A DNA stretch of 64,000 bases from Candidatus Omnitrophota bacterium (GTDB lineage Bacteria > Omnitrophota > Gorgyraeia > Gygaellales > Profunditerraquicolaceae): assembly GCA_041663665.1 (NCBI GenBank), contig JBAYMG010000002.1, positions 99,509 to 163,508 on the forward strand, written 5' to 3'. Of this stretch, positions 1-64,000 are shown one piece after another; position 1 is the first letter of the stretch; each line of letters opens with the position of its first letter. Below the pieces are notes generated by a model that searched no databases, was not told the origin of the DNA, and saw only the letters and a list, made by a program, of their open reading frames with translations. The position numbers and the translations under genes are program-made.

Positions 1-188
1 ATAATCTCACCAAAGAATGGCTTATCTTTTAGATGTTTATAATGCTCTTCAGCTAAATTTTTAGAGACACGCACCATTTTAGCAGCAACAATTTCAAGCT
101 TGGTTTCCGATAAACGCGAAAGGATATTCCCAGTTAAAGATTTTTTAAGCCCGTCGGGTTTAATTAAAATTAAGACTGCCTGGTTCAT
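1..188 (-). CDS. ndk: nucleoside diphosphate kinase, N-terminal part; gene runs off the window edge
   Basis: Reverse-complement translation from the ATG at 188-186 gives MNQAVLILIKPDGLKKSLTGNILSRLSETKLEIVAAKMVRVSKNLAEEHYKHLKDKPFFGEII, a classic NDK N-terminus. A GGAGGA RBS sits upstream. Confidence 0.8.
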   Translation of the reverse strand, partial: MNQAVLILIKPDGLKKSLTGNILSRLSETKLEIVAAKMVRVSKNLAEEHYKHLKDKPFFGEI

Positions 189-191
189 TGT

Positions 192-1049
192 TTACTTTCC
201 TCCTTTAATAACATTAACTATGCGCTCAAGATCTTCTTGTGAATAAAACTCAATATTAACATGCCCTCGTTTTTTTCTTTTACTAATTCTAACTTTAGTA
301 GCTAAAGCATGCTGCAGCTGTTCCTCAAAAATAGCGATAGATGGTTCACGCTGGCCAAGCCCAATGCTGCGTTTTATTGATTTCGGCCGGCTAGTTTTTA
401 ATAAAGTTTCTAACTCTCGTACTGACAAGCCTTTAGAAATAATATCCTGAGCCAATTTGCGCTGCTGATTAGCATCTTCAACCTCAAGCAGGGCTCGACC
501 ATGAGCAAAACTAATCCTGCCTTTTTTCATTTCATCTTGAATCTCATGTGGAAGTTTAAGCAAGCGCAAAGTGTTCGTGATCGAAACTCTGGATTTCCCA
601 ACTGCTTCGGAAATTTTTTCCTGAGTAATATTAAATTTATCAATTAAGTGTTGATAGGCATGCGCTTCTTCAATAGAATTCAAACTCTCCCTCTGGATAT
701 TTTCAATTAAAGCCAACTCCAAAGAATCCTGGTCACTTACATCACGCACAATAATTGGAATTTCCGCTAAGCCCAAAGAAGTAGCAGCACGTAACCTTCT
801 CTCTCCGGCGATCAGCTCATAGCTATCTCCCCTTCGTCTGACTAAAAGCGGCTGTATAACTCCTTTTTCTTTGATTGATTGGGCTAGCTCCTCAATGCTT
901 AGTTGATCGAAAACTTCACGCGGTTGAAATGGATTAGCTTTGATTTGTCCAGTCTGGACATAAATAATCTCTTCTTTGTGAATAGCACTATCAATTACTT
1001 TCTCAGGAATTAACGCACTAAGGCCCTTTCCTAAAGATCTTCTTTCCAT
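192..1049 (-). CDS. parB: chromosome partitioning protein ParB (Spo0J)
   Basis: 285 aa with N-terminal GKGLSALI and the ParB box GERRLRAA. Its ATG overlaps the parA stop by 1 nt. Confidence 0.9.
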   Translation of the reverse strand: MERRSLGKGLSALIPEKVIDSAIHKEEIIYVQTGQIKANPFQPREVFDQLSIEELAQSIKEKGVIQPLLVRRRGDSYELIAGERRLRAATSLGLAEIPIIVRDVSDQDSLELALIENIQRESLNSIEEAHAYQHLIDKFNITQEKISEAVGKSRVSITNTLRLLKLPHEIQDEMKKGRISFAHGRALLEVEDANQQRKLAQDIISKGLSVRELETLLKTSRPKSIKRSIGLGQREPSIAIFEEQLQHALATKVRISKRKKRGHVNIEFYSQEDLERIVNVIKGGK

Positions 1050-1879
1050 TAAACCGCTCCTTTTGGAATTTTTAAATTTGAAGGTATTCCTAATATTTCA
1101 TTGCTCAGTTCTTCGTATTTTTTTGCACCGAGCGAATCTTTATCATACAAAGCAATGGGCTTGCCAAAACTCGGAGCTTCGGTTAAACGAACATTCCGTG
1201 GAATTACCGTATTATAAACTTTATCCTGAAAATGATTACGCGCCTCTTGAATAACTTCTTTTGTAAGGTTAGTACGAAAATCTGCCATAGTCAAAAGAAC
1301 GCCTTCAATGGCTAATAACGGATTAAGATTTTCTTTTACAAGTCTAACAGTATTATGTAGTTGTGTCAATCCCTCTAACGCATAATATTCACACTGCACA
1401 GGAATGATAACTGAATCAGCAGCACATAAACCATTGATTGTAAGCAACCCTAATGAAGGTGGCGAATCTATAATTATAAAATCGTAGTTTTCTTTTTCTA
1501 ACTGTAAAGCTCTTTTAAGCCTATATTCTCGTCCTAACGCTCCTACGAGCTCCACCTCAGCTCCAGTTAAATCTAAATTTGATGGAGCAAGCATAAGATT
1601 ATCAATACAAGTTTTTTGAATAATATCGCTAAATTTTAATTCCTCAAGAAGAATATGATATGTGCTTTTTAAGATATCATGCTTATTTATCCCCATACCG
1701 CTTGTAGCATTTGCCTGAGGATCTAAATCAATAAGCATAATCTTCTTACCTGCCATTGCAAGATAAGCCGAGAGATTAATTGAAGTAGTTGTTTTACCTA
1801 CCCCGCCCTTTTGATTACAAATTGCTATTATTTTACCCATTGATATTATTATAGTTAGAAGATGTTCCACGCGAAACAT
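1049..1879 (-). CDS. parA: ParA/Soj partitioning ATPase
   Basis: Deviant Walker A KGGVGKTTT. The true start may be the internal Met at 1840 (MGKIIAICNQKGGVGKTT). No clear SD for either start. Confidence 0.88.
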   Translation of the reverse strand: MFRVEHLLTIIISMGKIIAICNQKGGVGKTTTSINLSAYLAMAGKKIMLIDLDPQANATSGMGINKHDILKSTYHILLEELKFSDIIQKTCIDNLMLAPSNLDLTGAEVELVGALGREYRLKRALQLEKENYDFIIIDSPPSLGLLTINGLCAADSVIIPVQCEYYALEGLTQLHNTVRLVKENLNPLLAIEGVLLTMADFRTNLTKEVIQEARNHFQDKVYNTVIPRNVRLTEAPSFGKPIALYDKDSLGAKKYEELSNEILGIPSNLKIPKGAV

Positions 1880-1920
1880 CTCTTTTAACTAACTCAATTA
1901 TCTCAAAATTAAAATGCTTG

Positions 1921-2121
1921 TCAAGGGTTTTCTTCGCTTGGGATCACGCTTACGCGTATCTTTGCAGGCTTAGCTCCAGGCATACCAAAAAGCCCTTTTT
2001 TTTCTTCGGACAAGCTCTCAATCTTAACTCGATTCCTAGGTAACTTTAATTCTAAAAGCGCCTTTTCAATGGCTTCTTCAACTGTCCGACCCTCAGCTTC
2101 TATAGATTGAGCTTTTTTCAC
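1921..2121 (-). CDS. Jag/KhpB N-terminal-domain-only protein (66 aa); KH and R3H domains absent
   Basis: Sits immediately downstream of yidC where jag normally lies. Only a short, charged Jag_N-like segment is encoded. Confidence 0.45.
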   Translation of the reverse strand: MKKAQSIEAEGRTVEEAIEKALLELKLPRNRVKIESLSEEKKGLFGMPGAKPAKIRVSVIPSEENP

Positions 2122-3638
2122 TTTTGAGTATTAATACGAAATTGATAACTAAGCATTAATATGCTATTCACAAACCAATAAAGCACTAATCCGGATGGCA
2201 TTTGGTAAAAAATTACTCCAAACATGACTGGCATAATAATCAACATCATCTTCTGCTGCTGTGCAGCATCCCCGGTTGCCTTAACCATAGATATTTTCTG
2301 CTGAACAAACATACCAATAGCCATTAAAACCGGCAAAATGTTTACTTGGTTGCCTAACAAAGGAATAGAATTCTTTAAGACAAATAGTTTATCCGGTGAA
2401 GACAAATCCTTAATCCATAAAAACTCAGCTCCTCGCAAAGCTGTTGAACGGATCAATGCCTGATAAAGTGCAAAGAAAATTGGCATTTGCAATAAAAGCG
2501 GCAAACATCCACTCAATGGATTAACCTTATGTTCCTTATAAAGCTCCATTATTTCTTTATTTAATCTTTGCGGATTATCTTTCAAATCCTTACGCAAAGC
2601 CTCAATCTTAGGTTGTAAAGCTTGCATTTCTTTCATTGAGCGCATTTGCTTAATTGAAAGTGGAAAAAGAACAAGATAAACCGCGATGCTTAATAATATT
2701 ATTGCCAAGCCCCAATTATGAACTAAACCATAAAAAAATCCTAAAAGCTGTAAGAGTATCTGTGCGATAATATCAAATGTGCCAAAAAATATAATTGATG
2801 TCCATTCTGGTTTAATATTATTGAGTATCTTTAAATCCTGTGGTCCCAAGTAAATACGAAAAGAGTGTCCAATCTGTATTCCTGGCTGAACACTCACTTC
2901 CTTCATAAACAAACCAACTTCTGATTCATCTTGATTGATTTTTTTAACATAAGCGCTAACCGCAATATCCTCCACAGGCTCAACAATAGCACAAAAATAC
3001 TGGTCTCTTAAGCCTATAAATTTCACATCTTGACTTCTATAATTTTTACCCGCACCAAGATGCACTGTTTTCTCTTTACCACCAAACAAAACATCCTGAT
3101 AACGTGATTGGGAATTTTTAGCTGATAAATTTAGTTTGCCTAAAACTAATTGTGAATTCAATAATAAAGGTATCGAAGATAAATTTTTAACTTGAATTTC
3201 TAACTCAATGACATTACTATTGTTAGGAATACTATATTTTTTAATAATGCGTTTGTTTTGATCCTCATAAATGAACGAAAAAGTATCGCTAGTTTTACTT
3301 AACTGTTTAAATAATAAATCATCATTGGTTAAAAAACCGGTTTTTAATGGTAAACGATGCTCAAGTTTGTCTTTAAAAATTACCTCAAGGATATCAGCTT
3401 TAGCCGGGTTGAAAATTAATTCACGGTTTCCTTGAACAAACCTGACTGTTTCTGTTACAATTTCAGGAACTGCTGGGTTTGGAACCAAAGGTTGCGAGAG
3501 AATGGAAGGGCCTTGCGCCTGTACGGTTCCAGTTGCAACTTCTTTATTTCCAATGATTTGCGGTTTTGGAGTTAAAACAGACCAAGTTAATAGTACTAAT
3601 AAAGATAAGGCGATTGCCAGAGTTAAGCGTTTATCCAT
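2118..3638 (-). CDS. yidC: membrane protein insertase YidC
   Basis: 506 aa with an N-terminal TM, a large periplasmic domain and a C-terminal 5-TM core. Position is conserved next to yidD. Confidence 0.9.
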   Translation of the reverse strand: MDKRLTLAIALSLLVLLTWSVLTPKPQIIGNKEVATGTVQAQGPSILSQPLVPNPAVPEIVTETVRFVQGNRELIFNPAKADILEVIFKDKLEHRLPLKTGFLTNDDLLFKQLSKTSDTFSFIYEDQNKRIIKKYSIPNNSNVIELEIQVKNLSSIPLLLNSQLVLGKLNLSAKNSQSRYQDVLFGGKEKTVHLGAGKNYRSQDVKFIGLRDQYFCAIVEPVEDIAVSAYVKKINQDESEVGLFMKEVSVQPGIQIGHSFRIYLGPQDLKILNNIKPEWTSIIFFGTFDIIAQILLQLLGFFYGLVHNWGLAIILLSIAVYLVLFPLSIKQMRSMKEMQALQPKIEALRKDLKDNPQRLNKEIMELYKEHKVNPLSGCLPLLLQMPIFFALYQALIRSTALRGAEFLWIKDLSSPDKLFVLKNSIPLLGNQVNILPVLMAIGMFVQQKISMVKATGDAAQQQKMMLIIMPVMFGVIFYQMPSGLVLYWFVNSILMLSYQFRINTQK

Positions 3639-3643
3639 AGTTT

Positions 3644-3862
3644 TTATATTAAGGGATCATAACCAGACCGCCCAGAAAAAGGATGACAGCGGAATATTCT
3701 AGTTAACCCCTTGAACCCTCCTTTAATAAAACCGTATTTTAAAATTGCTTGTTTTGTAAACTCGGAACAATTTGGTTCAAATCGGCAACAAATCGGTAAT
3801 AGTGGCCTTAAATACTGTTGATACTTTTCAATTAAAAAAATAGCTGGTTTAATTAATGTCAA
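3644..3862 (-). CDS. yidD: membrane protein insertion efficiency factor YidD
   Basis: 72 aa with the [11 protein letters not shown] motif. TTG start at 3862-3860 overlaps the rpmH stop by 2 nt. Confidence 0.8.
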
Positions 3863-3996
3863 ATAGTAAGCCTCTTTCTGCCCCTGCTGCGTCGACGAGC
3901 TACAAGCTTGCGCCCGGATTTAGTTGCCATTTTACTACGAAAACCATGGCGTTTTTTCCCAACAATTTTTGTGGGTGTCTTTAAGTTCTTTTTCAT
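3859..3996 (-). CDS. rpmH: 50S ribosomal protein L34
   Basis: Not in the ORF track (45 aa). Reverse-complement translation gives [52 protein letters not shown] upstream. Confidence 0.8.
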
Positions 3997-4249
3997 TCTT
4001 ACTCCTTTTATGGGTGTGAATATTTTCTAAGATTGTGAATTGTAACACACATTTATAAACCGGTCAAGTTTTTTGTTGACGATTCAACATAATATTGTAT
4101 AATAGCTAACGTTTAACTTTTTTACTTGCAAGTAGTTTGAGCTCTGTTATAATAGGTTTTGTGTAAAAAAATTGGTAAGAAATTTTATCCACAGATTTAT
4201 ACAAGTTGTGTATAAACTGTTAATACTGTGAGTATCGTCAAAAAATTGA
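3997..4249. other. putative oriC / dnaA promoter region with DnaA boxes
   Basis: Perfect TTATCCACA at 4185-4193. Reverse-orientation TGTGTATAA at 4207-4215. Weaker TGTGAATAT at 4015-4023. AT-rich tract 4067-4130. Lies between divergent rpmH and dnaA. Confidence 0.5.
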
Positions 4250-5593
4250 GTGCATATGCTTGAACTTATTAAACAATGGGAAGAGGTTCGAAACAATTTA
4301 AAGACTAAATTGGGTGATACTATTTTTGCTACCTGGATTGAGCCTTTAAAGTTTTCTGCTCAAGACAACCAAAGCATTGATTTAACGGCTCCTGACCAAT
4401 TTTTTAAAGATTGGGTAGAAAAACATTACCTCGGGTTAATACAAGAAGCACTAAAATTGCGAGGCTTGGACAATCTGTTAATAAAACTAGTTGTCAGCAC
4501 AGAATCGGGAACTTTAAGCATCCCCAATGCTCCCTTAGAAACAAATATTAAAAACTCGACAATTGTTAATCCGGCTAACTTAAACTCCCGCTATACATTT
4601 GACAACTTTGTAATTGGCCCATCAAATAGGCACGCGCATGCATATTCGTTAGCAGTTGCTGACTCTCCGGCGAAGAATTATAATCCTTTATTTATTTATG
4701 GAGGGGTAGGACTGGGTAAAACTCATTTAATTCAAGCTATCTGCCACCAAATAAGAAACAATGCGGCTTCGGCGGTAAAAATATGCTATATTTCTAGCGA
4801 AAAATTTACTAATGAATTAATTGACGCTATAGTACACCGCTCTACTTCGGCTTTCCGCCAAAAATACCGCAATCTGGATGTGCTGGTCATTGATGACATC
4901 CACTTTATCGCTGGAAAGGAATCTACTCAAGAAGAATTTTTCCACACTTTTAATGCCCTCTACGATGCACATAAACAAATTGTTTTTTCATCAGACCGGC
5001 CACCCAAAGAGATCACCAATTTACAAGAACGCTTAGTATCGCGTTTTGGCTGGGGACTGGCTATAGATATCCAACCGCCGGACCTAGAAACAAGGATCGC
5101 GATTTTAAAAAAGAAAATTGAACGCGAACCAATTAGTGTCCCGGATGACGTAATATTTTTTATTGCCGGATTAATCAAAACTAATATCCGCGAATTAGAA
5201 GGCGCGTTAATTAGGACAATTGCTTATTCTTTATTGGAAGAGGAACCGGTCAGCCTGCAATTAACTAAAGAGGTCCTTAAGGATTTATTAAAAGAACCGG
5301 TAAAATTAATTACTGTTGATTTTATCCAGCGTTGCGTAGTGGAGGAATTTGGGCTTTCATTACAAGACTTAAAAACTAAACGGCGCAACAAACAAATTGT
5401 TTTGCCCAGACAAATAGCTATGTACCTAAGCAGAGAATTAACAGATTTATCTCTTCCTGAAATCGGGGAACTTTTTGGAGGTAAAGACCACACAACAGTC
5501 CTACATTCTTATAAAAAGCTTAAAGAAGAGATAAACCATAACCCGGAACTAAAGAACCGGATAGAAAAACTTATTCAAGTCATCAAACAATAG
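4250..5593 (+). CDS. dnaA: chromosomal replication initiator DnaA
   Basis: AAA+ Walker A GGVGLGKTHL, sensor motifs, and C-terminal HTH (DHTTVLHS). Confidence 0.95.
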   Translation: MHMLELIKQWEEVRNNLKTKLGDTIFATWIEPLKFSAQDNQSIDLTAPDQFFKDWVEKHYLGLIQEALKLRGLDNLLIKLVVSTESGTLSIPNAPLETNIKNSTIVNPANLNSRYTFDNFVIGPSNRHAHAYSLAVADSPAKNYNPLFIYGGVGLGKTHLIQAICHQIRNNAASAVKICYISSEKFTNELIDAIVHRSTSAFRQKYRNLDVLVIDDIHFIAGKESTQEEFFHTFNALYDAHKQIVFSSDRPPKEITNLQERLVSRFGWGLAIDIQPPDLETRIAILKKKIEREPISVPDDVIFFIAGLIKTNIRELEGALIRTIAYSLLEEEPVSLQLTKEVLKDLLKEPVKLITVDFIQRCVVEEFGLSLQDLKTKRRNKQIVLPRQIAMYLSRELTDLSLPEIGELFGGKDHTTVLHSYKKLKEEINHNPELKNRIEKLIQVIKQ

Positions 5594-5734
5594 TACCCAA
5601 GTTATTAACTGGTAATTATTATTCTAAACATTGTTATTGCAAATAGTTTTGTTCTTGTTAACAGAAATGGCCACGTATTACGTCTACTGTTATTTTAAGA
5701 TCTTATATAATTATAAATAGAAGGAGATTAAAAA

Positions 5735-6826
5735 ATGAGGTTTAAAGTTGAAAAAAGTAGTTTAGTTGGTGCAATTCAGGTAGTTGGAAATGTAATTACC
5801 ACAAAATCAGCTTTGCCTATTCTTTCAAACATCTTAATTGAAGGGCAAATGGGTAGCTTGAGGCTTACGGCAACAGATTTAGATATAGGGATAACCTGTG
5901 TAATCCCTGTGGATACCCAGGAAATAGGATCAATCACGATTCCAGCGAAAAGATTTAATGATATTATTAAGGAATTTCCTTTAGAAGTTATTAATATTTC
6001 CACAAAAAAAAATAATCAAGTGACAATAGATTCAGATATGTGTCAATTTAAAATTATGGGTCTAGCTAAAGAGGAGTTCCCAAAATTACCTGAGTTTAAA
6101 GATAAAAAGGCGATCAAGATTGGGCAGGCGCTTTTAAAACAAGCACTTTCCTTAACGTCTTTTGCAGTATCTTTTGACGAAACCCGTTATGTTTTAAATG
6201 GGATATTGTTTAAACTTAGTAAGGGTGTGTTGACTTTAGTGTCAACAGATGGGAAACGGTTAGCTATTGCCGAGAAAAAATTATCTCTAGAGCCAGATGT
6301 AGAAATAAGTATGATTGTGCCGATTAAAACAATTCAAGAATTAAATCGTAATCTCAAGGATGATGGGGAGCTGTCTTTGGTTGTGAGCAATAATCAGGTT
6401 TTATTTGATTTAGGTAGTGTTGGTATTGTGTCGCGCTTAATTGAAGGGGAGTTCCCGGATTATAAACAAGTTGTTCCTCAGGCAACCGAAAATAAAATGA
6501 AAGTAGGGCGTAATCAGTTTTTGTTGGCAATAAGGAGAGCAGCTCTTTTAGTCACCCAGGATTATCAGGCAGTCAAGTTAGAGGTTTTTAAAAATAAATT
6601 AGTGATTTCAAAATCTACTCCTGATGTCGGTGAGTTTCATGAAGAGTTGCCGGTGGAATATCAGGGCAGAGAGCTGGTTATTGGTTTTAACCCGGTGTAT
6701 TTAATGGATGTTGTTAAAATTCTTAGCGAAGAGACAATTTGTTTAGAGTTAATTGATGCGGAAAAGCCCGGAGTTATACGTACCAACGGTTATGTTTACA
6801 TAGTTTTACCTATGCGTCTTAATTAG
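5735..6826 (+). CDS. dnaN: DNA polymerase III beta sliding clamp
   Basis: 363 aa three-domain clamp, GGAG RBS, canonical position after dnaA. Confidence 0.95.
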   Translation: MRFKVEKSSLVGAIQVVGNVITTKSALPILSNILIEGQMGSLRLTATDLDIGITCVIPVDTQEIGSITIPAKRFNDIIKEFPLEVINISTKKNNQVTIDSDMCQFKIMGLAKEEFPKLPEFKDKKAIKIGQALLKQALSLTSFAVSFDETRYVLNGILFKLSKGVLTLVSTDGKRLAIAEKKLSLEPDVEISMIVPIKTIQELNRNLKDDGELSLVVSNNQVLFDLGSVGIVSRLIEGEFPDYKQVVPQATENKMKVGRNQFLLAIRRAALLVTQDYQAVKLEVFKNKLVISKSTPDVGEFHEELPVEYQGRELVIGFNPVYLMDVVKILSEETICLELIDAEKPGVIRTNGYVYIVLPMRLN

Positions 6827-6829
6827 GCT

Positions 6830-9573
<2,744 letters not shown>

Positions 9574-9585
9574 AACGGAGGGGAA

Positions 9586-10389
9586 ATGACTGAACTTAAA
9601 AAAAATGCAGTTTACCCGGTACGCATTTTTAGCGAAGCCTGGGGGGTTTTTCGAAAGAATGTAGTCAGGCTCTGTTCAATTTATTTTATATTTTACGTTC
9701 CATACCTGTTGCTTTCTGTTCTAGCGAATGTTTTGCCCGGGGATCAGTCAAATATCCTGTTGATTATTATTGCTTTTGTCAGCATATGGTGTAGCGTAGC
9801 TTTGTTGTTTGCGGTAAATAAGGCTACTGATCAAGAGAGCTTTAGTATTAAGGAAAGCATAATGTTAGGAATGAAAAAGTATTCCTTAAACTATGTCGGG
9901 ATAATCTTGCTGCTTTTCTTGTTTGGCCTTTTGATTTTGCTTGCGATGCTCGCAGCATTTTATGTTGCCTCATTATTGTTAAAAGTAAGTTCAATATTGG
10001 CAATTGTCCTGCAAATACTTTGTGTTGTTTTAGGAGTTTGTTTAGTAGTATATTTCATGATCCGTTGGTCGTTGGGCTGGGTTTGTATTTTAGAAAATAT
10101 TAATCCTTTTGCTGCCTTAAAACGCAGCCGGGTATTAATTAAAGGCCATGTCAATCCAGTGGTAGGAGAATATGCTTTATTTATCATGGCATCTATTGTA
10201 GCCAATATTCCCTATTTAATTCTAACGTTGATTTTTACCAGCCCGGATGCAAACCAAGAAATACAGATATTAGGCGCAGCAATTAATAGTGTTGTTGTTT
10301 ATGGCATTGTTTCGCCTTTTGTAGTGACGATTATGGTTGTGTTGTATAAAAAATTGAAAGAGGTAAACGCAATAAATGTACACCCGTAA
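9586..10389 (+). CDS. polytopic membrane protein of unknown function inserted between gyrB and gyrA
   Basis: 267 aa with 6-7 predicted TM helices. The 3' end overlaps the gyrA start by 14 nt. Confidence 0.55.
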
Positions 10390-12808
10390 TGATAAGATAA
10401 TTAATGTTTATATCGAGGATGAAGTAAAGGATTCCTATTTAAATTATGCGATGAGCGTAATTGTGGGCCGGGCATTGCCGGATGTGCGCGATGGCCTGAA
10501 GCCTGTGCATCGGCGAATTTTGTATGCTATGTCCGAGCTTAACCTCGAACATTCCAAGCCTTATAAAAAATGTGCACGTATCGTTGGTGAAACTATGGGT
10601 AAGTACCATCCTCATGGCGATAGTGCGATTTATGATACTTTAGTCAGAATGGCGCAAGATTTTTCTTTGCGCTATCCTTTGGTTGATGGGCAGGGTAATT
10701 TTGGGTCGGTCGATGGTGACGCGGCGGCTGCGATGCGTTATACTGAAGCACGTTTGGCGGCTGTGTCTGATGAGATGCTCTCAGACATTGAAAAGGAAAC
10801 AGTAAATTATGGCCCAAATTTTGACTCATCTTTAAAAGAACCGTTGCTTCTACCGGCTGCCCTACCCAATCTTTTAGTTAACGGCTCAAGCGGGATTGCC
10901 GTTGGCATGGCGACAAATATCCCGCCGCATAATTTAAATGAGGTATGCGACGCACTTATTTATTTAATTGATCAGCCTGAAGCCGAAATCAAAGATTTAA
11001 TGCGTTATATTAAGGGCCCGGATTTTCCGACGGGTGGTTTAATTTGCGGTAAGGCAGGCATTAAAGATGCTTATATGACGGGCAGAGGAAAACTTTTAAT
11101 CCGTGCCAGGGCGACAGTAGAGCATCAGAAGAACGGTAAAGATTTAATTATTTTTACTGAGATTCCCTACCAGGTGCAGAAGTCTGCTTTGATTGAGTCG
11201 ATTGCCGGGTTAGTGGATGACAAAAAAATCGAAGGTATTTCAGATATCCGGGATGAATCAGATAAAGAAGGTATGCGTATAGTTGTTGAGCTTAAGCGCG
11301 ATATCGAGTCTCAAATCGTTTTAAATCAACTTTTCAAGCATACGCAATTAGAGAATACTTTTGGTATTATCATGCTGGCCTTGGTCGATAATCGGCCCAA
11401 AGTTTTAAATTTGCGCCAGATGTTGGATTGTTATGTTGAGCATCGCCGGGTGGTTATCCGCCGGCGTACACAATTTGAATTAGATAAAGCTTTAAAGCGG
11501 GCGCATATTTTGGAGGGTTTAAAAATTGCGCTTAAATTTATTGATCAGATTATTAAAGTTATTAAAACTTCAAAAAGCACTGATGCCGCTAAAGTAAATT
11601 TGATGAAGGAGTTTGAATTATCTGAGCTCCAAGCGCAGGCAATTCTTGAAATGCAGTTACAGCGCTTAACCGCTCTTGAGCGGGATAAGATTGATGCCGA
11701 ATACGCCGAGCTTCTAAAGAAAATTGAAAACTGCCGTTCAATTTTAGCTTCAGTTAAAAAAATCGAAGCAATTATCAAAGAAGAGCTGGAACTGTTAAAG
11801 AAGAAATATGGTGACCCCCGCCGCACTGATATTGTTGGGGAAGCCGAGAATTTGGAGATTGAAGATTTAATTGCTGATGAGGATGTGGTGGTAACCATCA
11901 GCCATGGCGGCTATATTAAACGTTTGCCGGTAAGTGCTTATCGCAAACAAAAGCGCGGTGGTACCGGAGCAACCGGTGCAGAATTAAAGGAAGAGGATTT
12001 TAGCGAACATCTTTTTGTTGCCTCAACGAAAGATTATGTGCTTATTTTTACGGATAAGGGCCAGGTGCATTGGTTAAAAGTTTATGAAATTCCTCAAGCC
12101 AGCCGCATATCTAAAGGGAAAGCAATTATTAATCTTGTCCAGATGGAAGCTGCAGCTAAGGTCAGCTCAACTATCCCGGTAAAAGAATTTTCTGCGGATA
12201 AATATCTGGTTATGGTTACAAAGTTAGGGCAAATTAAAAAGACTAAGCTTGATGCTTACGGTAATCCGCGCAAAGGCGGTATTATCGGGATTACTTTGGA
12301 TAAAGATGATGCGTTGATTGGTGTTGAAATGACTGATGGGAAACAGGAATTACTTATTGGGACCAGGCAGGGCAAGGCAATCCGGTTTTCCGAAGAGAAT
12401 GTGCGGGATATGGGAAGAGGCGCTCATGGTGTGCGCGCGATATCTTTAGCTAAAAAAGATGAAGTTATTGATATGGTGGTTCCTCAGAAGGCCTCAACTA
12501 TATTGACGGTTACCGAGTTAGGTTTTGTAAAACGTACAACTATTGATGAGTACCGTTTAACGAGCCGAGGCGGCAAAGGGGTAATTAATATTAAGGTTAC
12601 GGAAAAGAACGGCCAGGCAGTAAATTTAAAAACTGTAAACGATAAAGACGAGTTAATGGTTATTACTCAAAATGGAATATTTTTACGCTGTGCAATAAAA
12701 GATATACGTGAAACCGGCCGTTCATCACAAGGTGTGCGGTTAATTAAATTGCAGGATAAAGATCAAGTTGCGTGTGTTGCTCCGGTGATCGCCGAAGAAA
12801 GCGAATAA
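10376..12808 (+). CDS. gyrA: DNA gyrase subunit A
   Basis: 810 aa with the catalytic Tyr region (AAMRYTE), a GyrA-box and C-terminal beta-pinwheel repeats. Confidence 0.95.
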
Positions 12809-12815
12809 GAATTTA

Positions 12816-12890
12816 GACCCCATCGTCTAGCCTGGTCTAGGACAAGAGCTTTTCAAGCTCTCGACACGGGTTCAAATCCCGTTGGGGTCA
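12816..12890 (+). tRNA. tRNA-Glu (anticodon TTC)
   Basis: Acceptor GACCCCA/TGGGGTC. Anticodon loop TTTTCAA in a 5-bp stem. T-arm GGGTTCAAATCCCG. Confidence 0.85.
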
Positions 12891-13001
12891 TTAAAATTTA
12901 GTTTTGGCATTTAGCAATATAAGCAACAACAGGGGTTCTCCCGCCGATTCTTAAAATATCTTGGCGGGACTGCGCCGCTTGACAAAAAAGATAGCGGCTG
13001 G

Positions 13002-13023
13002 AAATCCCGTTGGGGTCATTAAA
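13002..13023 (+). repeat. 22-bp direct repeat of the tRNA-Glu 3' end
   Basis: The sequence aaatcccgttggggtcattaaa is identical at 12874-12895 and 13002-13023. No 5' acceptor partner, so it is not a second tRNA. Confidence 0.6.
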
Positions 13024-13071
13024 TTTGCAGTTATTTTTAGATTTTGTTGTACAAAATATAAAGGTGCTTAA

Positions 13072-14910
13072 GTGTGTGGAATAGTCGGATATATTGGGCA
13101 AAGAGAGGCACAACCTATTTTGTTATCCGGTTTAAAGCGCTTGGAATACCGCGGTTATGATTCAAGCGGGATAGCCGTAATCTCTCCTAAGAAAAGTAGC
13201 ATAACGATAAGAAAATCTCCCGGAAAAATCAGCGAACTAGAGAAATTGGTTAAAAATAAACCGGTTAACGGTATGGTCGGCATTGCGCATACTCGTTGGG
13301 CAACGCACGGGGCGCCTACTCAGGCCAATGCCCATCCGCATTCTGATTGTTCCGGCTCAATAGCTATGGTGCATAATGGAATTATTGAGAATTATGAAAC
13401 GCTTAAAGCCCAACTGGTGAAGGAAGGCCATGTTTTTAACAGTCAGACGGATACCGAGGTAATTGTGCATTTAATTGAAAAATTTTATCAAGATATTCCT
13501 CTTGAAGATGCGGTGTGCCGGGCGCTCAAGTTATTAATTGGTTCCTTTGCCATTGGCGTAATTTCATCCAAAGAGCCGAATAAATTAGTCGGGGCTCGTT
13601 TAGGAAGCCCGTTAATCGTTGGTGTTGGCAAGGGGGAAAATTTTCTTGCCTCTGATGTGCCGGCGGTTTTAGGTTTTACAAAAGAAGTTATTTTTTTGGA
13701 TGAAAAAGAAGTTGCTGTTTTAGATAAAGATAATTTTAAAATTAGCGACCTGGAAGGTAAAACTGTTTTTAAGAAAGTCACCCATGTTAGTTGGGATATT
13801 GCTCAGGCAGAAAAAAATGGATTTGATCATTTTATGCTTAAAGAAATTAATGAGCAGCCTAAAATTTTAGAGAATTTAATTAATTCCCGCATTGATAAAA
13901 CAACTAGTAAGATATTTTTCGAAGAACAAAATATTCCAGAAACCAAGCTCAAAGAGATTAAAGAAATATTTATTGTTGCCTGCGGCACAGCGTATCATGC
14001 CGGAATGGTGGGTAAGTATGTTTTAGAGTCGTTGTGCGGGGTTGCTACCTCCATAGATGTTTCCAGTGAGTTTAGGTATCGTGACCTGCTCATCGGAGAA
14101 GAAACTTTAGTTATTGCTATAAGCCAATCTGGAGAAACAGCGGATACTTTAGCCGGAATAAGAGAGGCTAAAAGACGAGGTTCGACTGTAATTTCCATCT
14201 GTAATGTTCTGGGCTCGACTTTAACTCGAGAATCTGATGGGGTGATCTATACTCATGCCGGACCGGAAATCGGAGTTGCTTCAACCAAGGCTTATACCGC
14301 TCAATTGACTGCGTTATATCTATTTGCTTTTTATTTGGCGCAGATAAAAGGGGCCTTATCCCAAGCTAAGATTAAAAAATTATTAGATGAATTGCGCAAG
14401 ATTCCAGGGTATCAGGGTGAGATTTTAAAGTATCAAAAAAATATCGCTGCCCTTGCCCGCAAACATTCGCATCTAGGTTCGTTTTTATATTTAGGTAGGA
14501 ATGTAAATTACCCTTCGGCTTTAGAGGGGGCTTTAAAATTAAAGGAGATTTCTTATATCCCCGCAGAAGGTTATGCTGCCGGGGAGATGAAACATGGGCC
14601 GATTGCTTTAATTGATGAGTACCGGGCGGTCGTGTGTATTGCACCTAGATCCAAGGTTTATGAAAAAATGGTTTCGAATATTCAGGAGATTCGTTCGCGT
14701 AAAGGCAAGATTATTGCTATTGCTACAGAAGGAGACTTGGAGATTAAAGAGTTAACCCGCGAAGTAATTTATGTTCCCAAGACGGAGGAAATATTTACTC
14801 CACTTTTAGTAGTTTTACCGCTGCAGTTATTGGCATATCACATTGCGGTTAAGCGCGCCTGCGATGTGGATCAACCGCGTAACTTAGCTAAGTCGGTAAC
14901 CGTAGAATAA
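13072..14910 (+). CDS. glmS: glutamine--fructose-6-phosphate aminotransferase
   Basis: MCGIVGYIG N-terminal nucleophile, two SIS domains, C-terminal VE. Confidence 0.95.
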   Translation: MCGIVGYIGQREAQPILLSGLKRLEYRGYDSSGIAVISPKKSSITIRKSPGKISELEKLVKNKPVNGMVGIAHTRWATHGAPTQANAHPHSDCSGSIAMVHNGIIENYETLKAQLVKEGHVFNSQTDTEVIVHLIEKFYQDIPLEDAVCRALKLLIGSFAIGVISSKEPNKLVGARLGSPLIVGVGKGENFLASDVPAVLGFTKEVIFLDEKEVAVLDKDNFKISDLEGKTVFKKVTHVSWDIAQAEKNGFDHFMLKEINEQPKILENLINSRIDKTTSKIFFEEQNIPETKLKEIKEIFIVACGTAYHAGMVGKYVLESLCGVATSIDVSSEFRYRDLLIGEETLVIAISQSGETADTLAGIREAKRRGSTVISICNVLGSTLTRESDGVIYTHAGPEIGVASTKAYTAQLTALYLFAFYLAQIKGALSQAKIKKLLDELRKIPGYQGEILKYQKNIAALARKHSHLGSFLYLGRNVNYPSALEGALKLKEISYIPAEGYAAGEMKHGPIALIDEYRAVVCIAPRSKVYEKMVSNIQEIRSRKGKIIAIATEGDLEIKELTREVIYVPKTEEIFTPLLVVLPLQLLAYHIAVKRACDVDQPRNLAKSVTVE

Positions 14911-15563
14911 TGCTTTATATTGTTGCTACCCCAATTGGCAACTTACAAGACATAACTTTTCGCGCAGTTGAAATTTTAAAAAGCGCAGATTTAATCGCTT
15001 GTGAAGATACCCGGCACACTAAAATCCTGCTTACGCATTACGGCATTACAACGCCTACCACAAGTTTTTTTCAGCACAATAGATTCACCAAAGGTGAATA
15101 TTTAATCGGTTTATTAAAATCCGGAAAAAATATTGCTCTGGTTTCTGATGCCGGTACACCAGGGATCCTTGATCCAGGATATAATTTAATTAATTTAGCG
15201 ATTCAAAACAGCCTGGAGATTACATTTATACCCGGAGCTGTAGCTTTTGTTAATGCTTTGGTGCTTTCGGGTAAGCCGGCGCACGAATTTTATTTTGCCG
15301 GATTTTTACCTAACCGGTCCGGAGCGCGCAAGAATCAATTGGAAAAATTAAAACAGCTGGGTTGTACCTTAGTTTTTTATGAGTCTTGCCACAGAATTTT
15401 AGCTAGCCTGGAGGATATTAATACGGTTTTTGGGGATCAAGAGATTTGCGTGGCCCGTGAATTAACTAAGAAATTTGAAGAAGTTTTACGTGCCAGCCCC
15501 AAAACTATTCAGGGTAATTTTTCTCAAAACAAGCCTCGCGGTGAATTTGTAATTATAATTTAA
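14910..15563 (+). CDS. rsmI: 16S rRNA 2'-O-ribose C1402 methyltransferase RsmI (short form)
   Basis: MLYIVATPIGNLQDITFRAVEILKSADLIACEDTRHT; tetrapyrrole-methylase fold. Confidence 0.8.
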   Translation: MLYIVATPIGNLQDITFRAVEILKSADLIACEDTRHTKILLTHYGITTPTTSFFQHNRFTKGEYLIGLLKSGKNIALVSDAGTPGILDPGYNLINLAIQNSLEITFIPGAVAFVNALVLSGKPAHEFYFAGFLPNRSGARKNQLEKLKQLGCTLVFYESCHRILASLEDINTVFGDQEICVARELTKKFEEVLRASPKTIQGNFSQNKPRGEFVIII

Positions 15564-15565
15564 CC

Positions 15566-15725
15566 TTGACAATGAGTTGCTTTATGTTAAAATTATAACC
15601 ATTATGGACCTTTAAGCCCGGCTCTGTGAAGTCGGCAAGGTAAAGAGAATGAATAGGCTGGCAGGAAAAAATATAAACCCTTGGCAAATATAGCCAAGGG
15701 TATTTTTTTGTCGTGAGGTTTTTAA
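15566..15725 (+). promoter_or_regulatory. sigma70-like promoter plus PyrR-type transcription attenuator leader for pyrR-pyrB-pyrC
   Basis: TTGACA at 15566-15571, 16-nt spacer, TAAAAT at 15588-15593. Leader contains a UUUAAGCCCGGCUCUGUGAAGUCGGCAAGG stem-loop resembling the PyrR binding loop, followed by an intrinsic terminator directly before pyrR. Confidence 0.55.
15678..15709 (+). terminator. rho-independent terminator/attenuator hairpin
   Basis: CCCTTGGC-aaatata-GCCAAGGG followed by TATTTTTTT. Confidence 0.7.
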
Positions 15726-17191
<1,466 letters not shown>

Positions 17192-17192
17192 G

Positions 17193-18467
17193 ATGAGTAT
17201 ATTGATTAAAGGCGGGCGCGTAATTGATCCAGCGCATAAGATCGATGCGCTGCTGGATATTTTAATCGAAGATAAAAAAATATCTAAAATTGCTGTTAAC
17301 ATTCAAGCACGGGCTAAGACGGTAATTGATGCCAGTAACAAAATTGTTGCCCCGGGTATTATTGATATGCATGTACATTTGCGCGAGCCCGGCAGGGAAG
17401 ACAAGGAAACTGTTGCCAGTGCAACTTCCGCTGCGGCTAAGGGCGGGGTAACTACTGTTTTAGCTATGCCGAATACCCAGCCGGCAATGGATTCTGCCGA
17501 GAATATTAATTTATTGCAGGGGATACTCGATAGGAGTGCTTTAATTCAAGTATTGATTTGTGGGACGATTACGCAGGAACGTTTAGGTAAGCAACTAAGC
17601 GATATTGCTGCGCTTAAGAAAGCCGGCGCTTATGCGATATCGGATGACGGATGTTCTGTAGATAGCGATGAGTTGATGCTCGAAGCATTTAAACAGGCAA
17701 AGCAAGCGGGGATTTTAACCATTTGCCATTCTGAGGACAAAAAGCTCTCCGGTAAGGGAGTGATAAATTTAGGTTTTAATTCTACGCGTTTAGGCTTACG
17801 CGGCATATCTAATGAATCCGAATATCGGAGAATCAGTCGAGATATCCAGTTGGCAGAAAAATCTGGTTCAGCAGTACATATTGCACATGTAAGCTGCAAA
17901 GAATCAGTAGATATAATTGCTCAAGGGAAGAAAAGGGGCGTTAAGGTAACCTGTGAAACTACCCCGCATTATTTTGCTCTTAGTGATGAGGCGCTTTTAG
18001 GGTATGATACCAACATGAAAATGAATCCTCCTTTAAGAAGTAGGGATGATCTATTAGCAATAAGGCAGGGGTTAAAAGATGGGGTAATTGATGTTATCGC
18101 TTCCGACCATGCCCCCCATACCGAGAATGAAAAAGATATCGAGTTTGACCGGGCTGAGTTTGGCGTCGTAGGGCTGGAAACCGAACTTTCAGTGAGTATC
18201 AGCGAATTATTGGATAAGCAAGTTTTAAATTGGACAGAATTAATCGAGAAATTTTGTTTAAATCCCGCCAGGATCTTAAATTTAGATAAAGGAAAGCTAA
18301 CAGTAGGGTCTCCGGCGGATGTAATTGTAATCTCTGATCAGGAAAGCTGGTTAGTTGATAAGCAAAAGCTTGTCTCTAAATCCAAGAATTCTGCTTTTCT
18401 GGGGTATTCTTTAAAAGGTTTAGTAGATTATACGATTAGTAATGGCCAGATAGTATACAAAAGGTAG
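17193..18467 (+). CDS. pyrC: dihydroorotase
   Basis: HVHLREPG metal-binding motif; amidohydrolase fold; 424 aa. Confidence 0.9.
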   Translation: MSILIKGGRVIDPAHKIDALLDILIEDKKISKIAVNIQARAKTVIDASNKIVAPGIIDMHVHLREPGREDKETVASATSAAAKGGVTTVLAMPNTQPAMDSAENINLLQGILDRSALIQVLICGTITQERLGKQLSDIAALKKAGAYAISDDGCSVDSDELMLEAFKQAKQAGILTICHSEDKKLSGKGVINLGFNSTRLGLRGISNESEYRRISRDIQLAEKSGSAVHIAHVSCKESVDIIAQGKKRGVKVTCETTPHYFALSDEALLGYDTNMKMNPPLRSRDDLLAIRQGLKDGVIDVIASDHAPHTENEKDIEFDRAEFGVVGLETELSVSISELLDKQVLNWTELIEKFCLNPARILNLDKGKLTVGSPADVIVISDQESWLVDKQKLVSKSKNSAFLGYSLKGLVDYTISNGQIVYKR

Positions 18468-18469
18468 AT

Positions 18470-19711
18470 ATGGAATTTATTGCTGACTTTCACATTCATT
18501 CCAAATATTCCCGGGCAACCAGCCGTGATATGGATATCAAGCATTTAGCTCTTTGGGCAAAATTAAAAGGTATAACCTTAATAGGGACAGGTGATTTTAC
18601 GCATCATCTGTGGCTGGAGGAGTTAAAAAATAATTTGGAAGATTGCGGTAATGGTTTGTATAAGCATGCCGGCGTTTATTTCATGCTTACCGCTGAAATC
18701 AGCAGTATTTACTCAAAAAATGGTAAAGGGTACCGTATCCATAATCTTATTTTTGCTCCTTCATTCGCGGCGGTAGATAAAATAAATAATGCTTTATCCG
18801 GCCGAGGAGCAAATTTAGCCAGCGATGGTCGCCCGATCATCGGAATTGATGCCGCAGAACTTGCACGGATTGTGTTTGATATTGATGAAAAGAATATAAT
18901 CGTGCCAGCTCATATTTGGACTCCGTGGTTCTCGGTATTTGGTTCAATGTCCGGATTTGATAAAATCGAAGATTGTTTTGAGAAGCAAACCGATAAAATT
19001 TTTGCTGTTGAAACCGGATTATCGAGTGATCCGGAGATGAATTGGCGGTTAAGCGCCTTGGATCGGTTTACGTTGATTTCTAATAGTGACGCACATTCGC
19101 CGCAAAAGCTCGGGCGCGAAGCCAATGTTTTTAATTGCGATTTAGATTATCAAACCATAAGAGAGGTTTTAAAAACCAAAGATAAAAAAAGATTTTTATA
19201 TACTATCGAATTTTTTCCTGAGGAGGGCAAGTATCATTATGACGGCCACAGGCTTTGCGGCATTCGTTGGTCGCCCCAGGAGACCAGAGCCCATGATGGG
19301 AAGTGCCCAAAGTGCGGTAAACTGGTAACTGTAGGCGTGGTTAACCGGGTTGAAAAGTTAGCTGACCGCAAGGAAGGTTTTGTCCCGGATAATTCTATTC
19401 CCTTTAAAAATTTAATTCCTTTTTCTGAAATAATTGCTGAAGCAAAAGGAGTGGGGAAGGTCTCTGTGACCGTTGAAAGAGACTATCAAGCTTATTTGCC
19501 TAAATTTGGGACAGAATTTAATATTTTACTTAAGGCTTCCAAAGGTGAATTACTTAAAAGCCTGCCTCCTAAAGTAGTTGATGGTGTTTTGCGTGTGCGA
19601 GAGGGCAAGGTGGATATTAAAGCAGGTTTTGATGGTGAGTATGGCACAATTTCTATATTTAATGATGATCAGAAGCTGAAGAAAGATGGGGAACAGTTAA
19701 GTTTATTTTAA
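18470..19711 (+). CDS. PHP-domain nuclease with Cys/His zinc-finger, resembling endonuclease Q
   Basis: N-terminal DFHIHSKYSRATS PHP motif, further His/Asp PHP motifs, and HRLCGIRWSPQETRAHDGKCPKCGK zinc-ribbon-like insert. 413 aa, like archaeal and Bacillus EndoQ. Confidence 0.45.
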   Translation: MEFIADFHIHSKYSRATSRDMDIKHLALWAKLKGITLIGTGDFTHHLWLEELKNNLEDCGNGLYKHAGVYFMLTAEISSIYSKNGKGYRIHNLIFAPSFAAVDKINNALSGRGANLASDGRPIIGIDAAELARIVFDIDEKNIIVPAHIWTPWFSVFGSMSGFDKIEDCFEKQTDKIFAVETGLSSDPEMNWRLSALDRFTLISNSDAHSPQKLGREANVFNCDLDYQTIREVLKTKDKKRFLYTIEFFPEEGKYHYDGHRLCGIRWSPQETRAHDGKCPKCGKLVTVGVVNRVEKLADRKEGFVPDNSIPFKNLIPFSEIIAEAKGVGKVSVTVERDYQAYLPKFGTEFNILLKASKGELLKSLPPKVVDGVLRVREGKVDIKAGFDGEYGTISIFNDDQKLKKDGEQLSLF

Positions 19712-19712
19712 T

Positions 19713-19784
19713 GCGCCTGTGGCTCAACGGATAGAGCACTAGCCTCCGAAGCTGGTGGTGCAGGTTCAATTCCTGCCAGGCGCA
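19713..19784 (+). tRNA. tRNA-Arg (anticodon CCG)
   Basis: Acceptor GCGCCTG/CAGGCGC, D-arm GCTCAACGGATAGAGC, anticodon loop CTCCGAA, T-arm GGTTCAATTCC. Confidence 0.85.
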
Positions 19785-19914
19785 AATAAAAGAGCAGGAA
19801 TTAGGCGGTTTACGCTGGATAAAATAGGTCCATAAACTTCTTCCAGGTACAATTGGACAAAGTGGAGCATGTTAACAAAAATATAAGCAAATTTATGAAT
19901 ATAGTGGAGACTAA

Positions 19915-21477
19915 ATGAATAAAAAAGTCGTTATTTTAGGTGGTGGACCCAATCGCATCGGGCAGGGGATTGAGTTTGATTATTGTTGTTGTCATGCGGC
20001 GTATGCTTTGCGGGAAGAGGGTGTGGAAAGCATTATGATCAATTGCAATCCTGAAACAGTTTCAACTGATTATGATACTTCCGACCGTCTCTATTTTGAA
20101 CCGCTTACCTTTGAGGATATTATGAATATTCTCGAAAAAGAAAAACCGCTGGGAGTAATCGTGCAGTTTGGCGGGCAGACTCCATTAAATTTAGCTGTCC
20201 CTTTGCTTAAAGCCGGAGTAAAACTTTTAGGGACAAGTGCCGATAGTATTGATATTGCCGAAGACCGTAAACGTTTTAAACAGATGTTGGATAAACTTGG
20301 ACTTTTGCAGCCGGTTAATGGGACTGCGTTTACTTTTGAACAAGCCAGAGAAGTGGCTAATCGCATTGGTTACCCCGTATTGGTGCGTCCCTCATATGTC
20401 TTAGGCGGTAGAGCCATGGAAATTGCTTATGATGAGCAGGTGTTAGAAAAATTTATTAAAAATGCGGCCGAAGTTTCCGGTGAGCACCCTGTTTTGGTCG
20501 ATAAATTTTTAGAAGATGCGATAGAGGTTGATGTTGATTTAGTCGGCGATGGCCAGGATTTTATAATTGGCGGGATTATGGAGCATATTGAACAAGCGGG
20601 GGTGCATTCAGGCGATGCGGCGATGTCTCTTCCGACTTATACTTTGTCTGCGCAGATATTAAATGAAATCCGGCAGGCGACAATTCATATGGCTCGTGAA
20701 TTGCAGGTTGTCGGCTTGATGAATGTACAATATGCCGTAAAGGACAGTAAAGTTTATGTTTTAGAGGTTAACCCTCGTGCTTCGCGCACCATTCCGTTTG
20801 TCTCTAAAGTAATTGGAGTGCCGTTAGCAAAATTAGCGACTAAAGTTATGCTGGGCAGAAAGTTAAAAGATCTGGGTTTTATAAAAGAGGTCATTCCTAA
20901 ACATGTAGCGATTAAAGAATCCGTATTTCCTTTTAACCGGTTTCCGGGAGTTGATATCATTCTTGGCCCGGAAATGAAATCTACCGGGGAAGTTATGGGT
21001 ATTGATAAGGATTTTGGCCAGGCATATATCAAGAGTCAGCTAGCTGCTGGACAAAGGCTGCCTAAGAAAGGCAATGTTTTTATTTCGGTAAATGACCGCG
21101 ATAAAAGAAATATTATTTTAATAGCCAAAAAGCTGAAAGATTTAGGTTTTAAGATTTTTGCTTCAAGCGGGACAGCTGAGGCATTAGCAAAAAGCAATAT
21201 TGCGGCAAAAGTTTTGCCAAAAATATCCGAAGGTCATCCTAATGTCCTAGATTTAATGAAAGATGGTAAGCTGCAGCTGGTGATTAATACTCCTTCGGGA
21301 AGAATACCCAGGCTGGATGAAGTAAAAATCCGTTCTCAGGTAATTTTATATGGAGTGCCTTATACTACGACCATCTTTGGCGCCCAGGCAACAGTAAGCG
21401 GTATCGAAGTATTGTTAAAGAAGAAGCTTAAAGTTAAATCCCTACAGGAGTACTATGCCAGAGCTGCCCGAAGTTGA
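19915..21477 (+). CDS. carB: carbamoyl-phosphate synthase large subunit, C-terminal half (split carB) including the MGS-like domain
   Basis: Begins ILGGGPNRIGQGIEFDYCCCHA...NCNPETVSTDYDTSDRLYFEP, which corresponds to about residue 555 onward of E. coli CarB. The N-terminal half is not in the window. Confidence 0.85.
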   Translation: MNKKVVILGGGPNRIGQGIEFDYCCCHAAYALREEGVESIMINCNPETVSTDYDTSDRLYFEPLTFEDIMNILEKEKPLGVIVQFGGQTPLNLAVPLLKAGVKLLGTSADSIDIAEDRKRFKQMLDKLGLLQPVNGTAFTFEQAREVANRIGYPVLVRPSYVLGGRAMEIAYDEQVLEKFIKNAAEVSGEHPVLVDKFLEDAIEVDVDLVGDGQDFIIGGIMEHIEQAGVHSGDAAMSLPTYTLSAQILNEIRQATIHMARELQVVGLMNVQYAVKDSKVYVLEVNPRASRTIPFVSKVIGVPLAKLATKVMLGRKLKDLGFIKEVIPKHVAIKESVFPFNRFPGVDIILGPEMKSTGEVMGIDKDFGQAYIKSQLAAGQRLPKKGNVFISVNDRDKRNIILIAKKLKDLGFKIFASSGTAEALAKSNIAAKVLPKISEGHPNVLDLMKDGKLQLVINTPSGRIPRLDEVKIRSQVILYGVPYTTTIFGAQATVSGIEVLLKKKLKVKSLQEYYARAARS

Positions 21478-22255
21478 AACTATAAAAAGGGACCTAGAAA
21501 AAACAATTCTGGGTAAGAAAATTGTTGAAGTTTGTGTGCATAATGCTAAGGTTATTCGGGAGCCTTCTCCGGTAGCATTTAAAAATCTTTTGAAAGGCAA
21601 GGCTATAAAAAGTATTTTTCGGAAAGCCAAGCTTTTAATTTTTGAATTGTCGAATCAACTATTTCTAACTATTCATTTGAAAATGACCGGGCAGTTAGTT
21701 TATCCCGGAGGTTCTCAGAGAAGCCGCGTTGCTTTTAATTTATCTAATGGTAAGACGTTAGATTTTAATGACGATCGTTTATTCGGTGAATTACGCCTAG
21801 TTTCTGATTGGAAGAAAATGAAGTTTGTTCAGGGGCTGGGGCCTGAACCGTTTGATCTGGCTTACGCCGATTTTAAAGATATGCTTTCCAGAAGAAAAAC
21901 TGAAATCAAGCCTCTATTATTGGATCAGAAATTTATTTCGGGTATTGGTAATATTTATGCCGCTGAGATATTATTCCGATCCAAAATTCATCCCAAGAGG
22001 AGCGCGCAGAGTTTAACCGTGCAAGAAAAAGGCATTCTTTTCAAAGAAATGAAAAGCGTGTTGACTAGCGCCATTAAACACGGCGGTTCTTCGGTTGATG
22101 ATTATGTGCGGGTCTCTGGGGAAAATGGAGATTATTCGCGTTTTCATCGGGTTTACGGGCGGATAGATAAACCTTGTTTTGTTTGTCAGGGTAAAATTAA
22201 AAAAATTGTACAAGGAGGACGCGGCACTTATTTTTGCTCTAAATGCCAAAGATAG
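21455..22255 (+). CDS. mutM: formamidopyrimidine-DNA glycosylase
   Basis: MPELPEVE N-terminus and a C-terminal C4 zinc finger. Confidence 0.9.
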   Translation: MPELPEVETIKRDLEKTILGKKIVEVCVHNAKVIREPSPVAFKNLLKGKAIKSIFRKAKLLIFELSNQLFLTIHLKMTGQLVYPGGSQRSRVAFNLSNGKTLDFNDDRLFGELRLVSDWKKMKFVQGLGPEPFDLAYADFKDMLSRRKTEIKPLLLDQKFISGIGNIYAAEILFRSKIHPKRSAQSLTVQEKGILFKEMKSVLTSAIKHGGSSVDDYVRVSGENGDYSRFHRVYGRIDKPCFVCQGKIKKIVQGGRGTYFCSKCQR

Positions 22256-22258
22256 CTT

Positions 22259-22966
22259 ATGAAAAAACGGCTGAAGATTAATGGAATAATCATGGGGTGT
22301 GCAGGGGTAGTAGTATTATTTTTTCCTAAATTATTTTTGCGGAGTATTTTGCCGGGTTTCCAGGAAGTTGCAATTGAGATTTTGGGGGTTTCCTTGATTT
22401 TCTTTGGACAAATTATCCGTGTTTCTGCCCGAGGGTATAAGTCAGAGCATTCTTGCGACAGCCATGCCTTGATTCAGGGCGGGCCGTATCAACTAGTACG
22501 TAATCCGATGTATTTGGGGATATTCCTGATTGGCTTAGGGGTAGTTTTGGTAATGTTTAAATACTGGGCGGTTACGATCTTTATTTTAGTCTTTATTATT
22601 CGCTATATCTTACTTATTTTTAAAGAGGAAAAAAATCTGCGCTTGATGTTTCCAGATACTTACCCGGAATATTGCAGAAAAGTTCCGCGGATTATTCCTT
22701 CTGTGCCAAGCTTGATTAAGTTAAGGATAACTGATTATTTACCTTTAAAGATGTGCTGGTTTCAAAGGGAAATCGGTTCGATTTTTTCGCTACTCTTGAT
22801 CGTTTTTCTGGTAGAATGCTGGAAAGATATTAGTGAAGAAGGGATTTTAGCGTACTTTAGGCAATTTGTCTGGGTAGCTTTAGTTATTTTTTTATTTGCG
22901 ATTTTTATAATTTTGCTGAGCAAATGGACAGATGAGAAAAATGAAAATAGTACAAGTAAAAGCTAA
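22259..22966 (+). CDS. ICMT/PEMT-family membrane methyltransferase-like protein
   Basis: GGPYQLVRNPMYLGIF signature; multi-TM; 235 aa. Confidence 0.55.
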   Translation: MKKRLKINGIIMGCAGVVVLFFPKLFLRSILPGFQEVAIEILGVSLIFFGQIIRVSARGYKSEHSCDSHALIQGGPYQLVRNPMYLGIFLIGLGVVLVMFKYWAVTIFILVFIIRYILLIFKEEKNLRLMFPDTYPEYCRKVPRIIPSVPSLIKLRITDYLPLKMCWFQREIGSIFSLLLIVFLVECWKDISEEGILAYFRQFVWVALVIFLFAIFIILLSKWTDEKNENSTSKS

Positions 22967-23717
22967 AATAATTTCTAATAAAAAACTTAGCGGTCATTAT
23001 TGGCATTTGGAGTTTGTTTCAGGGGAAATTGCTAAAAGTGCCTTACCGGGACAGTTTGTTGATCTTAGGGTCATTAATGGATTTGAGCCGTTATTAAGGA
23101 GGCCAATTAGTATCCATGGAGTAAGCGGGGATAAGGTTAAAATTATTTATGAGGTTCTAGGAAAAGGTACGCAAATTTTATCTACAAAAAAAGGAGGACA
23201 GGCTCTAGATGTTATTGGCCCGCTAGGTAATGGTTTTGCTTATAAGCCAACGCTTAAATCCGGTGGAGCTAAGAATATATTAATAGCCGGGGGAATTGGG
23301 GTTGCGCCGTTGGTATTTTTAGCTGAAAAAATAAAAACCGTTAAACCTTTGATTTTAATCGGTGCCAGGACAAAAGGCCAAATCCTCTGTACGCAGGAAT
23401 TTAAAGCTTTGGGTTGTAAGGTAGAATTGGCCACGGATGATGGTTCAGCCGGGCTTAAAGGCAGGGTTACAGATTTATTAAAAAATGTTTTAGAGCAGGT
23501 TAAACCTTCGAGATTATTTTCTTGCGGCCCGCATCCGATGTTAAAAACTGTCAGCCAGATTGCCCTGGAAAATAAAATTAAGGCCCAGCTTTCATTAGAG
23601 GAGCATATGGCTTGCGGTATTGGAGCCTGCTTGGGTTGTGTTGTTTTAACTAAATCAGGTTATCAAAGAGTATGCAAAGATGGCCCCGTTTTTTCAAACG
23701 AGGAATTAATATGGTAA
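22932..23717 (+). CDS. pyrK: dihydroorotate dehydrogenase electron transfer subunit
   Basis: FAD/NAD-binding fold plus C-terminal 2Fe-2S Cys cluster CGIGACLGCVV. Start may be Met at 22941. Confidence 0.85.
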   Translation: MRKMKIVQVKAKIISNKKLSGHYWHLEFVSGEIAKSALPGQFVDLRVINGFEPLLRRPISIHGVSGDKVKIIYEVLGKGTQILSTKKGGQALDVIGPLGNGFAYKPTLKSGGAKNILIAGGIGVAPLVFLAEKIKTVKPLILIGARTKGQILCTQEFKALGCKVELATDDGSAGLKGRVTDLLKNVLEQVKPSRLFSCGPHPMLKTVSQIALENKIKAQLSLEEHMACGIGACLGCVVLTKSGYQRVCKDGPVFSNEELIW

Positions 23718-24646
23718 AGGGTATTAATCCAAATTTAAGCGTAACAATCGGCAAGCTGGTTTTAAAAAATCCAGTGATGGTGGCCAGCGGGACTTTTGGT
23801 TATGCGGAAGAATTCAGGGATTTAATTGATTTAAGAAAATTGGGCGCGATTGTTACGAAAACTATCACGATCAAGAGGCGCCATGGAAATTTACCTCCGC
23901 GCACTTGTGAAACTTCAAGCGGTATGCTTAATTCTATCGGTTTAGAGAATCCGGGTATAGATAATTTTATTCAAAAAAAACTTCCTTTTCTAAAATCGCT
24001 GGGTATTCCAATTATCGTAAGTATTGCTGCTGAGGAAAGCCCGGAGGAATTTGAAATTCTGATTAAGCAGCTGGATAAAATAAACGAAGTGTCGGCGATC
24101 GAATTAAATATATCCTGCCCTAATCAGCAGAAAGATAAGTTAATTTCCCAGGATGCTAAAGCGACATTTGAATTAATTAGTGCCGCACGAAAACTGACGC
24201 AAAAATGTTTAATTGCCAAGTTGTCGCCCAATGTAACTTCTATTTCTGAAATTGCTTTAGCTTGTGCTAGTGCCGGCAGTGACGCGTTGGCTCTAATTAA
24301 TACGCTTAGCGGTATGAGCATTGATGTAAAAAAGCGTGTTCCTAAATTAGGTGCTTGGGCTGGCGGCTTAAGTGGTCCGGCAATCCGGCCAATAGCCGTT
24401 AAGATGGTCTGGGATGTTTATAATAAAATTAAGATTCCAATTATTGGTATGGGGGGGATAGTGGATACCGAGAGCGCTCTAGAATTTATTATTGCCGGCT
24501 CGACAGCGGTAAGCGTAGGAACGGTAAACTTTGTGAATCCTCAAGCGAGCATAGAGATTATTGCTGGATTAAAACAATATCTGGTGGATAATAATATTCA
24601 GAATTTAAATAACCTTATTGGAAGATTAAAAGCATGCAAGGATTAA
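23711..24646 (+). CDS. pyrD: dihydroorotate dehydrogenase catalytic subunit (class 1B)
   Basis: TIM-barrel motifs. Start is placed at MVKGINPN (AGGA RBS) rather than the upstream in-frame Met that overlaps pyrK. Confidence 0.88.
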   Translation: MVKGINPNLSVTIGKLVLKNPVMVASGTFGYAEEFRDLIDLRKLGAIVTKTITIKRRHGNLPPRTCETSSGMLNSIGLENPGIDNFIQKKLPFLKSLGIPIIVSIAAEESPEEFEILIKQLDKINEVSAIELNISCPNQQKDKLISQDAKATFELISAARKLTQKCLIAKLSPNVTSISEIALACASAGSDALALINTLSGMSIDVKKRVPKLGAWAGGLSGPAIRPIAVKMVWDVYNKIKIPIIGMGGIVDTESALEFIIAGSTAVSVGTVNFVNPQASIEIIAGLKQYLVDNNIQNLNNLIGRLKACKD

Positions 24647-25329
24647 GTTGCCCTGAAATTATAGTTGCCCTGGATGTAGATACAATGGAAAGCGCTATAG
24701 ATCTTGTGGATAAGCTTTACCCTAAAATAAAGATTTTTAAAGTGGGCAGCCATCTCTTTACTGCTTATGGTCCTGAAATTATTAAAATGCTGCATAAGCG
24801 GGGAGCTCAAGTTTTTCTCGATCTTAAATATTTTGATATTCCTAATACCGTTGCTAGTGCGGTGGCGGCAGCAACGCGGCTTGGAGTAAAGATGCTTACT
24901 TTGCATATTTCCGGCGGCAAAGAAATGATTGAAATGGCGGTAAAAGCAGCAGATCTTCAAGCAAGAAATTTTAAAATAGCCCGTCCGCTATTGATCGGGG
25001 TTACAGTTTTAACCAGCAAGGCAGCTGGCGCAGGGGAAGTGGTTGCTTTGGCCAGGGAAGGGGTAGCTTGTAATTTAGATGGCGTAGTTTGTTCGGTACA
25101 TGAAGCAGCTATTCTCCGCGACGAAATAAAAAAAAATTTTATTATTGTTACCCCGGGGATAAGGGTGGATGACACTGTCAAGGATGATCAGAAAAGGACT
25201 GCTACGGTTGCTGAGGCAGTAAAAGCCGGAAGTAATTTTTTAGTTATCGGCAGGCCGATTATAAAAGCAGTTGACCCGTCAGCTAAAGCCGGACAACTTT
25301 TAGGAGATTTATATGGCGCAGGAAATTAA
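24634..25329 (+). CDS. pyrF: orotidine 5'-phosphate decarboxylase
   Basis: IVALDV...DLKYFDIPNT active-site region; 231 aa. Confidence 0.85.
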   Translation: MQGLSCPEIIVALDVDTMESAIDLVDKLYPKIKIFKVGSHLFTAYGPEIIKMLHKRGAQVFLDLKYFDIPNTVASAVAAATRLGVKMLTLHISGGKEMIEMAVKAADLQARNFKIARPLLIGVTVLTSKAAGAGEVVALAREGVACNLDGVVCSVHEAAILRDEIKKNFIIVTPGIRVDDTVKDDQKRTATVAEAVKAGSNFLVIGRPIIKAVDPSAKAGQLLGDLYGAGN

Positions 25330-25912
25330 GGATTTAATTACACAGATTCAGCAAGAAGGCATAAAGACAGCTGAAGAAAATGCGGCCCGGATAAAAGCCG
25401 AAGCAGATGCTCTTGCTCAAAAGATTATCGCGGACGCAAAAGTTCAGGCTAAGAAAATTATTGAACAAGCAAATGCTGAAACAAAAAAAATGGAAGATTC
25501 TGTCCAAGCCTCTTTAAAACAGGCCGGGAGAGATTTGCTGCTCAGTTTAAGAAAAGAGATTAATTTGATGTTAGATAGATTGGTTAAGGTGGGTGTAGGC
25601 CAAGCGTTGACTGCTGAAGAATTAGCTAAAATTATCCAGGCTTTAATTAAAAATGCCCCGCTTTCTTTAGGCTCAGAAATTATTGTTTCTTTAAATCAGC
25701 AGGACAAAGGAAAGATAGAGAAAGAATTTTTAGGCAAGCTTGTGCAAGAAACTAAAAAGCAAATAACTTTAAAATCTAGCGAGGGGGTTGAGGGGGGCTT
25801 CGTGATTAGTTTTGATAACGGTAAATCAATTTTTGATTTTAGTTCCGAGGCTTTAGCTGAGTATTTGTCCGGTTCTCAGAGGCCCGAACTAGCTAAGATT
25901 TTAAAATCCTAA
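25313..25912 (+). CDS. V-type ATPase subunit E
   Basis: 199 aa, N-terminal long Ala/Lys/Glu-rich helix, first gene of the ATPase operon. Confidence 0.7.
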   Translation: MAQEIKDLITQIQQEGIKTAEENAARIKAEADALAQKIIADAKVQAKKIIEQANAETKKMEDSVQASLKQAGRDLLLSLRKEINLMLDRLVKVGVGQALTAEELAKIIQALIKNAPLSLGSEIIVSLNQQDKGKIEKEFLGKLVQETKKQITLKSSEGVEGGFVISFDNGKSIFDFSSEALAEYLSGSQRPELAKILKS

Positions 25913-25918
25913 CTAAAA

Positions 25919-26449
25919 ATGGGCGCTTATTATACATATCTAATTTCCAGCTTACCAATACTTAATTTTTTAGTTAAACCTGCGTTTAGCTTAGAAGAAT
26001 TTTTTACTAAATGCCAAGCCCTGATTCCGGAAACAGAAATTAAACTCATGCGCAACGTTTGTTATCAAGAGGCCTATTTATTAGATCAGGCATTAAATAA
26101 TACGCTTGGCAAGTGGGCTAATTTTGAAATAGACTTAAGGAACGAGTTGGCTGTTGCTCGGGCCCATAGAAAAAAAATCGACCCTTTAAAATTTTTGCGG
26201 ATTACAAATTTATCGGAAGCACAGGTTGCGCATGTGGCCATGGCGGCTTATCGCAGCGCTTCAATATTGGAAGCAGAAAAAATTTTAGATTCAGCCAGAT
26301 GGAATTTTTTGGAGTTTTTAAGTTTAGGCCATTATTTTGATTTTGATTTTTTATTAATTTACGCATTGAAACTTAAAATTTTAGAACGTTGGGATAAAAT
26401 ACAAAAAGCGGATAAAGAAACGTTGTTTAACCAGGTAATCCTAAATTAA
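25919..26449 (+). CDS. hypothetical protein at the position between subunits E and A (DUF2764-like slot of Bacteroidota/Chlamydiota-type V-ATPase operons)
   Basis: 176 aa with no recognisable C/F/G subunit motifs. The gene order E-hyp-A-B-D-I-K matches that operon type, as best I recall it. Confidence 0.4.
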   Translation: MGAYYTYLISSLPILNFLVKPAFSLEEFFTKCQALIPETEIKLMRNVCYQEAYLLDQALNNTLGKWANFEIDLRNELAVARAHRKKIDPLKFLRITNLSEAQVAHVAMAAYRSASILEAEKILDSARWNFLEFLSLGHYFDFDFLLIYALKLKILERWDKIQKADKETLFNQVILN

Positions 26450-26451
26450 TT

Positions 26452-28191
26452 ATGAAAAATAATCGAACCGGGCGGGTAATAAAAGTAAATGCTAACATGG
26501 TTACTGTTCAGGTTGAAGGATTTATTATTCAAAATGAGGTGGCTTACGTTGTTGTTGGTACTGAACGCCTGAAGGCTGAAGTTATCCGTGTGCGTAAGGA
26601 TTGTGCAGAAATGCAGGTTTATGAAAGTACGCAAGGCTTAAGGGCCGGCGACCTTGTGGAATTTAGCGATGAACTTCTTTCCGTTGAACTCGGTCCAGGG
26701 TTATTGAGTCAGATTTTTGACGGGCTGCAGAATCCCTTGTCGGAACTAGCGCAGAAGTGCGGATTTTTTCTTAAACGCGGTGTATACCTGGAAGCATTGA
26801 ATACTAGCATAGAGTGGGATTTTACTCCTTTAGTTAAACCCGGGGACAAGGTGTTAGCTGGCAGCTGGCTGGGAGCTGTCCCTGAGAAAATCTTTAAACA
26901 TTATATTATGGCGCCTTTTGTGCTCAGTGGTACTCTGGAAGTAACCAACATCGCCCAGGCCGGCCGATATAATTTAAAGCAAGTAATTGCTCAACTTAAA
27001 GATGTTAACGGGCATGTCCATGATGTTTTTTTGCAACAGAGCTGGCCGGTAAAAATACCGATTAGTGCTTATGCCGAAAAATTAAGGCCGCATGAACCGT
27101 TGGTTACTAAGATGCGTTTAATCGATTCACTTTTTCCAATTAGCCGTGGAGGAACCTATTGTATTCCTGGGCCGTTTGGCGCAGGTAAAACCGTTTTACA
27201 GCAGTTAAACAGCCGTCATGCAGAAGTAGATATTGTAATTATTGCCGCCTGTGGAGAACGAGCCGGAGAGGTTGTTGAAACATTAAAAACATTCCCTGAA
27301 ATTGTTGATCCGCGCACAAATAAACCGTTGATTGACCGCACGGTAATTATTTGTAACACAAGTTCAATGCCGGTGGCTGCCCGCGAATCTAGTGTTTATA
27401 CCGCAGTAACCATTGCGGAATATTACCGGCAGATGGGCTTAAATGTTTTGTTATTGGCCGACTCAACTTCGCGTTGGGCTCAAGCTATGCGTGAAATGAG
27501 CGGCCGCCTGGAAGAAATTCCCGGAGAAGAAGCTTTTCCAGCATATCTTGAATCACGGATTGCTTCTTTTTATGAGCGCGCAGGCGTAGTTAGGCTTTAT
27601 GGCGGTGCTTATGGTTCGGTAACTATTGGCGGTACAGTCAGCCCTGCCGGAGGAAATTTTGAGGAACCGGTAACTCAGGCAACGCTTAAAGTAGTCGGTG
27701 CTTTTCATGGGCTTTCCCGCGAGCGCTCCGATGCCCGGAAATATCCGGCGATAGATCCTTTAATTAGCTGGAGTAAGTATAAAAGTTTCGTTAAAGTAGA
27801 AAATCAGGAAAAAGGCCAGGCTATTTTACGGCGTAGCCATGAAATTGCGCAGATGATGAAGGTTATCGGCGAAGAGGGTACTTCGTTAGATGATTATATC
27901 CAGTATTTAAAGGGTGATTTTTTTGATTTTGTTTATCTGCAGCAGAATGCCTTTGATGCGGTTGATGAAGCAGCGCCTAAAGAAAGGCAGATTTATTTAT
28001 TAGAGTTTATTTGTAAGATCTTGGATTCAGAATACAAATTAGATGATAAAGCAACAGCCTTACATTTCTTTCAAACTTTGCGCCAGCTTATGCGTACCTG
28101 GAATAGCGCAGAGTATAACGGCAGTGAGTTTAAAAAAATAGAAGAACAGATAAGATTATTTTTAGAAGAGAAAAAGATTAAAGGACAATAA
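26452..28191 (+). CDS. V-type ATPase catalytic subunit A
   Basis: Walker A GPFGAGKT; 579 aa. Confidence 0.95.
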
Positions 28192-29486
28192 TGCAAAAAG
28201 CCTATACTAATATTATTCAAATAGCTGGGGATGTTATTACGGTGGAAGCCGAAGGCGTAGGGTATCTGGATATTGCTCAGATAACAAGCAGCCGGGGAAT
28301 GTCTTTGGCCCAGGTTATCCGGATTGATGCTAAAAAAGTGTCCTTGCAGGTTTTCTCGGGCAGTCGCGGCATATCTACTGGGGACAGGGTTAGGTTTTTG
28401 GGCCATCCCATGCGAGTTGCCACCGGAGAAAATTTATTAGGCCGTATATTTAATGGCAGCGGGGTTCCTTTGGATCACGGCCCGCTGCTTTCGGAAAACT
28501 TAATTGATATCGGAGCTCCTTCCGTAAATCCAATTAAAAGAATTGTGCCTAACAAAATGATTCGGATTGGTATTCCGATGATCGACGTCTTTAATTCTTT
28601 AGTCGAGTCGCAAAAGCTTCCTATTTTTTCGATTGCCGGTGAGCCTTATAATGAATTGTTGGCACGCATTGCTGTTCAGGCAGAAGTAGATATTATTATT
28701 TTAGGAGGCATGGGTTTAAAGCATGACGACTATCTTTTTTTCCGTGAAACCTTAAGTGCGCACGGCGCGCTTTCCCGTTGTATATTTTTTGTACATACTG
28801 CATCTGACCCTACGGTTGAGTGTCTGCTTGTCCCGGATATTAGCTTGGCAGTAGCTGAAGATTTTGCTTTAAAAGGTAAAAGAGTCCTGGTTTTATTGAC
28901 TGATATGACTAATTTTGCCGATTCATTGAAAGAAGTTTCTATCACCATGGAGCAGGTCCCTTCTAACCGTGGATATCCCGGGGATCTTTATAGTCAATTA
29001 GCTGCCCGGTATGAAAAGGCGGTTGATTTCCAGGGCGCCGGATCAATTACGATTCTGGCAGCTACGACTATGCCGGGTGATGATGTTACTCATCCTGTTC
29101 CGGATAATACTGGCTACATTACCGAAGGCCAACTTTATTTAAAAAATGGAGTAATTGAACCCTTTGGTTCTTTAAGCCGTTTAAAACAGCAGGTCAATGG
29201 TAAATCCCGGGCTGACCACCGCACGATTATGGATACCATGATTCAGCTGTTTGCTAATTACCGCGAGACCTTGGAAAAGCAATCCATGGGATTTCAAATG
29301 AGCGATTGGGATAAAAAATTACTTAAATATGGCGCTCTATTCGAAGAAAACATGATGTCGCTTAAAGTAAATATTTCGCTAGAGAAGGCCCTGGATTTAG
29401 GCTGGCAAATTTTAGCCAGTTGTTTTACTCCGGAAGAAACCGGGATAAAGCTTTCGATCGTTGAAAAATTCTGGCCTAAAAAATAA
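28191..29486 (+). CDS. V-type ATPase subunit B
   Basis: 431 aa, non-catalytic nucleotide-binding fold, translationally coupled to subunit A. Confidence 0.95.
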
Positions 29487-30103
29487 TGGCAAAAATAAAG
29501 TTTACCAAGGGTGAATTAAAAAGGCAGCGTGATGATTTAAAACAATTCCAGCGTTACCTTCCAACCTTACAATTAAAAAAGCAGCAACTGCAGCTGGAAA
29601 TTTTACAGCAAAATTCAGCCCTTCAAAATAATCAACAATCTTTAATTAAACAAAGGCAGGCAATTGATCTTTGGTCAGGCTTGCTTGCCGACCCGCAAGT
29701 GGAATTAAAGGCATTTTTAAAGCCTAAAAAAATAATTACCCACCTCAAAAATATCGCCGGCATTGATATTCCGGTATTTGATTTAGTAGAATTCGAAGAA
29801 ATAGAATATGATTTATTTGTTATGCCATTGTGGTTAGATTTGGCAACTGAAGTTTTTAAAGAAGTTATTGTTTTAAATACGGCAATTTCATTGATCCAGG
29901 AAAGTATTTCTATTTTGCGCCAGGAACTGCGGATTACTACGCAGAGGGTAAATCTTTTTGAGAAAGTAAAAATACCTGCGGCAGAAAAAAACATCCGTTT
30001 AATTAAGATTTCGATTGGAGACCAAATGGCGAATTCCGTAGGCCGCTGTAAAATTGCTAAAAGAAAAATCGAAGAATTCATTCTGGAAGAGGCGATAGCA
30101 TGA
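29486..30103 (+). CDS. V-type ATPase subunit D
   Basis: 205 aa coiled-coil central stalk protein. Confidence 0.8.
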   Translation: MAKIKFTKGELKRQRDDLKQFQRYLPTLQLKKQQLQLEILQQNSALQNNQQSLIKQRQAIDLWSGLLADPQVELKAFLKPKKIITHLKNIAGIDIPVFDLVEFEEIEYDLFVMPLWLDLATEVFKEVIVLNTAISLIQESISILRQELRITTQRVNLFEKVKIPAAEKNIRLIKISIGDQMANSVGRCKIAKRKIEEFILEEAIA

Positions 30104-31878
30104 TTGTTCCGATGAAAAAAGTTTTTTTACTTATCCAGCAGGCTAGAGGCCCAGCTGTCCTAGAGCGCTTACGCCAGCTTGGAGTAGTGCATGTTGAACA
30201 TGAAAATGTTCCGCAAGGTACAGAGCTTAATGAAATTAATGAAAAATTGAATTTAATTGAAAACACGCGTTCTATTTTATCAGCATTAAGCCAGGAGCAT
30301 TTGCTTAAGCCGCTAGTTTATAAATCAGAGGATTGGATGGTGGTTTGCCGGCACGTAATTGCTTTGCAGAAAAAATATGATCAACTTAAAGAATATGCTG
30401 TTTCCTTGGGGCTGATAATTGATTTCTGGGAGGATTGGGGTGATTTCGATCCGGAGCAGGTAAAGGCCCTGCAGCGAAAGAATATCCGGATAAAGTTGTA
30501 TCAAATTCCTAAAACTAAAATTAAAGGTTTACCGCAGGGCATAATTCTAAAAGAAATTTTTCAGGAAGGCCAATTGGCCAATTGTTTAGTGATAAGTACC
30601 GGGGATATTGAGCTTGGTTTTAAGGAAATAGAGCTGCCCAAATCATCATTATCCCAAATGAAGCGCCGGCTCTCAGAAGATGCTAAAATTATGCAGGAGA
30701 TAAGAGTGGAAATTGCCGGTCATCTTGTTTTTCAAAAAGAGCTTGTCGAAGTGGAAAGGTCTTTTTTAAGCCAGAAAGATTTTTATACTGTTTTAAGGGG
30801 GATGGGGAAGGTTGATCAACTTATTTATTTAAAAGGGTATATACCAGTTGATGCTGAAGCGGAATTAATTAAACAATCTAAGATAAATAGTTGGGGTATT
30901 TTGACGCTTGACCCGGGTTCAGATGATGCTGTGCCGACTTTAACGCGTAATCCGGCTTGGGTTGCGCTGATAAAGCCATTATTAAAATTACTTGAGCTTG
31001 TTCCGGGTTATAACGAAATTGATATTAATCCTGTTTTTATTGTTTTTTTTAGCCTTTTTTTTGGCATTCTCATCGGGGATGCCGGGTATGGCCTGGTTTA
31101 TTTTTTACTTAACTTTTGGTTATATAAGAAAATTGGGCATAAAACAAAAGATAAAAGCGCATTTTTTCTCTTTTACATCTTAAGTTTTTGCGCTATTATA
31201 TGGGGATTATTGACGGGAACTTTTTTTGGCCAGGAATGGTTGTTAAAAATAGGGATAAAGCCTTTACTGCCGGCATTAACTAATACGGTTTTTATCCAGG
31301 CTCTATGTTTTTTTATCGGGGCAGTGCATTTATCCCTGGCTCATGGCTGGAGGGCAATACTCAAAGCCCCGGCATTAACGGCGTTGGCAGATTTGGGTTG
31401 GATTTGCGTTATCTGGGCAGTATTTTTTCTTGCTAAAAACCTGATTTTGGGTGATAGTTTTCCGTCGTTTGGAAGTTGGTTAATTATTGCCGGCTTAGTG
31501 CTAGTTTTATTTTTTACAAATCCTCAAAAAAATATATTTAAAACTATCGGCGAGGGGCTGGGGGCAATTGCGTTAAGTTTAGTTAATAATTTTACGGATG
31601 TAGTTTCTTATATACGTTTGTTTGCCGTGGGTTTAGCCGGCGTAGCTATCGCGGATGCTTTTAATGCTATGGCCGCCGGAGTAGTTAAAAAGGGCGATTT
31701 TTTAACGTTCATCGCAGCCGCATTGATTGTTGTTTTTGGGCATGCGCTTAATATCATTCTTGGGCCAATGTCGGTTCTAGTCCATGGAGTAAGGTTGAAT
31801 GTCCTTGAGTTTTGTGGCCATGCTAATGTTACTTGGTCAGGTTTTGTTTACAAACCGTTTTCCAACGAAGAGCAATGA
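30100..31878 (+). CDS. V-type ATPase subunit I (a-subunit)
   Basis: 592 aa with a hydrophilic N-terminal half and a C-terminal multi-TM domain. Confidence 0.85.
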   Translation: MIVPMKKVFLLIQQARGPAVLERLRQLGVVHVEHENVPQGTELNEINEKLNLIENTRSILSALSQEHLLKPLVYKSEDWMVVCRHVIALQKKYDQLKEYAVSLGLIIDFWEDWGDFDPEQVKALQRKNIRIKLYQIPKTKIKGLPQGIILKEIFQEGQLANCLVISTGDIELGFKEIELPKSSLSQMKRRLSEDAKIMQEIRVEIAGHLVFQKELVEVERSFLSQKDFYTVLRGMGKVDQLIYLKGYIPVDAEAELIKQSKINSWGILTLDPGSDDAVPTLTRNPAWVALIKPLLKLLELVPGYNEIDINPVFIVFFSLFFGILIGDAGYGLVYFLLNFWLYKKIGHKTKDKSAFFLFYILSFCAIIWGLLTGTFFGQEWLLKIGIKPLLPALTNTVFIQALCFFIGAVHLSLAHGWRAILKAPALTALADLGWICVIWAVFFLAKNLILGDSFPSFGSWLIIAGLVLVLFFTNPQKNIFKTIGEGLGAIALSLVNNFTDVVSYIRLFAVGLAGVAIADAFNAMAAGVVKKGDFLTFIAAALIVVFGHALNIILGPMSVLVHGVRLNVLEFCGHANVTWSGFVYKPFSNEEQ

Positions 31879-31897
31879 TTAACTAGGGAGAGAAAAT

Positions 31898-32356
31898 ATG
31901 GAAACTGGAGTTTTGTTTCAATTTAAAGATTTAGGAGCAATTTTGGTTCTAGCTTTGTCTGCTTGTGGTTCAGCAGCAGGCGCAGGAGCTGCCGGTATGG
32001 CAGCTATTGGTGCTTGGAAGAAAAATTTTAGTCAAAATAAGAATGCATCCTTTTTGCTTGTTGCCTTGGTCGGTGCGCCTTTAACTCAGACGATTTATGG
32101 AAATATTGTTATGACTAAAATGATTGAATTAGCTAATAAAGGGCAATATCTTTGGGGTGTTGGTGCTTTTGCCGGGCTAGCTATCGGGCTGTCAGCGTAT
32201 TTTCAGGGTAAATGTGCTGCCTGCGCCTGCGATGCGATGGGGGAAACCGGTAAGGGGTTTGGAAATTATTTAGCGGTTTTAGGCATCACTGAAACCGTTG
32301 CACTTTTTGTCATGGTTTTTACCTTAATTGTTTTAGGGAAGATTTCCGGCGTATAA
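31898..32356 (+). CDS. V-type ATPase proteolipid subunit K
   Basis: 152 aa, Gly/Ala-rich TM hairpins, conserved Glu in the last helix (ITETVALFVMVF). Confidence 0.8.
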   Translation: METGVLFQFKDLGAILVLALSACGSAAGAGAAGMAAIGAWKKNFSQNKNASFLLVALVGAPLTQTIYGNIVMTKMIELANKGQYLWGVGAFAGLAIGLSAYFQGKCAACACDAMGETGKGFGNYLAVLGITETVALFVMVFTLIVLGKISGV

Positions 32357-32361
32357 CTTTT

Positions 32362-32438
32362 GGGCGATTAGCTCAGCTGGTTAGAGCATCTGCTTTACAC
32401 GCAGAGGGTCAGGGGTTCAAGTCCTCTATCGCCCACCA
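32362..32438 (+). tRNA. tRNA-Val (anticodon TAC), CCA encoded
   Basis: Acceptor GGGCGAT/ATCGCCC, D-arm GCTCAGCTGGTTAGAGC, anticodon loop TTTACAC, T-arm GGTTCAAGTCC. Confidence 0.85.
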
Positions 32439-32580
32439 TTTGTTTAGATAAATACCTGTTGCAAAGATTAGGTTTTAGGGTATATTAGATAACTTAGATC
32501 CCCACAAAAAAACCGTGAGGATTAAATTCACACAGCAACTTATGTTTTTTTATTTCATAAGTTGTGCATTCATTAAATTT

Positions 32581-32659
32581 GGGGTCGTAGCTTAGCCTGG
32601 CTTAAAGCGTCTCCCTGTCACGGAGAAGACCGCGAGTCCGAATCTCGTCGGCCCCGCCA
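32581..32659 (+). tRNA. tRNA-Asp (anticodon GTC), CCA encoded
   Basis: Acceptor GGGGTCG/CGGCCCC with one G-U pair. Anticodon loop CTGTCAC. T-arm TCCGAATC. Confidence 0.85.
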
Positions 32660-32667
32660 ATTAGAAA

Positions 32668-32719
32668 CAAAAAATCGGCCTCTATTTCTTAAATTAAATA
32701 AGAGATAGGGGCCGATTTT
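32668..32719. terminator. bidirectional intrinsic terminator
   Basis: AAATCGGCCTCTATTTCTTA / TAAGAGATAGGGGCCGATTT inverted repeat flanked by A/T runs. Lies between the tRNAs (+) and the pilin operon (-). Confidence 0.6.
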
Positions 32720-33148
32720 TTAATACATAATTACACCAGCTTGATTCATTTCTTTAGTTTCTTTCGGGGTGGGGCGTTTGCCTATCTTTGTAATTCCGGC
32801 TGGCATGTTCTTTTCTATCGTTAAGCTTGAGTCAGGTGTTAAGTTAACTTTAGCATTAGCCTCAGGGGTTTTTTCCAAGCCTTGATCATTTTGAACAGGA
32901 GGCAGTTGGTCTCCTGTGTTTTTTGAAGGGGCATTAATTACAATAACCCCGCTCTTAATTACAAGAGGTTGCGGAGTTGTGGCCAATGGCGGAAGTGGCG
33001 CTGGCGAATAATTTTCTGTCGGTGTGCTTTTTGTAGGCTCGTTTGGTAATAACTGAGGATTGATATTGCCGGTTCGAGTAAGTAGTGTGCTAATAAATAT
33101 TATTCCTATAAGCAATGTTGATAAAATAATCAGCCATTTGATTTTCAT
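32720..33148 (-). CDS. Pro-rich membrane-anchored protein, last gene of the minor-pilin operon
   Basis: Start placed at MKIKWLIIL (ATG 33148-33146) with a GGGAGA RBS, 1 nt after the upstream stop. One N-terminal TM then a PTKSTPTENYSPAPLPPLATTPQP segment. Confidence 0.5.
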   Translation of the reverse strand: MKIKWLIILSTLLIGIIFISTLLTRTGNINPQLLPNEPTKSTPTENYSPAPLPPLATTPQPLVIKSGVIVINAPSKNTGDQLPPVQNDQGLEKTPEANAKVNLTPDSSLTIEKNMPAGITKIGKRPTPKETKEMNQAGVIMY

Positions 33149-33149
33149 T

Positions 33150-34454
33150 TTAGTTCTCCCAGGATAATGTAATGTAGTCTCCGGTAGTTGGGACAAACGG
33201 AGGCGGAGAGTTTAATAAACGCGTGTCATAATCGTAGTTTTTAGAATAACCAGATACCCTGGTTGTTCCGCTAAAGGTTCCTACTGGCCCGCGTTGGCTT
33301 TGAATTATTCCCCCAAAAACAGTAAGAGCTCCTTTTGCCGGGCCCAGCCACCAGTTGGATAACATAAACGAAGTATTTAGCGCCATAATTGAGGCATCTA
33401 TTTCTAAGTTATATGGTGAATTTTGGTTGATTACTACATCCCTTTCTGAGATAAGGCCAAGGGTATCAGTTGATGCCGGATTTATACGGGGGTTGTTGGA
33501 ATAAATTATATTGTTAGGGACAATAATGTCACTGCTTGAGCCGGCAGTCAGCCTTCCTTTAAGTGTGCCGGAAATAGTCAGGCTGCCGTTGTCAACAAAA
33601 AGCGCACCATTGGCAGGTAAAGCCGTGTTGTAATTGTTCCATCCTTTACCGGCATTAGTGACATTCATTGTGCCGTTTGAATTTAAGACAATCGTTGAAT
33701 TGCCGGTAAGCCTTAATCCTCCGGCACCGGTTGAGGCGCTGCGTAAACTTAAAGCTTGCGTAGGCATATTAGTTTGATTTGTCCCTAAGGTGACTGTGCT
33801 TTTAAAGTCAGGTAGATCGTGGGGAGAGTTGCTTAGGTTTGAAGAATTAATATTATTTCCATTATTATAATACCGGATATAATTATCCACAGAGCGGACA
33901 TCGCCGTCAAATATCGGATTCCCTTTAATATTAAAGTGCCCGTTGGTGTGCGTTGGCCCATTTAAATGGTCCTGGTCCCAGAACCAAACATTTGTTCCGC
34001 CGTAACTTTCGCTATTAGTAAACCAAATGTACCGGGCATAATTATCCGTTTGTAAATAATTAGTTAATGTTTGGGTTATTCCGCCTACTGCGCCGATAGA
34101 AGTTATGCGGTATCTTTTTACGCTCGGGGATCCGTTGGGAGATCCCAGGTCGGTGATTGTAACGCTGTAACTGCCGATAGCCGGATTACCAAGATTCTGT
34201 GGTCCGCCCCAAGGGTTGCTTGAGCTTCCCGGAGGAGTTGCTTGAGATCTTATCCAGATTAGTGCTCGGTCAAGCCCGGCTTCAGCAATACCTGTTGCCT
34301 GAGCCTGCCGCTTAAAAGTATTGGTAGTTTTATTTTGAGAGTTACTTATTTCGACGATAAATCCCGAAAAGGCAAGTAGTATGGTTATTGCCATATAGGT
34401 AGCAATAAGCGCAAAGCCCTTTTCGTTGCGGATTATTTTAAAGGACTTAATCAC
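33150..34454 (-). CDS. PilX-N-like minor pilin / pilus tip protein with a large repeat-rich C-terminal domain
   Basis: N-terminal KGFALIATYMAITILLAF pseudopilin-like helix. 434 aa with Gly/Asn/Thr-rich repeats suggestive of a beta-helical adhesin-like domain. Confidence 0.55.
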   Translation of the reverse strand: MIKSFKIIRNEKGFALIATYMAITILLAFSGFIVEISNSQNKTTNTFKRQAQATGIAEAGLDRALIWIRSQATPPGSSSNPWGGPQNLGNPAIGSYSVTITDLGSPNGSPSVKRYRITSIGAVGGITQTLTNYLQTDNYARYIWFTNSESYGGTNVWFWDQDHLNGPTHTNGHFNIKGNPIFDGDVRSVDNYIRYYNNGNNINSSNLSNSPHDLPDFKSTVTLGTNQTNMPTQALSLRSASTGAGGLRLTGNSTIVLNSNGTMNVTNAGKGWNNYNTALPANGALFVDNGSLTISGTLKGRLTAGSSSDIIVPNNIIYSNNPRINPASTDTLGLISERDVVINQNSPYNLEIDASIMALNTSFMLSNWWLGPAKGALTVFGGIIQSQRGPVGTFSGTTRVSGYSKNYDYDTRLLNSPPPFVPTTGDYITLSWEN

Positions 34455-34455
34455 G

Positions 34456-34971
34456 TTAATTCCTCATTTTTAATATGGCCTGTTCTGTGTCTTGCCAGTT
34501 TCCCGTGCTGTTTATTTTTCCGGCAGTTAGATCAATTTGAATAATATTGTCTTCGCCACTGGGCCGGCTAAATCGTAACGTAGTAATATTCGGGGAAATA
34601 ATTGAAGTTACCGGGCCTTGAGTGCGTATAAGCTGATTGGCGTTATTAACTGAGTAGGTAATGTTGCCAGACCATTCGATATTGCCAATTGTGTCTACAA
34701 CTATTCCATCGCTATTGTTATCAAAGGGCACTTGGAAGGTAAGGGAGTTACTGTTTGTGCCGGAGGCTAAGTTTGTTTTTGAGGGAGAGGTTTCCCGTAA
34801 GTCCCGGGTCATCGACATAATTGAAAATAATAGGTTTTGACGCAGTTGAGTCGGAGTGTCGCTGGTGAACAGTGAATTTTTTCCAGCAACCATAGCCAGG
34901 CCGATGGCAATCATAATGATTGAAAATATTAATGTCGAAACCAGGATTTCGATTAAGGTTAAGCCTTTCAT
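34456..34971 (-). CDS. type IV pilin-like (prepilin N-terminal methylation motif) minor pilin
   Basis: MKGLTLIEILVSTLIFSIIMIAIG matches G|(F/L)TLIE with Glu at +5. Confidence 0.75.
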   Translation of the reverse strand: MKGLTLIEILVSTLIFSIIMIAIGLAMVAGKNSLFTSDTPTQLRQNLLFSIMSMTRDLRETSPSKTNLASGTNSNSLTFQVPFDNNSDGIVVDTIGNIEWSGNITYSVNNANQLIRTQGPVTSIISPNITTLRFSRPSGEDNIIQIDLTAGKINSTGNWQDTEQAILKMRN

Positions 34972-34974
34972 TTT

Positions 34975-35421
34975 TTAACGATTAGCCACTTGGGTGACTA
35001 ATTTTACAGTTGAATCAATAATTCCATTTCCGTTAGTATCTTCTCCGGAGTCAAGTGTTCCGCTAAGATTTAAATCTTCGCCGATTATTCGATTATTTTG
35101 CTTCCAGCAGATACTAACTGTCGCCAGTAGAAACTCCGGATTTGAATCATCAATGTAGATTGTGCCCATACTATTAGTGATACCATTAACAGTAAAATTA
35201 AGCCGGTTAAAATTAGCCATAATTTGCGGAAAAGGAGTACTGCGAATTTCTTCGATTTGCCCCTGGGCTGCGCTGGTAGCGATACTTACATTTTTTGAAA
35301 TTCTGATTGAATCCATGCAGGCAATATAAGTTAACAATATGCCGCAAAGTGCAAATGAAGCGATTAATGCCGCTAAAAGTATTTCCGGTAAAGCAAAACC
35401 TTCTCTAGATTTCAAGTTCAT
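34975..35421 (-). CDS. type IV pseudopilin-like protein
   Basis: REGFALPEILLAALIASFAL is a divergent prepilin leader with a conserved Glu; 148 aa. Confidence 0.6.
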   Translation of the reverse strand: MNLKSREGFALPEILLAALIASFALCGILLTYIACMDSIRISKNVSIATSAAQGQIEEIRSTPFPQIMANFNRLNFTVNGITNSMGTIYIDDSNPEFLLATVSICWKQNNRIIGEDLNLSGTLDSGEDTNGNGIIDSTVKLVTQVANR

Positions 35422-35542
35422 TGCGGGCCTATTTTTTAAAAAGATAATTTTTTACTAATTCCATTTAAAGTATACATCAAAATATACATAAATTCACCTA
35501 CTTTATCTTGAGTTTTTCTGTTCCCGATGATATTATAGAAAA

Positions 35543-37057
35543 GTGTTGAAGAAGATTTATCTTAGCCTGGCTTTGGTCTTAAGTGTTGATGCTTGTGCCT
35601 ATGGTTATGAACTTTTGAATACCGAACAATTTACATTATCGCTAGATACTTATTTCCGTACAGATTTAGTAAGTTTTAAAAACGTAGAGAGCCTGAATAG
35701 TCATGATCAGGATGATCATGCTGCGTATTTAGGTATAGATTATAGTTTTGCTTTTAACGCGGATCTTAAAGATTCGGAAAATCAATTTTATCTCAAGCTT
35801 GAGCGTAACGGGCCTTATGATTATAGCGCTCCGCTTTACATACATGATACCTTAATCAACGCCGGTGACAAAATAGCAAGGTATCGCGGTGCCGAACTCC
35901 TGCCGCAGGTTGAGGAATTCTGGATTGATTCTAAACTTTTTGATAATTATAGGGTTAAGACGGGTTTGTATGTTTACGAAGTAGGCAATGGTTTTGCGCT
36001 GAATGGTAATTATGAAAACTACGGGCTTACTTTTTATAAAGAAACTCAGAATTTGATCTGGCGCTTCTATTATTGTAAGCCGGACCTGGTTTATAAGATT
36101 CATGTAGGTCCGGATATAAAACAGGCTCAAGAGCAGGGCCAAAGTTACGAACCTAACGCCGCCAATTTTTTTGCTGCTGATGCTAAAATTATTGCCGGTA
36201 AGCAAACCTTTTGGCCGTATATCGGCATGTTAGCAGACTATACTTCCAGCGGAAAAAGAGATAATCTGTTTGCCGCTCCCATAGAGAGGGATTTTTTGGG
36301 CACTTTGGGCACTGCTTGGCAGTATGATCATGAAAATTTTACTTTAAAATTAGAAGCAGCCCATAATTTTGGAGTTGCTCAAAGCCAGGATAGCAATTAT
36401 AAAGATATTACTCATACCGGGTATATGTTTTATTCCGGTTTAGAGTATGTGTTTGGTAAGTTTGTCCCAGAGTTGCAATTTTTATTTTGTTCTGGGAATA
36501 AAGTTACTTTGGATGAGGCAGGAAATCCTGATACAAAATATGTCAGCGGGAAAAATCGTGCTTTTAGTTATGCTTCTCCCACAAATATGAATTTAAGTGA
36601 TTCGATAAGCAGTAGCAATGCCGATATGCTGCCGATTGTAGCCATGGGTGGGGGAGATGGTTTAAATTATGGGGTACCGCGGCCAAAAACTTTTGCCTCC
36701 GGTGATTTTGAAAATTTAATTATGCCTTCAGTCGGTTTTGATTATAATTTTACCGATCGGCTCATTTTAAGTTTATATGGGTATTATTTAAGGGCTTTTA
36801 ATCGTCCGGTAGGCACTTTAAATGGAGAAGGTAAATATCTTTCCCGGGATTTAGGTTATGAAGCGGATTTATTTGTAGATTATAAAGTAAATCCGCATCT
36901 GATGGTCGGTTTTTTAGGCGGTGTTTTTTTTCCCGGTAAATTTTATAAAGAAAGGCGCGATGACCAAGATGGCAGCCTATTCAGTCCTTATTTGCGCGGT
37001 GATGGTTCGGCAAACAATGCTTATCAAATTGAGCTTTATGCCGAGTTAAAATTTTAA
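35543..37057 (+). CDS. putative outer-membrane beta-barrel protein
   Basis: Signal peptide, alternating beta-strand pattern rich in Tyr/Gly, C-terminal ...YAELKF with terminal Phe. Divergent from the pilin operon. Confidence 0.5.
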   Translation: MLKKIYLSLALVLSVDACAYGYELLNTEQFTLSLDTYFRTDLVSFKNVESLNSHDQDDHAAYLGIDYSFAFNADLKDSENQFYLKLERNGPYDYSAPLYIHDTLINAGDKIARYRGAELLPQVEEFWIDSKLFDNYRVKTGLYVYEVGNGFALNGNYENYGLTFYKETQNLIWRFYYCKPDLVYKIHVGPDIKQAQEQGQSYEPNAANFFAADAKIIAGKQTFWPYIGMLADYTSSGKRDNLFAAPIERDFLGTLGTAWQYDHENFTLKLEAAHNFGVAQSQDSNYKDITHTGYMFYSGLEYVFGKFVPELQFLFCSGNKVTLDEAGNPDTKYVSGKNRAFSYASPTNMNLSDSISSSNADMLPIVAMGGGDGLNYGVPRPKTFASGDFENLIMPSVGFDYNFTDRLILSLYGYYLRAFNRPVGTLNGEGKYLSRDLGYEADLFVDYKVNPHLMVGFLGGVFFPGKFYKERRDDQDGSLFSPYLRGDGSANNAYQIELYAELKF

Positions 37058-37083
37058 ATAACCAAAATTAAGGAGGAATTACC

Positions 37084-37404
37084 ATGATTTCCATTGATGA
37101 TTTTAGGAAGTTGGAGTTGAGAGTAGCAGAGATAAAAGAAGTAAGCGATCATCCTAATGCCGATAAGCTGTTGGTTTTAAAGGTTGATTTGGGTGACCGT
37201 CAAAAACAGGTAGTTGCCGGAATCAAGAATTTTTACTCTAAAGAGGAGTTGGTTGGCAAACAGGTAGTTTTAGTTGATAATTTAGATCCGGTAATTCTGC
37301 GCGGGGTAGAAAGCCAGGGAATGATTTTGGCCGGTTCAGATGAAAGCCTGCTGGCGGTAATTAGCCCGGAAAAAAAATTAAAACTTGGGAGCATTGTTAA
37401 ATGA
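37084..37404 (+). CDS. tRNA-binding domain protein (CsaA / Trbp111 / EMAP-II-like OB fold)
   Basis: LELRVAEIKEVSDHPNADKLLVLKVDLGD...VAGIKNFY...GVESQGMILA matches the Myf tRNA-binding domain; GGAGG RBS. Confidence 0.75.
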   Translation: MISIDDFRKLELRVAEIKEVSDHPNADKLLVLKVDLGDRQKQVVAGIKNFYSKEELVGKQVVLVDNLDPVILRGVESQGMILAGSDESLLAVISPEKKLKLGSIVK

Positions 37405-37913
37405 TTAAACAATTTGTTCCTTCAGATGTTTGTATCAAATGTAAGGGCTGTTGCCGGTTTAAAGAAATAAATTCTGCCTGGAGCCCGTGTTTATTGGATG
37501 AAGAAATCCAGGATTTATTGGATAAAAAAGACATTCCTGTGGCCTCAGTTTCTATTGACCGCCGCATTTGCCCTGTGGCTAATCCGGGTGGCGAATATTT
37601 TCTTTGCCCTTATCTGGATCTGCCGCTTAATCAGTGTAAAGTTTATGATTTGCGGCCGTTCGAATGCCAACTGTACCCTTTTCTAATAAATTTGCGCAAG
37701 GGTAAAGTGCTTTTGACTGTTGATTTAAATTGCCCGTATATTTATGAAAAGATTAATAGTCAGGAGGCTAAGGACTATATTATTTATTTAACCGGTTATC
37801 TTAATTCTCCGAAACAATTAAAAGTCCTTAAAGATAACCCCCAGATTATTCAAGCTTATGAAGAGGTAAGAGAAGTTGCAGAAATTAACCTTAAAAGACC
37901 AGAAACTATTTAA
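37401..37913 (+). CDS. YkgJ-family (UPF0153) Cys-rich Fe-S/Zn-binding protein
   Basis: CIKCKGCCRF (CxxCxxCC) plus a downstream C...C...C pattern; 170 aa. Confidence 0.6.
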   Translation: MIKQFVPSDVCIKCKGCCRFKEINSAWSPCLLDEEIQDLLDKKDIPVASVSIDRRICPVANPGGEYFLCPYLDLPLNQCKVYDLRPFECQLYPFLINLRKGKVLLTVDLNCPYIYEKINSQEAKDYIIYLTGYLNSPKQLKVLKDNPQIIQAYEEVREVAEINLKRPETI

Positions 37914-38766
37914 TCAGTATTTGAATTTAACTTCCCATGATTTGGCAGTTTATTCCTTTGCTAATATTTATATTTGGAAATGCCTCTATGATATCCGCTG
38001 GGAAATAATCGAAAATAGTTTATGTCTATTTTTTCAAGATAAGATAGGCGTTTTTATGTATCTGCCGCCATTGGCAAGGGAGCAAAAACCGAAGGTAATC
38101 CGGGAATCCTTTGCGATTATGGATAGGATTAATAAGAATAAAGATATTTCGCGGATTGAAAATATTGAAGCAGGAGACCTTGAATATTACCGAGTTTTAG
38201 GGTATCTTTGCCATGAGAAATATCCGGACTATCTTTGTTTAAGAGACGATTTAGTCAACCTTAAAGGGAATAAGTTTAAATCTCAACGCGCCGCGTTTAA
38301 TTATTTTACCAAGCATTATAATTTTGATTGCTCTAAATTAAAGCTAAGTGACCGGGCCAGCGTTTTAAATTTATTTAATTTTTGGTTAGAACAACGTAAG
38401 GCCGGGGTCGATGATGACATCTTTTGCGGAATGCTTGAGGATAGCCGTAAAGTAATTAAAGTTGCGTTAGCCAATTATAAGCAGCTAAATTTATCCGGCA
38501 TGGTAATTAGGATCAATAAAACAATTAAAGCTTTCAGTTTTGGTTATAAAATAAACCAGGGTACTTTTTGTATACTTTATGAAATAACCGATCTTTCGAT
38601 TAAAGGGTTAGCCCAATTTATTTTTTGTAAATTTAGCGCTCAACTGGAAGGTTATAAAAATATTAATATTATGGATGATTCAGGTTTAGAGAATTTACGT
38701 AAAACCAAACTTGCCTATAAACCGGTCCGGTTGATTCCGGCTTTTATAGCTATCAGAGATGCCTGA
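37876..38766 (+). CDS. standalone DUF2156 / phosphatidylglycerol lysyltransferase C-terminal-like (aminoacyl-tRNA-dependent transferase fold) protein
   Basis: FANIYIWKCLYDIRWEII, LKGNKFKSQRAAFNYFTKHYNF and the C-terminal DDSGLENLRKTKLAYKPVRL match conserved DUF2156 blocks. Confidence 0.65.
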   Translation: MQKLTLKDQKLFNQYLNLTSHDLAVYSFANIYIWKCLYDIRWEIIENSLCLFFQDKIGVFMYLPPLAREQKPKVIRESFAIMDRINKNKDISRIENIEAGDLEYYRVLGYLCHEKYPDYLCLRDDLVNLKGNKFKSQRAAFNYFTKHYNFDCSKLKLSDRASVLNLFNFWLEQRKAGVDDDIFCGMLEDSRKVIKVALANYKQLNLSGMVIRINKTIKAFSFGYKINQGTFCILYEITDLSIKGLAQFIFCKFSAQLEGYKNINIMDDSGLENLRKTKLAYKPVRLIPAFIAIRDA

Positions 38767-39349
38767 GCATATTGAAGAATTAGAAATTACTATTTTTGAT
38801 ACCGAAACTACCGGGTTGAGACCTGAAGAAGGCCATCGTATAGTTGAGTTGGCGGCTTTGCGAGTTAAGGGTAATCAGAGAATAGCAATCTTTGATGAGC
38901 TGGTTAATCCAAGAAGAGAGATCTCCCCGGGAGCTTTTGCGGTGAACAAAATTACACAGGAGATGTTAAAAGATGCTGCGCAAATAGAGGCAGTAATGCC
39001 TAATTTTTTAGATTTCATTAAAGGCAGCGTTCTTTGTTCATACAATGTGGAGTTTGACCTGAATTTTTTAAAAAATGAACTTAAATTAATTGGTTTGTCA
39101 GCGCTTGATGATTTTATTATTTTTGATGTGCTGACTATGTCCAGAGTGCTTCTACCCGGGCTTACGCGTTATCCACTTTGGTTTGTTGCACAAAAGTTGG
39201 AAATTAAGTCTACACAAAAGCATCGGGCTTTAGCTGATGTAGAGATAACCTGGGAAGTTTTTACTAAGCTTAAAACTATTTGCCAAGAAAAAGGCCTAAC
39301 CAGCCTGCCTAATTTCTTAAACCAGTTTGCTTTTAAGCCTAAGATTTAA
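38759..39349 (+). CDS. DnaQ-like DEDDh 3'-5' exonuclease
   Basis: Exo I ITIFDTETTGL and Exo III HRALADVEIT; 196 aa. Confidence 0.8.
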   Translation: MPEHIEELEITIFDTETTGLRPEEGHRIVELAALRVKGNQRIAIFDELVNPRREISPGAFAVNKITQEMLKDAAQIEAVMPNFLDFIKGSVLCSYNVEFDLNFLKNELKLIGLSALDDFIIFDVLTMSRVLLPGLTRYPLWFVAQKLEIKSTQKHRALADVEITWEVFTKLKTICQEKGLTSLPNFLNQFAFKPKI

Positions 39350-39364
39350 TCCAAAGAGGAGAAA

Positions 39365-41332
39365 ATGAAGTCAAATAATAAAAAGGATAAGCCGGCAGAT
39401 AACAGAAGGTATCTGCGTTTAGATACGGTGTTTCCGGTGCAGTTTCGTCTTGAAACCCCGGATGATAAAGTTCTTTTATCTACCTGGTTGCAGGGGTTTA
39501 CTAATAACGTAAGCTGCGGAGGAATCTGCCTTTTTATCAACAATCCGGATCCTCAGCTGCTTAAGCTGCTTCATGAGAAAAAATTTAAGCTCTCTTTGGA
39601 AATTGATATCCCGATTAGCCGAAAACCTATTCCGGCGTTGGCCAGTATTGTCTGGGTTAGGGATGTCTTGGGGGATACTCGTAAATATTTAATTGGTTTA
39701 AATTATGATCAGATATCAAAAAAACAAAATAGCAAGCTAATGCGTTATGCTTGGTTGAAGAAGCTTTTAGTTCCGACGGCTTTGTCACTGGTGGTAATTT
39801 TGGCTTTAATTCTGGGGGTTAATAGTTACTCTAATTTTAAATTAACTCAAGGCAATAAGCTGTTGGTTGAAAAATTGGCGGTGGTTTTAAGGGATTCAAG
39901 TTTAGCTAAGAAAAAAATAGAAGAGGTTATTGCTGAACGCCAGGATTTCCAGTCGAAATTAAAGATTCTAGAGAAAAATATAAAATCCACGGAGTCGCAA
40001 AAAACACAAATTGAATCTCAAAAGACCCAGGTAGAAATAGGCAGTTTAGTCCAAGTTAACCAGATTAATCAGCTTAATGGTTTGATTGCCGGATTACTAA
40101 AAGAAAAATCTGCTTTAGAGCAAAAACTGAACACTGTCGTAGCCAGCGAGAACATTGCGGTTAAAGAGTTAACTCAGCTGAATGAGAAAAAGGTTGTACT
40201 TGAAAAAGTTAATTTTGATAAGATGTACCAGTGGCTTAAAATCCATCAAAATAAGAGCACCGGTTTAGCTATGAGTTTTGAAGGAGACAAAGAGATTGCC
40301 AACTGGTCATTTACTTATGATTTGGCTTTGCTCGTGCAGGCTTATACCTGGTTTGGAGATGCCGACCGCGCAAAAAGGATCCTGGATTTTTTTGCCCATG
40401 ATGCTAAAAGAGAAAATGGCTGGTTTTTGAATGCCTATTATGTTAATGATGGCGGACCGGCGGAGTTTATCATGCACAGCGGGCCGAATATCTGGATGGG
40501 GTTAGCTGTAATGCAGTATACCCAAAAGACTCAGGACAGGAGTTACTTGGGTTTAGCGGAAAGTATAGCGGATACAATTATTAAAATTCAGAACGAGGAC
40601 CCGGGTGGTGGTATTCGCGGCGGGCCGCAGGTTGAGTGGTATGCTACCGAGCATAATCTTGATGCTTACGCGTTTTTTAATATGTTAGCTAAGGTTACGG
40701 GAAAGAAAATATATTATCAGGCTGCCCAGAAAACGCTGAATTGGATTGTTGATAATACTTATAATCAGAAGGATTTACCGATTAAACGCGGTAAAGGGGA
40801 TTCTACTATTGCTACAGATACTTATGCTTGGTCAGTTGCTGCTATCGGGCCGCAAAAACTAAAAGATTTGGGTATGGATCCGGATAGGATTCTGGAATTC
40901 GTAGAGGAGAACTGCAGTGTTGAGGCAAATTTCATCCGGCCAAATAATCAGAGTGTAAAAATTAAAGGATTCGATTTTGCTCCACAGGCGCACACTGCCC
41001 GGGGAGGCGTGGTATCTTCGGAATGGACCGGACAGATGATTGTTTCCTATAAAATCATGGAAGATTTTTATGCTAAAAAAGGGGATATCGCTAAAGCAAA
41101 TAGTTATAAGAAAAAAGCCGAAATGTATTTAAGTGAATTAGGTAATATGGTTATTTCCAGCTCTTCGCCTTCGGGCCAGGGGCAAGGTTGCCTTCCGTAT
41201 GCCACTCAGCAACATGTAGATACCGGTCACGGTTGGATGACTCCCAGTGGCAGCCATACAGGGTCGGTTTCCGGTACAGCCTATACCCTTTTTGCTTATT
41301 ATGGCCTTAATCCCTTAGAGCTTAAGGAATGA
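39365..41332 (+). CDS. PilZ-domain (c-di-GMP receptor) fusion protein: PilZ, TM, coiled-coil and a C-terminal alpha-rich domain of about 330 aa
   Basis: RRYLR (RxxxR) and NVSCGG (D/NxSxxG) PilZ motifs. TM at about residue 140. Heptad-rich segment at about 170-270. C-terminal Trp/Tyr-rich domain that may have an (alpha/alpha)6 glycosidase-like fold. Confidence 0.7.
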   Translation: MKSNNKKDKPADNRRYLRLDTVFPVQFRLETPDDKVLLSTWLQGFTNNVSCGGICLFINNPDPQLLKLLHEKKFKLSLEIDIPISRKPIPALASIVWVRDVLGDTRKYLIGLNYDQISKKQNSKLMRYAWLKKLLVPTALSLVVILALILGVNSYSNFKLTQGNKLLVEKLAVVLRDSSLAKKKIEEVIAERQDFQSKLKILEKNIKSTESQKTQIESQKTQVEIGSLVQVNQINQLNGLIAGLLKEKSALEQKLNTVVASENIAVKELTQLNEKKVVLEKVNFDKMYQWLKIHQNKSTGLAMSFEGDKEIANWSFTYDLALLVQAYTWFGDADRAKRILDFFAHDAKRENGWFLNAYYVNDGGPAEFIMHSGPNIWMGLAVMQYTQKTQDRSYLGLAESIADTIIKIQNEDPGGGIRGGPQVEWYATEHNLDAYAFFNMLAKVTGKKIYYQAAQKTLNWIVDNTYNQKDLPIKRGKGDSTIATDTYAWSVAAIGPQKLKDLGMDPDRILEFVEENCSVEANFIRPNNQSVKIKGFDFAPQAHTARGGVVSSEWTGQMIVSYKIMEDFYAKKGDIAKANSYKKKAEMYLSELGNMVISSSSPSGQGQGCLPYATQQHVDTGHGWMTPSGSHTGSVSGTAYTLFAYYGLNPLELKE

Positions 41333-41742
41333 AACGCAGGTTAAATTCTATTTTGCTCCGCCTTTATTCTGTTTTTGGCTCGCAGTATTGGTGGCCGGCG
41401 GAAAGCGTTTTTGAGGTAATTGTTGGTGCGATTTTTACTCAAAATACTAGTTGGTTGAATGTCCAGAAGGCTATCGCGGTTCTTAAAGGGAAAAAACTTT
41501 TAAACGCCAGAAAACTTTATAAGTTAAGCCTTAAGGAGCTTGCTAATTTAATTAAAAGTTCCGGATTTTATAATATTAAAGCCGATGCGGATTATTCCAG
41601 TGTCCAGAATATTTTTATGCGTAATCTTAAAACCGACGTAAAATTGTTTAATGAGTATTACGCTCTTTTAGTCAAGCTTGGCAAGGATTATTGCCGTAAA
41701 CAAAATCCTAAATGCCGGATTTGCCCGCTCAATGGTCAATAA
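41329..41742 (+). CDS. minimal HhH-GPD superfamily (EndoIII-like) protein, 137 aa, with a 3-Cys C-terminus
   Basis: WWPAESVFEVIVGAIFTQNTSW N-terminus, an HhH-like LKELANLIKSSGFYNIKA, then CRKQNPKCRICP. Much shorter than Nth. Confidence 0.5.
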   Translation: MKRRLNSILLRLYSVFGSQYWWPAESVFEVIVGAIFTQNTSWLNVQKAIAVLKGKKLLNARKLYKLSLKELANLIKSSGFYNIKADADYSSVQNIFMRNLKTDVKLFNEYYALLVKLGKDYCRKQNPKCRICPLNGQ

Positions 41743-42862
41743 AAAACGTTTAACGAGAACTATTAAAAAATTGATTTCCATAGATTCCCAGAATCCCGGA
41801 GGCAATGAGAGCCGGGTTGCCGGTTTTGTTAAAGCATATTTAAAGAAACTAGGAATTAAAGTTAAAACTTTTGCTTTTAGTGCCAAAAGAGAAAATGTTA
41901 TTGCAATCCTGGAGGGAAAGAAAAACTCAAAGTCGCTTTTAATTACTCCGCACCTGGATACTGTCCCGGCCGGAGGGAGCTGGAAGACAAATCCTTTTTG
42001 CGCCAAAGTTATCGGCAATAAGATTTATGGTTTGGGTGCAACAGATTGCAAAGGCAATTTAGCTAGCGCCTTAGAGGCAATCAATTCGTTAGTTGAAGAC
42101 GGTGTTAAGCTTGATTATCATTTAATTTTTGCTGCTACTGCAGATGAAGAGAGCGGCTCAGAGTTGGGGCTAATTCCCCTGCTTAAGCGTAAGATTTTAA
42201 AAGCAGATGCCGCGGTTGTTTTAGATGCTGATGATTTTGAAATTGTTATTACTCAAAAAGGGTTAATGCATTTAAAGGTGCGTATTTTTGGGAAAAAGGC
42301 TCACGGTGCTTATCCCTGGTTAGGAGTTAATGCCATTGATCTTGCCGCCAAAATAATTGTGGACTTAAAGAAGCAAAATAAAGCTTCGCCTAAAAATAAA
42401 TATCTGCATGGGCCGACGATAAATGTCGGAACGATTAAGGGAGGGGATAAAGTAAATGTGGTTAGTAACTGGTGTGAATTTGAGTTGGATTTTAGGTTTC
42501 TCCCGGGATCAAGCGAGAAAGAGTTGTTAAATTGTTTAAGGAAAACCATCGCCAGGTATACTAATAATTTTAAAATTGAAATCCAAGGAATTCAAAATCC
42601 ATACTATATTGATCCAACCCATCCTTTAGTTAATAGTTTAGTTGCGGCTATGCAGGGTTTGGGGGTTAAGCCGCGCATCAGCGGTTCAGAAGGTGCAACT
42701 GTTATAACTTTCTTTAAGGCTATGGGGATTCCGGCAATTGCCACGGGATTTGGCACAGAGGGGTGTGCGCATATTGCCGATGAATATGTATCTTTGAAAA
42801 ATTTGTATATCGGGGCAAAGGTTCTGGTCGAATTTTTAAAAAAATATAAGTTTAATAACTAA
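41732..42862 (+). CDS. M20-family peptidase (ArgE/DapE-like deacylase)
   Basis: ISIDSQNPGGNE, HLDTVP, GATDCKG and the AATADEESGS metal-site motifs. Start placed at the internal Met to avoid a long overlap with the previous gene. Confidence 0.8.
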   Translation: MVNKKRLTRTIKKLISIDSQNPGGNESRVAGFVKAYLKKLGIKVKTFAFSAKRENVIAILEGKKNSKSLLITPHLDTVPAGGSWKTNPFCAKVIGNKIYGLGATDCKGNLASALEAINSLVEDGVKLDYHLIFAATADEESGSELGLIPLLKRKILKADAAVVLDADDFEIVITQKGLMHLKVRIFGKKAHGAYPWLGVNAIDLAAKIIVDLKKQNKASPKNKYLHGPTINVGTIKGGDKVNVVSNWCEFELDFRFLPGSSEKELLNCLRKTIARYTNNFKIEIQGIQNPYYIDPTHPLVNSLVAAMQGLGVKPRISGSEGATVITFFKAMGIPAIATGFGTEGCAHIADEYVSLKNLYIGAKVLVEFLKKYKFNN

Positions 42863-42882
42863 CATAATCATAGGAGAAAAAT

Positions 42883-43896
42883 ATGGAATCAGTAATCATT
42901 ACTAAGAAGCCTCGGCTTAAAAAACCTTATTTTATTGTTGCTTGGCCGGGTATGGGTGAGGTAGCGGCTAACGCAGCTAATTATTTAATTAACGAGTTAA
43001 AGGCACAGGAGTTTGCGCACATTGTTCCGGAAGAATTTTTTTATCATACCGGTAGCATTATTTCTTCAGGGATACTGGAAATTCCCCTTCTGCCGGAGGG
43101 TAAATTTTATTATTGGAAAAATCCTGCTGCAAGACGTGGCGGGCCCGCCAAGAACTCCGGCGGGAAAACATGCGGAAATGATTTAGTTATTTTTTTAAGT
43201 AATGCCCAGCCGGATTTATCCAAGGCGGATATTTACGCAAAAATAATTATTGGATTGGCTAAAAACCTAAAAACAGAGATGATTGTGAGTTTTGCTTCAA
43301 TGCCTCAGCCGACTGATCACACTCAAGTGCCGGGAGTTTGGCTTGCAGCAACTGATGAAAAAATAAAAGAGAGTTTAAAGAAGTTTAATTTCAACATATT
43401 ACAGCAAGGCCAGATTAGCGGGATGAACGGTTTATTTTTGGGTATGGCTAAAAAAGCAGGGTTAAGAGGGTTTTGTTTGCTCGGAGACATTCCGCTTTAC
43501 ACTATCCAAATCGAAAATCCCAAGGCTTCTGCCGCGGTATTGCAAGCTTTAGGTAAGATATTGTCCTTGTCAATAAATTTGCAGCCGTTACAAGAACAGG
43601 CCAGGGCCATGGAAAATGAAATTAATAAATTGTTAGAGTATTTAAAATTGGGTCCAGCTAGCCAGTCTGCCCCCATTGGTGAGGAAGAAGTTGAATTAAT
43701 CAAGAAAACTTTAAGCCAGCTCACCAAATTGCCTGTTTCGATCAAAGAAAAGATCGAAAAACTTTTTGAAGAAAGCCGGGTTAATATCGCTAAAGCCACG
43801 GAATTAAAAATAGAACTGGATAAGTGGAATGTTTATAAGGAATATGAAGATAAGTTTCTGGATCTTTTCAGGAAAAATACAGATAAAGGAAATTAG
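42883..43896 (+). CDS. PAC2-family protein
   Basis: YFIVAWPGMGEVAANAANYL N-terminus is typical of bacterial PAC2-family proteins; 337 aa; good RBS. Confidence 0.5.
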   Translation: MESVIITKKPRLKKPYFIVAWPGMGEVAANAANYLINELKAQEFAHIVPEEFFYHTGSIISSGILEIPLLPEGKFYYWKNPAARRGGPAKNSGGKTCGNDLVIFLSNAQPDLSKADIYAKIIIGLAKNLKTEMIVSFASMPQPTDHTQVPGVWLAATDEKIKESLKKFNFNILQQGQISGMNGLFLGMAKKAGLRGFCLLGDIPLYTIQIENPKASAAVLQALGKILSLSINLQPLQEQARAMENEINKLLEYLKLGPASQSAPIGEEEVELIKKTLSQLTKLPVSIKEKIEKLFEESRVNIAKATELKIELDKWNVYKEYEDKFLDLFRKNTDKGN

Positions 43897-43899
43897 TCT

Positions 43900-44532
43900 A
43901 TGCCCGGTAAAATAAAAGCCGTCCTTTTTGATCTAGGAAAAGTTTTGATTGATTTTGACCATCGGAGGTCTGCCGAAAGAATATCCGGTTTTTGCTCAAA
44001 AACTCCGGCTGAGATTTATAATCTTTTTTTTGAATCGGAAGCGACGATTGCCTTTGAGGCAGGGAAGATTTCCCCGGAAGATTTCTATCTTAGAGTTAAG
44101 GAAATGCTGGATTTGAAGTTAAGTTTTGAGTCTTTCGGGCCGATCTGGAATGATATTTTCTACTTAAACTCTAACAACCGTTCAGTTTACCGGTTAGTCA
44201 ACACTCTGCGAATCAACTATAAAACTGTCCTTCTTTCTAATATAAATGTTTTGCACTATGAGTATCTAAAAGAGCATTTTCCGGTGTTTGGAGTTTTTGA
44301 TGAGATTTTTCTCTCTTTTCGACTTGGCTTGATTAAACCGGACAAAGAAATTTATAAAAAAGTTATTGCTGAACTAAAAGTTGCCCCGCAGGAAATTTTT
44401 TACACAGACGATCGGAAAGAGTTGGTTGAGGCGGCTAATTCTCTTGGTATAAGGGGGCATCTTTTTGTAAATTTCGATCAATTAATGAATGATATTCAGA
44501 AGGCGGGAATAACTTTCCTCGACGGCAAATAA
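43900..44532 (+). CDS. HAD-superfamily hydrolase
   Basis: Motif I FDLGKVL (DxG variant), and a C-terminal DD motif (YTDDRKE). Confidence 0.7.
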   Translation: MPGKIKAVLFDLGKVLIDFDHRRSAERISGFCSKTPAEIYNLFFESEATIAFEAGKISPEDFYLRVKEMLDLKLSFESFGPIWNDIFYLNSNNRSVYRLVNTLRINYKTVLLSNINVLHYEYLKEHFPVFGVFDEIFLSFRLGLIKPDKEIYKKVIAELKVAPQEIFYTDDRKELVEAANSLGIRGHLFVNFDQLMNDIQKAGITFLDGK

Positions 44533-44747
44533 GACAATAAACTCCTGTTTTTTAGAGCAAAAATTACTTGACAATGCCAATATATTATGGTAAAAAAAGA
44601 ACATAGGTAGAAGATTTTGCATAAATATTTTGGAGGTTTATAAACTAACGTTGAAAAAAATTGGATAGATTCCTAAGGGCTGCTGGAAAATGATTCAAAC
44701 CGGGCCCTTATTTTTTTAAGCAGCGGTAATTTTAAACTAAATTTTAT

Positions 44748-45737
44748 ATGAAAACTGTTGGATTAACCTACGATTTAAAAACAGATTATAAATTTAAAGA
44801 AGGCGACCCGCTTGATGCTAATGCCGAATTTGATGCCCCTTCAACGATTGATGTTATTGCTGCTGCCATCGCTGCTAACGGCTACAATGTAAAAAAAATC
44901 GGCAATGCTTTAAATTTATTAGAAAAAATGGATAATTTGGGGGTCGACATTGTTTTTAATATTTCTGAAGGCCTGACCGGAAGAAACCGGGAGTCCCAGG
45001 TCCCTATCTTGCTTGAAATGGCCGGGGTGCCTTTTGTCGGAGCGGATGCCTTAACTTTAGGTTTAACTTTAGATAAGGTTATGGCTAAAAAGATTTTTTT
45101 GGCTGAAAAAATCCCTACTCCTAATTTTTTTGAGGCTTCATCTGCGGATGCGTTAATTGATCAAGCCCATTGTAAATTTCCGCTAATTGTTAAGCCGCGT
45201 TTTGAAGGTTCATCAAAAGGTTTAAGCGAAAGTTCCCGTGTAGAAAATGCCGAGGAACTTAAGAAGCAGGTTGATTTTATTACCAAGACTTACCGGCAGC
45301 CGGCTTTGGTTGAGGAATTTATTTCCGGTCAGGAGTTTACGGTAGCGATTATCGGTAATGATAATCCTGAAGTTATGCCGGTTGTACAGATAAAAATTGA
45401 TGGAAAATTAAAATTAAATGATAAGTTTTATACCTTTGCGCGGATTACTTCGGATAGGCTGGAATACATCTGTCCGGCTAAAATAAGCCAGGAATTAAAG
45501 AAAAAGCTTAATGACCTGGCTTTAAAAGTTTATCGCAGCGTTGAATGCCGGGATTTTGGCAGGGTGGATTTTCGTGTTGATAACGAAGGTAATCCCTATG
45601 TCCTGGAAATTAATCCACTGCCCTCTTTATCTACGGAAGATGTTTTTATGTTGATTGCTAACAATATTGGGATTACCTATAATCAGATGGTGGGAAAAAT
45701 TTTAAATAGCGCTATTATTAGAAACGGAATAAAATAA
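44748..45737 (+). CDS. D-alanine--D-alanine ligase-family ATP-grasp ligase, paralog 1
   Basis: EGLTGRNRESQVPILLEMAGVPFVGA (Ddl N-domain), ATP-grasp core, and a C-terminal LEINPLPSL. Confidence 0.75.
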   Translation: MKTVGLTYDLKTDYKFKEGDPLDANAEFDAPSTIDVIAAAIAANGYNVKKIGNALNLLEKMDNLGVDIVFNISEGLTGRNRESQVPILLEMAGVPFVGADALTLGLTLDKVMAKKIFLAEKIPTPNFFEASSADALIDQAHCKFPLIVKPRFEGSSKGLSESSRVENAEELKKQVDFITKTYRQPALVEEFISGQEFTVAIIGNDNPEVMPVVQIKIDGKLKLNDKFYTFARITSDRLEYICPAKISQELKKKLNDLALKVYRSVECRDFGRVDFRVDNEGNPYVLEINPLPSLSTEDVFMLIANNIGITYNQMVGKILNSAIIRNGIK

Positions 45738-46736
45738 ATGAGAGTCGCACTTACTTATAATTTAAAAAAGAAAGATCCTTTAAAGCCTGCGGATTATTTT
45801 TCCGAATATGATTCCGAAGAAACAATTAGCTCGGTTATTTCAGCACTTAAGACCAAAGGTCATTCTGTCGACGCCATTGATGTGGAATACCCGGCTTTAT
45901 TTTCTTACTTTAGGAAAAATCGCGTTGACATGGTCTTTAATATCGCCGAAGGAAAACACGGCCGTTTTCGCGAATCTGAAGTCCCGGCGGTATTAGATTA
46001 TTTGAAGATCCCTTATACCGGTTCGCATACATTTTCTCTGGCTTTGGCTCTCAATAAGGCATTGACTAAAAAAATATTAAAAGCCGAAAATATTCCTACT
46101 CCTAATTTTCAGCTTTTTTCAAAAGGCAATGAAGTGTTGGCAAAAGATTTAAAATTTCCTTTAATTGTTAAGCCTAATTGCGAAGGTTCAGCTAAAGGAA
46201 TAAATAAAACCAATGTTGTCAACAACGAAGAGGACCTTTTCAAAAAAGTAAGAGAGTGTATTAATGTCTATCGCCAGGAAGCTTTAGTTGAAGAATTTAT
46301 TGAAGGTAAAGAATTGACTGTGGGTATCCTAGAAAATGGCAAAACCAGAGTGCTGCCGATTTTAGAAATAGATTTTTCTAACTGTGAAAAAAGCGGGGAG
46401 TATTTTTATTCCTGGAAAATGAAGGAATTCCAAGGCAATAGCGAATTAGGGTTAGTGCCTGAATTTTATTGTCCGGCGAGGTTAGATAAGGAAACAGAGG
46501 CAAAAGTAAAAGAGGTGGCTTTACGTACGCATCGGGCGGTAGGCTGTTTAGATATTTCGCGGACAGATATTCGTTTGGATAAATTTAATGTGCCGTATGT
46601 TTTAGAGATTAACCCTTTACCGGGGTTAGATCCCAAAGAATCTAATTTCCCAATGATGGCATATGCTGCCGGAATGAAGTATGAAGATCTCATTGAGGCT
46701 ATATTGACGAGCGCCTCGGAAAGGAAGATGGTTTAA
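45738..46736 (+). CDS. D-alanine--D-alanine ligase-family ATP-grasp ligase, paralog 2
   Basis: EGKHGRFRESEVPAVLDYLKIPYTGS and LEINPLPGL. ATG abuts the paralog-1 stop (TAAATG). Confidence 0.75.
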   Translation: MRVALTYNLKKKDPLKPADYFSEYDSEETISSVISALKTKGHSVDAIDVEYPALFSYFRKNRVDMVFNIAEGKHGRFRESEVPAVLDYLKIPYTGSHTFSLALALNKALTKKILKAENIPTPNFQLFSKGNEVLAKDLKFPLIVKPNCEGSAKGINKTNVVNNEEDLFKKVRECINVYRQEALVEEFIEGKELTVGILENGKTRVLPILEIDFSNCEKSGEYFYSWKMKEFQGNSELGLVPEFYCPARLDKETEAKVKEVALRTHRAVGCLDISRTDIRLDKFNVPYVLEINPLPGLDPKESNFPMMAYAAGMKYEDLIEAILTSASERKMV

Positions 46737-46737
46737 A

Positions 46738-47925
46738 TTGAATAATCCTGTAGGTTTAGAAAATCAAAAAGTGCAGGTTGAAATACCGGCAATTCCTAAA
46801 CCGCCAAAACGCTCGCGTGATTATCAGCAAATCTCTCTTTATAAAGATGTTAATCCTTTGGATTGGGAGGATTGGCATTGGCAGCTTAAGCATCGGATAC
46901 GCACTAAAGAAGAATTAGTCCAAATTATTAAGCTTACCTCCGAAGAAGAAAAAGGAATTGATAAAGCTAAAGGCAGGTTGGCAATGGCAATTACTCCTTA
47001 TTGGGCCAGCCTTATTGATGCTGATGATCCGGAATGTCCGATTAGAAGGCAGTCTGTACCGGTAAATTCTGAATTTTCGATTTCTCCTCATGAGATGGCT
47101 GATCCTTGTGCTGAAGACCGTGATTCCCCCGCGCCACATTTAGTACACAGGTATCCGGATAGGGTTTTATTGTTGGCTACAGATCATTGCGCCATGTATT
47201 GCCGGCACTGTACCCGCCGGCGCTTAGTTGGTGACCATGAAGAGAAAGATTTAAATTGTGAAAATAAATTTGATCAAGCTATAGAGTATATTAAAGCTAA
47301 CCGAAAAATAAGGGACGTTTTAATTTCTGGAGGCGACCCGCTCACTTTAGAAGATACGGTTCTAGAGTCATTAATTTCTAAGATTCGCAGTATATCGCAT
47401 GTTGAATTATTGAGAATCGGAACGCGCGTACCGGTGACTTTACCTCAGCGTATTACCGAGAGCTTGGTGAATATGCTTAAAAAATATTCTCCGATTTGGA
47501 TGAGTATCCATTTTAATCATTCTAAGGAAATTACTAAGCGTTGTAAAAATGCCTGCGATATGCTTTCTGAAGGCGGTATACCTTTGGGTAGTCAATCAGT
47601 GTTGCTTAAGGGTATCAACGATCGCCCGTTTATCATGAGGCGTTTGGTGCATGACCTTTTGCAGATAAGAGTAAGGCCATATTATATTTACCAGTGCGAT
47701 CCAGTTAGGGGTACTCAGCATTTTCGAACCCCTGTAGCTGTGGGAATAAATATTATTGAAAAATTACGCGGGCATACTTCTGGTTATGCAGTTCCAACCT
47801 ACGTTATTGATGGTCCAGGCGGCGGAGGAAAGATTCCAGTGGGTCCAAACTACATCCTTTCTCAGGCCAAAGGTAAATATGTCTTGCGAAATTATAAAGG
47901 CAAGATTTATACCTACCTGGAATAA
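46738..47925 (+). CDS. kamA: lysine 2,3-aminomutase (radical SAM, PLP-dependent) family
   Basis: CAMYCRHCTRRR radical-SAM cluster motif, SGGDPL, and QSVLLKGIND...YQCD blocks. TTG start 1 nt after the previous stop, with a GGAAAGGAAG RBS. Confidence 0.85.
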   Translation: MNNPVGLENQKVQVEIPAIPKPPKRSRDYQQISLYKDVNPLDWEDWHWQLKHRIRTKEELVQIIKLTSEEEKGIDKAKGRLAMAITPYWASLIDADDPECPIRRQSVPVNSEFSISPHEMADPCAEDRDSPAPHLVHRYPDRVLLLATDHCAMYCRHCTRRRLVGDHEEKDLNCENKFDQAIEYIKANRKIRDVLISGGDPLTLEDTVLESLISKIRSISHVELLRIGTRVPVTLPQRITESLVNMLKKYSPIWMSIHFNHSKEITKRCKNACDMLSEGGIPLGSQSVLLKGINDRPFIMRRLVHDLLQIRVRPYYIYQCDPVRGTQHFRTPVAVGINIIEKLRGHTSGYAVPTYVIDGPGGGGKIPVGPNYILSQAKGKYVLRNYKGKIYTYLE

Positions 47926-47944
47926 TCCAAAGAGCAGGAAAACT

Positions 47945-48646
47945 ATGAAAATAAGCGCATTTGCAATTAGTGATATTGTTTTGGGTAAGCATAATGTTAA
48001 AGAATTGCGGCTTGATCAAGCTGATAAAATAGTTAAGGCTAAGAAAAAAACTTATCCTCAAGTAGAATTAGTCGGAGAGGATGGAGCTTTTGAAGCGGAT
48101 GTTATAATTATTCCTAAAGATGCTAAAACTGACCTTATCTTGCGTGATTTAGATTTTGTCGAAACCCGCCTGGCTAAATCTCCGGCAGAGAAGGAAAAAA
48201 TAATTTTAGAAAAAATGAGAATAGCCTTAGAGAAAGAAGAATTTATTTCAACTCTGGGCTTGACTGAACCTGAGAAAGAAGTTGTTTCCGGCTATGGCCT
48301 GCTTACTCTTAAACCGGTAGCTGTAATCGATAAAGATGAGTTAGCTGATATGGGCGCTCTTTTGGCAAAAGTTTTAGCCGCCAGCGGATTTATTTATTTT
48401 TTGACTGTTGGAGATAAAGAGAATCGCGCCTGGATGATTAAATCCGGAACTACTGCCTGGGAAGCAGCGGGTGCAATCCATTCTGATATCCAGCAGGGTT
48501 TTATCCGTGCTGAAATTATAAGTTTTGCGGATTTTATTGCTTGCGGCGGAGAAACAGGAGCTAAGCAAGCCGGTAAAATGCGGCTTGAGCAAAAAGAATA
48601 TATAATGCAGGATGCAGATTTAGTTAATTTTAGATTTAATAAATAA
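47945..48646 (+). CDS. YchF-like protein (DUF933/TGS C-terminal domain) lacking the P-loop GTPase core
   Basis: C-terminus VGDKENRAWMIKSGTTAWEAAGAIHSDIQQGFIRAEIISFADFIACGGETGAKQAGKMRLEQKEYIMQDADLVNFRFN is collinear with the E. coli YchF C-terminus. LLTLKP and a coiled-coil insertion are present. No GxxxxGKS motif. The in-frame 47756 start overlaps kamA and is rejected. Confidence 0.6.
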   Translation: MKISAFAISDIVLGKHNVKELRLDQADKIVKAKKKTYPQVELVGEDGAFEADVIIIPKDAKTDLILRDLDFVETRLAKSPAEKEKIILEKMRIALEKEEFISTLGLTEPEKEVVSGYGLLTLKPVAVIDKDELADMGALLAKVLAASGFIYFLTVGDKENRAWMIKSGTTAWEAAGAIHSDIQQGFIRAEIISFADFIACGGETGAKQAGKMRLEQKEYIMQDADLVNFRFNK

Positions 48647-50202
48647 TGATTAAGATTAAACGAGCGCTTATCAGTTTGTCAGATAAAACTGGTATTGTTG
48701 AACTAGCCAAAGAATTAAATAATTTTGGAGTAGAGCTTATTTCTACCGGCGGCACAGCAAAGTTATTACATGATAATAATATCCCCGTAACTGAAGTATC
48801 CGCTTATACCGGATTTCCTGAAATTCTCGACGGACGAGTAAAAACCCTGCATCCTAAAATTCACGCCGGCCTTTTGGCATTACGGAAAAATCCCCAACAT
48901 ATGGAAATATTAGCTGAGCATAATATCGGGCTCATTGATATGGTTGTCGTTAATTTGTATCCTTTTAAAAAAACCACTGAAAAGCCCGGTGTGACGATTG
49001 AAGAGATTATTGAAAATATTGATATCGGCGGGCCTTCAATGCTACGTTCAGCTGCAAAAAATTGTCAAGCGGTGGCAGTGGTTTGCAACCCGGAAAGGTA
49101 TCCGCAAGTGATTGCTGAATTAAAAAAGAATAACGGCGCCTTATCGGAAGATCTCATGTTGCAATTAGGAATTGAAGTCTACGGGCATACCAGTAAATAT
49201 GATGCAGCGATTTATGATTACTTAAAAAATCATTTTAATTGCGGGCAACCAGCCGATGTTTTCCCTGAGGAGTTAACCTTGGCTTTTGAAAAAATTCAGG
49301 ACTTGCGTTATGGAGAAAACCCTCACCAAAAAGCAGCGTTTTATAAGGAGAAAGGTAAAGTCGCCGGCTTGATTAATTTAAAACAGCTGCAAGGAAAAGA
49401 GCTTTCGTTTAATAATATTTTGGATCTTCATTCTGCTCTTGAGTTGGTTAAAGAATTTAATAATCCGGCTGTAGTAATTGTAAAACATAATAATCCTTGC
49501 GGGGCCTGTGAAGATAAAGCATTGGATAAGGCATTTTTAAACGCTTGGAAGACCGATAAATTATCAGCTTTTGGCGGTATTGTTGCTTTAAACCGGAAGT
49601 TAAATTTAAAAACTGCCCAGGAGATTATCAAAATCGGGTTCCTGGAGTGTATTGTTGCCCCGGGATTTGATCAAAAAGCAGCAGGTTTATTCAAAGACAA
49701 AAAAAACTTAAGGTTATTAGAATTGAATGATTTAAATAAAATTGATGAATTAGAGGCCAAACGCGTAAGCGGAGGCATGCTTTTGCAGAATAAGGATTTG
49801 CTAACTTTGGATGAAAATAATCTCAAGGTTGTGACTAAGAGAAAACCGACTGCTGCTCAAATGCAGAGTTTAATTTTTGCCTGGAAAGTCGCTAAACATG
49901 TAAAGAGCAATGCGATTGTTTTTGCTAAAGGTACCAGCACCGTGGGTATCGGCGCAGGGCAGATGTCCCGCGTTGATTCGGTAATGATTGCCAAATATAA
50001 ATCAGGAAAATCCAGTAAGAATTGCTGCCTGGCTTCAGACGCTTTCTTTCCAAAACCGGATGCTATTTCCTGGGCTCATAAAGCCGGGGCAAAAGCAATA
50101 ATTCAGCCCGGAGGATCTATCGCTGATCAGGAGATTATTGCCGCTTGTGATAAGTATAAAATCGCTATGCTTACAACCGGCATCAGGCATTTTAAGCACT
50201 AA
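48646..50202 (+). CDS. purH: bifunctional AICAR transformylase / IMP cyclohydrolase
   Basis: MGS-like N-domain (ALISLSDKTG) and AICARFT domain; 518 aa. Confidence 0.95.
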   Translation: MIKIKRALISLSDKTGIVELAKELNNFGVELISTGGTAKLLHDNNIPVTEVSAYTGFPEILDGRVKTLHPKIHAGLLALRKNPQHMEILAEHNIGLIDMVVVNLYPFKKTTEKPGVTIEEIIENIDIGGPSMLRSAAKNCQAVAVVCNPERYPQVIAELKKNNGALSEDLMLQLGIEVYGHTSKYDAAIYDYLKNHFNCGQPADVFPEELTLAFEKIQDLRYGENPHQKAAFYKEKGKVAGLINLKQLQGKELSFNNILDLHSALELVKEFNNPAVVIVKHNNPCGACEDKALDKAFLNAWKTDKLSAFGGIVALNRKLNLKTAQEIIKIGFLECIVAPGFDQKAAGLFKDKKNLRLLELNDLNKIDELEAKRVSGGMLLQNKDLLTLDENNLKVVTKRKPTAAQMQSLIFAWKVAKHVKSNAIVFAKGTSTVGIGAGQMSRVDSVMIAKYKSGKSSKNCCLASDAFFPKPDAISWAHKAGAKAIIQPGGSIADQEIIAACDKYKIAMLTTGIRHFKH

Positions 50203-50205
50203 TGT

Positions 50206-51492
50206 ATGTCTTACCTCCAAGTTTTAAGATATTTAAATTCCTTAGTTAATTTCGAAAAAAATATAAACTATTCCTATAAAAAAAATTTTAAGTTCAAGCG
50301 TATTGAAAATTTTCTTTCCTCAATAGGCAATCCTCAAAAATCTCTGCGCGTTATTCATGTTGCTGGTTCAAAAGGAAAAGGGTCAACCTGTGCTTTTATT
50401 GCTTATATCCTTAAGGAGGCAGGGTTTTCTGTCGGGCTGTATACTTCCCCCCATCTTAATGATTTTAGGGAAAGAATTAGGATCCTCAAGCTGCGTGGAG
50501 ATAAGCTCAAAAACAAAGCCGGTGATTTTGAGGGGATGATTCACCGGGAGGCGTTAATCAATTTAGTTAAAAAAATAAAACCGGTAATTACCAGGTATGA
50601 TCGACATTCAAAATGCGGCCCGCTTACTTTTTTTGAAGTTTATACCGTAATAGCGTTTTTATATTTTAAGGATAAGCAGGTTGATTTTGTAGTTTTAGAA
50701 ACCGGGTTAGGAGGTACATTAGACGCCACCAATGCTGTAGATTCTTTGGTTCAGGTTATTACGCCGATTAGTTATGAACATACTGATAAGCTTGGGTTAA
50801 CTTTGTCGAAAATTGCCACTGAGAAAGCGGGGATTATAAAAAATAACGCAAAAATAGTAATTTCTGCACCGCAAAGGGCAGAGGTTAAAAAAGTAATTTT
50901 GCATAAATGTAAAGCAGTCGGGGCAAGGTTACAGGTTGCCGGGAAAGATTTAAAAAATTTTAATTTAAAATTAAGCTTGCTTGGTCACCATCAATTGATC
51001 AATGCTGCGTGCGCAATTGAGGCTATAAAGGCATTAAGTAGCTTTGGGGTTAAAATAAGTGCTAGAGTGATTAAGCGGGGAATAAAAAACACCTGTTGGC
51101 CCGGCAGATGTGAGATAATTAGAAGGGATCCTTTGGTTGTTTTAGATGGTGCCCAGAATCTAGAATCAGCTCAAGTTTTAAAAAAAGCGGTAGAAGATAA
51201 CTTCAAATATAAAAAACTTATTTTAGTTTTAGGTATTTCACGGGATAAGGATATTTCTGGAATATGCCGGACATTAGGCTCTTTGGCCGATCAAGTCATT
51301 CTTACCTGTGCTCAAACGCTGCGGGCAACTAAACCTAAGCAAATGGCTGCTTATTTTAGAAAAAAAATCTACCTGACACAAAGCGTAAGCGAGGCAAAAG
51401 TTTTAGCTTTAAAATTAGCAGCTAAGGAAGATCTGATTTTGGTTACAGGCTCATTGTTTGTCGTGGGGGAATTTAGAAATGTTTGCCGATAA
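50206..51492 (+). CDS. folC: folylpolyglutamate synthase / dihydrofolate synthase
   Basis: P-loop HVAGSKGKGST and Mur-ligase fold; 428 aa. Confidence 0.85.
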   Translation: MSYLQVLRYLNSLVNFEKNINYSYKKNFKFKRIENFLSSIGNPQKSLRVIHVAGSKGKGSTCAFIAYILKEAGFSVGLYTSPHLNDFRERIRILKLRGDKLKNKAGDFEGMIHREALINLVKKIKPVITRYDRHSKCGPLTFFEVYTVIAFLYFKDKQVDFVVLETGLGGTLDATNAVDSLVQVITPISYEHTDKLGLTLSKIATEKAGIIKNNAKIVISAPQRAEVKKVILHKCKAVGARLQVAGKDLKNFNLKLSLLGHHQLINAACAIEAIKALSSFGVKISARVIKRGIKNTCWPGRCEIIRRDPLVVLDGAQNLESAQVLKKAVEDNFKYKKLILVLGISRDKDISGICRTLGSLADQVILTCAQTLRATKPKQMAAYFRKKIYLTQSVSEAKVLALKLAAKEDLILVTGSLFVVGEFRNVCR

Positions 51493-52858
51493 TTTAAATG
51501 ATACGATTTCAGCGATCTCAACTGCTTCGGGAGAAGGCGGCATTGGTATTGTCCGGATAAGCGGGCCGAAAGCTTTGCCTATAGCCAATAGGATATTTAT
51601 TCCTAAAAGCCAGGAAAAACCCGCAGAGTTTAGAAGCCATACCATGCATTATGGCCAGATTAGCGATGAGGAGAAGTTTATTGATGAAGCTATCCTTACG
51701 GTGATGCGCAAGCCTAAGTCCTATACCCGGGAGGATGTCGTTGAGATAAATTGCCACGGCGGTATTATTGCTTTACGAGAAGTTTTAGGCCTGACGCTCA
51801 AACACGGAGCGCGCCTGGCTAGTCCTGGAGAATTTACTAAACGGGCTTTTTTAAACGGCAGGATTGATCTTGCTCAGGCTGAGGCGGTTATCGATGTGAT
51901 TCGCGCCAAAACCGATTCTGCGCTTAAGGTTGGCCTAGGCCAATTAGCCGGGGGGCTATCCAAAGAAATAAATAAAATTCGCCGAAAATTATTAGGTATT
52001 CTGGTAGTTTTAGAGGCAAATATCGACTTTCCCGAGGAAGGGCTGGATCAGGACATAACGAAAATAACGCAAGAGACCGCGGCTGTTGTTTTAGAATTAA
52101 ACCAGCTGCTGGATGGTTCTTCGGCCGGGAGAATCTTGCGCGAGGGTATCCATGTGGTTATTTGCGGAAAGCCCAATGTCGGTAAATCTTCGCTGCTTAA
52201 TGCGTTGCTTAAAAAAGAGCGTTCAATTGTTACTGCGATTGCCGGGACAACCCGTGATACTATTGAAGAGGTGTTGGATATAAAGGGCATTCCGGTAAGG
52301 ATTGTGGACACTGCCGGAATTCTTGTGCCCAGAGATTTAATTGAGAAAAAAGCAGTCAAGCGTTCACGTGAGCATATTAAATTAGCTGATTTGATAATTA
52401 TCTTGTTTGATTCTAGCAGCAAGCTAGATGCTGGAGATAGGAAATTAATTCAAGAATTAAAAGGTAAAAATGTTATCGCTGTAATTAATAAAATTGATTT
52501 AAAGGCCCGGATTGAAAAAGATCAAATTGATAAAAATTTTAAAAAAGTAGTCAGGCTTTCTGCCCGGTCGGCAAAAAATATTAACAGCCTGGAAGAAGCA
52601 ATTTATGATTTTGTTTTTAAGGGCAAATTGCAAATTCCGGAACTTTTAGTAGTCAGTAATTTAAGGCATATTCAGGCCTTAAGAGATGCTAAAAAATTAA
52701 TCGATCAAGCTCAGGAGGCTTTAACTAATTCGCTGCCCGTGGAATTTATCGCTCAAAATTTGAAAGATGCTTGTGTCAACTTAGATAAAATACTGGGAAA
52801 AGATTTTTCCGAGGATCTGATTGATAAAATTTTTACTGATTTTTGTATCGGGAAATAA
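51479..52858 (+). CDS. mnmE: tRNA modification GTPase MnmE
   Basis: Start at MFADNLNDTISAISTASGEGGIGIVRISG. G-domain GKPNVGKSS. C-terminal CIGK. Confidence 0.9.
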   Translation: MFADNLNDTISAISTASGEGGIGIVRISGPKALPIANRIFIPKSQEKPAEFRSHTMHYGQISDEEKFIDEAILTVMRKPKSYTREDVVEINCHGGIIALREVLGLTLKHGARLASPGEFTKRAFLNGRIDLAQAEAVIDVIRAKTDSALKVGLGQLAGGLSKEINKIRRKLLGILVVLEANIDFPEEGLDQDITKITQETAAVVLELNQLLDGSSAGRILREGIHVVICGKPNVGKSSLLNALLKKERSIVTAIAGTTRDTIEEVLDIKGIPVRIVDTAGILVPRDLIEKKAVKRSREHIKLADLIIILFDSSSKLDAGDRKLIQELKGKNVIAVINKIDLKARIEKDQIDKNFKKVVRLSARSAKNINSLEEAIYDFVFKGKLQIPELLVVSNLRHIQALRDAKKLIDQAQEALTNSLPVEFIAQNLKDACVNLDKILGKDFSEDLIDKIFTDFCIGK

Positions 52859-52891
52859 TTAGCGGAATTTTAGAATAGCCTAGGATCAAAA

Positions 52892-53272
52892 TTACTTTTC
52901 TTTGTTAGCAACAGCTTTATCTATTTCTCTTTTTAAGTCGCTTAAGACAAGCGGTTTAACAAAATAACCTACTACACCTAATTTATAAGCTTTTTTTACA
53001 TCATCTAAATCACCAAAACCTGAAATTATAATTATCGGAATGCCGCGGGTTTCCCAATCGTTATTTAAAATCTTACAGATTTCGAATCCGCCGAGGTCCG
53101 GCATAAGCAGGTCGAGTAGTATAACGTCAGGTTTAAAGGATTTGATTTGAGGTAAAACATATTTTGATTCACTGCAGGGCATGACCTCAAAATCGGCTTT
53201 CGAGAGGTAATCTTTTAACAGGGAGAGAACTTCTTCTTGATCATCGGCTGCCAGTATTCGTTTTTTTGCCAT
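52892..53272 (-). CDS. single-domain response regulator (CheY-like receiver)
   Basis: ILAADDQ acidic pocket, phospho-acceptor Asp in ILLDLLMPD, and a conserved Lys (YFVKP). Confidence 0.8.
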   Translation of the reverse strand: MAKKRILAADDQEEVLSLLKDYLSKADFEVMPCSESKYVLPQIKSFKPDVILLDLLMPDLGGFEICKILNNDWETRGIPIIIISGFGDLDDVKKAYKLGVVGYFVKPLVLSDLKREIDKAVANKEK

Positions 53273-53405
53273 CGTTTAAACAGTATAATTATATTTAATA
53301 AAATAGTCAATAAGTTCTGCTTATTGAAAAACTTATTGCAGAAAGAGTGTTTTCATTAGATAATAATCCATTCAGTTTTTAAGTTTGCTTAAAGGGTTAA
53401 AAAAT

Positions 53406-53963
53406 ATGGATAAGATTAAGATTGAAAAAGCAGTGCGCCAGATTTTAGAAGCAATCGGTGAGGATCCTAAAAGGAAAGACCTCTTGGAGACCCCGCGCCG
53501 GGTTGCCCAGATGTACGAGGAAATATTCTCAGGCTTAAGCCAGGATCCGGAGAAAGAATTGGAAGTTATTCTTGACCAAAAACACCATGAGATTATTCTT
53601 TTGCGCGGCATACCTTTATATTCTGTTTGTGAACATCATCTGCTGCCTTTTTTAGGCAGAGTAAATATTGCCTATATTCCGAAAAATGGCCGGGTTACCG
53701 GATTAAGCAAGCTTGCCCGCGTAATTGATATATTAGCGCGCCGGCCGCAGATTCAGGAGAGGCTGACTACGCAGATTGCTGAAATCGTGATGAGTAAATT
53801 AAAGCCGTTGGGTGTAATGGTGGTCATTGAAGCCGAGCATCTTTGTATGTCGATGCGCGGGGTAAGAAAACCCGGGACTATGACGGTAACTAGCGCCGTA
53901 CGCGGAATCTTTAAAGAGAACGAAAAGACCCGTTCTGAAGCATTAGCGTTAATGGGGAAGTAA
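53406..53963 (+). CDS. folE: GTP cyclohydrolase I
   Basis: CEHHLLPF and [16 protein letters not shown] motifs. ATG at 53406 is preferred over the TTG at 53385. Confidence 0.9.
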
Positions 53964-54043
53964 ACGCCCAACGCTAGTAGGTATCGCTTCAGCGTGCGCT
54001 AGGTAGCGCAGTGTGCCCTTACGGGCAAGAAAGGAAAAAGCTT

Positions 54044-55030
54044 TTGAGAAAAATTTTAGTTTTATTATTTATAATATTAATTTTATCAGGTTGTGCTACT
54101 TATAAATTCCAAAAACCTGCCGGCTCATCTGCTGATAAAGGATATTTGGTTAGTTATGATGGTAAGCCGATTATTGAATATACAGTTGGCAAAGAAAAAT
54201 CTTTGCCAGATTTAACCTTAGCTAAAGAACGTTTTAAACGCCGCAGGGCTACAGTCGAATACTATTACAAGAAGATGGACTTGATCGAATCGCGGTTTAA
54301 GGAATATCTTTGGGGTGCTCCGTCTATGTTTGTAGATTTTGTGGGTGGAGTTTTATGCTGGCCGTTTACTGCGGTAGCAGATTATAAGTATAATCATAAT
54401 CCTAAATATAAAACCAGAGTGGATAAACTGGAAGAAGAAAAAGAATCATTTGAGAAAGCCCGTATCGGCAGTTTAAAAGAAAAACTCGAAACTTATATTG
54501 TTAAAGATCTGTCCAAGGAAAATTTACCGGTAAACCCAAGCGTTGTTGTACCAATTAAGTTAAATTCTGAGGAGAAAATTTTACCTACTGAGCCGGTTGT
54601 TTCAAAATTAGAGTCACAGCCAGCCATCCAGGAAGCTGCCTTTAAACCTGTTGTCACGCAAGTTTTGCCGGTGCAGGCTCAGGATTTAGTTGTTGCACCG
54701 CCACCGGAAGGTAAGCCTGTTATTGTTGAAGCTCCGGTAACTAAAAAGATATTAGAACTGCCGGTTGCCTCAATTACGGCTAATCCAGTAAAAGGATTTT
54801 CTCCGCTTAAGGTAAAGTTTTCCGGACAGAAATCTTATTCTAAGTCCGGAAAAATAGTTTCTTATCTTTGGGATTTTGGCGACGGAGATAAGTCGAGTAA
54901 GAAAAATCCTGAGAATACTTATTGGAGCGCTACTTACGGTTCGCGTAATTATACCGCTACTCTTACAGTTAAAGATGAAGCAGGCGGCGTTTCCAGCACT
55001 ACTGCTATTATTGAAGTCTCTACGCCCTAA
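54044..55030 (+). CDS. lipoprotein with a C-terminal PKD-like domain
   Basis: Lipobox LILSGC after a signal peptide. Probable TTG start at 54044 after AAGGAAAAAG; the track ORF starts at a GTG at 54011. C-terminus YLWDFGDGDKS...YTATLTVKDEAG is a PKD-domain signature. Confidence 0.55.
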   Translation: MRKILVLLFIILILSGCATYKFQKPAGSSADKGYLVSYDGKPIIEYTVGKEKSLPDLTLAKERFKRRRATVEYYYKKMDLIESRFKEYLWGAPSMFVDFVGGVLCWPFTAVADYKYNHNPKYKTRVDKLEEEKESFEKARIGSLKEKLETYIVKDLSKENLPVNPSVVVPIKLNSEEKILPTEPVVSKLESQPAIQEAAFKPVVTQVLPVQAQDLVVAPPPEGKPVIVEAPVTKKILELPVASITANPVKGFSPLKVKFSGQKSYSKSGKIVSYLWDFGDGDKSSKKNPENTYWSATYGSRNYTATLTVKDEAGGVSSTTAIIEVSTP

Positions 55031-55128
55031 TTTTTGTATACACGGATTATCTTTATGCTGTTAATACAATTCTGTCCTTTCCCCATTTTAATAAAATTTA
55101 ACCATTATCAAATGACGCCAAATCTAAT

Positions 55129-58100
55129 ATGACAAAAGGTATTAGGTTTAATAGAGGAGTAAATATGGTTATATATTTTTGTTTTCTTTTATCCGGTATT
55201 TCGGGTCTTATTTACGAAGTTTTATGGGCTAAATATTTTGCTTTGATTTTTGGCAGCACAGCATACGCCCATACATTGGTTTTGTCCACTTTTATGGCAG
55301 GGTTAGCATTAGGCAGCTTCTTTTTGGGGAGGTTAGCGGATAGAGTTAAAGAGCAGCTTATTTTATATGCCTGGATAGAAATAGCTATTGCTTTGTTTTG
55401 TGTATTTACACCAAGGTTTTTTGTTCTCTTAGAAGGCGTTTACTTGTACGCCAGTGCGAGTTTTGGTTTTAACGCTCTGGGGATTTTAGTGATTAAATTC
55501 ATTTTAGGTGCGCTGATTATGCTGATTCCCACAGTACTCATGGGAGGAACGCTACCGATTTTAAGTAAATATCTGATCAGGTCTTTAGCTGTTCGGGGCC
55601 AAATGGTTGCCCGCCTTTATTACGTTAACAGCTTTGGTGCGGTTTTAGGGACTTTATTAGCCGGGTTTTATCTTATCTATAATTTTGGACTTGAATTTTC
55701 CATCACGGTAGCGGCTTTAATAAATTTTTCGGCAGGAGTTATAGCCCTTGTCTCAAGAAAATTTATAGCTAAACGATCTGTCGGTCCGGCAATTAAGCAT
55801 AATGAATTTTCTGTATCGGATGGAATTAATGATAAGAAAATTATTTACTCGTCAAAAATTATTCGTATTTCTATAATTGCGATATTCTTATCCGGTATCG
55901 TTGCAATGCTTTACGAGTTAGTGTGGATTAGGCTGCTTTCGCTGGTACTCGGGTCTTCTACGTATTCATTTTCTCTGATGTTGGCGGCATTCATTTCAGG
56001 TATAACTATCGGGTCATTCTTAATTTCCAAAATTATGCCTAAAGAGCGCTTCACTTTTTTATACTTTGGATTATGTGAAGCAGGCGTAGCTTTATGCGTT
56101 ATTTTTACCATCCCGTTTTATGAAAGATTACCGTTTTTCTTCTTAAATATTTATACAATTTTTGCCAAAACTCCTGAGACATTTGCGCTTTTTGAGATAA
56201 CCAAATTCTTATTTTGTTTTCTGGTAATGCTGCCGCCGACAATATTCTTAGGCATGACCTTGCCTTTAGTAAGTAAGATCGTATCTTATAAATCATCTCT
56301 CTTGGGCAAGAAAATTGGAAGCGTTTTTGCTGCCAATACTCTGGGAAATATTTTAGGGGCTTTAATTTCCGGCTTGTTGCTTATTCCGATCTTGGGCTTA
56401 AGGCAGACGTTAGAAGTCGGGATAATTATAAACTTGATATTAGGGAGCATTATATTTTTGACCGAACGCGCAATTTCAATCAAATACAAGTGGGTCATTA
56501 TTTCTTTTTGTTTTTTATGTTTTAGTGGATATAAGCTATTTTTACCTGAATGGAATAAAACTTGCTTTACCGCGCAGGCTTTCAGGGGTTACAACGTTCC
56601 GGACAAGAATACATTCGCTGATTTTCTAAAAATGACTAAAAAAGGGAAAATACTTTTTTATCAGGATGGTTTGGATGCAACCGTAGCTGTTTCTGACATC
56701 GAAGACAAATCATTAAGTCTTTACGTTAACGGTAAAGCTGATGCTTCTACCGGCTCAGATATGCCCACTCAAATATTATCGGCTCAGCTGCCGCTTTTGT
56801 TAAAACCGGATGCTCAGGATGCGTTAGTTATAGGTTTGGGTAGCGGGGTGACTTGTGGTTCAGCGCTGCGCCATCCTTTAGGAAATCTGGATGTGGTGGA
56901 GATTTCTCCCTCGGTTGTGGAAGCGAATAAATACTTTGCGGAATTTAATTATCATGCGCTTAAAGATAAAAGGCTGCATTTATATATTGAGGACGCTAAA
57001 ACTTTTATCAAACGTACAGAAAAAAAATATGATTTGATTATTAGCGAGCCCTCAAATCCGTGGCTAAGCGGAGTTGGGAATTTATTTTCAGTAGAATTTT
57101 TTAAAGATTGCCTGAGCCGTTTAAAGGAGGATGGCTTAATGGCGCAGTGGGTGCAGGCTTATGAAATTGATGATGATACTTTAAAAATTGTCCTGGGTAC
57201 TTTTCATGCGGTTTTTCCCGAAGTAACAGTTTGGCATCCCGGGGGTAACGATATAATTATGCTCGGATCTGAGAAAAGAATAATCCCAAATTTTAAGCTA
57301 GCGGAAGAAGCTATGAATCTAAAAGCAATAAAGGATGATCTTTCAAGAATAGAGCTGGGCGATTTGTCAACTCTTTTAAGTTTGCAGTTATCTTCAAGCA
57401 GGAATCTTGATGCAATAGTTCTAAAAGGTGGAGTCATAAATAGCGATTATTATCCTGTCTTGGAGTATAGCGCCCCCCGGGCATTATATTTGCATGCTAT
57501 GCCAGCAGCTTTGTTGTCAAAGCTGGACGAAAGAAAATTCGCTCTTAACAGAACAGGGCTTATCCTCTCCGGCTACCTGCAGAATCACAAAATGGATAAT
57601 AACAACTTTAGAAACTTATACACATATTTTAATAAATACACAAGTTTTTACAAAAATGAACTTTTGAATTCTTTAGCTCGCAGATGGATTAAGGATTACC
57701 CTAAAGATGATATGGCGAATTTTGTTTTTGATTATAATTACATCGGATCTTTACAAAACCAAATAGGTTCGTTAAAAAAGTTGATCCGGCGGAATAACAA
57801 ATTTGAATATTTAAATAAGTACGCTGATTTACAGATTTTAAGGTATTTATCTTCAAGATCATTTATATTCCCGGAAGTTTTTAATGAAGCCGTGGACGGC
57901 CTAAAGCTGTGTATTCGCTTATCCGGCGATAAGCAGGCACATTTTTATTATCTTCTGGGCAGGCTTTATTTTGAAAACATGGATTATCGTAAGGTTATCG
58001 ATTGTTATGCAAAATTCGAAGAATCAATTAGTTCAAAGGAAGACGCGCAGACAAAAGGAATAGATTATAGGCGCGTTCTAATTGACTTGGGTATTGCTTA

Positions 58101-58164
58101 TTGCTCAGAGCGAAACCTGGTGAAAGGTTTTGAATATTTTAATAAGGCTCGCGCTCTAAAATAA
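55129..58164 (+). CDS. large membrane fusion protein: polytopic membrane domain, spermidine synthase-like (aminopropyltransferase fold) domain and a TPR-like C-terminus
   Basis: About 14 TM helices in the first 480 aa. LVIGLGSGVTCGSA...VVEISPSVV...DLIISEPSNPW resembles the SpeE Rossmann core. Helical repeats at the C-terminus. Confidence 0.7.
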   Translation: MTKGIRFNRGVNMVIYFCFLLSGISGLIYEVLWAKYFALIFGSTAYAHTLVLSTFMAGLALGSFFLGRLADRVKEQLILYAWIEIAIALFCVFTPRFFVLLEGVYLYASASFGFNALGILVIKFILGALIMLIPTVLMGGTLPILSKYLIRSLAVRGQMVARLYYVNSFGAVLGTLLAGFYLIYNFGLEFSITVAALINFSAGVIALVSRKFIAKRSVGPAIKHNEFSVSDGINDKKIIYSSKIIRISIIAIFLSGIVAMLYELVWIRLLSLVLGSSTYSFSLMLAAFISGITIGSFLISKIMPKERFTFLYFGLCEAGVALCVIFTIPFYERLPFFFLNIYTIFAKTPETFALFEITKFLFCFLVMLPPTIFLGMTLPLVSKIVSYKSSLLGKKIGSVFAANTLGNILGALISGLLLIPILGLRQTLEVGIIINLILGSIIFLTERAISIKYKWVIISFCFLCFSGYKLFLPEWNKTCFTAQAFRGYNVPDKNTFADFLKMTKKGKILFYQDGLDATVAVSDIEDKSLSLYVNGKADASTGSDMPTQILSAQLPLLLKPDAQDALVIGLGSGVTCGSALRHPLGNLDVVEISPSVVEANKYFAEFNYHALKDKRLHLYIEDAKTFIKRTEKKYDLIISEPSNPWLSGVGNLFSVEFFKDCLSRLKEDGLMAQWVQAYEIDDDTLKIVLGTFHAVFPEVTVWHPGGNDIIMLGSEKRIIPNFKLAEEAMNLKAIKDDLSRIELGDLSTLLSLQLSSSRNLDAIVLKGGVINSDYYPVLEYSAPRALYLHAMPAALLSKLDERKFALNRTGLILSGYLQNHKMDNNNFRNLYTYFNKYTSFYKNELLNSLARRWIKDYPKDDMANFVFDYNYIGSLQNQIGSLKKLIRRNNKFEYLNKYADLQILRYLSSRSFIFPEVFNEAVDGLKLCIRLSGDKQAHFYYLLGRLYFENMDYRKVIDCYAKFEESISSKEDAQTKGIDYRRVLIDLGIAYCSERNLVKGFEYFNKARALK

Positions 58165-58187
58165 ATGTCAGCTTAATTGATCTATTG

Positions 58188-59714
58188 TTAACCGCGCAGA
58201 TCTAAGCTTCTATACTGTATGGCTTCTGAGACATGTTCGGCTTGAATGATTTGGGAGGCGTCTAGATCCGCAATTGTCCTGGAAATCTTTAATATTTTAT
58301 TATATGCTCTGGCTGAGAGGCCTAGTTCGGTAATAGCTGTACGTATCAATTCTTTAGTTTTTTGGTTCAGGGTGCAATGTTCTTTAATTAATTTACTTGG
58401 CATCTGGGCATTACAGTGTATCTCCTGAGATTTAAATCTTTCTTGTTGAATGCTGCGTGTATTTTCTACCCGCTGCCTGATTATTTGAGATGGTTCCGCA
58501 TCTTTTGTATCGGATAGCTCGCGGTATTTTACTTCGGGAATTTCGATATGCATGTCAATTCGGTCAAGCAGCGGGCCGGAAATCTTTCCTAAATAATTTC
58601 TAATTTTTGCGGGATTACAGTGGCAAACCTTGTTGGGGCTAAAATAATTTCCGCACGGACAAGGATTAAGCGCAGCAACTAAAATAAAGCAAGCTGGAAA
58701 AATTAAAGTTCTTTTTATCCGGCTGATACAAATTAAATTATCCTCAAGGGGTTGCCTTAATGCTTCCAGGGCCTGGCGGTTAAATTCCGGGAGTTCATCT
58801 AAAAATAAGACCCCATAATGCGCTAAGCTTATTTCTCCTGGCTTAGGAACGCTCCCGCCGCCGATTAATGCTATATCCGAGATACTGTGATGCGGGTAAC
58901 GAAATGGGCGTTGGGTGATAAATCCATTTTTATCTGGCAATGTGCCGGCTACTGAGTGAATTTTAGTTATTTCCAGAATCTCTTGCAGGGTGAGACTGGG
59001 CATAATTGTGGGAATTCTTTTGGCAAGCATGGTTTTACCGCTGCCTGGAGGGCCGATTAAAAGAATATTGTGGCCGCCTGATACAGCTATTTCCAGGGCT
59101 CTTTTGGCAAAATACTGTCCTTTTACTTCGGAGAAATCCAATGGGTAATGTGAATTATTTTTTAAAATTTGTTCAAAAGATAATTTAAATGGCTGCCGGG
59201 ACCCGGGTTCGGTTAAAAACTGGACGACTTCTTTTAAATTTCTTAGCGGCCAGGCAGATATCCCTTGTATAATTCCGGCTTCTTTAGCGTTTTCTTCAGG
59301 AAGGATTAGATTTTTAATTGGAAAGTTTACCATAGTTAAACTTATGGCTAAGATTCCGTGAACCGGACGCAGTTGTCCATCGAGGGATAATTCTCCCAGG
59401 AAAGCATAATTTTCCAGCTGGGAGTTATTAATTTGTCCGGTTGCTTCCAGTATCCCTAAAGCAATAGCCAGATCAAAACAAGCTCCCTCTTTTTTGATGT
59501 CCGAAGGGGCCAAGTTTACAGTTACTCGCTGTACCGGCCAAAGGAACCCTGAGTTCTTAATTGCTGAACGTACCCTTTCCCTGCTTTCTTTAATTGCCGT
59601 ATCGGCTAAGCCGACTAAGTTTATTGCCGGCAGTCCGGCAGTAATATCAACTTCTATTTCAACCGGATACGCCTCAAGCCCTAGCAACCCAAAGCTATAA
59701 ATTTTTGAGATCAT
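58188..59714 (-). CDS. YifB/ComM-family Mg-chelatase-like AAA+ ATPase
   Basis: N-terminal Lon-protease-like domain, Walker A GPPGSGKTM and Walker B LFLDELPEF. Confidence 0.85.
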   Translation of the reverse strand: MISKIYSFGLLGLEAYPVEIEVDITAGLPAINLVGLADTAIKESRERVRSAIKNSGFLWPVQRVTVNLAPSDIKKEGACFDLAIALGILEATGQINNSQLENYAFLGELSLDGQLRPVHGILAISLTMVNFPIKNLILPEENAKEAGIIQGISAWPLRNLKEVVQFLTEPGSRQPFKLSFEQILKNNSHYPLDFSEVKGQYFAKRALEIAVSGGHNILLIGPPGSGKTMLAKRIPTIMPSLTLQEILEITKIHSVAGTLPDKNGFITQRPFRYPHHSISDIALIGGGSVPKPGEISLAHYGVLFLDELPEFNRQALEALRQPLEDNLICISRIKRTLIFPACFILVAALNPCPCGNYFSPNKVCHCNPAKIRNYLGKISGPLLDRIDMHIEIPEVKYRELSDTKDAEPSQIIRQRVENTRSIQQERFKSQEIHCNAQMPSKLIKEHCTLNQKTKELIRTAITELGLSARAYNKILKISRTIADLDASQIIQAEHVSEAIQYRSLDLRG

Positions 59715-59858
59715 TATCGTTGCCTCCTTAATGATAATAGACGGATGTAGCCCGGCAATCTAACTAAAAAATGATAAAAAGAAGTAATTTTTATCTTATT
59801 GGCTTAAAAAGGCTAAAATAGCTTGCTTTTCAGGCTCGGGAGTATATAATATTAGCCT

Positions 59859-60437
59859 ATGAATAAAAATATACTTAAGAATGTAGTGCTAATCCTGCTG
59901 ATCGGCATTACTGCTTTTAGTATGGTTAAGTATATGAGTGAATTGCAGGCAAGATATAGGCTTAAAGAGAGTTTAATCCAGGCTGAAGGCCAGATTGCTG
60001 TATTATTACAGGATAAACAAAACTTATTGCAAGAGATTGAGAAGGAAAAGGAGCTGGAAAAGCATTTGCTCCTGAAAAATACAGGCCTTAAAGATTACCT
60101 AGGGGCAAGTAAAAAGAAAATTATGCGTCTTTTTCAGGATAAAGCAAAAACTCAAAACAGTTTTGAAGAATTAAGTGCCAGGCTTTCGATATTAAAAGCG
60201 GAAAATAAGGCATTGATTGATGGCCGTAAGCGTATTTATACGGAAAATGAGCAATTTAAATTGAAATTAAGCTCTGTCGTTGAGTTAAAAAAAGCGATAA
60301 GAGAGTTAAAGAGTAAAAAACGCCTGGCACTTAAATTGGAAGGAGAAGGCAACCGGGGCTATTTGATTAAGGATGGCAGATTAACTACTGAAGAGAGAGT
60401 TAAGATCGAAGTTGTACCCAGCCAAACTAAAGAATAA
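59859..60437 (+). CDS. membrane-anchored coiled-coil protein of unknown function
   Basis: N-terminal TM (VVLILLIGITAFSMV) followed by a Lys/Glu/Leu-rich heptad region. Confidence 0.4.
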   Translation: MNKNILKNVVLILLIGITAFSMVKYMSELQARYRLKESLIQAEGQIAVLLQDKQNLLQEIEKEKELEKHLLLKNTGLKDYLGASKKKIMRLFQDKAKTQNSFEELSARLSILKAENKALIDGRKRIYTENEQFKLKLSSVVELKKAIRELKSKKRLALKLEGEGNRGYLIKDGRLTTEERVKIEVVPSQTKE

Positions 60438-60889
60438 TGGGAGATTTTTTTACCGAGATATATAGAAATAAAATTTTGATAACTACAATCTCTACCTGGC
60501 TGATTGCTCAGACAATAAAGGTAGTCATTGGGGTTTTCCGTAAGAAAAAGTTTGATTTTCGTTTATTTATCGGCAGCGGAGGAATGCCTTCGGCACATGC
60601 CGCAGGCGCATCATGTTTGGCAACAAGTATCGGCCTGGAGTGTGGGTTCGACAGTGTTTATTTTGCTTTGGCTTTTGTCTTTGCGGTCGTGGTTATGTTT
60701 GACGCTCAAGGTGTACGTCGTTCAACTGGTAAACAAGCCAGCATCTTAAATAAGATTATGGAAGATATCCATTGGCAGGGTAAAATCCAGGAACAACGTT
60801 TGCGTGAGCTTATTGGCCATACTCCCATAGAAGTAATTATTGGATTGTTTTTAGGTGTTGCAATAGCTTTAGTATCTTATGCAAAATAA
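60437..60889 (+). CDS. divergent PAP2 family (DUF212, YuiD-like) membrane protein
   Basis: GGMPSAHAA signature. Confidence 0.7.
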   Translation: MGDFFTEIYRNKILITTISTWLIAQTIKVVIGVFRKKKFDFRLFIGSGGMPSAHAAGASCLATSIGLECGFDSVYFALAFVFAVVVMFDAQGVRRSTGKQASILNKIMEDIHWQGKIQEQRLRELIGHTPIEVIIGLFLGVAIALVSYAK

Positions 60890-60915
60890 ATAGCCCGAAT
60901 GGGTAAGGGGGATTT

Positions 60916-61725
60916 GTGAATAAAAAACTTTTAATTATAATTATTGCCTCGATCGTTATCGCTGGTGTTTTTATTGCTTTGGCAACTAAAAAAATAAGTT
61001 CAAAAATTAATTCCGGCAATCAAGCCTCTCCCAGTAGCCTATTAAGCCAGGTTCATGCTCAAGAGGCTAAAGGTGATTTGTCCGAAGCAAAATTATTATA
61101 TCAGAAATTAGTAAACGATTATCCGGAAGCTTCCGATGTGACGGACTGGCAGAAAAAGGCAGAAGATATAAATATTAAATTATTATTTTCATCTACGATT
61201 ACGCCCAAAAGTATAAATTATACAATAAAACCAGGAGATACTCTTAATAAGATTGCCCGGGAGTATAAAACTACCGCCGAGTTGATTATGAAGAGTAATA
61301 ATATCAGTGATTCCTTAATTATGCCCGGGCGTAAAATAAAAGTTTCTAATGTCCCCTTTACTATTCTTGTGGATAAATCTCAGAATATATTATTACTTAA
61401 AAGCGACGAAGAAATATTCAAAACCTATACTGTTTCAACCGGTAAAAATAATTGTACCCCGGTTGGAACTTTTAAAATTGTCAACAAGCTTTCTAATCCT
61501 ACTTGGTTTAAGGCCGGGGCGGTAGTGCCGGCAGAATCGCCAGAAAATGTTTTAGGTACCCGTTGGTTGGGGTTTGATTTAGCCGGGTATGGAATTCATG
61601 GAACAACCGAACCAAAAGAGTTAGGCAAACAGGTAACTCAGGGATGTGTACGCTTGTGTAATTCTGACGTCGAGGAGCTTTATAGTATTATTCCTGTCGG
61701 GACAGAAGTTACTATAATTGAATAA
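60916..61725 (+). CDS. LysM-domain L,D-transpeptidase (YkuD fold)
   Basis: Signal anchor, LysM (YTIKPGDTLNKIAREY), and catalytic HGT...GCVRL. Confidence 0.8.
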   Translation: MNKKLLIIIIASIVIAGVFIALATKKISSKINSGNQASPSSLLSQVHAQEAKGDLSEAKLLYQKLVNDYPEASDVTDWQKKAEDINIKLLFSSTITPKSINYTIKPGDTLNKIAREYKTTAELIMKSNNISDSLIMPGRKIKVSNVPFTILVDKSQNILLLKSDEEIFKTYTVSTGKNNCTPVGTFKIVNKLSNPTWFKAGAVVPAESPENVLGTRWLGFDLAGYGIHGTTEPKELGKQVTQGCVRLCNSDVEELYSIIPVGTEVTIIE

Positions 61726-61728
61726 CCT

Positions 61729-62676
61729 ATGGCCGGACTAGAGTTTGAAAAACCTATTGTCGAATTAGAGAAGAAAGTTGGAGAGCTCAAGTCTTTTATG
61801 ACCGAGAAGAAGATTGATTTGTCCGGCGAGATTAAAAAACTTGAAGATAAGCTGGCGCATTTAAAAAAAGATATTTACATTAATTTGACTGCTTGGCAGA
61901 AAGTGCAGCTTGCCCGTCATCCCTTGCGGCCGTATACTTTGGATTATATCGGTATGATGATGACTGATTTCATCCAGCTGCATGGTGATCGGCTTTTTGG
62001 CGATGACAAAGCAATGATTTGTGGTTTGGCGAAAATAGATAAAAAGAAGGTTATGGTCATTGGGCATCAAAAAGGCCGTGATACTAAAGAAAATTTAAGG
62101 TGTAATTTTGGCTGTGCGCATCCCGAAGGTTATCGTAAGGCTTTACGGGTTATGCAAATGGCTGAGGAATTTGGACTACCGGTGGTAGTTTTTATTGATA
62201 CCCCTGGGGCATACCCAGGTATCGGGGCTGAAGAGCGCGGACAATCGCATGCGATTGCAGTTAATTTACGCGAGATGACTTCAATTGCTACGCCGATTAT
62301 GGCAATTGTCATCGGAGAAGGTGGTTCCGGAGGGGCCCTGGGCGTAGGGGTAGCGGATCGCGTGGCAGTTTTAGAGAATTCATATTATTCAGTTATTTCT
62401 CCGGAAGGATGCGCGGCTATCCTTTGGAAAGATGGCGCAAAAGCCTATCAGGCTGCTGAGGTTCTGAAACTTACCGGATCAGACCTTTTAAAGATGGGTA
62501 TCATTGATGAAGTAATTCCTGAACCATTGGGAGGCGCACACCGCGATGCGCAAAAAACGGCATTGAATATCAAGGAAGTACTTTTAAGGAATTTTAAGGA
62601 ACTGGAACTTTTAGATAAAGAAGAATTGCTTAAAGCCCGGTATAAGAAATTTAGGTCCATGGGTGTTACCGCATGA
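61729..62676 (+). CDS. accA: acetyl-CoA carboxylase carboxyltransferase alpha subunit
   Basis: FIDTPGAYPG and crotonase-fold motifs; 315 aa. Confidence 0.9.
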   Translation: MAGLEFEKPIVELEKKVGELKSFMTEKKIDLSGEIKKLEDKLAHLKKDIYINLTAWQKVQLARHPLRPYTLDYIGMMMTDFIQLHGDRLFGDDKAMICGLAKIDKKKVMVIGHQKGRDTKENLRCNFGCAHPEGYRKALRVMQMAEEFGLPVVVFIDTPGAYPGIGAEERGQSHAIAVNLREMTSIATPIMAIVIGEGGSGGALGVGVADRVAVLENSYYSVISPEGCAAILWKDGAKAYQAAEVLKLTGSDLLKMGIIDEVIPEPLGGAHRDAQKTALNIKEVLLRNFKELELLDKEELLKARYKKFRSMGVTA

Positions 62677-63188
62677 TTGAACAGGAACTAATTTTATTAG
62701 GCCTGTTACGCCAAAGTCCAAAGCACGGTTATGAAATCAAAGTAAAAGCGCGTGAAATTCTTTCCCTGTTTGCCGGAGTTCAATTAAAATCAATATATTA
62801 TCCTTTAAGAATTTTAGAAAAAAAAGGATTGTTGACTAAGCAAAAAGTTAAAAAAAGTAAACGTCCGGAACGTGTTGTTTACTGCCTCACTGTAAAAGGA
62901 AGAGAGCGTTTTGAAGTATTGCTTAATAAAAATTTACTGGATTTTAAACGGCCGGAATTTACTTTAGATTTAAGTTTATATTTTCTTGGATTTTTAAAAC
63001 CTACACTCGCTCGTCGGAGATTAGAGAAAAGATTAGAAATACTGGGAAAAATTTCTCGCGGGATAGAGAATATGTTTAGTTCTAAAGAATTAAAAGATTC
63101 ACTTCCTCTTTCGCGAATCATGGAACACAATCTCTATTTATTAAAAGCCGAAGCGACATTCTTAAGCAATCTCCTTAAAAAAATATAG
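62673..63188 (+). CDS. PadR-family transcriptional regulator
   Basis: N-terminal winged HTH (LLGLLRQSPKHGYEI...YYPLRILEKKGLL). Confidence 0.75.
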   Translation: MIEQELILLGLLRQSPKHGYEIKVKAREILSLFAGVQLKSIYYPLRILEKKGLLTKQKVKKSKRPERVVYCLTVKGRERFEVLLNKNLLDFKRPEFTLDLSLYFLGFLKPTLARRRLEKRLEILGKISRGIENMFSSKELKDSLPLSRIMEHNLYLLKAEATFLSNLLKKI

Positions 63189-63295
63189 AAGTTAATCCCT
63201 GCCGGTTTATTTTTGATTTGCATTCTATAAGCAAAAATAATTTTATTCTTTGTGTTTAAAATAATTAGAAAATTGATTCTCTGACGGGAAAAGCC

Positions 63296-63360
63296 TTGAC
63301 AAATAGGAAAATCATGCTATATTTATAGCATGATTAGTACTTTTAGTAACTACTAAAAGT
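63296..63360 (+). promoter_or_regulatory. sigma70-like promoter overlapped by two palindromic operator-like sites
   Basis: TTGACA at 63296-63301, 16-nt spacer, TATATT at 63318-63323. Inverted repeat AATCATGCTATA-tt-TATAGCATGATT at 63310-63335 spans the -10. Second inverted repeat ACTTTTAGTA-ac-TACTAAAAGT at 63339-63360. Confidence 0.5.
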
Positions 63361-63387
63361 CTTAGCTCAACCGCAAAAATAAACGCC

Positions 63388-63615
63388 ATGGGTAAAAAAA
63401 TTATCTCCGCACAGGAAATAGTCTCAAAATTCAATACTCCATATCAAACAGTAAATTACTATACAGCCATAGGTTTGTTGCCGGTAGCGGCTAAAGTGGG
63501 CAATAAGCGTATGTATAAAGAGGTAGTGATTAAAGAACGTTTGCAAAAAATATCGGAATTGGCCAGAGAAGGCTACCCTTTAAATTTGATTCGAAAAAAG
63601 CTACTAGGCATGTAA
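63388..63615 (+). CDS. small MerR-like HTH protein
   Basis: 75 aa; ISAQEIVSKFNTPYQTVNYYTAIGLL fits a MerR-type HTH. Confidence 0.5.
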   Translation: MGKKIISAQEIVSKFNTPYQTVNYYTAIGLLPVAAKVGNKRMYKEVVIKERLQKISELAREGYPLNLIRKKLLGM

Positions 63616-63659
63616 GTTATTGGAAAATAATAAATTAAGTTTCTAATAAAACATTATAA

Positions 63660-64000
63660 GATGAGCTATTTTGCAGTATTAGGATTAAATAAAGAACCAT
63701 TCTCAACAAGCCCTGATCCTAACTTCTTTTATGATTCTAGCGAACATCGGGCTGCCTTGATGCGCTTGGTAATTGAGATACGTTTAAAACGTGGCTTAAG
63801 TGTTGTTTTGGGGGATGTAGGAACCGGTAAGACTACGCTTTCCAGGAAGCTATTCCAGATGTTAAAGGAGAGAGAGGATGTTATTTTCCATATGATTCTC
63901 GATCCTACCTTTGATTCAGAAGAAATTTTTCTGGATTCTTTAGTCAGGACTTTTAAGATTGAAATTACGGCCCCAAAACCCTCGATTTTAGATTACAAAG
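63660..64000 (+). CDS. ExeA/GspA-like AAA ATPase, N-terminal part; gene runs off the window edge
   Basis: NKEPFSTSPDPNFFYDSSEHRAALMRL...VVLGDVGTGKTTL matches the ExeA family N-terminus with a P-loop. Confidence 0.6.

Follow-up and report, generated by a model that had tools for sequence, protein, structure and literature searches.

What do two ligases resembling D-Ala-D-Ala ligase (Ddl) and a lysine 2,3-aminomutase make together? The question is raised by three consecutive genes in a stretch of 64,000 nucleotides from a Candidatus Omnitrophota bacterium (hereafter, the window), for which a preliminary description had proposed a pathway towards a beta-lysine peptide or conjugate. The three open reading frames lie exactly where that description had placed them:

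44748..45737, + strand: G1 (329 aa), an ATP-grasp amide ligase with the Ddl fold, AGx clade (profile matches, motifs, AF2 model)
45738..46736, + strand: G2 (332 aa), an AGx-type ATP-grasp amide ligase and paralogue of G1, with an acceptor-site loop (PGLDPKESNFP) unlike that of G1
46738..47925, + strand: KamA (395 aa), a KamA/AblA-type lysine 2,3-aminomutase (radical SAM and PLP), C-terminally short, with a TTG start

Their identities agree as well: the first two match Dala_Dala_lig_C/ATP-grasp models and the third matches Radical_SAM, LAM_C and TIGR03820. We read the trio as an operon for a beta-lysine-derived amide, with a probability of roughly 65%, and its product is most likely a beta-lysine-containing amide or short peptide that has not been described so far. 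The lysine-type KamA, the non-Ddl ligases, their recurrent linkage to KamA and the natural fusions all support the overall idea of a beta-lysine and ligase pathway. The trio is a variation on known amide-ligase pathways; for the combination of KamA with the two ligases, neither a curated family nor a description in the literature was found.

The packing of the three genes with 1-nt gaps had been taken as an argument for co-translation. Such a gap is present between G2 and KamA, whereas the G1/G2 junction (TAA/ATG) has a gap of 0 nt. Moreover, this spacing is normal for the genome: 29 out of 48 same-strand junctions in the window measure 3 nt or less (median 2 nt), so the tight spacing of the trio alone argues for nothing. 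The spacing is, however, kept among orthologous loci, most of which have gaps of about −1 to 2 nt, and where KamA starts with TTG, 20 aligned orthologues do so too and eight have ATG. Within Omnitrophota, KamA lies beside G1 in all 63 loci with enough sequence, and the whole trio, like G2 itself, is present in 58 of these 63 informative loci. This adjacency is weaker evidence than it looks because the whole neighbourhood is fairly syntenic there. The flanking genes do vary among the loci while the trio stays, and the trio genes are on average better conserved (mean identity of 78% for KamA, 74% for G1 and 71% for G2) than PurH (68%), FolC (53%), M20 (65%), PAC2 (62%) and HAD (54%). Compared locus by locus, identity exceeds that of PurH in 32 out of 32 cases for KamA, 29 for G1 and 23 for G2. 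The high conservation suggests that the product is important in Omnitrophota. The upstream M20, PAC2 and HAD genes (41732-44532) had been regarded as potentially accessory. They are syntenic within Omnitrophota only and absent from the module elsewhere; between them and G1 lie a promoter, a terminator and often 1–2 kb of further genes, and we place them outside the unit. Downstream, a YchF-C-like gene follows 34 nt past KamA, and then purH and folC; the transcription unit has no marked 3′ end.

A gene neighbourhood analysis, which the preliminary description had called for, reveals that the linkage between kamA and these ligases recurs in related and unrelated genomes. We provisionally define a KamA-linked AGx/AGy module by the AGx motifs AEFD, FNIAEGxxGRxRES, EGSS and LE[IV]NPLP together with a KamA within a few kb. 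G1 and G2 both bear AGx motifs and KamA abuts G2, which makes the locus a member. AGy is a second, older paralogue with the motifs FNL[CF]E[GS], ED[AG]S and NPNPDISP. Outside Omnitrophota, KamA is present in 29 out of 49 loci, and four further architectures place it beside or near the ligase clade: AG-KamA in Dictyoglomi, KamA-AGy with AGx 4–5 kb upstream in Desulfobacterota, GNAT-KamA-AGx-AGy in Bathyarchaeia and KamA-AGx-AGy-GNAT in a lineage without taxonomic placement. AGy and its small adjacent GNAT are absent from the Omnitrophota loci, which have two AGx-type genes instead. Tandem (X-X) ligase fusions, found in 25 natural proteins, parallel the G1 and G2 pair. Fusions of KamA with a ligase are rare (cluster sizes of 2 and 1) and exist in both orders, AG-KamA (P0189) and KamA-AG (P0255).

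This distribution bears on the possibility that the ligases work independently of KamA, as a general diamino- or amino-acid pair that makes, for instance, a dipeptide solute, while KamA feeds free or N-acetyl-beta-lysine. The genome-wide norm of tight spacing is compatible with such independence. Furthermore, some AGx ligases have no nearby KamA, in Bacillota-like loci (L085, L087, L096) and in a tandem fusion from Myxococcota (L082), sometimes with a GNAT; the clade is thus not obligately tied to beta-lysine. Nonetheless, independent ligases are an unlikely explanation of adjacency in five gene orders, distant phyla and both domains, of fused KamA-ligase proteins and of the fact that none of the 63 informative Omnitrophota loci lacks KamA next to G1. 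Neither does an AblB-type acetyltransferase occur beside the module: its GNATs in related lineages are RimI-like and do not match TIGR03827 at E ≤ 1e-5.

KamA is predicted to convert L-lysine to beta-lysine. It narrowly passes the AblA equivalog model TIGR03820 (531.1 bits, cut-off 525.4) and fails the models for glutamate 2,3-aminomutase (471 vs. 650), arginine 2,3-aminomutase (419 vs. 600) and EpmB (254 vs. 369.3 bits). Aligned to the lysine 2,3-aminomutase (LAM) of C. subterminale (2A5H; E = 9.5e-144), its CxxxCxxC motif coincides with Cys125, Cys129 and Cys132 and its PLP lysine with Lys337. In LAM, Asp293 and Asp330 bind the epsilon-ammonium group of lysine, and these positions are Lys/Asn in glutamate 2,3-aminomutase. 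From the two Asp residues on which the lysine specificity had originally been based, the one in YQCD indeed corresponds to Asp293 (IYQCD293), whereas the IND block (GINDRP) aligns with Asn266-Asp267 and not with Asp330. The true Asp330 equivalent, in YVIDGPGGGGK (FVVD330APGGGGK in LAM), is also Asp. Both Asp residues are hence kept, the lysine-type assignment holds, and residue mapping on LAM disclosed no glutamate-type Lys/Asn substitutions. The last residue of KamA corresponds to LAM residue 367; about 50 C-terminal residues of the clostridial protein have no counterpart, and LAM_C is matched over positions 1–56 of 127 only; LAM Cys268 is replaced by Arg. In 2A5H, this C-terminal extension of ~50 residues presumably serves oligomerisation and provides a Zn site with Cys268. 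Other module-linked KamAs are 2–45 residues longer. The stand-alone ones all retain both Asp residues (293 and 330), Lys337 and the cysteines of the cluster; in the fusion P0189, the KamA part carries Gln in place of Asp293.

EpmA/EpmB (PoxA/YjeK), which beta-lysylates EF-P, likewise couples a KamA-family aminomutase to the ATP-dependent formation of a beta-lysyl amide. Analogously, the ATP-grasp ligases could attach the beta-lysine of KamA to a protein amine or carboxylate, comparable to EpmA/EpmB or to RimK/TTL tailing. Protein-modifying ATP-grasp enzymes such as RimK and TTL are known, conservation of the trio above that of purH and folC on average is expected of a core process, and an EF-G-like gene directly follows KamA in 37 Omnitrophota loci, with a YchF-C-like gene downstream. 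Protein modification is nevertheless distinctly unlikely. In sequence and fold, the ligases are nearest to small-molecule Ddl enzymes and not to RimK/TTL, for which their Pfam matches are marginal, while KamA resembles AblA/LAM rather than EpmB. The module occurs in Bathyarchaeia, which use hypusinated aIF5A rather than EF-P, and no candidate substrate gene is conserved beside it across lineages. Unlike G1 and G2, EpmA does not belong to the ATP-grasp enzymes but is a paralogue of class II LysRS and works via an adenylate; neither a LysRS-like gene (epmA) nor efp was found among the scanned ORFs (most of the window between 13 and 52 kb).

The relation of both ligases to Ddl deserves a closer look, as they might be ordinary, redundant D-Ala-D-Ala or D-Ala-D-X ligases that lie near kamA by chance. 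Their top database and structural matches are Ddl enzymes (for the AF2 model of G1, with a pLDDT of 95.3, the best PDB matches are Ddl with TM 0.75–0.80 and 24–27% identity), relatives are publicly annotated as 'D-alanine--D-alanine ligase', and G2 retains Gly276- and Ser281-like residues, with Asn at position 282. Even so, this explanation is very improbable. Profile-HMM searches, proposed beforehand as a check, leave both proteins under every curated Ddl, Van and DdlA cut-off: G1 reaches 189.4 bits against 243 for TIGR01205 and 166.9 against 245.65 for NF002378, and G2 reaches 209.8 and 169.0 bits, respectively. Dala_Dala_lig_N is matched by neither in the Pfam profile search. G1 and G2 are paralogues with 39% identity; G1, with the motifs AEFD, FNI[AS]EGxxGRNRES, EGSS and LEINPLP, is 80–92% identical in >100 Omnitrophota protein clusters. 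Invariant across the ligase family are Lys110, Lys149, Glu189, Arg272, Asp274, Glu287 and Asn289 (G1 numbering). These invariants align with Lys97, Lys144, Arg255, Asp257, Glu270 and Asn272 of DdlB, which are ATP, Mg and transition-state residues, and by them G1 and G2 are predicted to be catalytically intact. In contrast, the residues that we take to form the D-Ala site of DdlB (His63, Tyr216 and Ser281/Leu282) have changed: His63 is replaced by the family-invariant Glu74, Lys215-Tyr216 by Arg-Ile in G1, with a variable omega loop, and Ser281-Leu282 by (Glu)Asp-Val in G1. Similarly, FNIAEGxxGRNRES stands where Ddl has its HGxxGEDG region. Note that the DdlB sequence in this mapping was entered by hand, that the mapping agrees with a computed alignment to Y. 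pestis Ddl, and that the substrate reading stems from sequence alignment to Ddl. Homologues with the same motifs occur in Bathyarchaeia, and the window ORFs scanned contain no mur, fts or dcw genes. Ordinary redundant Ddl enzymes had been named as an outcome that would speak against the pathway; the sub-cut-off scores, the changed D-Ala positions and the co-occurrence and fusion with kamA point the other way. As judged from their sequences, G1 and G2 form a separate, unnamed clade outside Ddl proper. Bathyarchaeia are, to our knowledge, archaea without murein, and the occurrence of the module in archaea makes a cell-wall modification less likely. Finally, KamA is the first enzyme of clostridial lysine fermentation, but a catabolic role beside unrelated ligases can hardly be upheld, as kamDE, kdd, kce, kal and the B12-dependent 5,6-aminomutase were not found in the window or in 160+ related loci, and ATP-consuming ligases point to biosynthesis.

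In the preferred reading, an operon for a beta-lysine-derived amide, KamA would turn L-lysine into beta-lysine, presumably the (3S) form as for LAM/AblA, in keeping with its intact lysine-type site. G1 and G2 would each turn a carboxylate into an activated acyl phosphate and link it to an amine, as their conserved ATP, Mg and transition-state residues suggest. Given the many natural ligase-ligase fusions, the two probably work as a pair, whether by forming a heterodimer in the manner of the Ddl dimer or by catalysing successive steps. The product may be a small peptide of two or three residues that contains beta-lysine, or a short oligomer, with beta-lysine as acyl donor, amine acceptor or both. 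Two acidic residues, Glu74 in place of His63 and an Asp conserved where DdlB has Ser281/Leu282, would fit substrates with an extra amino group. Since AGy and a small GNAT belong to the module in other lineages, the product may occur there in N-acetylated form. The physiological role of the product is most likely that of a soluble cytoplasmic metabolite, which would serve as compatible solute or as cationic counter-ion.

Several known systems share parts of this logic. AblA/AblB, which yields N-epsilon-acetyl-beta-lysine in methanogens and some bacteria, likewise starts with a LAM-type enzyme and continues to an amide derivative, proposed for the trio, as a small cytoplasmic metabolite; the small GNAT in the module of other lineages adds to the likeness. 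However, AblB is an acetyl-CoA-dependent GNAT, whereas the trio has two ATP-dependent ATP-grasp ligases, and no GNAT or AblB (TIGR03827) homologue flanks it in the profile search. With Ddl/VanA, G1 and G2 share the fold, the invariant residues and presumably the acyl-phosphate mechanism, but they differ in substrate-site residues, genomic context and archaeal members, besides their sub-cut-off scores, and occur as a pair of paralogues that is often fused. In PylB/PylC, a radical-SAM rearrangement of lysine is followed by an ATP-grasp amide bond to the epsilon-amine of a second lysine. The combination of radical-SAM and ATP-grasp chemistry is similar by analogy, but PylB is a carbon-skeleton mutase outside the KamA family, PylD has no counterpart and the product of the trio is not genetically encoded; PylC is not among the PDB sequence matches of G1/G2 at E ≤ 1e-10. 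Ngg, L-amino-acid ligases such as BacD/YwfE, and carnosine synthase make small peptides by ATP-grasp chemistry, independently of ribosome and NRPS. Ngg (GNAT and ATP-grasp) produces the dipeptide osmolyte N-acetylglutaminylglutamine amide, a pairing that recurs in relatives of the trio module, and carnosine synthase is a precedent for a beta-amino acid as acyl donor. Unlike the trio, they belong to other ATP-grasp subfamilies, and none has beta-lysine or a radical-SAM partner.

The region upstream of G1 is conserved as well and forms a candidate cis-regulatory element:

44568..44596, + strand: predicted sigma-70-type promoter (TTGACA at 44568-73, 17-nt spacer, extended -10 TG-n-TAAAAA at 44588-96)
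44632..44668, + strand: conserved leader box (GGAGG at 44632-36, then TTG AAA AAA ATT GGA TAG at 44651-68)
44675..44717, + strand: hairpin resembling an intrinsic terminator (AAGGGC...GCCCTT, then a T7 run), 30 nt 5′ of the G1 start

The arrangement CTTGACAA-N14-TRTGRTAAAAAA precedes G1 in about 60 out of 80 Omnitrophota loci; a consensus scan missed the promoter because it demands T at the last -10 position. The core of the leader, TAAATTGRAAAAA, is kept among loci in which G1 is merely 62–91% identical, and could be a peptide or an RNA motif. With 14 nt between GGAGG and TTG, a mini-ORF would read M-K-K-I-G-stop here and M-[E/K/G]-K... in most loci, but it is uncertain because an SD-to-start spacing of 12–14 nt is long. 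Rfam contains no match to the leader. An alifold consensus of 22 aligned loci shows compensatory and GU changes in the terminator stem, and the hairpin is probably an attenuator. As its T-run ends 3–30 nt ahead of the G1 ATG in most loci, transcription of the operon must read through it. Expression would thus combine the conserved promoter with read-through of this attenuator-like terminator.

A more far-reaching version remains tentative, and we consider it doubtful: the trio would supply a novel constituent (a beta-lysine peptide or oligomer) or ATP-grasp beta-lysylation of a macromolecule, either of them near-essential to Omnitrophota and also present in Bathyarchaeia, Dictyoglomi and Desulfobacterota, with synthesis under the control of a new leader or attenuator element that senses lysine or the product. 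Few fates of beta-lysine are known, namely the osmolyte N-acetyl-beta-lysine, EF-P modification, lysine fermentation and NRPS antibiotics. If the preferred reading of a beta-lysine-derived amide is true, KamA with dedicated ATP-grasp ligases would represent a new, widespread fate across both domains, and a new metabolite. It would also offer a functional handle on >1,000 protein clusters that currently bear the annotation 'D-alanine--D-alanine ligase'. Omnitrophota are an uncultured phylum of ultra-small cells with little characterised physiology, and the module is near-universal among them.

The three open reading frames placed at 44748-47925 by the preliminary description were recovered at identical positions by ORF calling:

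44748-45737, plus strand: G1, a Ddl-like ATP-grasp ligase of 329 aa
45738-46736, plus strand: G2, its paralogue, 332 aa
46738-47925, plus strand: KamA, of the lysine 2,3-aminomutase type, 395 aa, TTG start

The TAA of G1 directly abuts the ATG of G2 (gap 0), and one base lies between the TAA of G2 and the TTG of KamA. Such tight gaps had been held to argue for co-translation, but this spacing is normal here: 29 of the 48 same-strand junctions in the window measure at most 3 nt (median 2 nt), and we therefore dropped it as evidence of linkage. The tight spacing of the trio is kept in orthologous loci; at the aligned position, 20 orthologues begin KamA with TTG and 8 with ATG. G1 is preceded by a 215-nt gap, among the longer same-strand gaps of the window. 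On the 3' side of KamA, a gene resembling the C-terminal part of YchF follows after 34 nt, and then purH, folC and mnmE, tightly packed. Housekeeping genes make up the remaining window (glmS, a pyrimidine operon and one for a V/A-type ATPase), without mur/dcw genes. Rfam, searched across the complete window, returned four tRNAs only and neither a riboswitch nor a known leader. NCBI assigns the identical G1 sequence to a Candidatus Omnitrophota MAG.

Several neighbouring genes deserve separate mention. The YchF-like gene (47960-48646; the listed ORF begins at 47756 and overlaps KamA) encodes the C-terminal YchF domain only (PF06071; TIGR00092 positions 280-367), without the GTPase domain, and its orthologue in the related locus L001 is a 233-aa protein with the same single domain. 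The segment 37876-41332 holds a stand-alone LPG_synthase_C protein (MprF C-terminal, DUF2156-type; 296 aa), a 196-aa ORF in an overlapping reading frame 3' of it and, 15 nt further, a 655-aa protein with an N-terminal PilZ and a GH76-like domain. The HhH-GPD-like ORF at 41329-41742 encodes 137 aa, compared to 222 aa in L001, and this glycosylase-like gene may be truncated in the window. The longest M20 ORF (41678-42862) overlaps with it, with a more likely M20 start near 41732 than the TTG at 41678. Inside the pyrimidine operon, a 413-aa ORF without a Pfam match (18470-19711) is flanked by a dihydroorotase-like gene and a tRNA/carB-like gene.

KamA aligns to the Clostridium subterminale lysine 2,3-aminomutase (LAM; structure 2A5H) over residues 32-395 (E = 9.5e-144). 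It narrowly passes the AblA-type equivalog model (531.1 versus 525.4 bits) and falls under the cut-offs of the glutamate (471 versus 650), arginine (419 versus 600) and EpmB (254 versus 369.3) models. In LAM numbering, Cys125, Cys129, Cys132 and the PLP lysine 337 are retained, as are Asp293 (in YQCD) and Asp330 (in YVIDGPGGGGK). In the LAM crystal structure, this aspartate pair reportedly grips the epsilon-ammonium group of lysine, and the two positions are said, in a paper by Ruzicka and Frey, to be Lys and Asn in glutamate 2,3-aminomutase. The expectation of a lysine-type aspartate pair thus stands, while one of its two blocks had been misassigned: the 'IND' aspartate lies in GINDRP, which aligns to LAM Asn266-Asp267 and not to Asp330. 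KamA ends at the position matching LAM residue 367, without the approximately 50 C-terminal residues of the clostridial enzyme, and LAM Cys268 is Arg. Judged by its residues and model scores, the window KamA is a lysine-type aminomutase.

The two ligases are 39% identical and show strong matches to Dala_Dala_lig_C, with no match of either to the Pfam domain Dala_Dala_lig_N. Both score under all curated Ddl, DdlA and Van cut-offs (best 189 and 210 versus 243 bits). The closest solved structures to the AlphaFold model of G1 (pLDDT 95.3) are Ddl enzymes (TM 0.75-0.80; 24-27% identity); the fold search returned Ddl enzymes only and is uninformative on specificity. In a 30-member alignment, the ATP, Mg and catalytic residues are invariant (G1 numbering: Lys110, Lys149, Glu189, Arg272, Asp274, Glu287 and Asn289), and therefore both G1 and G2 look catalytically competent. 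The same alignment reveals family invariants that are absent from Ddl: Glu27 in an AEFD motif, and Phe70-Asn71-x-x-Glu74-Gly...Arg81-Glu82 in FNIAEGxxGRNRES. Mapped on Ddl, the position of DdlB His63 is taken by Glu74, the omega-loop Lys215-Tyr216 in G1 by Arg-Ile (a loop that varies across the ligase family) and the Ser281-Leu282 segment in G1 by (Glu)Asp-Val, with Ser-Asp in most relatives and Ser-Asn in G2. In Ddl, this last segment holds D-Ala2 by its carboxylate end. The added acidic residues would suit substrates that carry one more amino group. By curated thresholds and D-Ala-site residues, G1 and G2 have the Ddl fold but are not Ddl.

More than 100 clusters match G1 at 80-92% identity, and all named ones are Omnitrophota. 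A scan with a single genome for each species gave at least 597 matching stretches; the 80 best (59-91% identity) are Omnitrophota or otherwise-labelled contigs with the same synteny. Contigs publicly labelled 'uncultured Planctomycetales' or 'Margulisiibacteriota' (L002, L010, L013, L021-L025 and others) have typical Omnitrophota synteny with G1 78-91% identical; these labels are probably taxonomic errors. Among the 63 informative Omnitrophota loci (2.4 kb or more of sequence beyond G1 on its downstream side), the order G1-G2-KamA occurs in 58 and G1-KamA in 5; none lacks KamA. Flanks vary: G1 is preceded by HAD, by a PF27030 gene (32 loci) or by others, and an EF-G-like gene (37 loci) may intervene between KamA and the YchF-like gene. 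In the 32 loci having all genes, identity to the window averages 78% for KamA, 74% for G1 and 71% for G2, compared to 68% for PurH, 65% for M20, 62% for PAC2, 62% for the YchF-like protein, 54% for HAD and 53% for FolC. Per locus, identity exceeds that of PurH in 32 of 32 cases for KamA, 29 for G1 and 23 for G2. The trio is a stable unit under strong constraint.

The PF27030 ('AbpE_bact') gene lies directly before G1 in its 32 loci and is absent from the window, as is the EF-G-like gene (approximately 650 aa; L001 12273-14231 and 37 other Omnitrophota loci). One MAG (JAGOOP01) carries a trio copy on each of two contigs (L068, L069) with near-identical identity values, which could reflect duplication, strain heterogeneity or a binning artefact.

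Comparison of upstream regions brought out a conserved element 5' of G1; about 60 of the 80 Omnitrophota loci have it. In the window it comprises:

44563-44717: leader as a whole, with promoter, GGAGG, TAAATTGRAAAAA box and intrinsic terminator
44568-73 and 44588-96: predicted near-consensus promoter, TTGACA, 17-nt spacer and TG-n-TAAAAA
44632-36: GGAGG
12-14 nt after GGAGG: conserved box TAAATTGRAAAAA; window form TTG AAA AAA ATT GGA TAG (44651-68)
44675-44717: intrinsic terminator, AAGGGC...GCCCTT and T7

The box may be a mini-ORF (M-K-K-I-G in the window) or else an RNA or DNA site; the recurrent Lys codon is only suggestive. The terminator stem shows compensatory and GU changes, and its T-run typically ends 3-30 nt ahead of the G1 start, so near that the operon must be transcribed through the terminator. 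By its arrangement, the leader looks like an attenuator. Rfam gave no match, also when the 5' leader was searched permissively, and a scan for consensus promoters and terminators was uninformative (fewer sites than in shuffles); the leader was detected by locus comparison alone. An inverted repeat (ATATTGTG ... ACAATAT) straddles the -10 region in many loci.

The upstream M20 deacylase, PAC2-family and HAD genes had been proposed as accessory. Between them and G1 lie a promoter and terminator, often together with 1-2 kb of unrelated sequence positions occupied by other genes, and among the loci compared they never accompany the module outside Omnitrophota. Their synteny is confined to Omnitrophota, and we rejected them as pathway members.

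Among 1.84 billion cluster representatives, 1,128 relatives were found at E<=1e-30, many of them 600-720-residue proteins with two ligase domains. In 25 long proteins both domains are of the G1/G2 motif type, which gives direct Rosetta-stone support for joint action of G1 and G2. Two proteins fuse a ligase to KamA in opposite orders (P0189, ligase-KamA; P0255, KamA-ligase); such fusions are rare (clusters of 2 and 1). All stand-alone KamAs linked to the module retain the lysine-type aspartate pair; Gln at position 293 occurs only in P0189, in its fused KamA half. Longer homologues have additional N-terminal parts, in which Pfam scans revealed no further domains.

Named relatives come from Myxococcota, Desulfobacterota/Thermodesulfobacteriota, Bacillota, Dictyoglomi and Bathyarchaeia, and contexts were compared for their loci and 80 metagenome loci. 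Dictyoglomi have overlapping ligase-KamA genes; in Desulfobacterota a ligase comes first, and a histidine kinase, a sigma-54 regulator and a response regulator stand between it and KamA-ligase; Bathyarchaeia follow GNAT-KamA-ligase with another, oppositely oriented ligase and then an MFS transporter; and an unplaced lineage has a compact KamA-ligase-ligase-GNAT operon. The ligases in these architectures form two old paralogous clades, provisionally AGx (FNIAEG..GR.RES, EGSS, NPLPG) and AGy (FNL[CF]E[GS], ED[AG]S, NPNPDISP), neither matching a specific curated family in NCBIfam scans; G1 and G2 are both AGx. Of the 49 loci from outside Omnitrophota, 29 hold KamA; among the 11 with 3 kb or more on each side, the figure is 7. 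The loci without KamA are solo genes of Bacillota-like type and a tandem fusion in Myxococcota that GNAT and amidohydrolase genes follow.

In Desulfobacterota-type loci (L086, L110, L114, L136, L146, L149, L151, L155 and L163), a histidine kinase and two response regulators, one sigma-54-dependent and one single-domain, interrupt the module, which suggests that expression of KamA and of the AGy ligase depends on a signal. A Cytidylate_kin2 domain (PF13189), which may be an additional module component, adjoins KamA-ligase modules in two unrelated lineages, fused to an MFS transporter in Bathyarchaeia and stand-alone in Dictyoglomi:

L083 9220-11055: PF13189 domain
L088 5652-6302, minus strand: PF13189 domain

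A lysine-type KamA, two intact non-Ddl ATP-grasp ligases and their conserved linkage across domains of life, fusions included, are what is observed. With a probability of roughly 0.65, we read the trio as a beta-lysine amide pathway of KamA and the paired ligases with a soluble product. KamA would convert lysine to beta-lysine, and the ligases, via acyl-phosphate intermediates, would assemble an amide-linked beta-lysine di- or tripeptide or short oligomer, most likely a soluble metabolite; in other lineages, the GNAT may acetylate it. That the ligases instead work independently of KamA is unlikely. A protein-modification system is somewhat less plausible still; EpmAB shares the beta-lysyl amide, but its ligase class differs and the window KamA scores below the EpmB cut-off. 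Ordinary Ddl enzymes, with which G1 and G2 share fold and chemistry, are made highly improbable by scores below curated cut-offs and changed D-Ala-site residues, and this reading was rejected. Least credible is lysine catabolism, and lysine fermentation was rejected. Among the closest known systems, AblAB shares the first enzyme but has a GNAT in place of ATP-grasp enzymes, and the module GNATs matched no specific curated family in NCBIfam scans and are not AblB.

Beyond these systems, a beta-lysine amide pathway would resemble PylB/PylC, a radical-SAM lysine mutase with an ATP-grasp ligase, by analogy of logic, and the ATP-grasp dipeptide synthetases Ngg, BacD and carnosine synthase are also among the closest systems. 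No curated family was found for a KamA-ATP-grasp module, and literature searches on aminomutase/KamA with ATP-grasp, beta-lysine, beta-lysyl and Omnitrophota did not find the combination, although it may have been noticed in silico before. A survey of ATP-grasp amidoligases, reportedly by Iyer and colleagues in 2009, might mention the KamA association. The enzymes are familiar ones; what is unfamiliar is the pathway, together with its product, breadth and conservation in Omnitrophota. As it comprises three small genes only, the module is directly testable.
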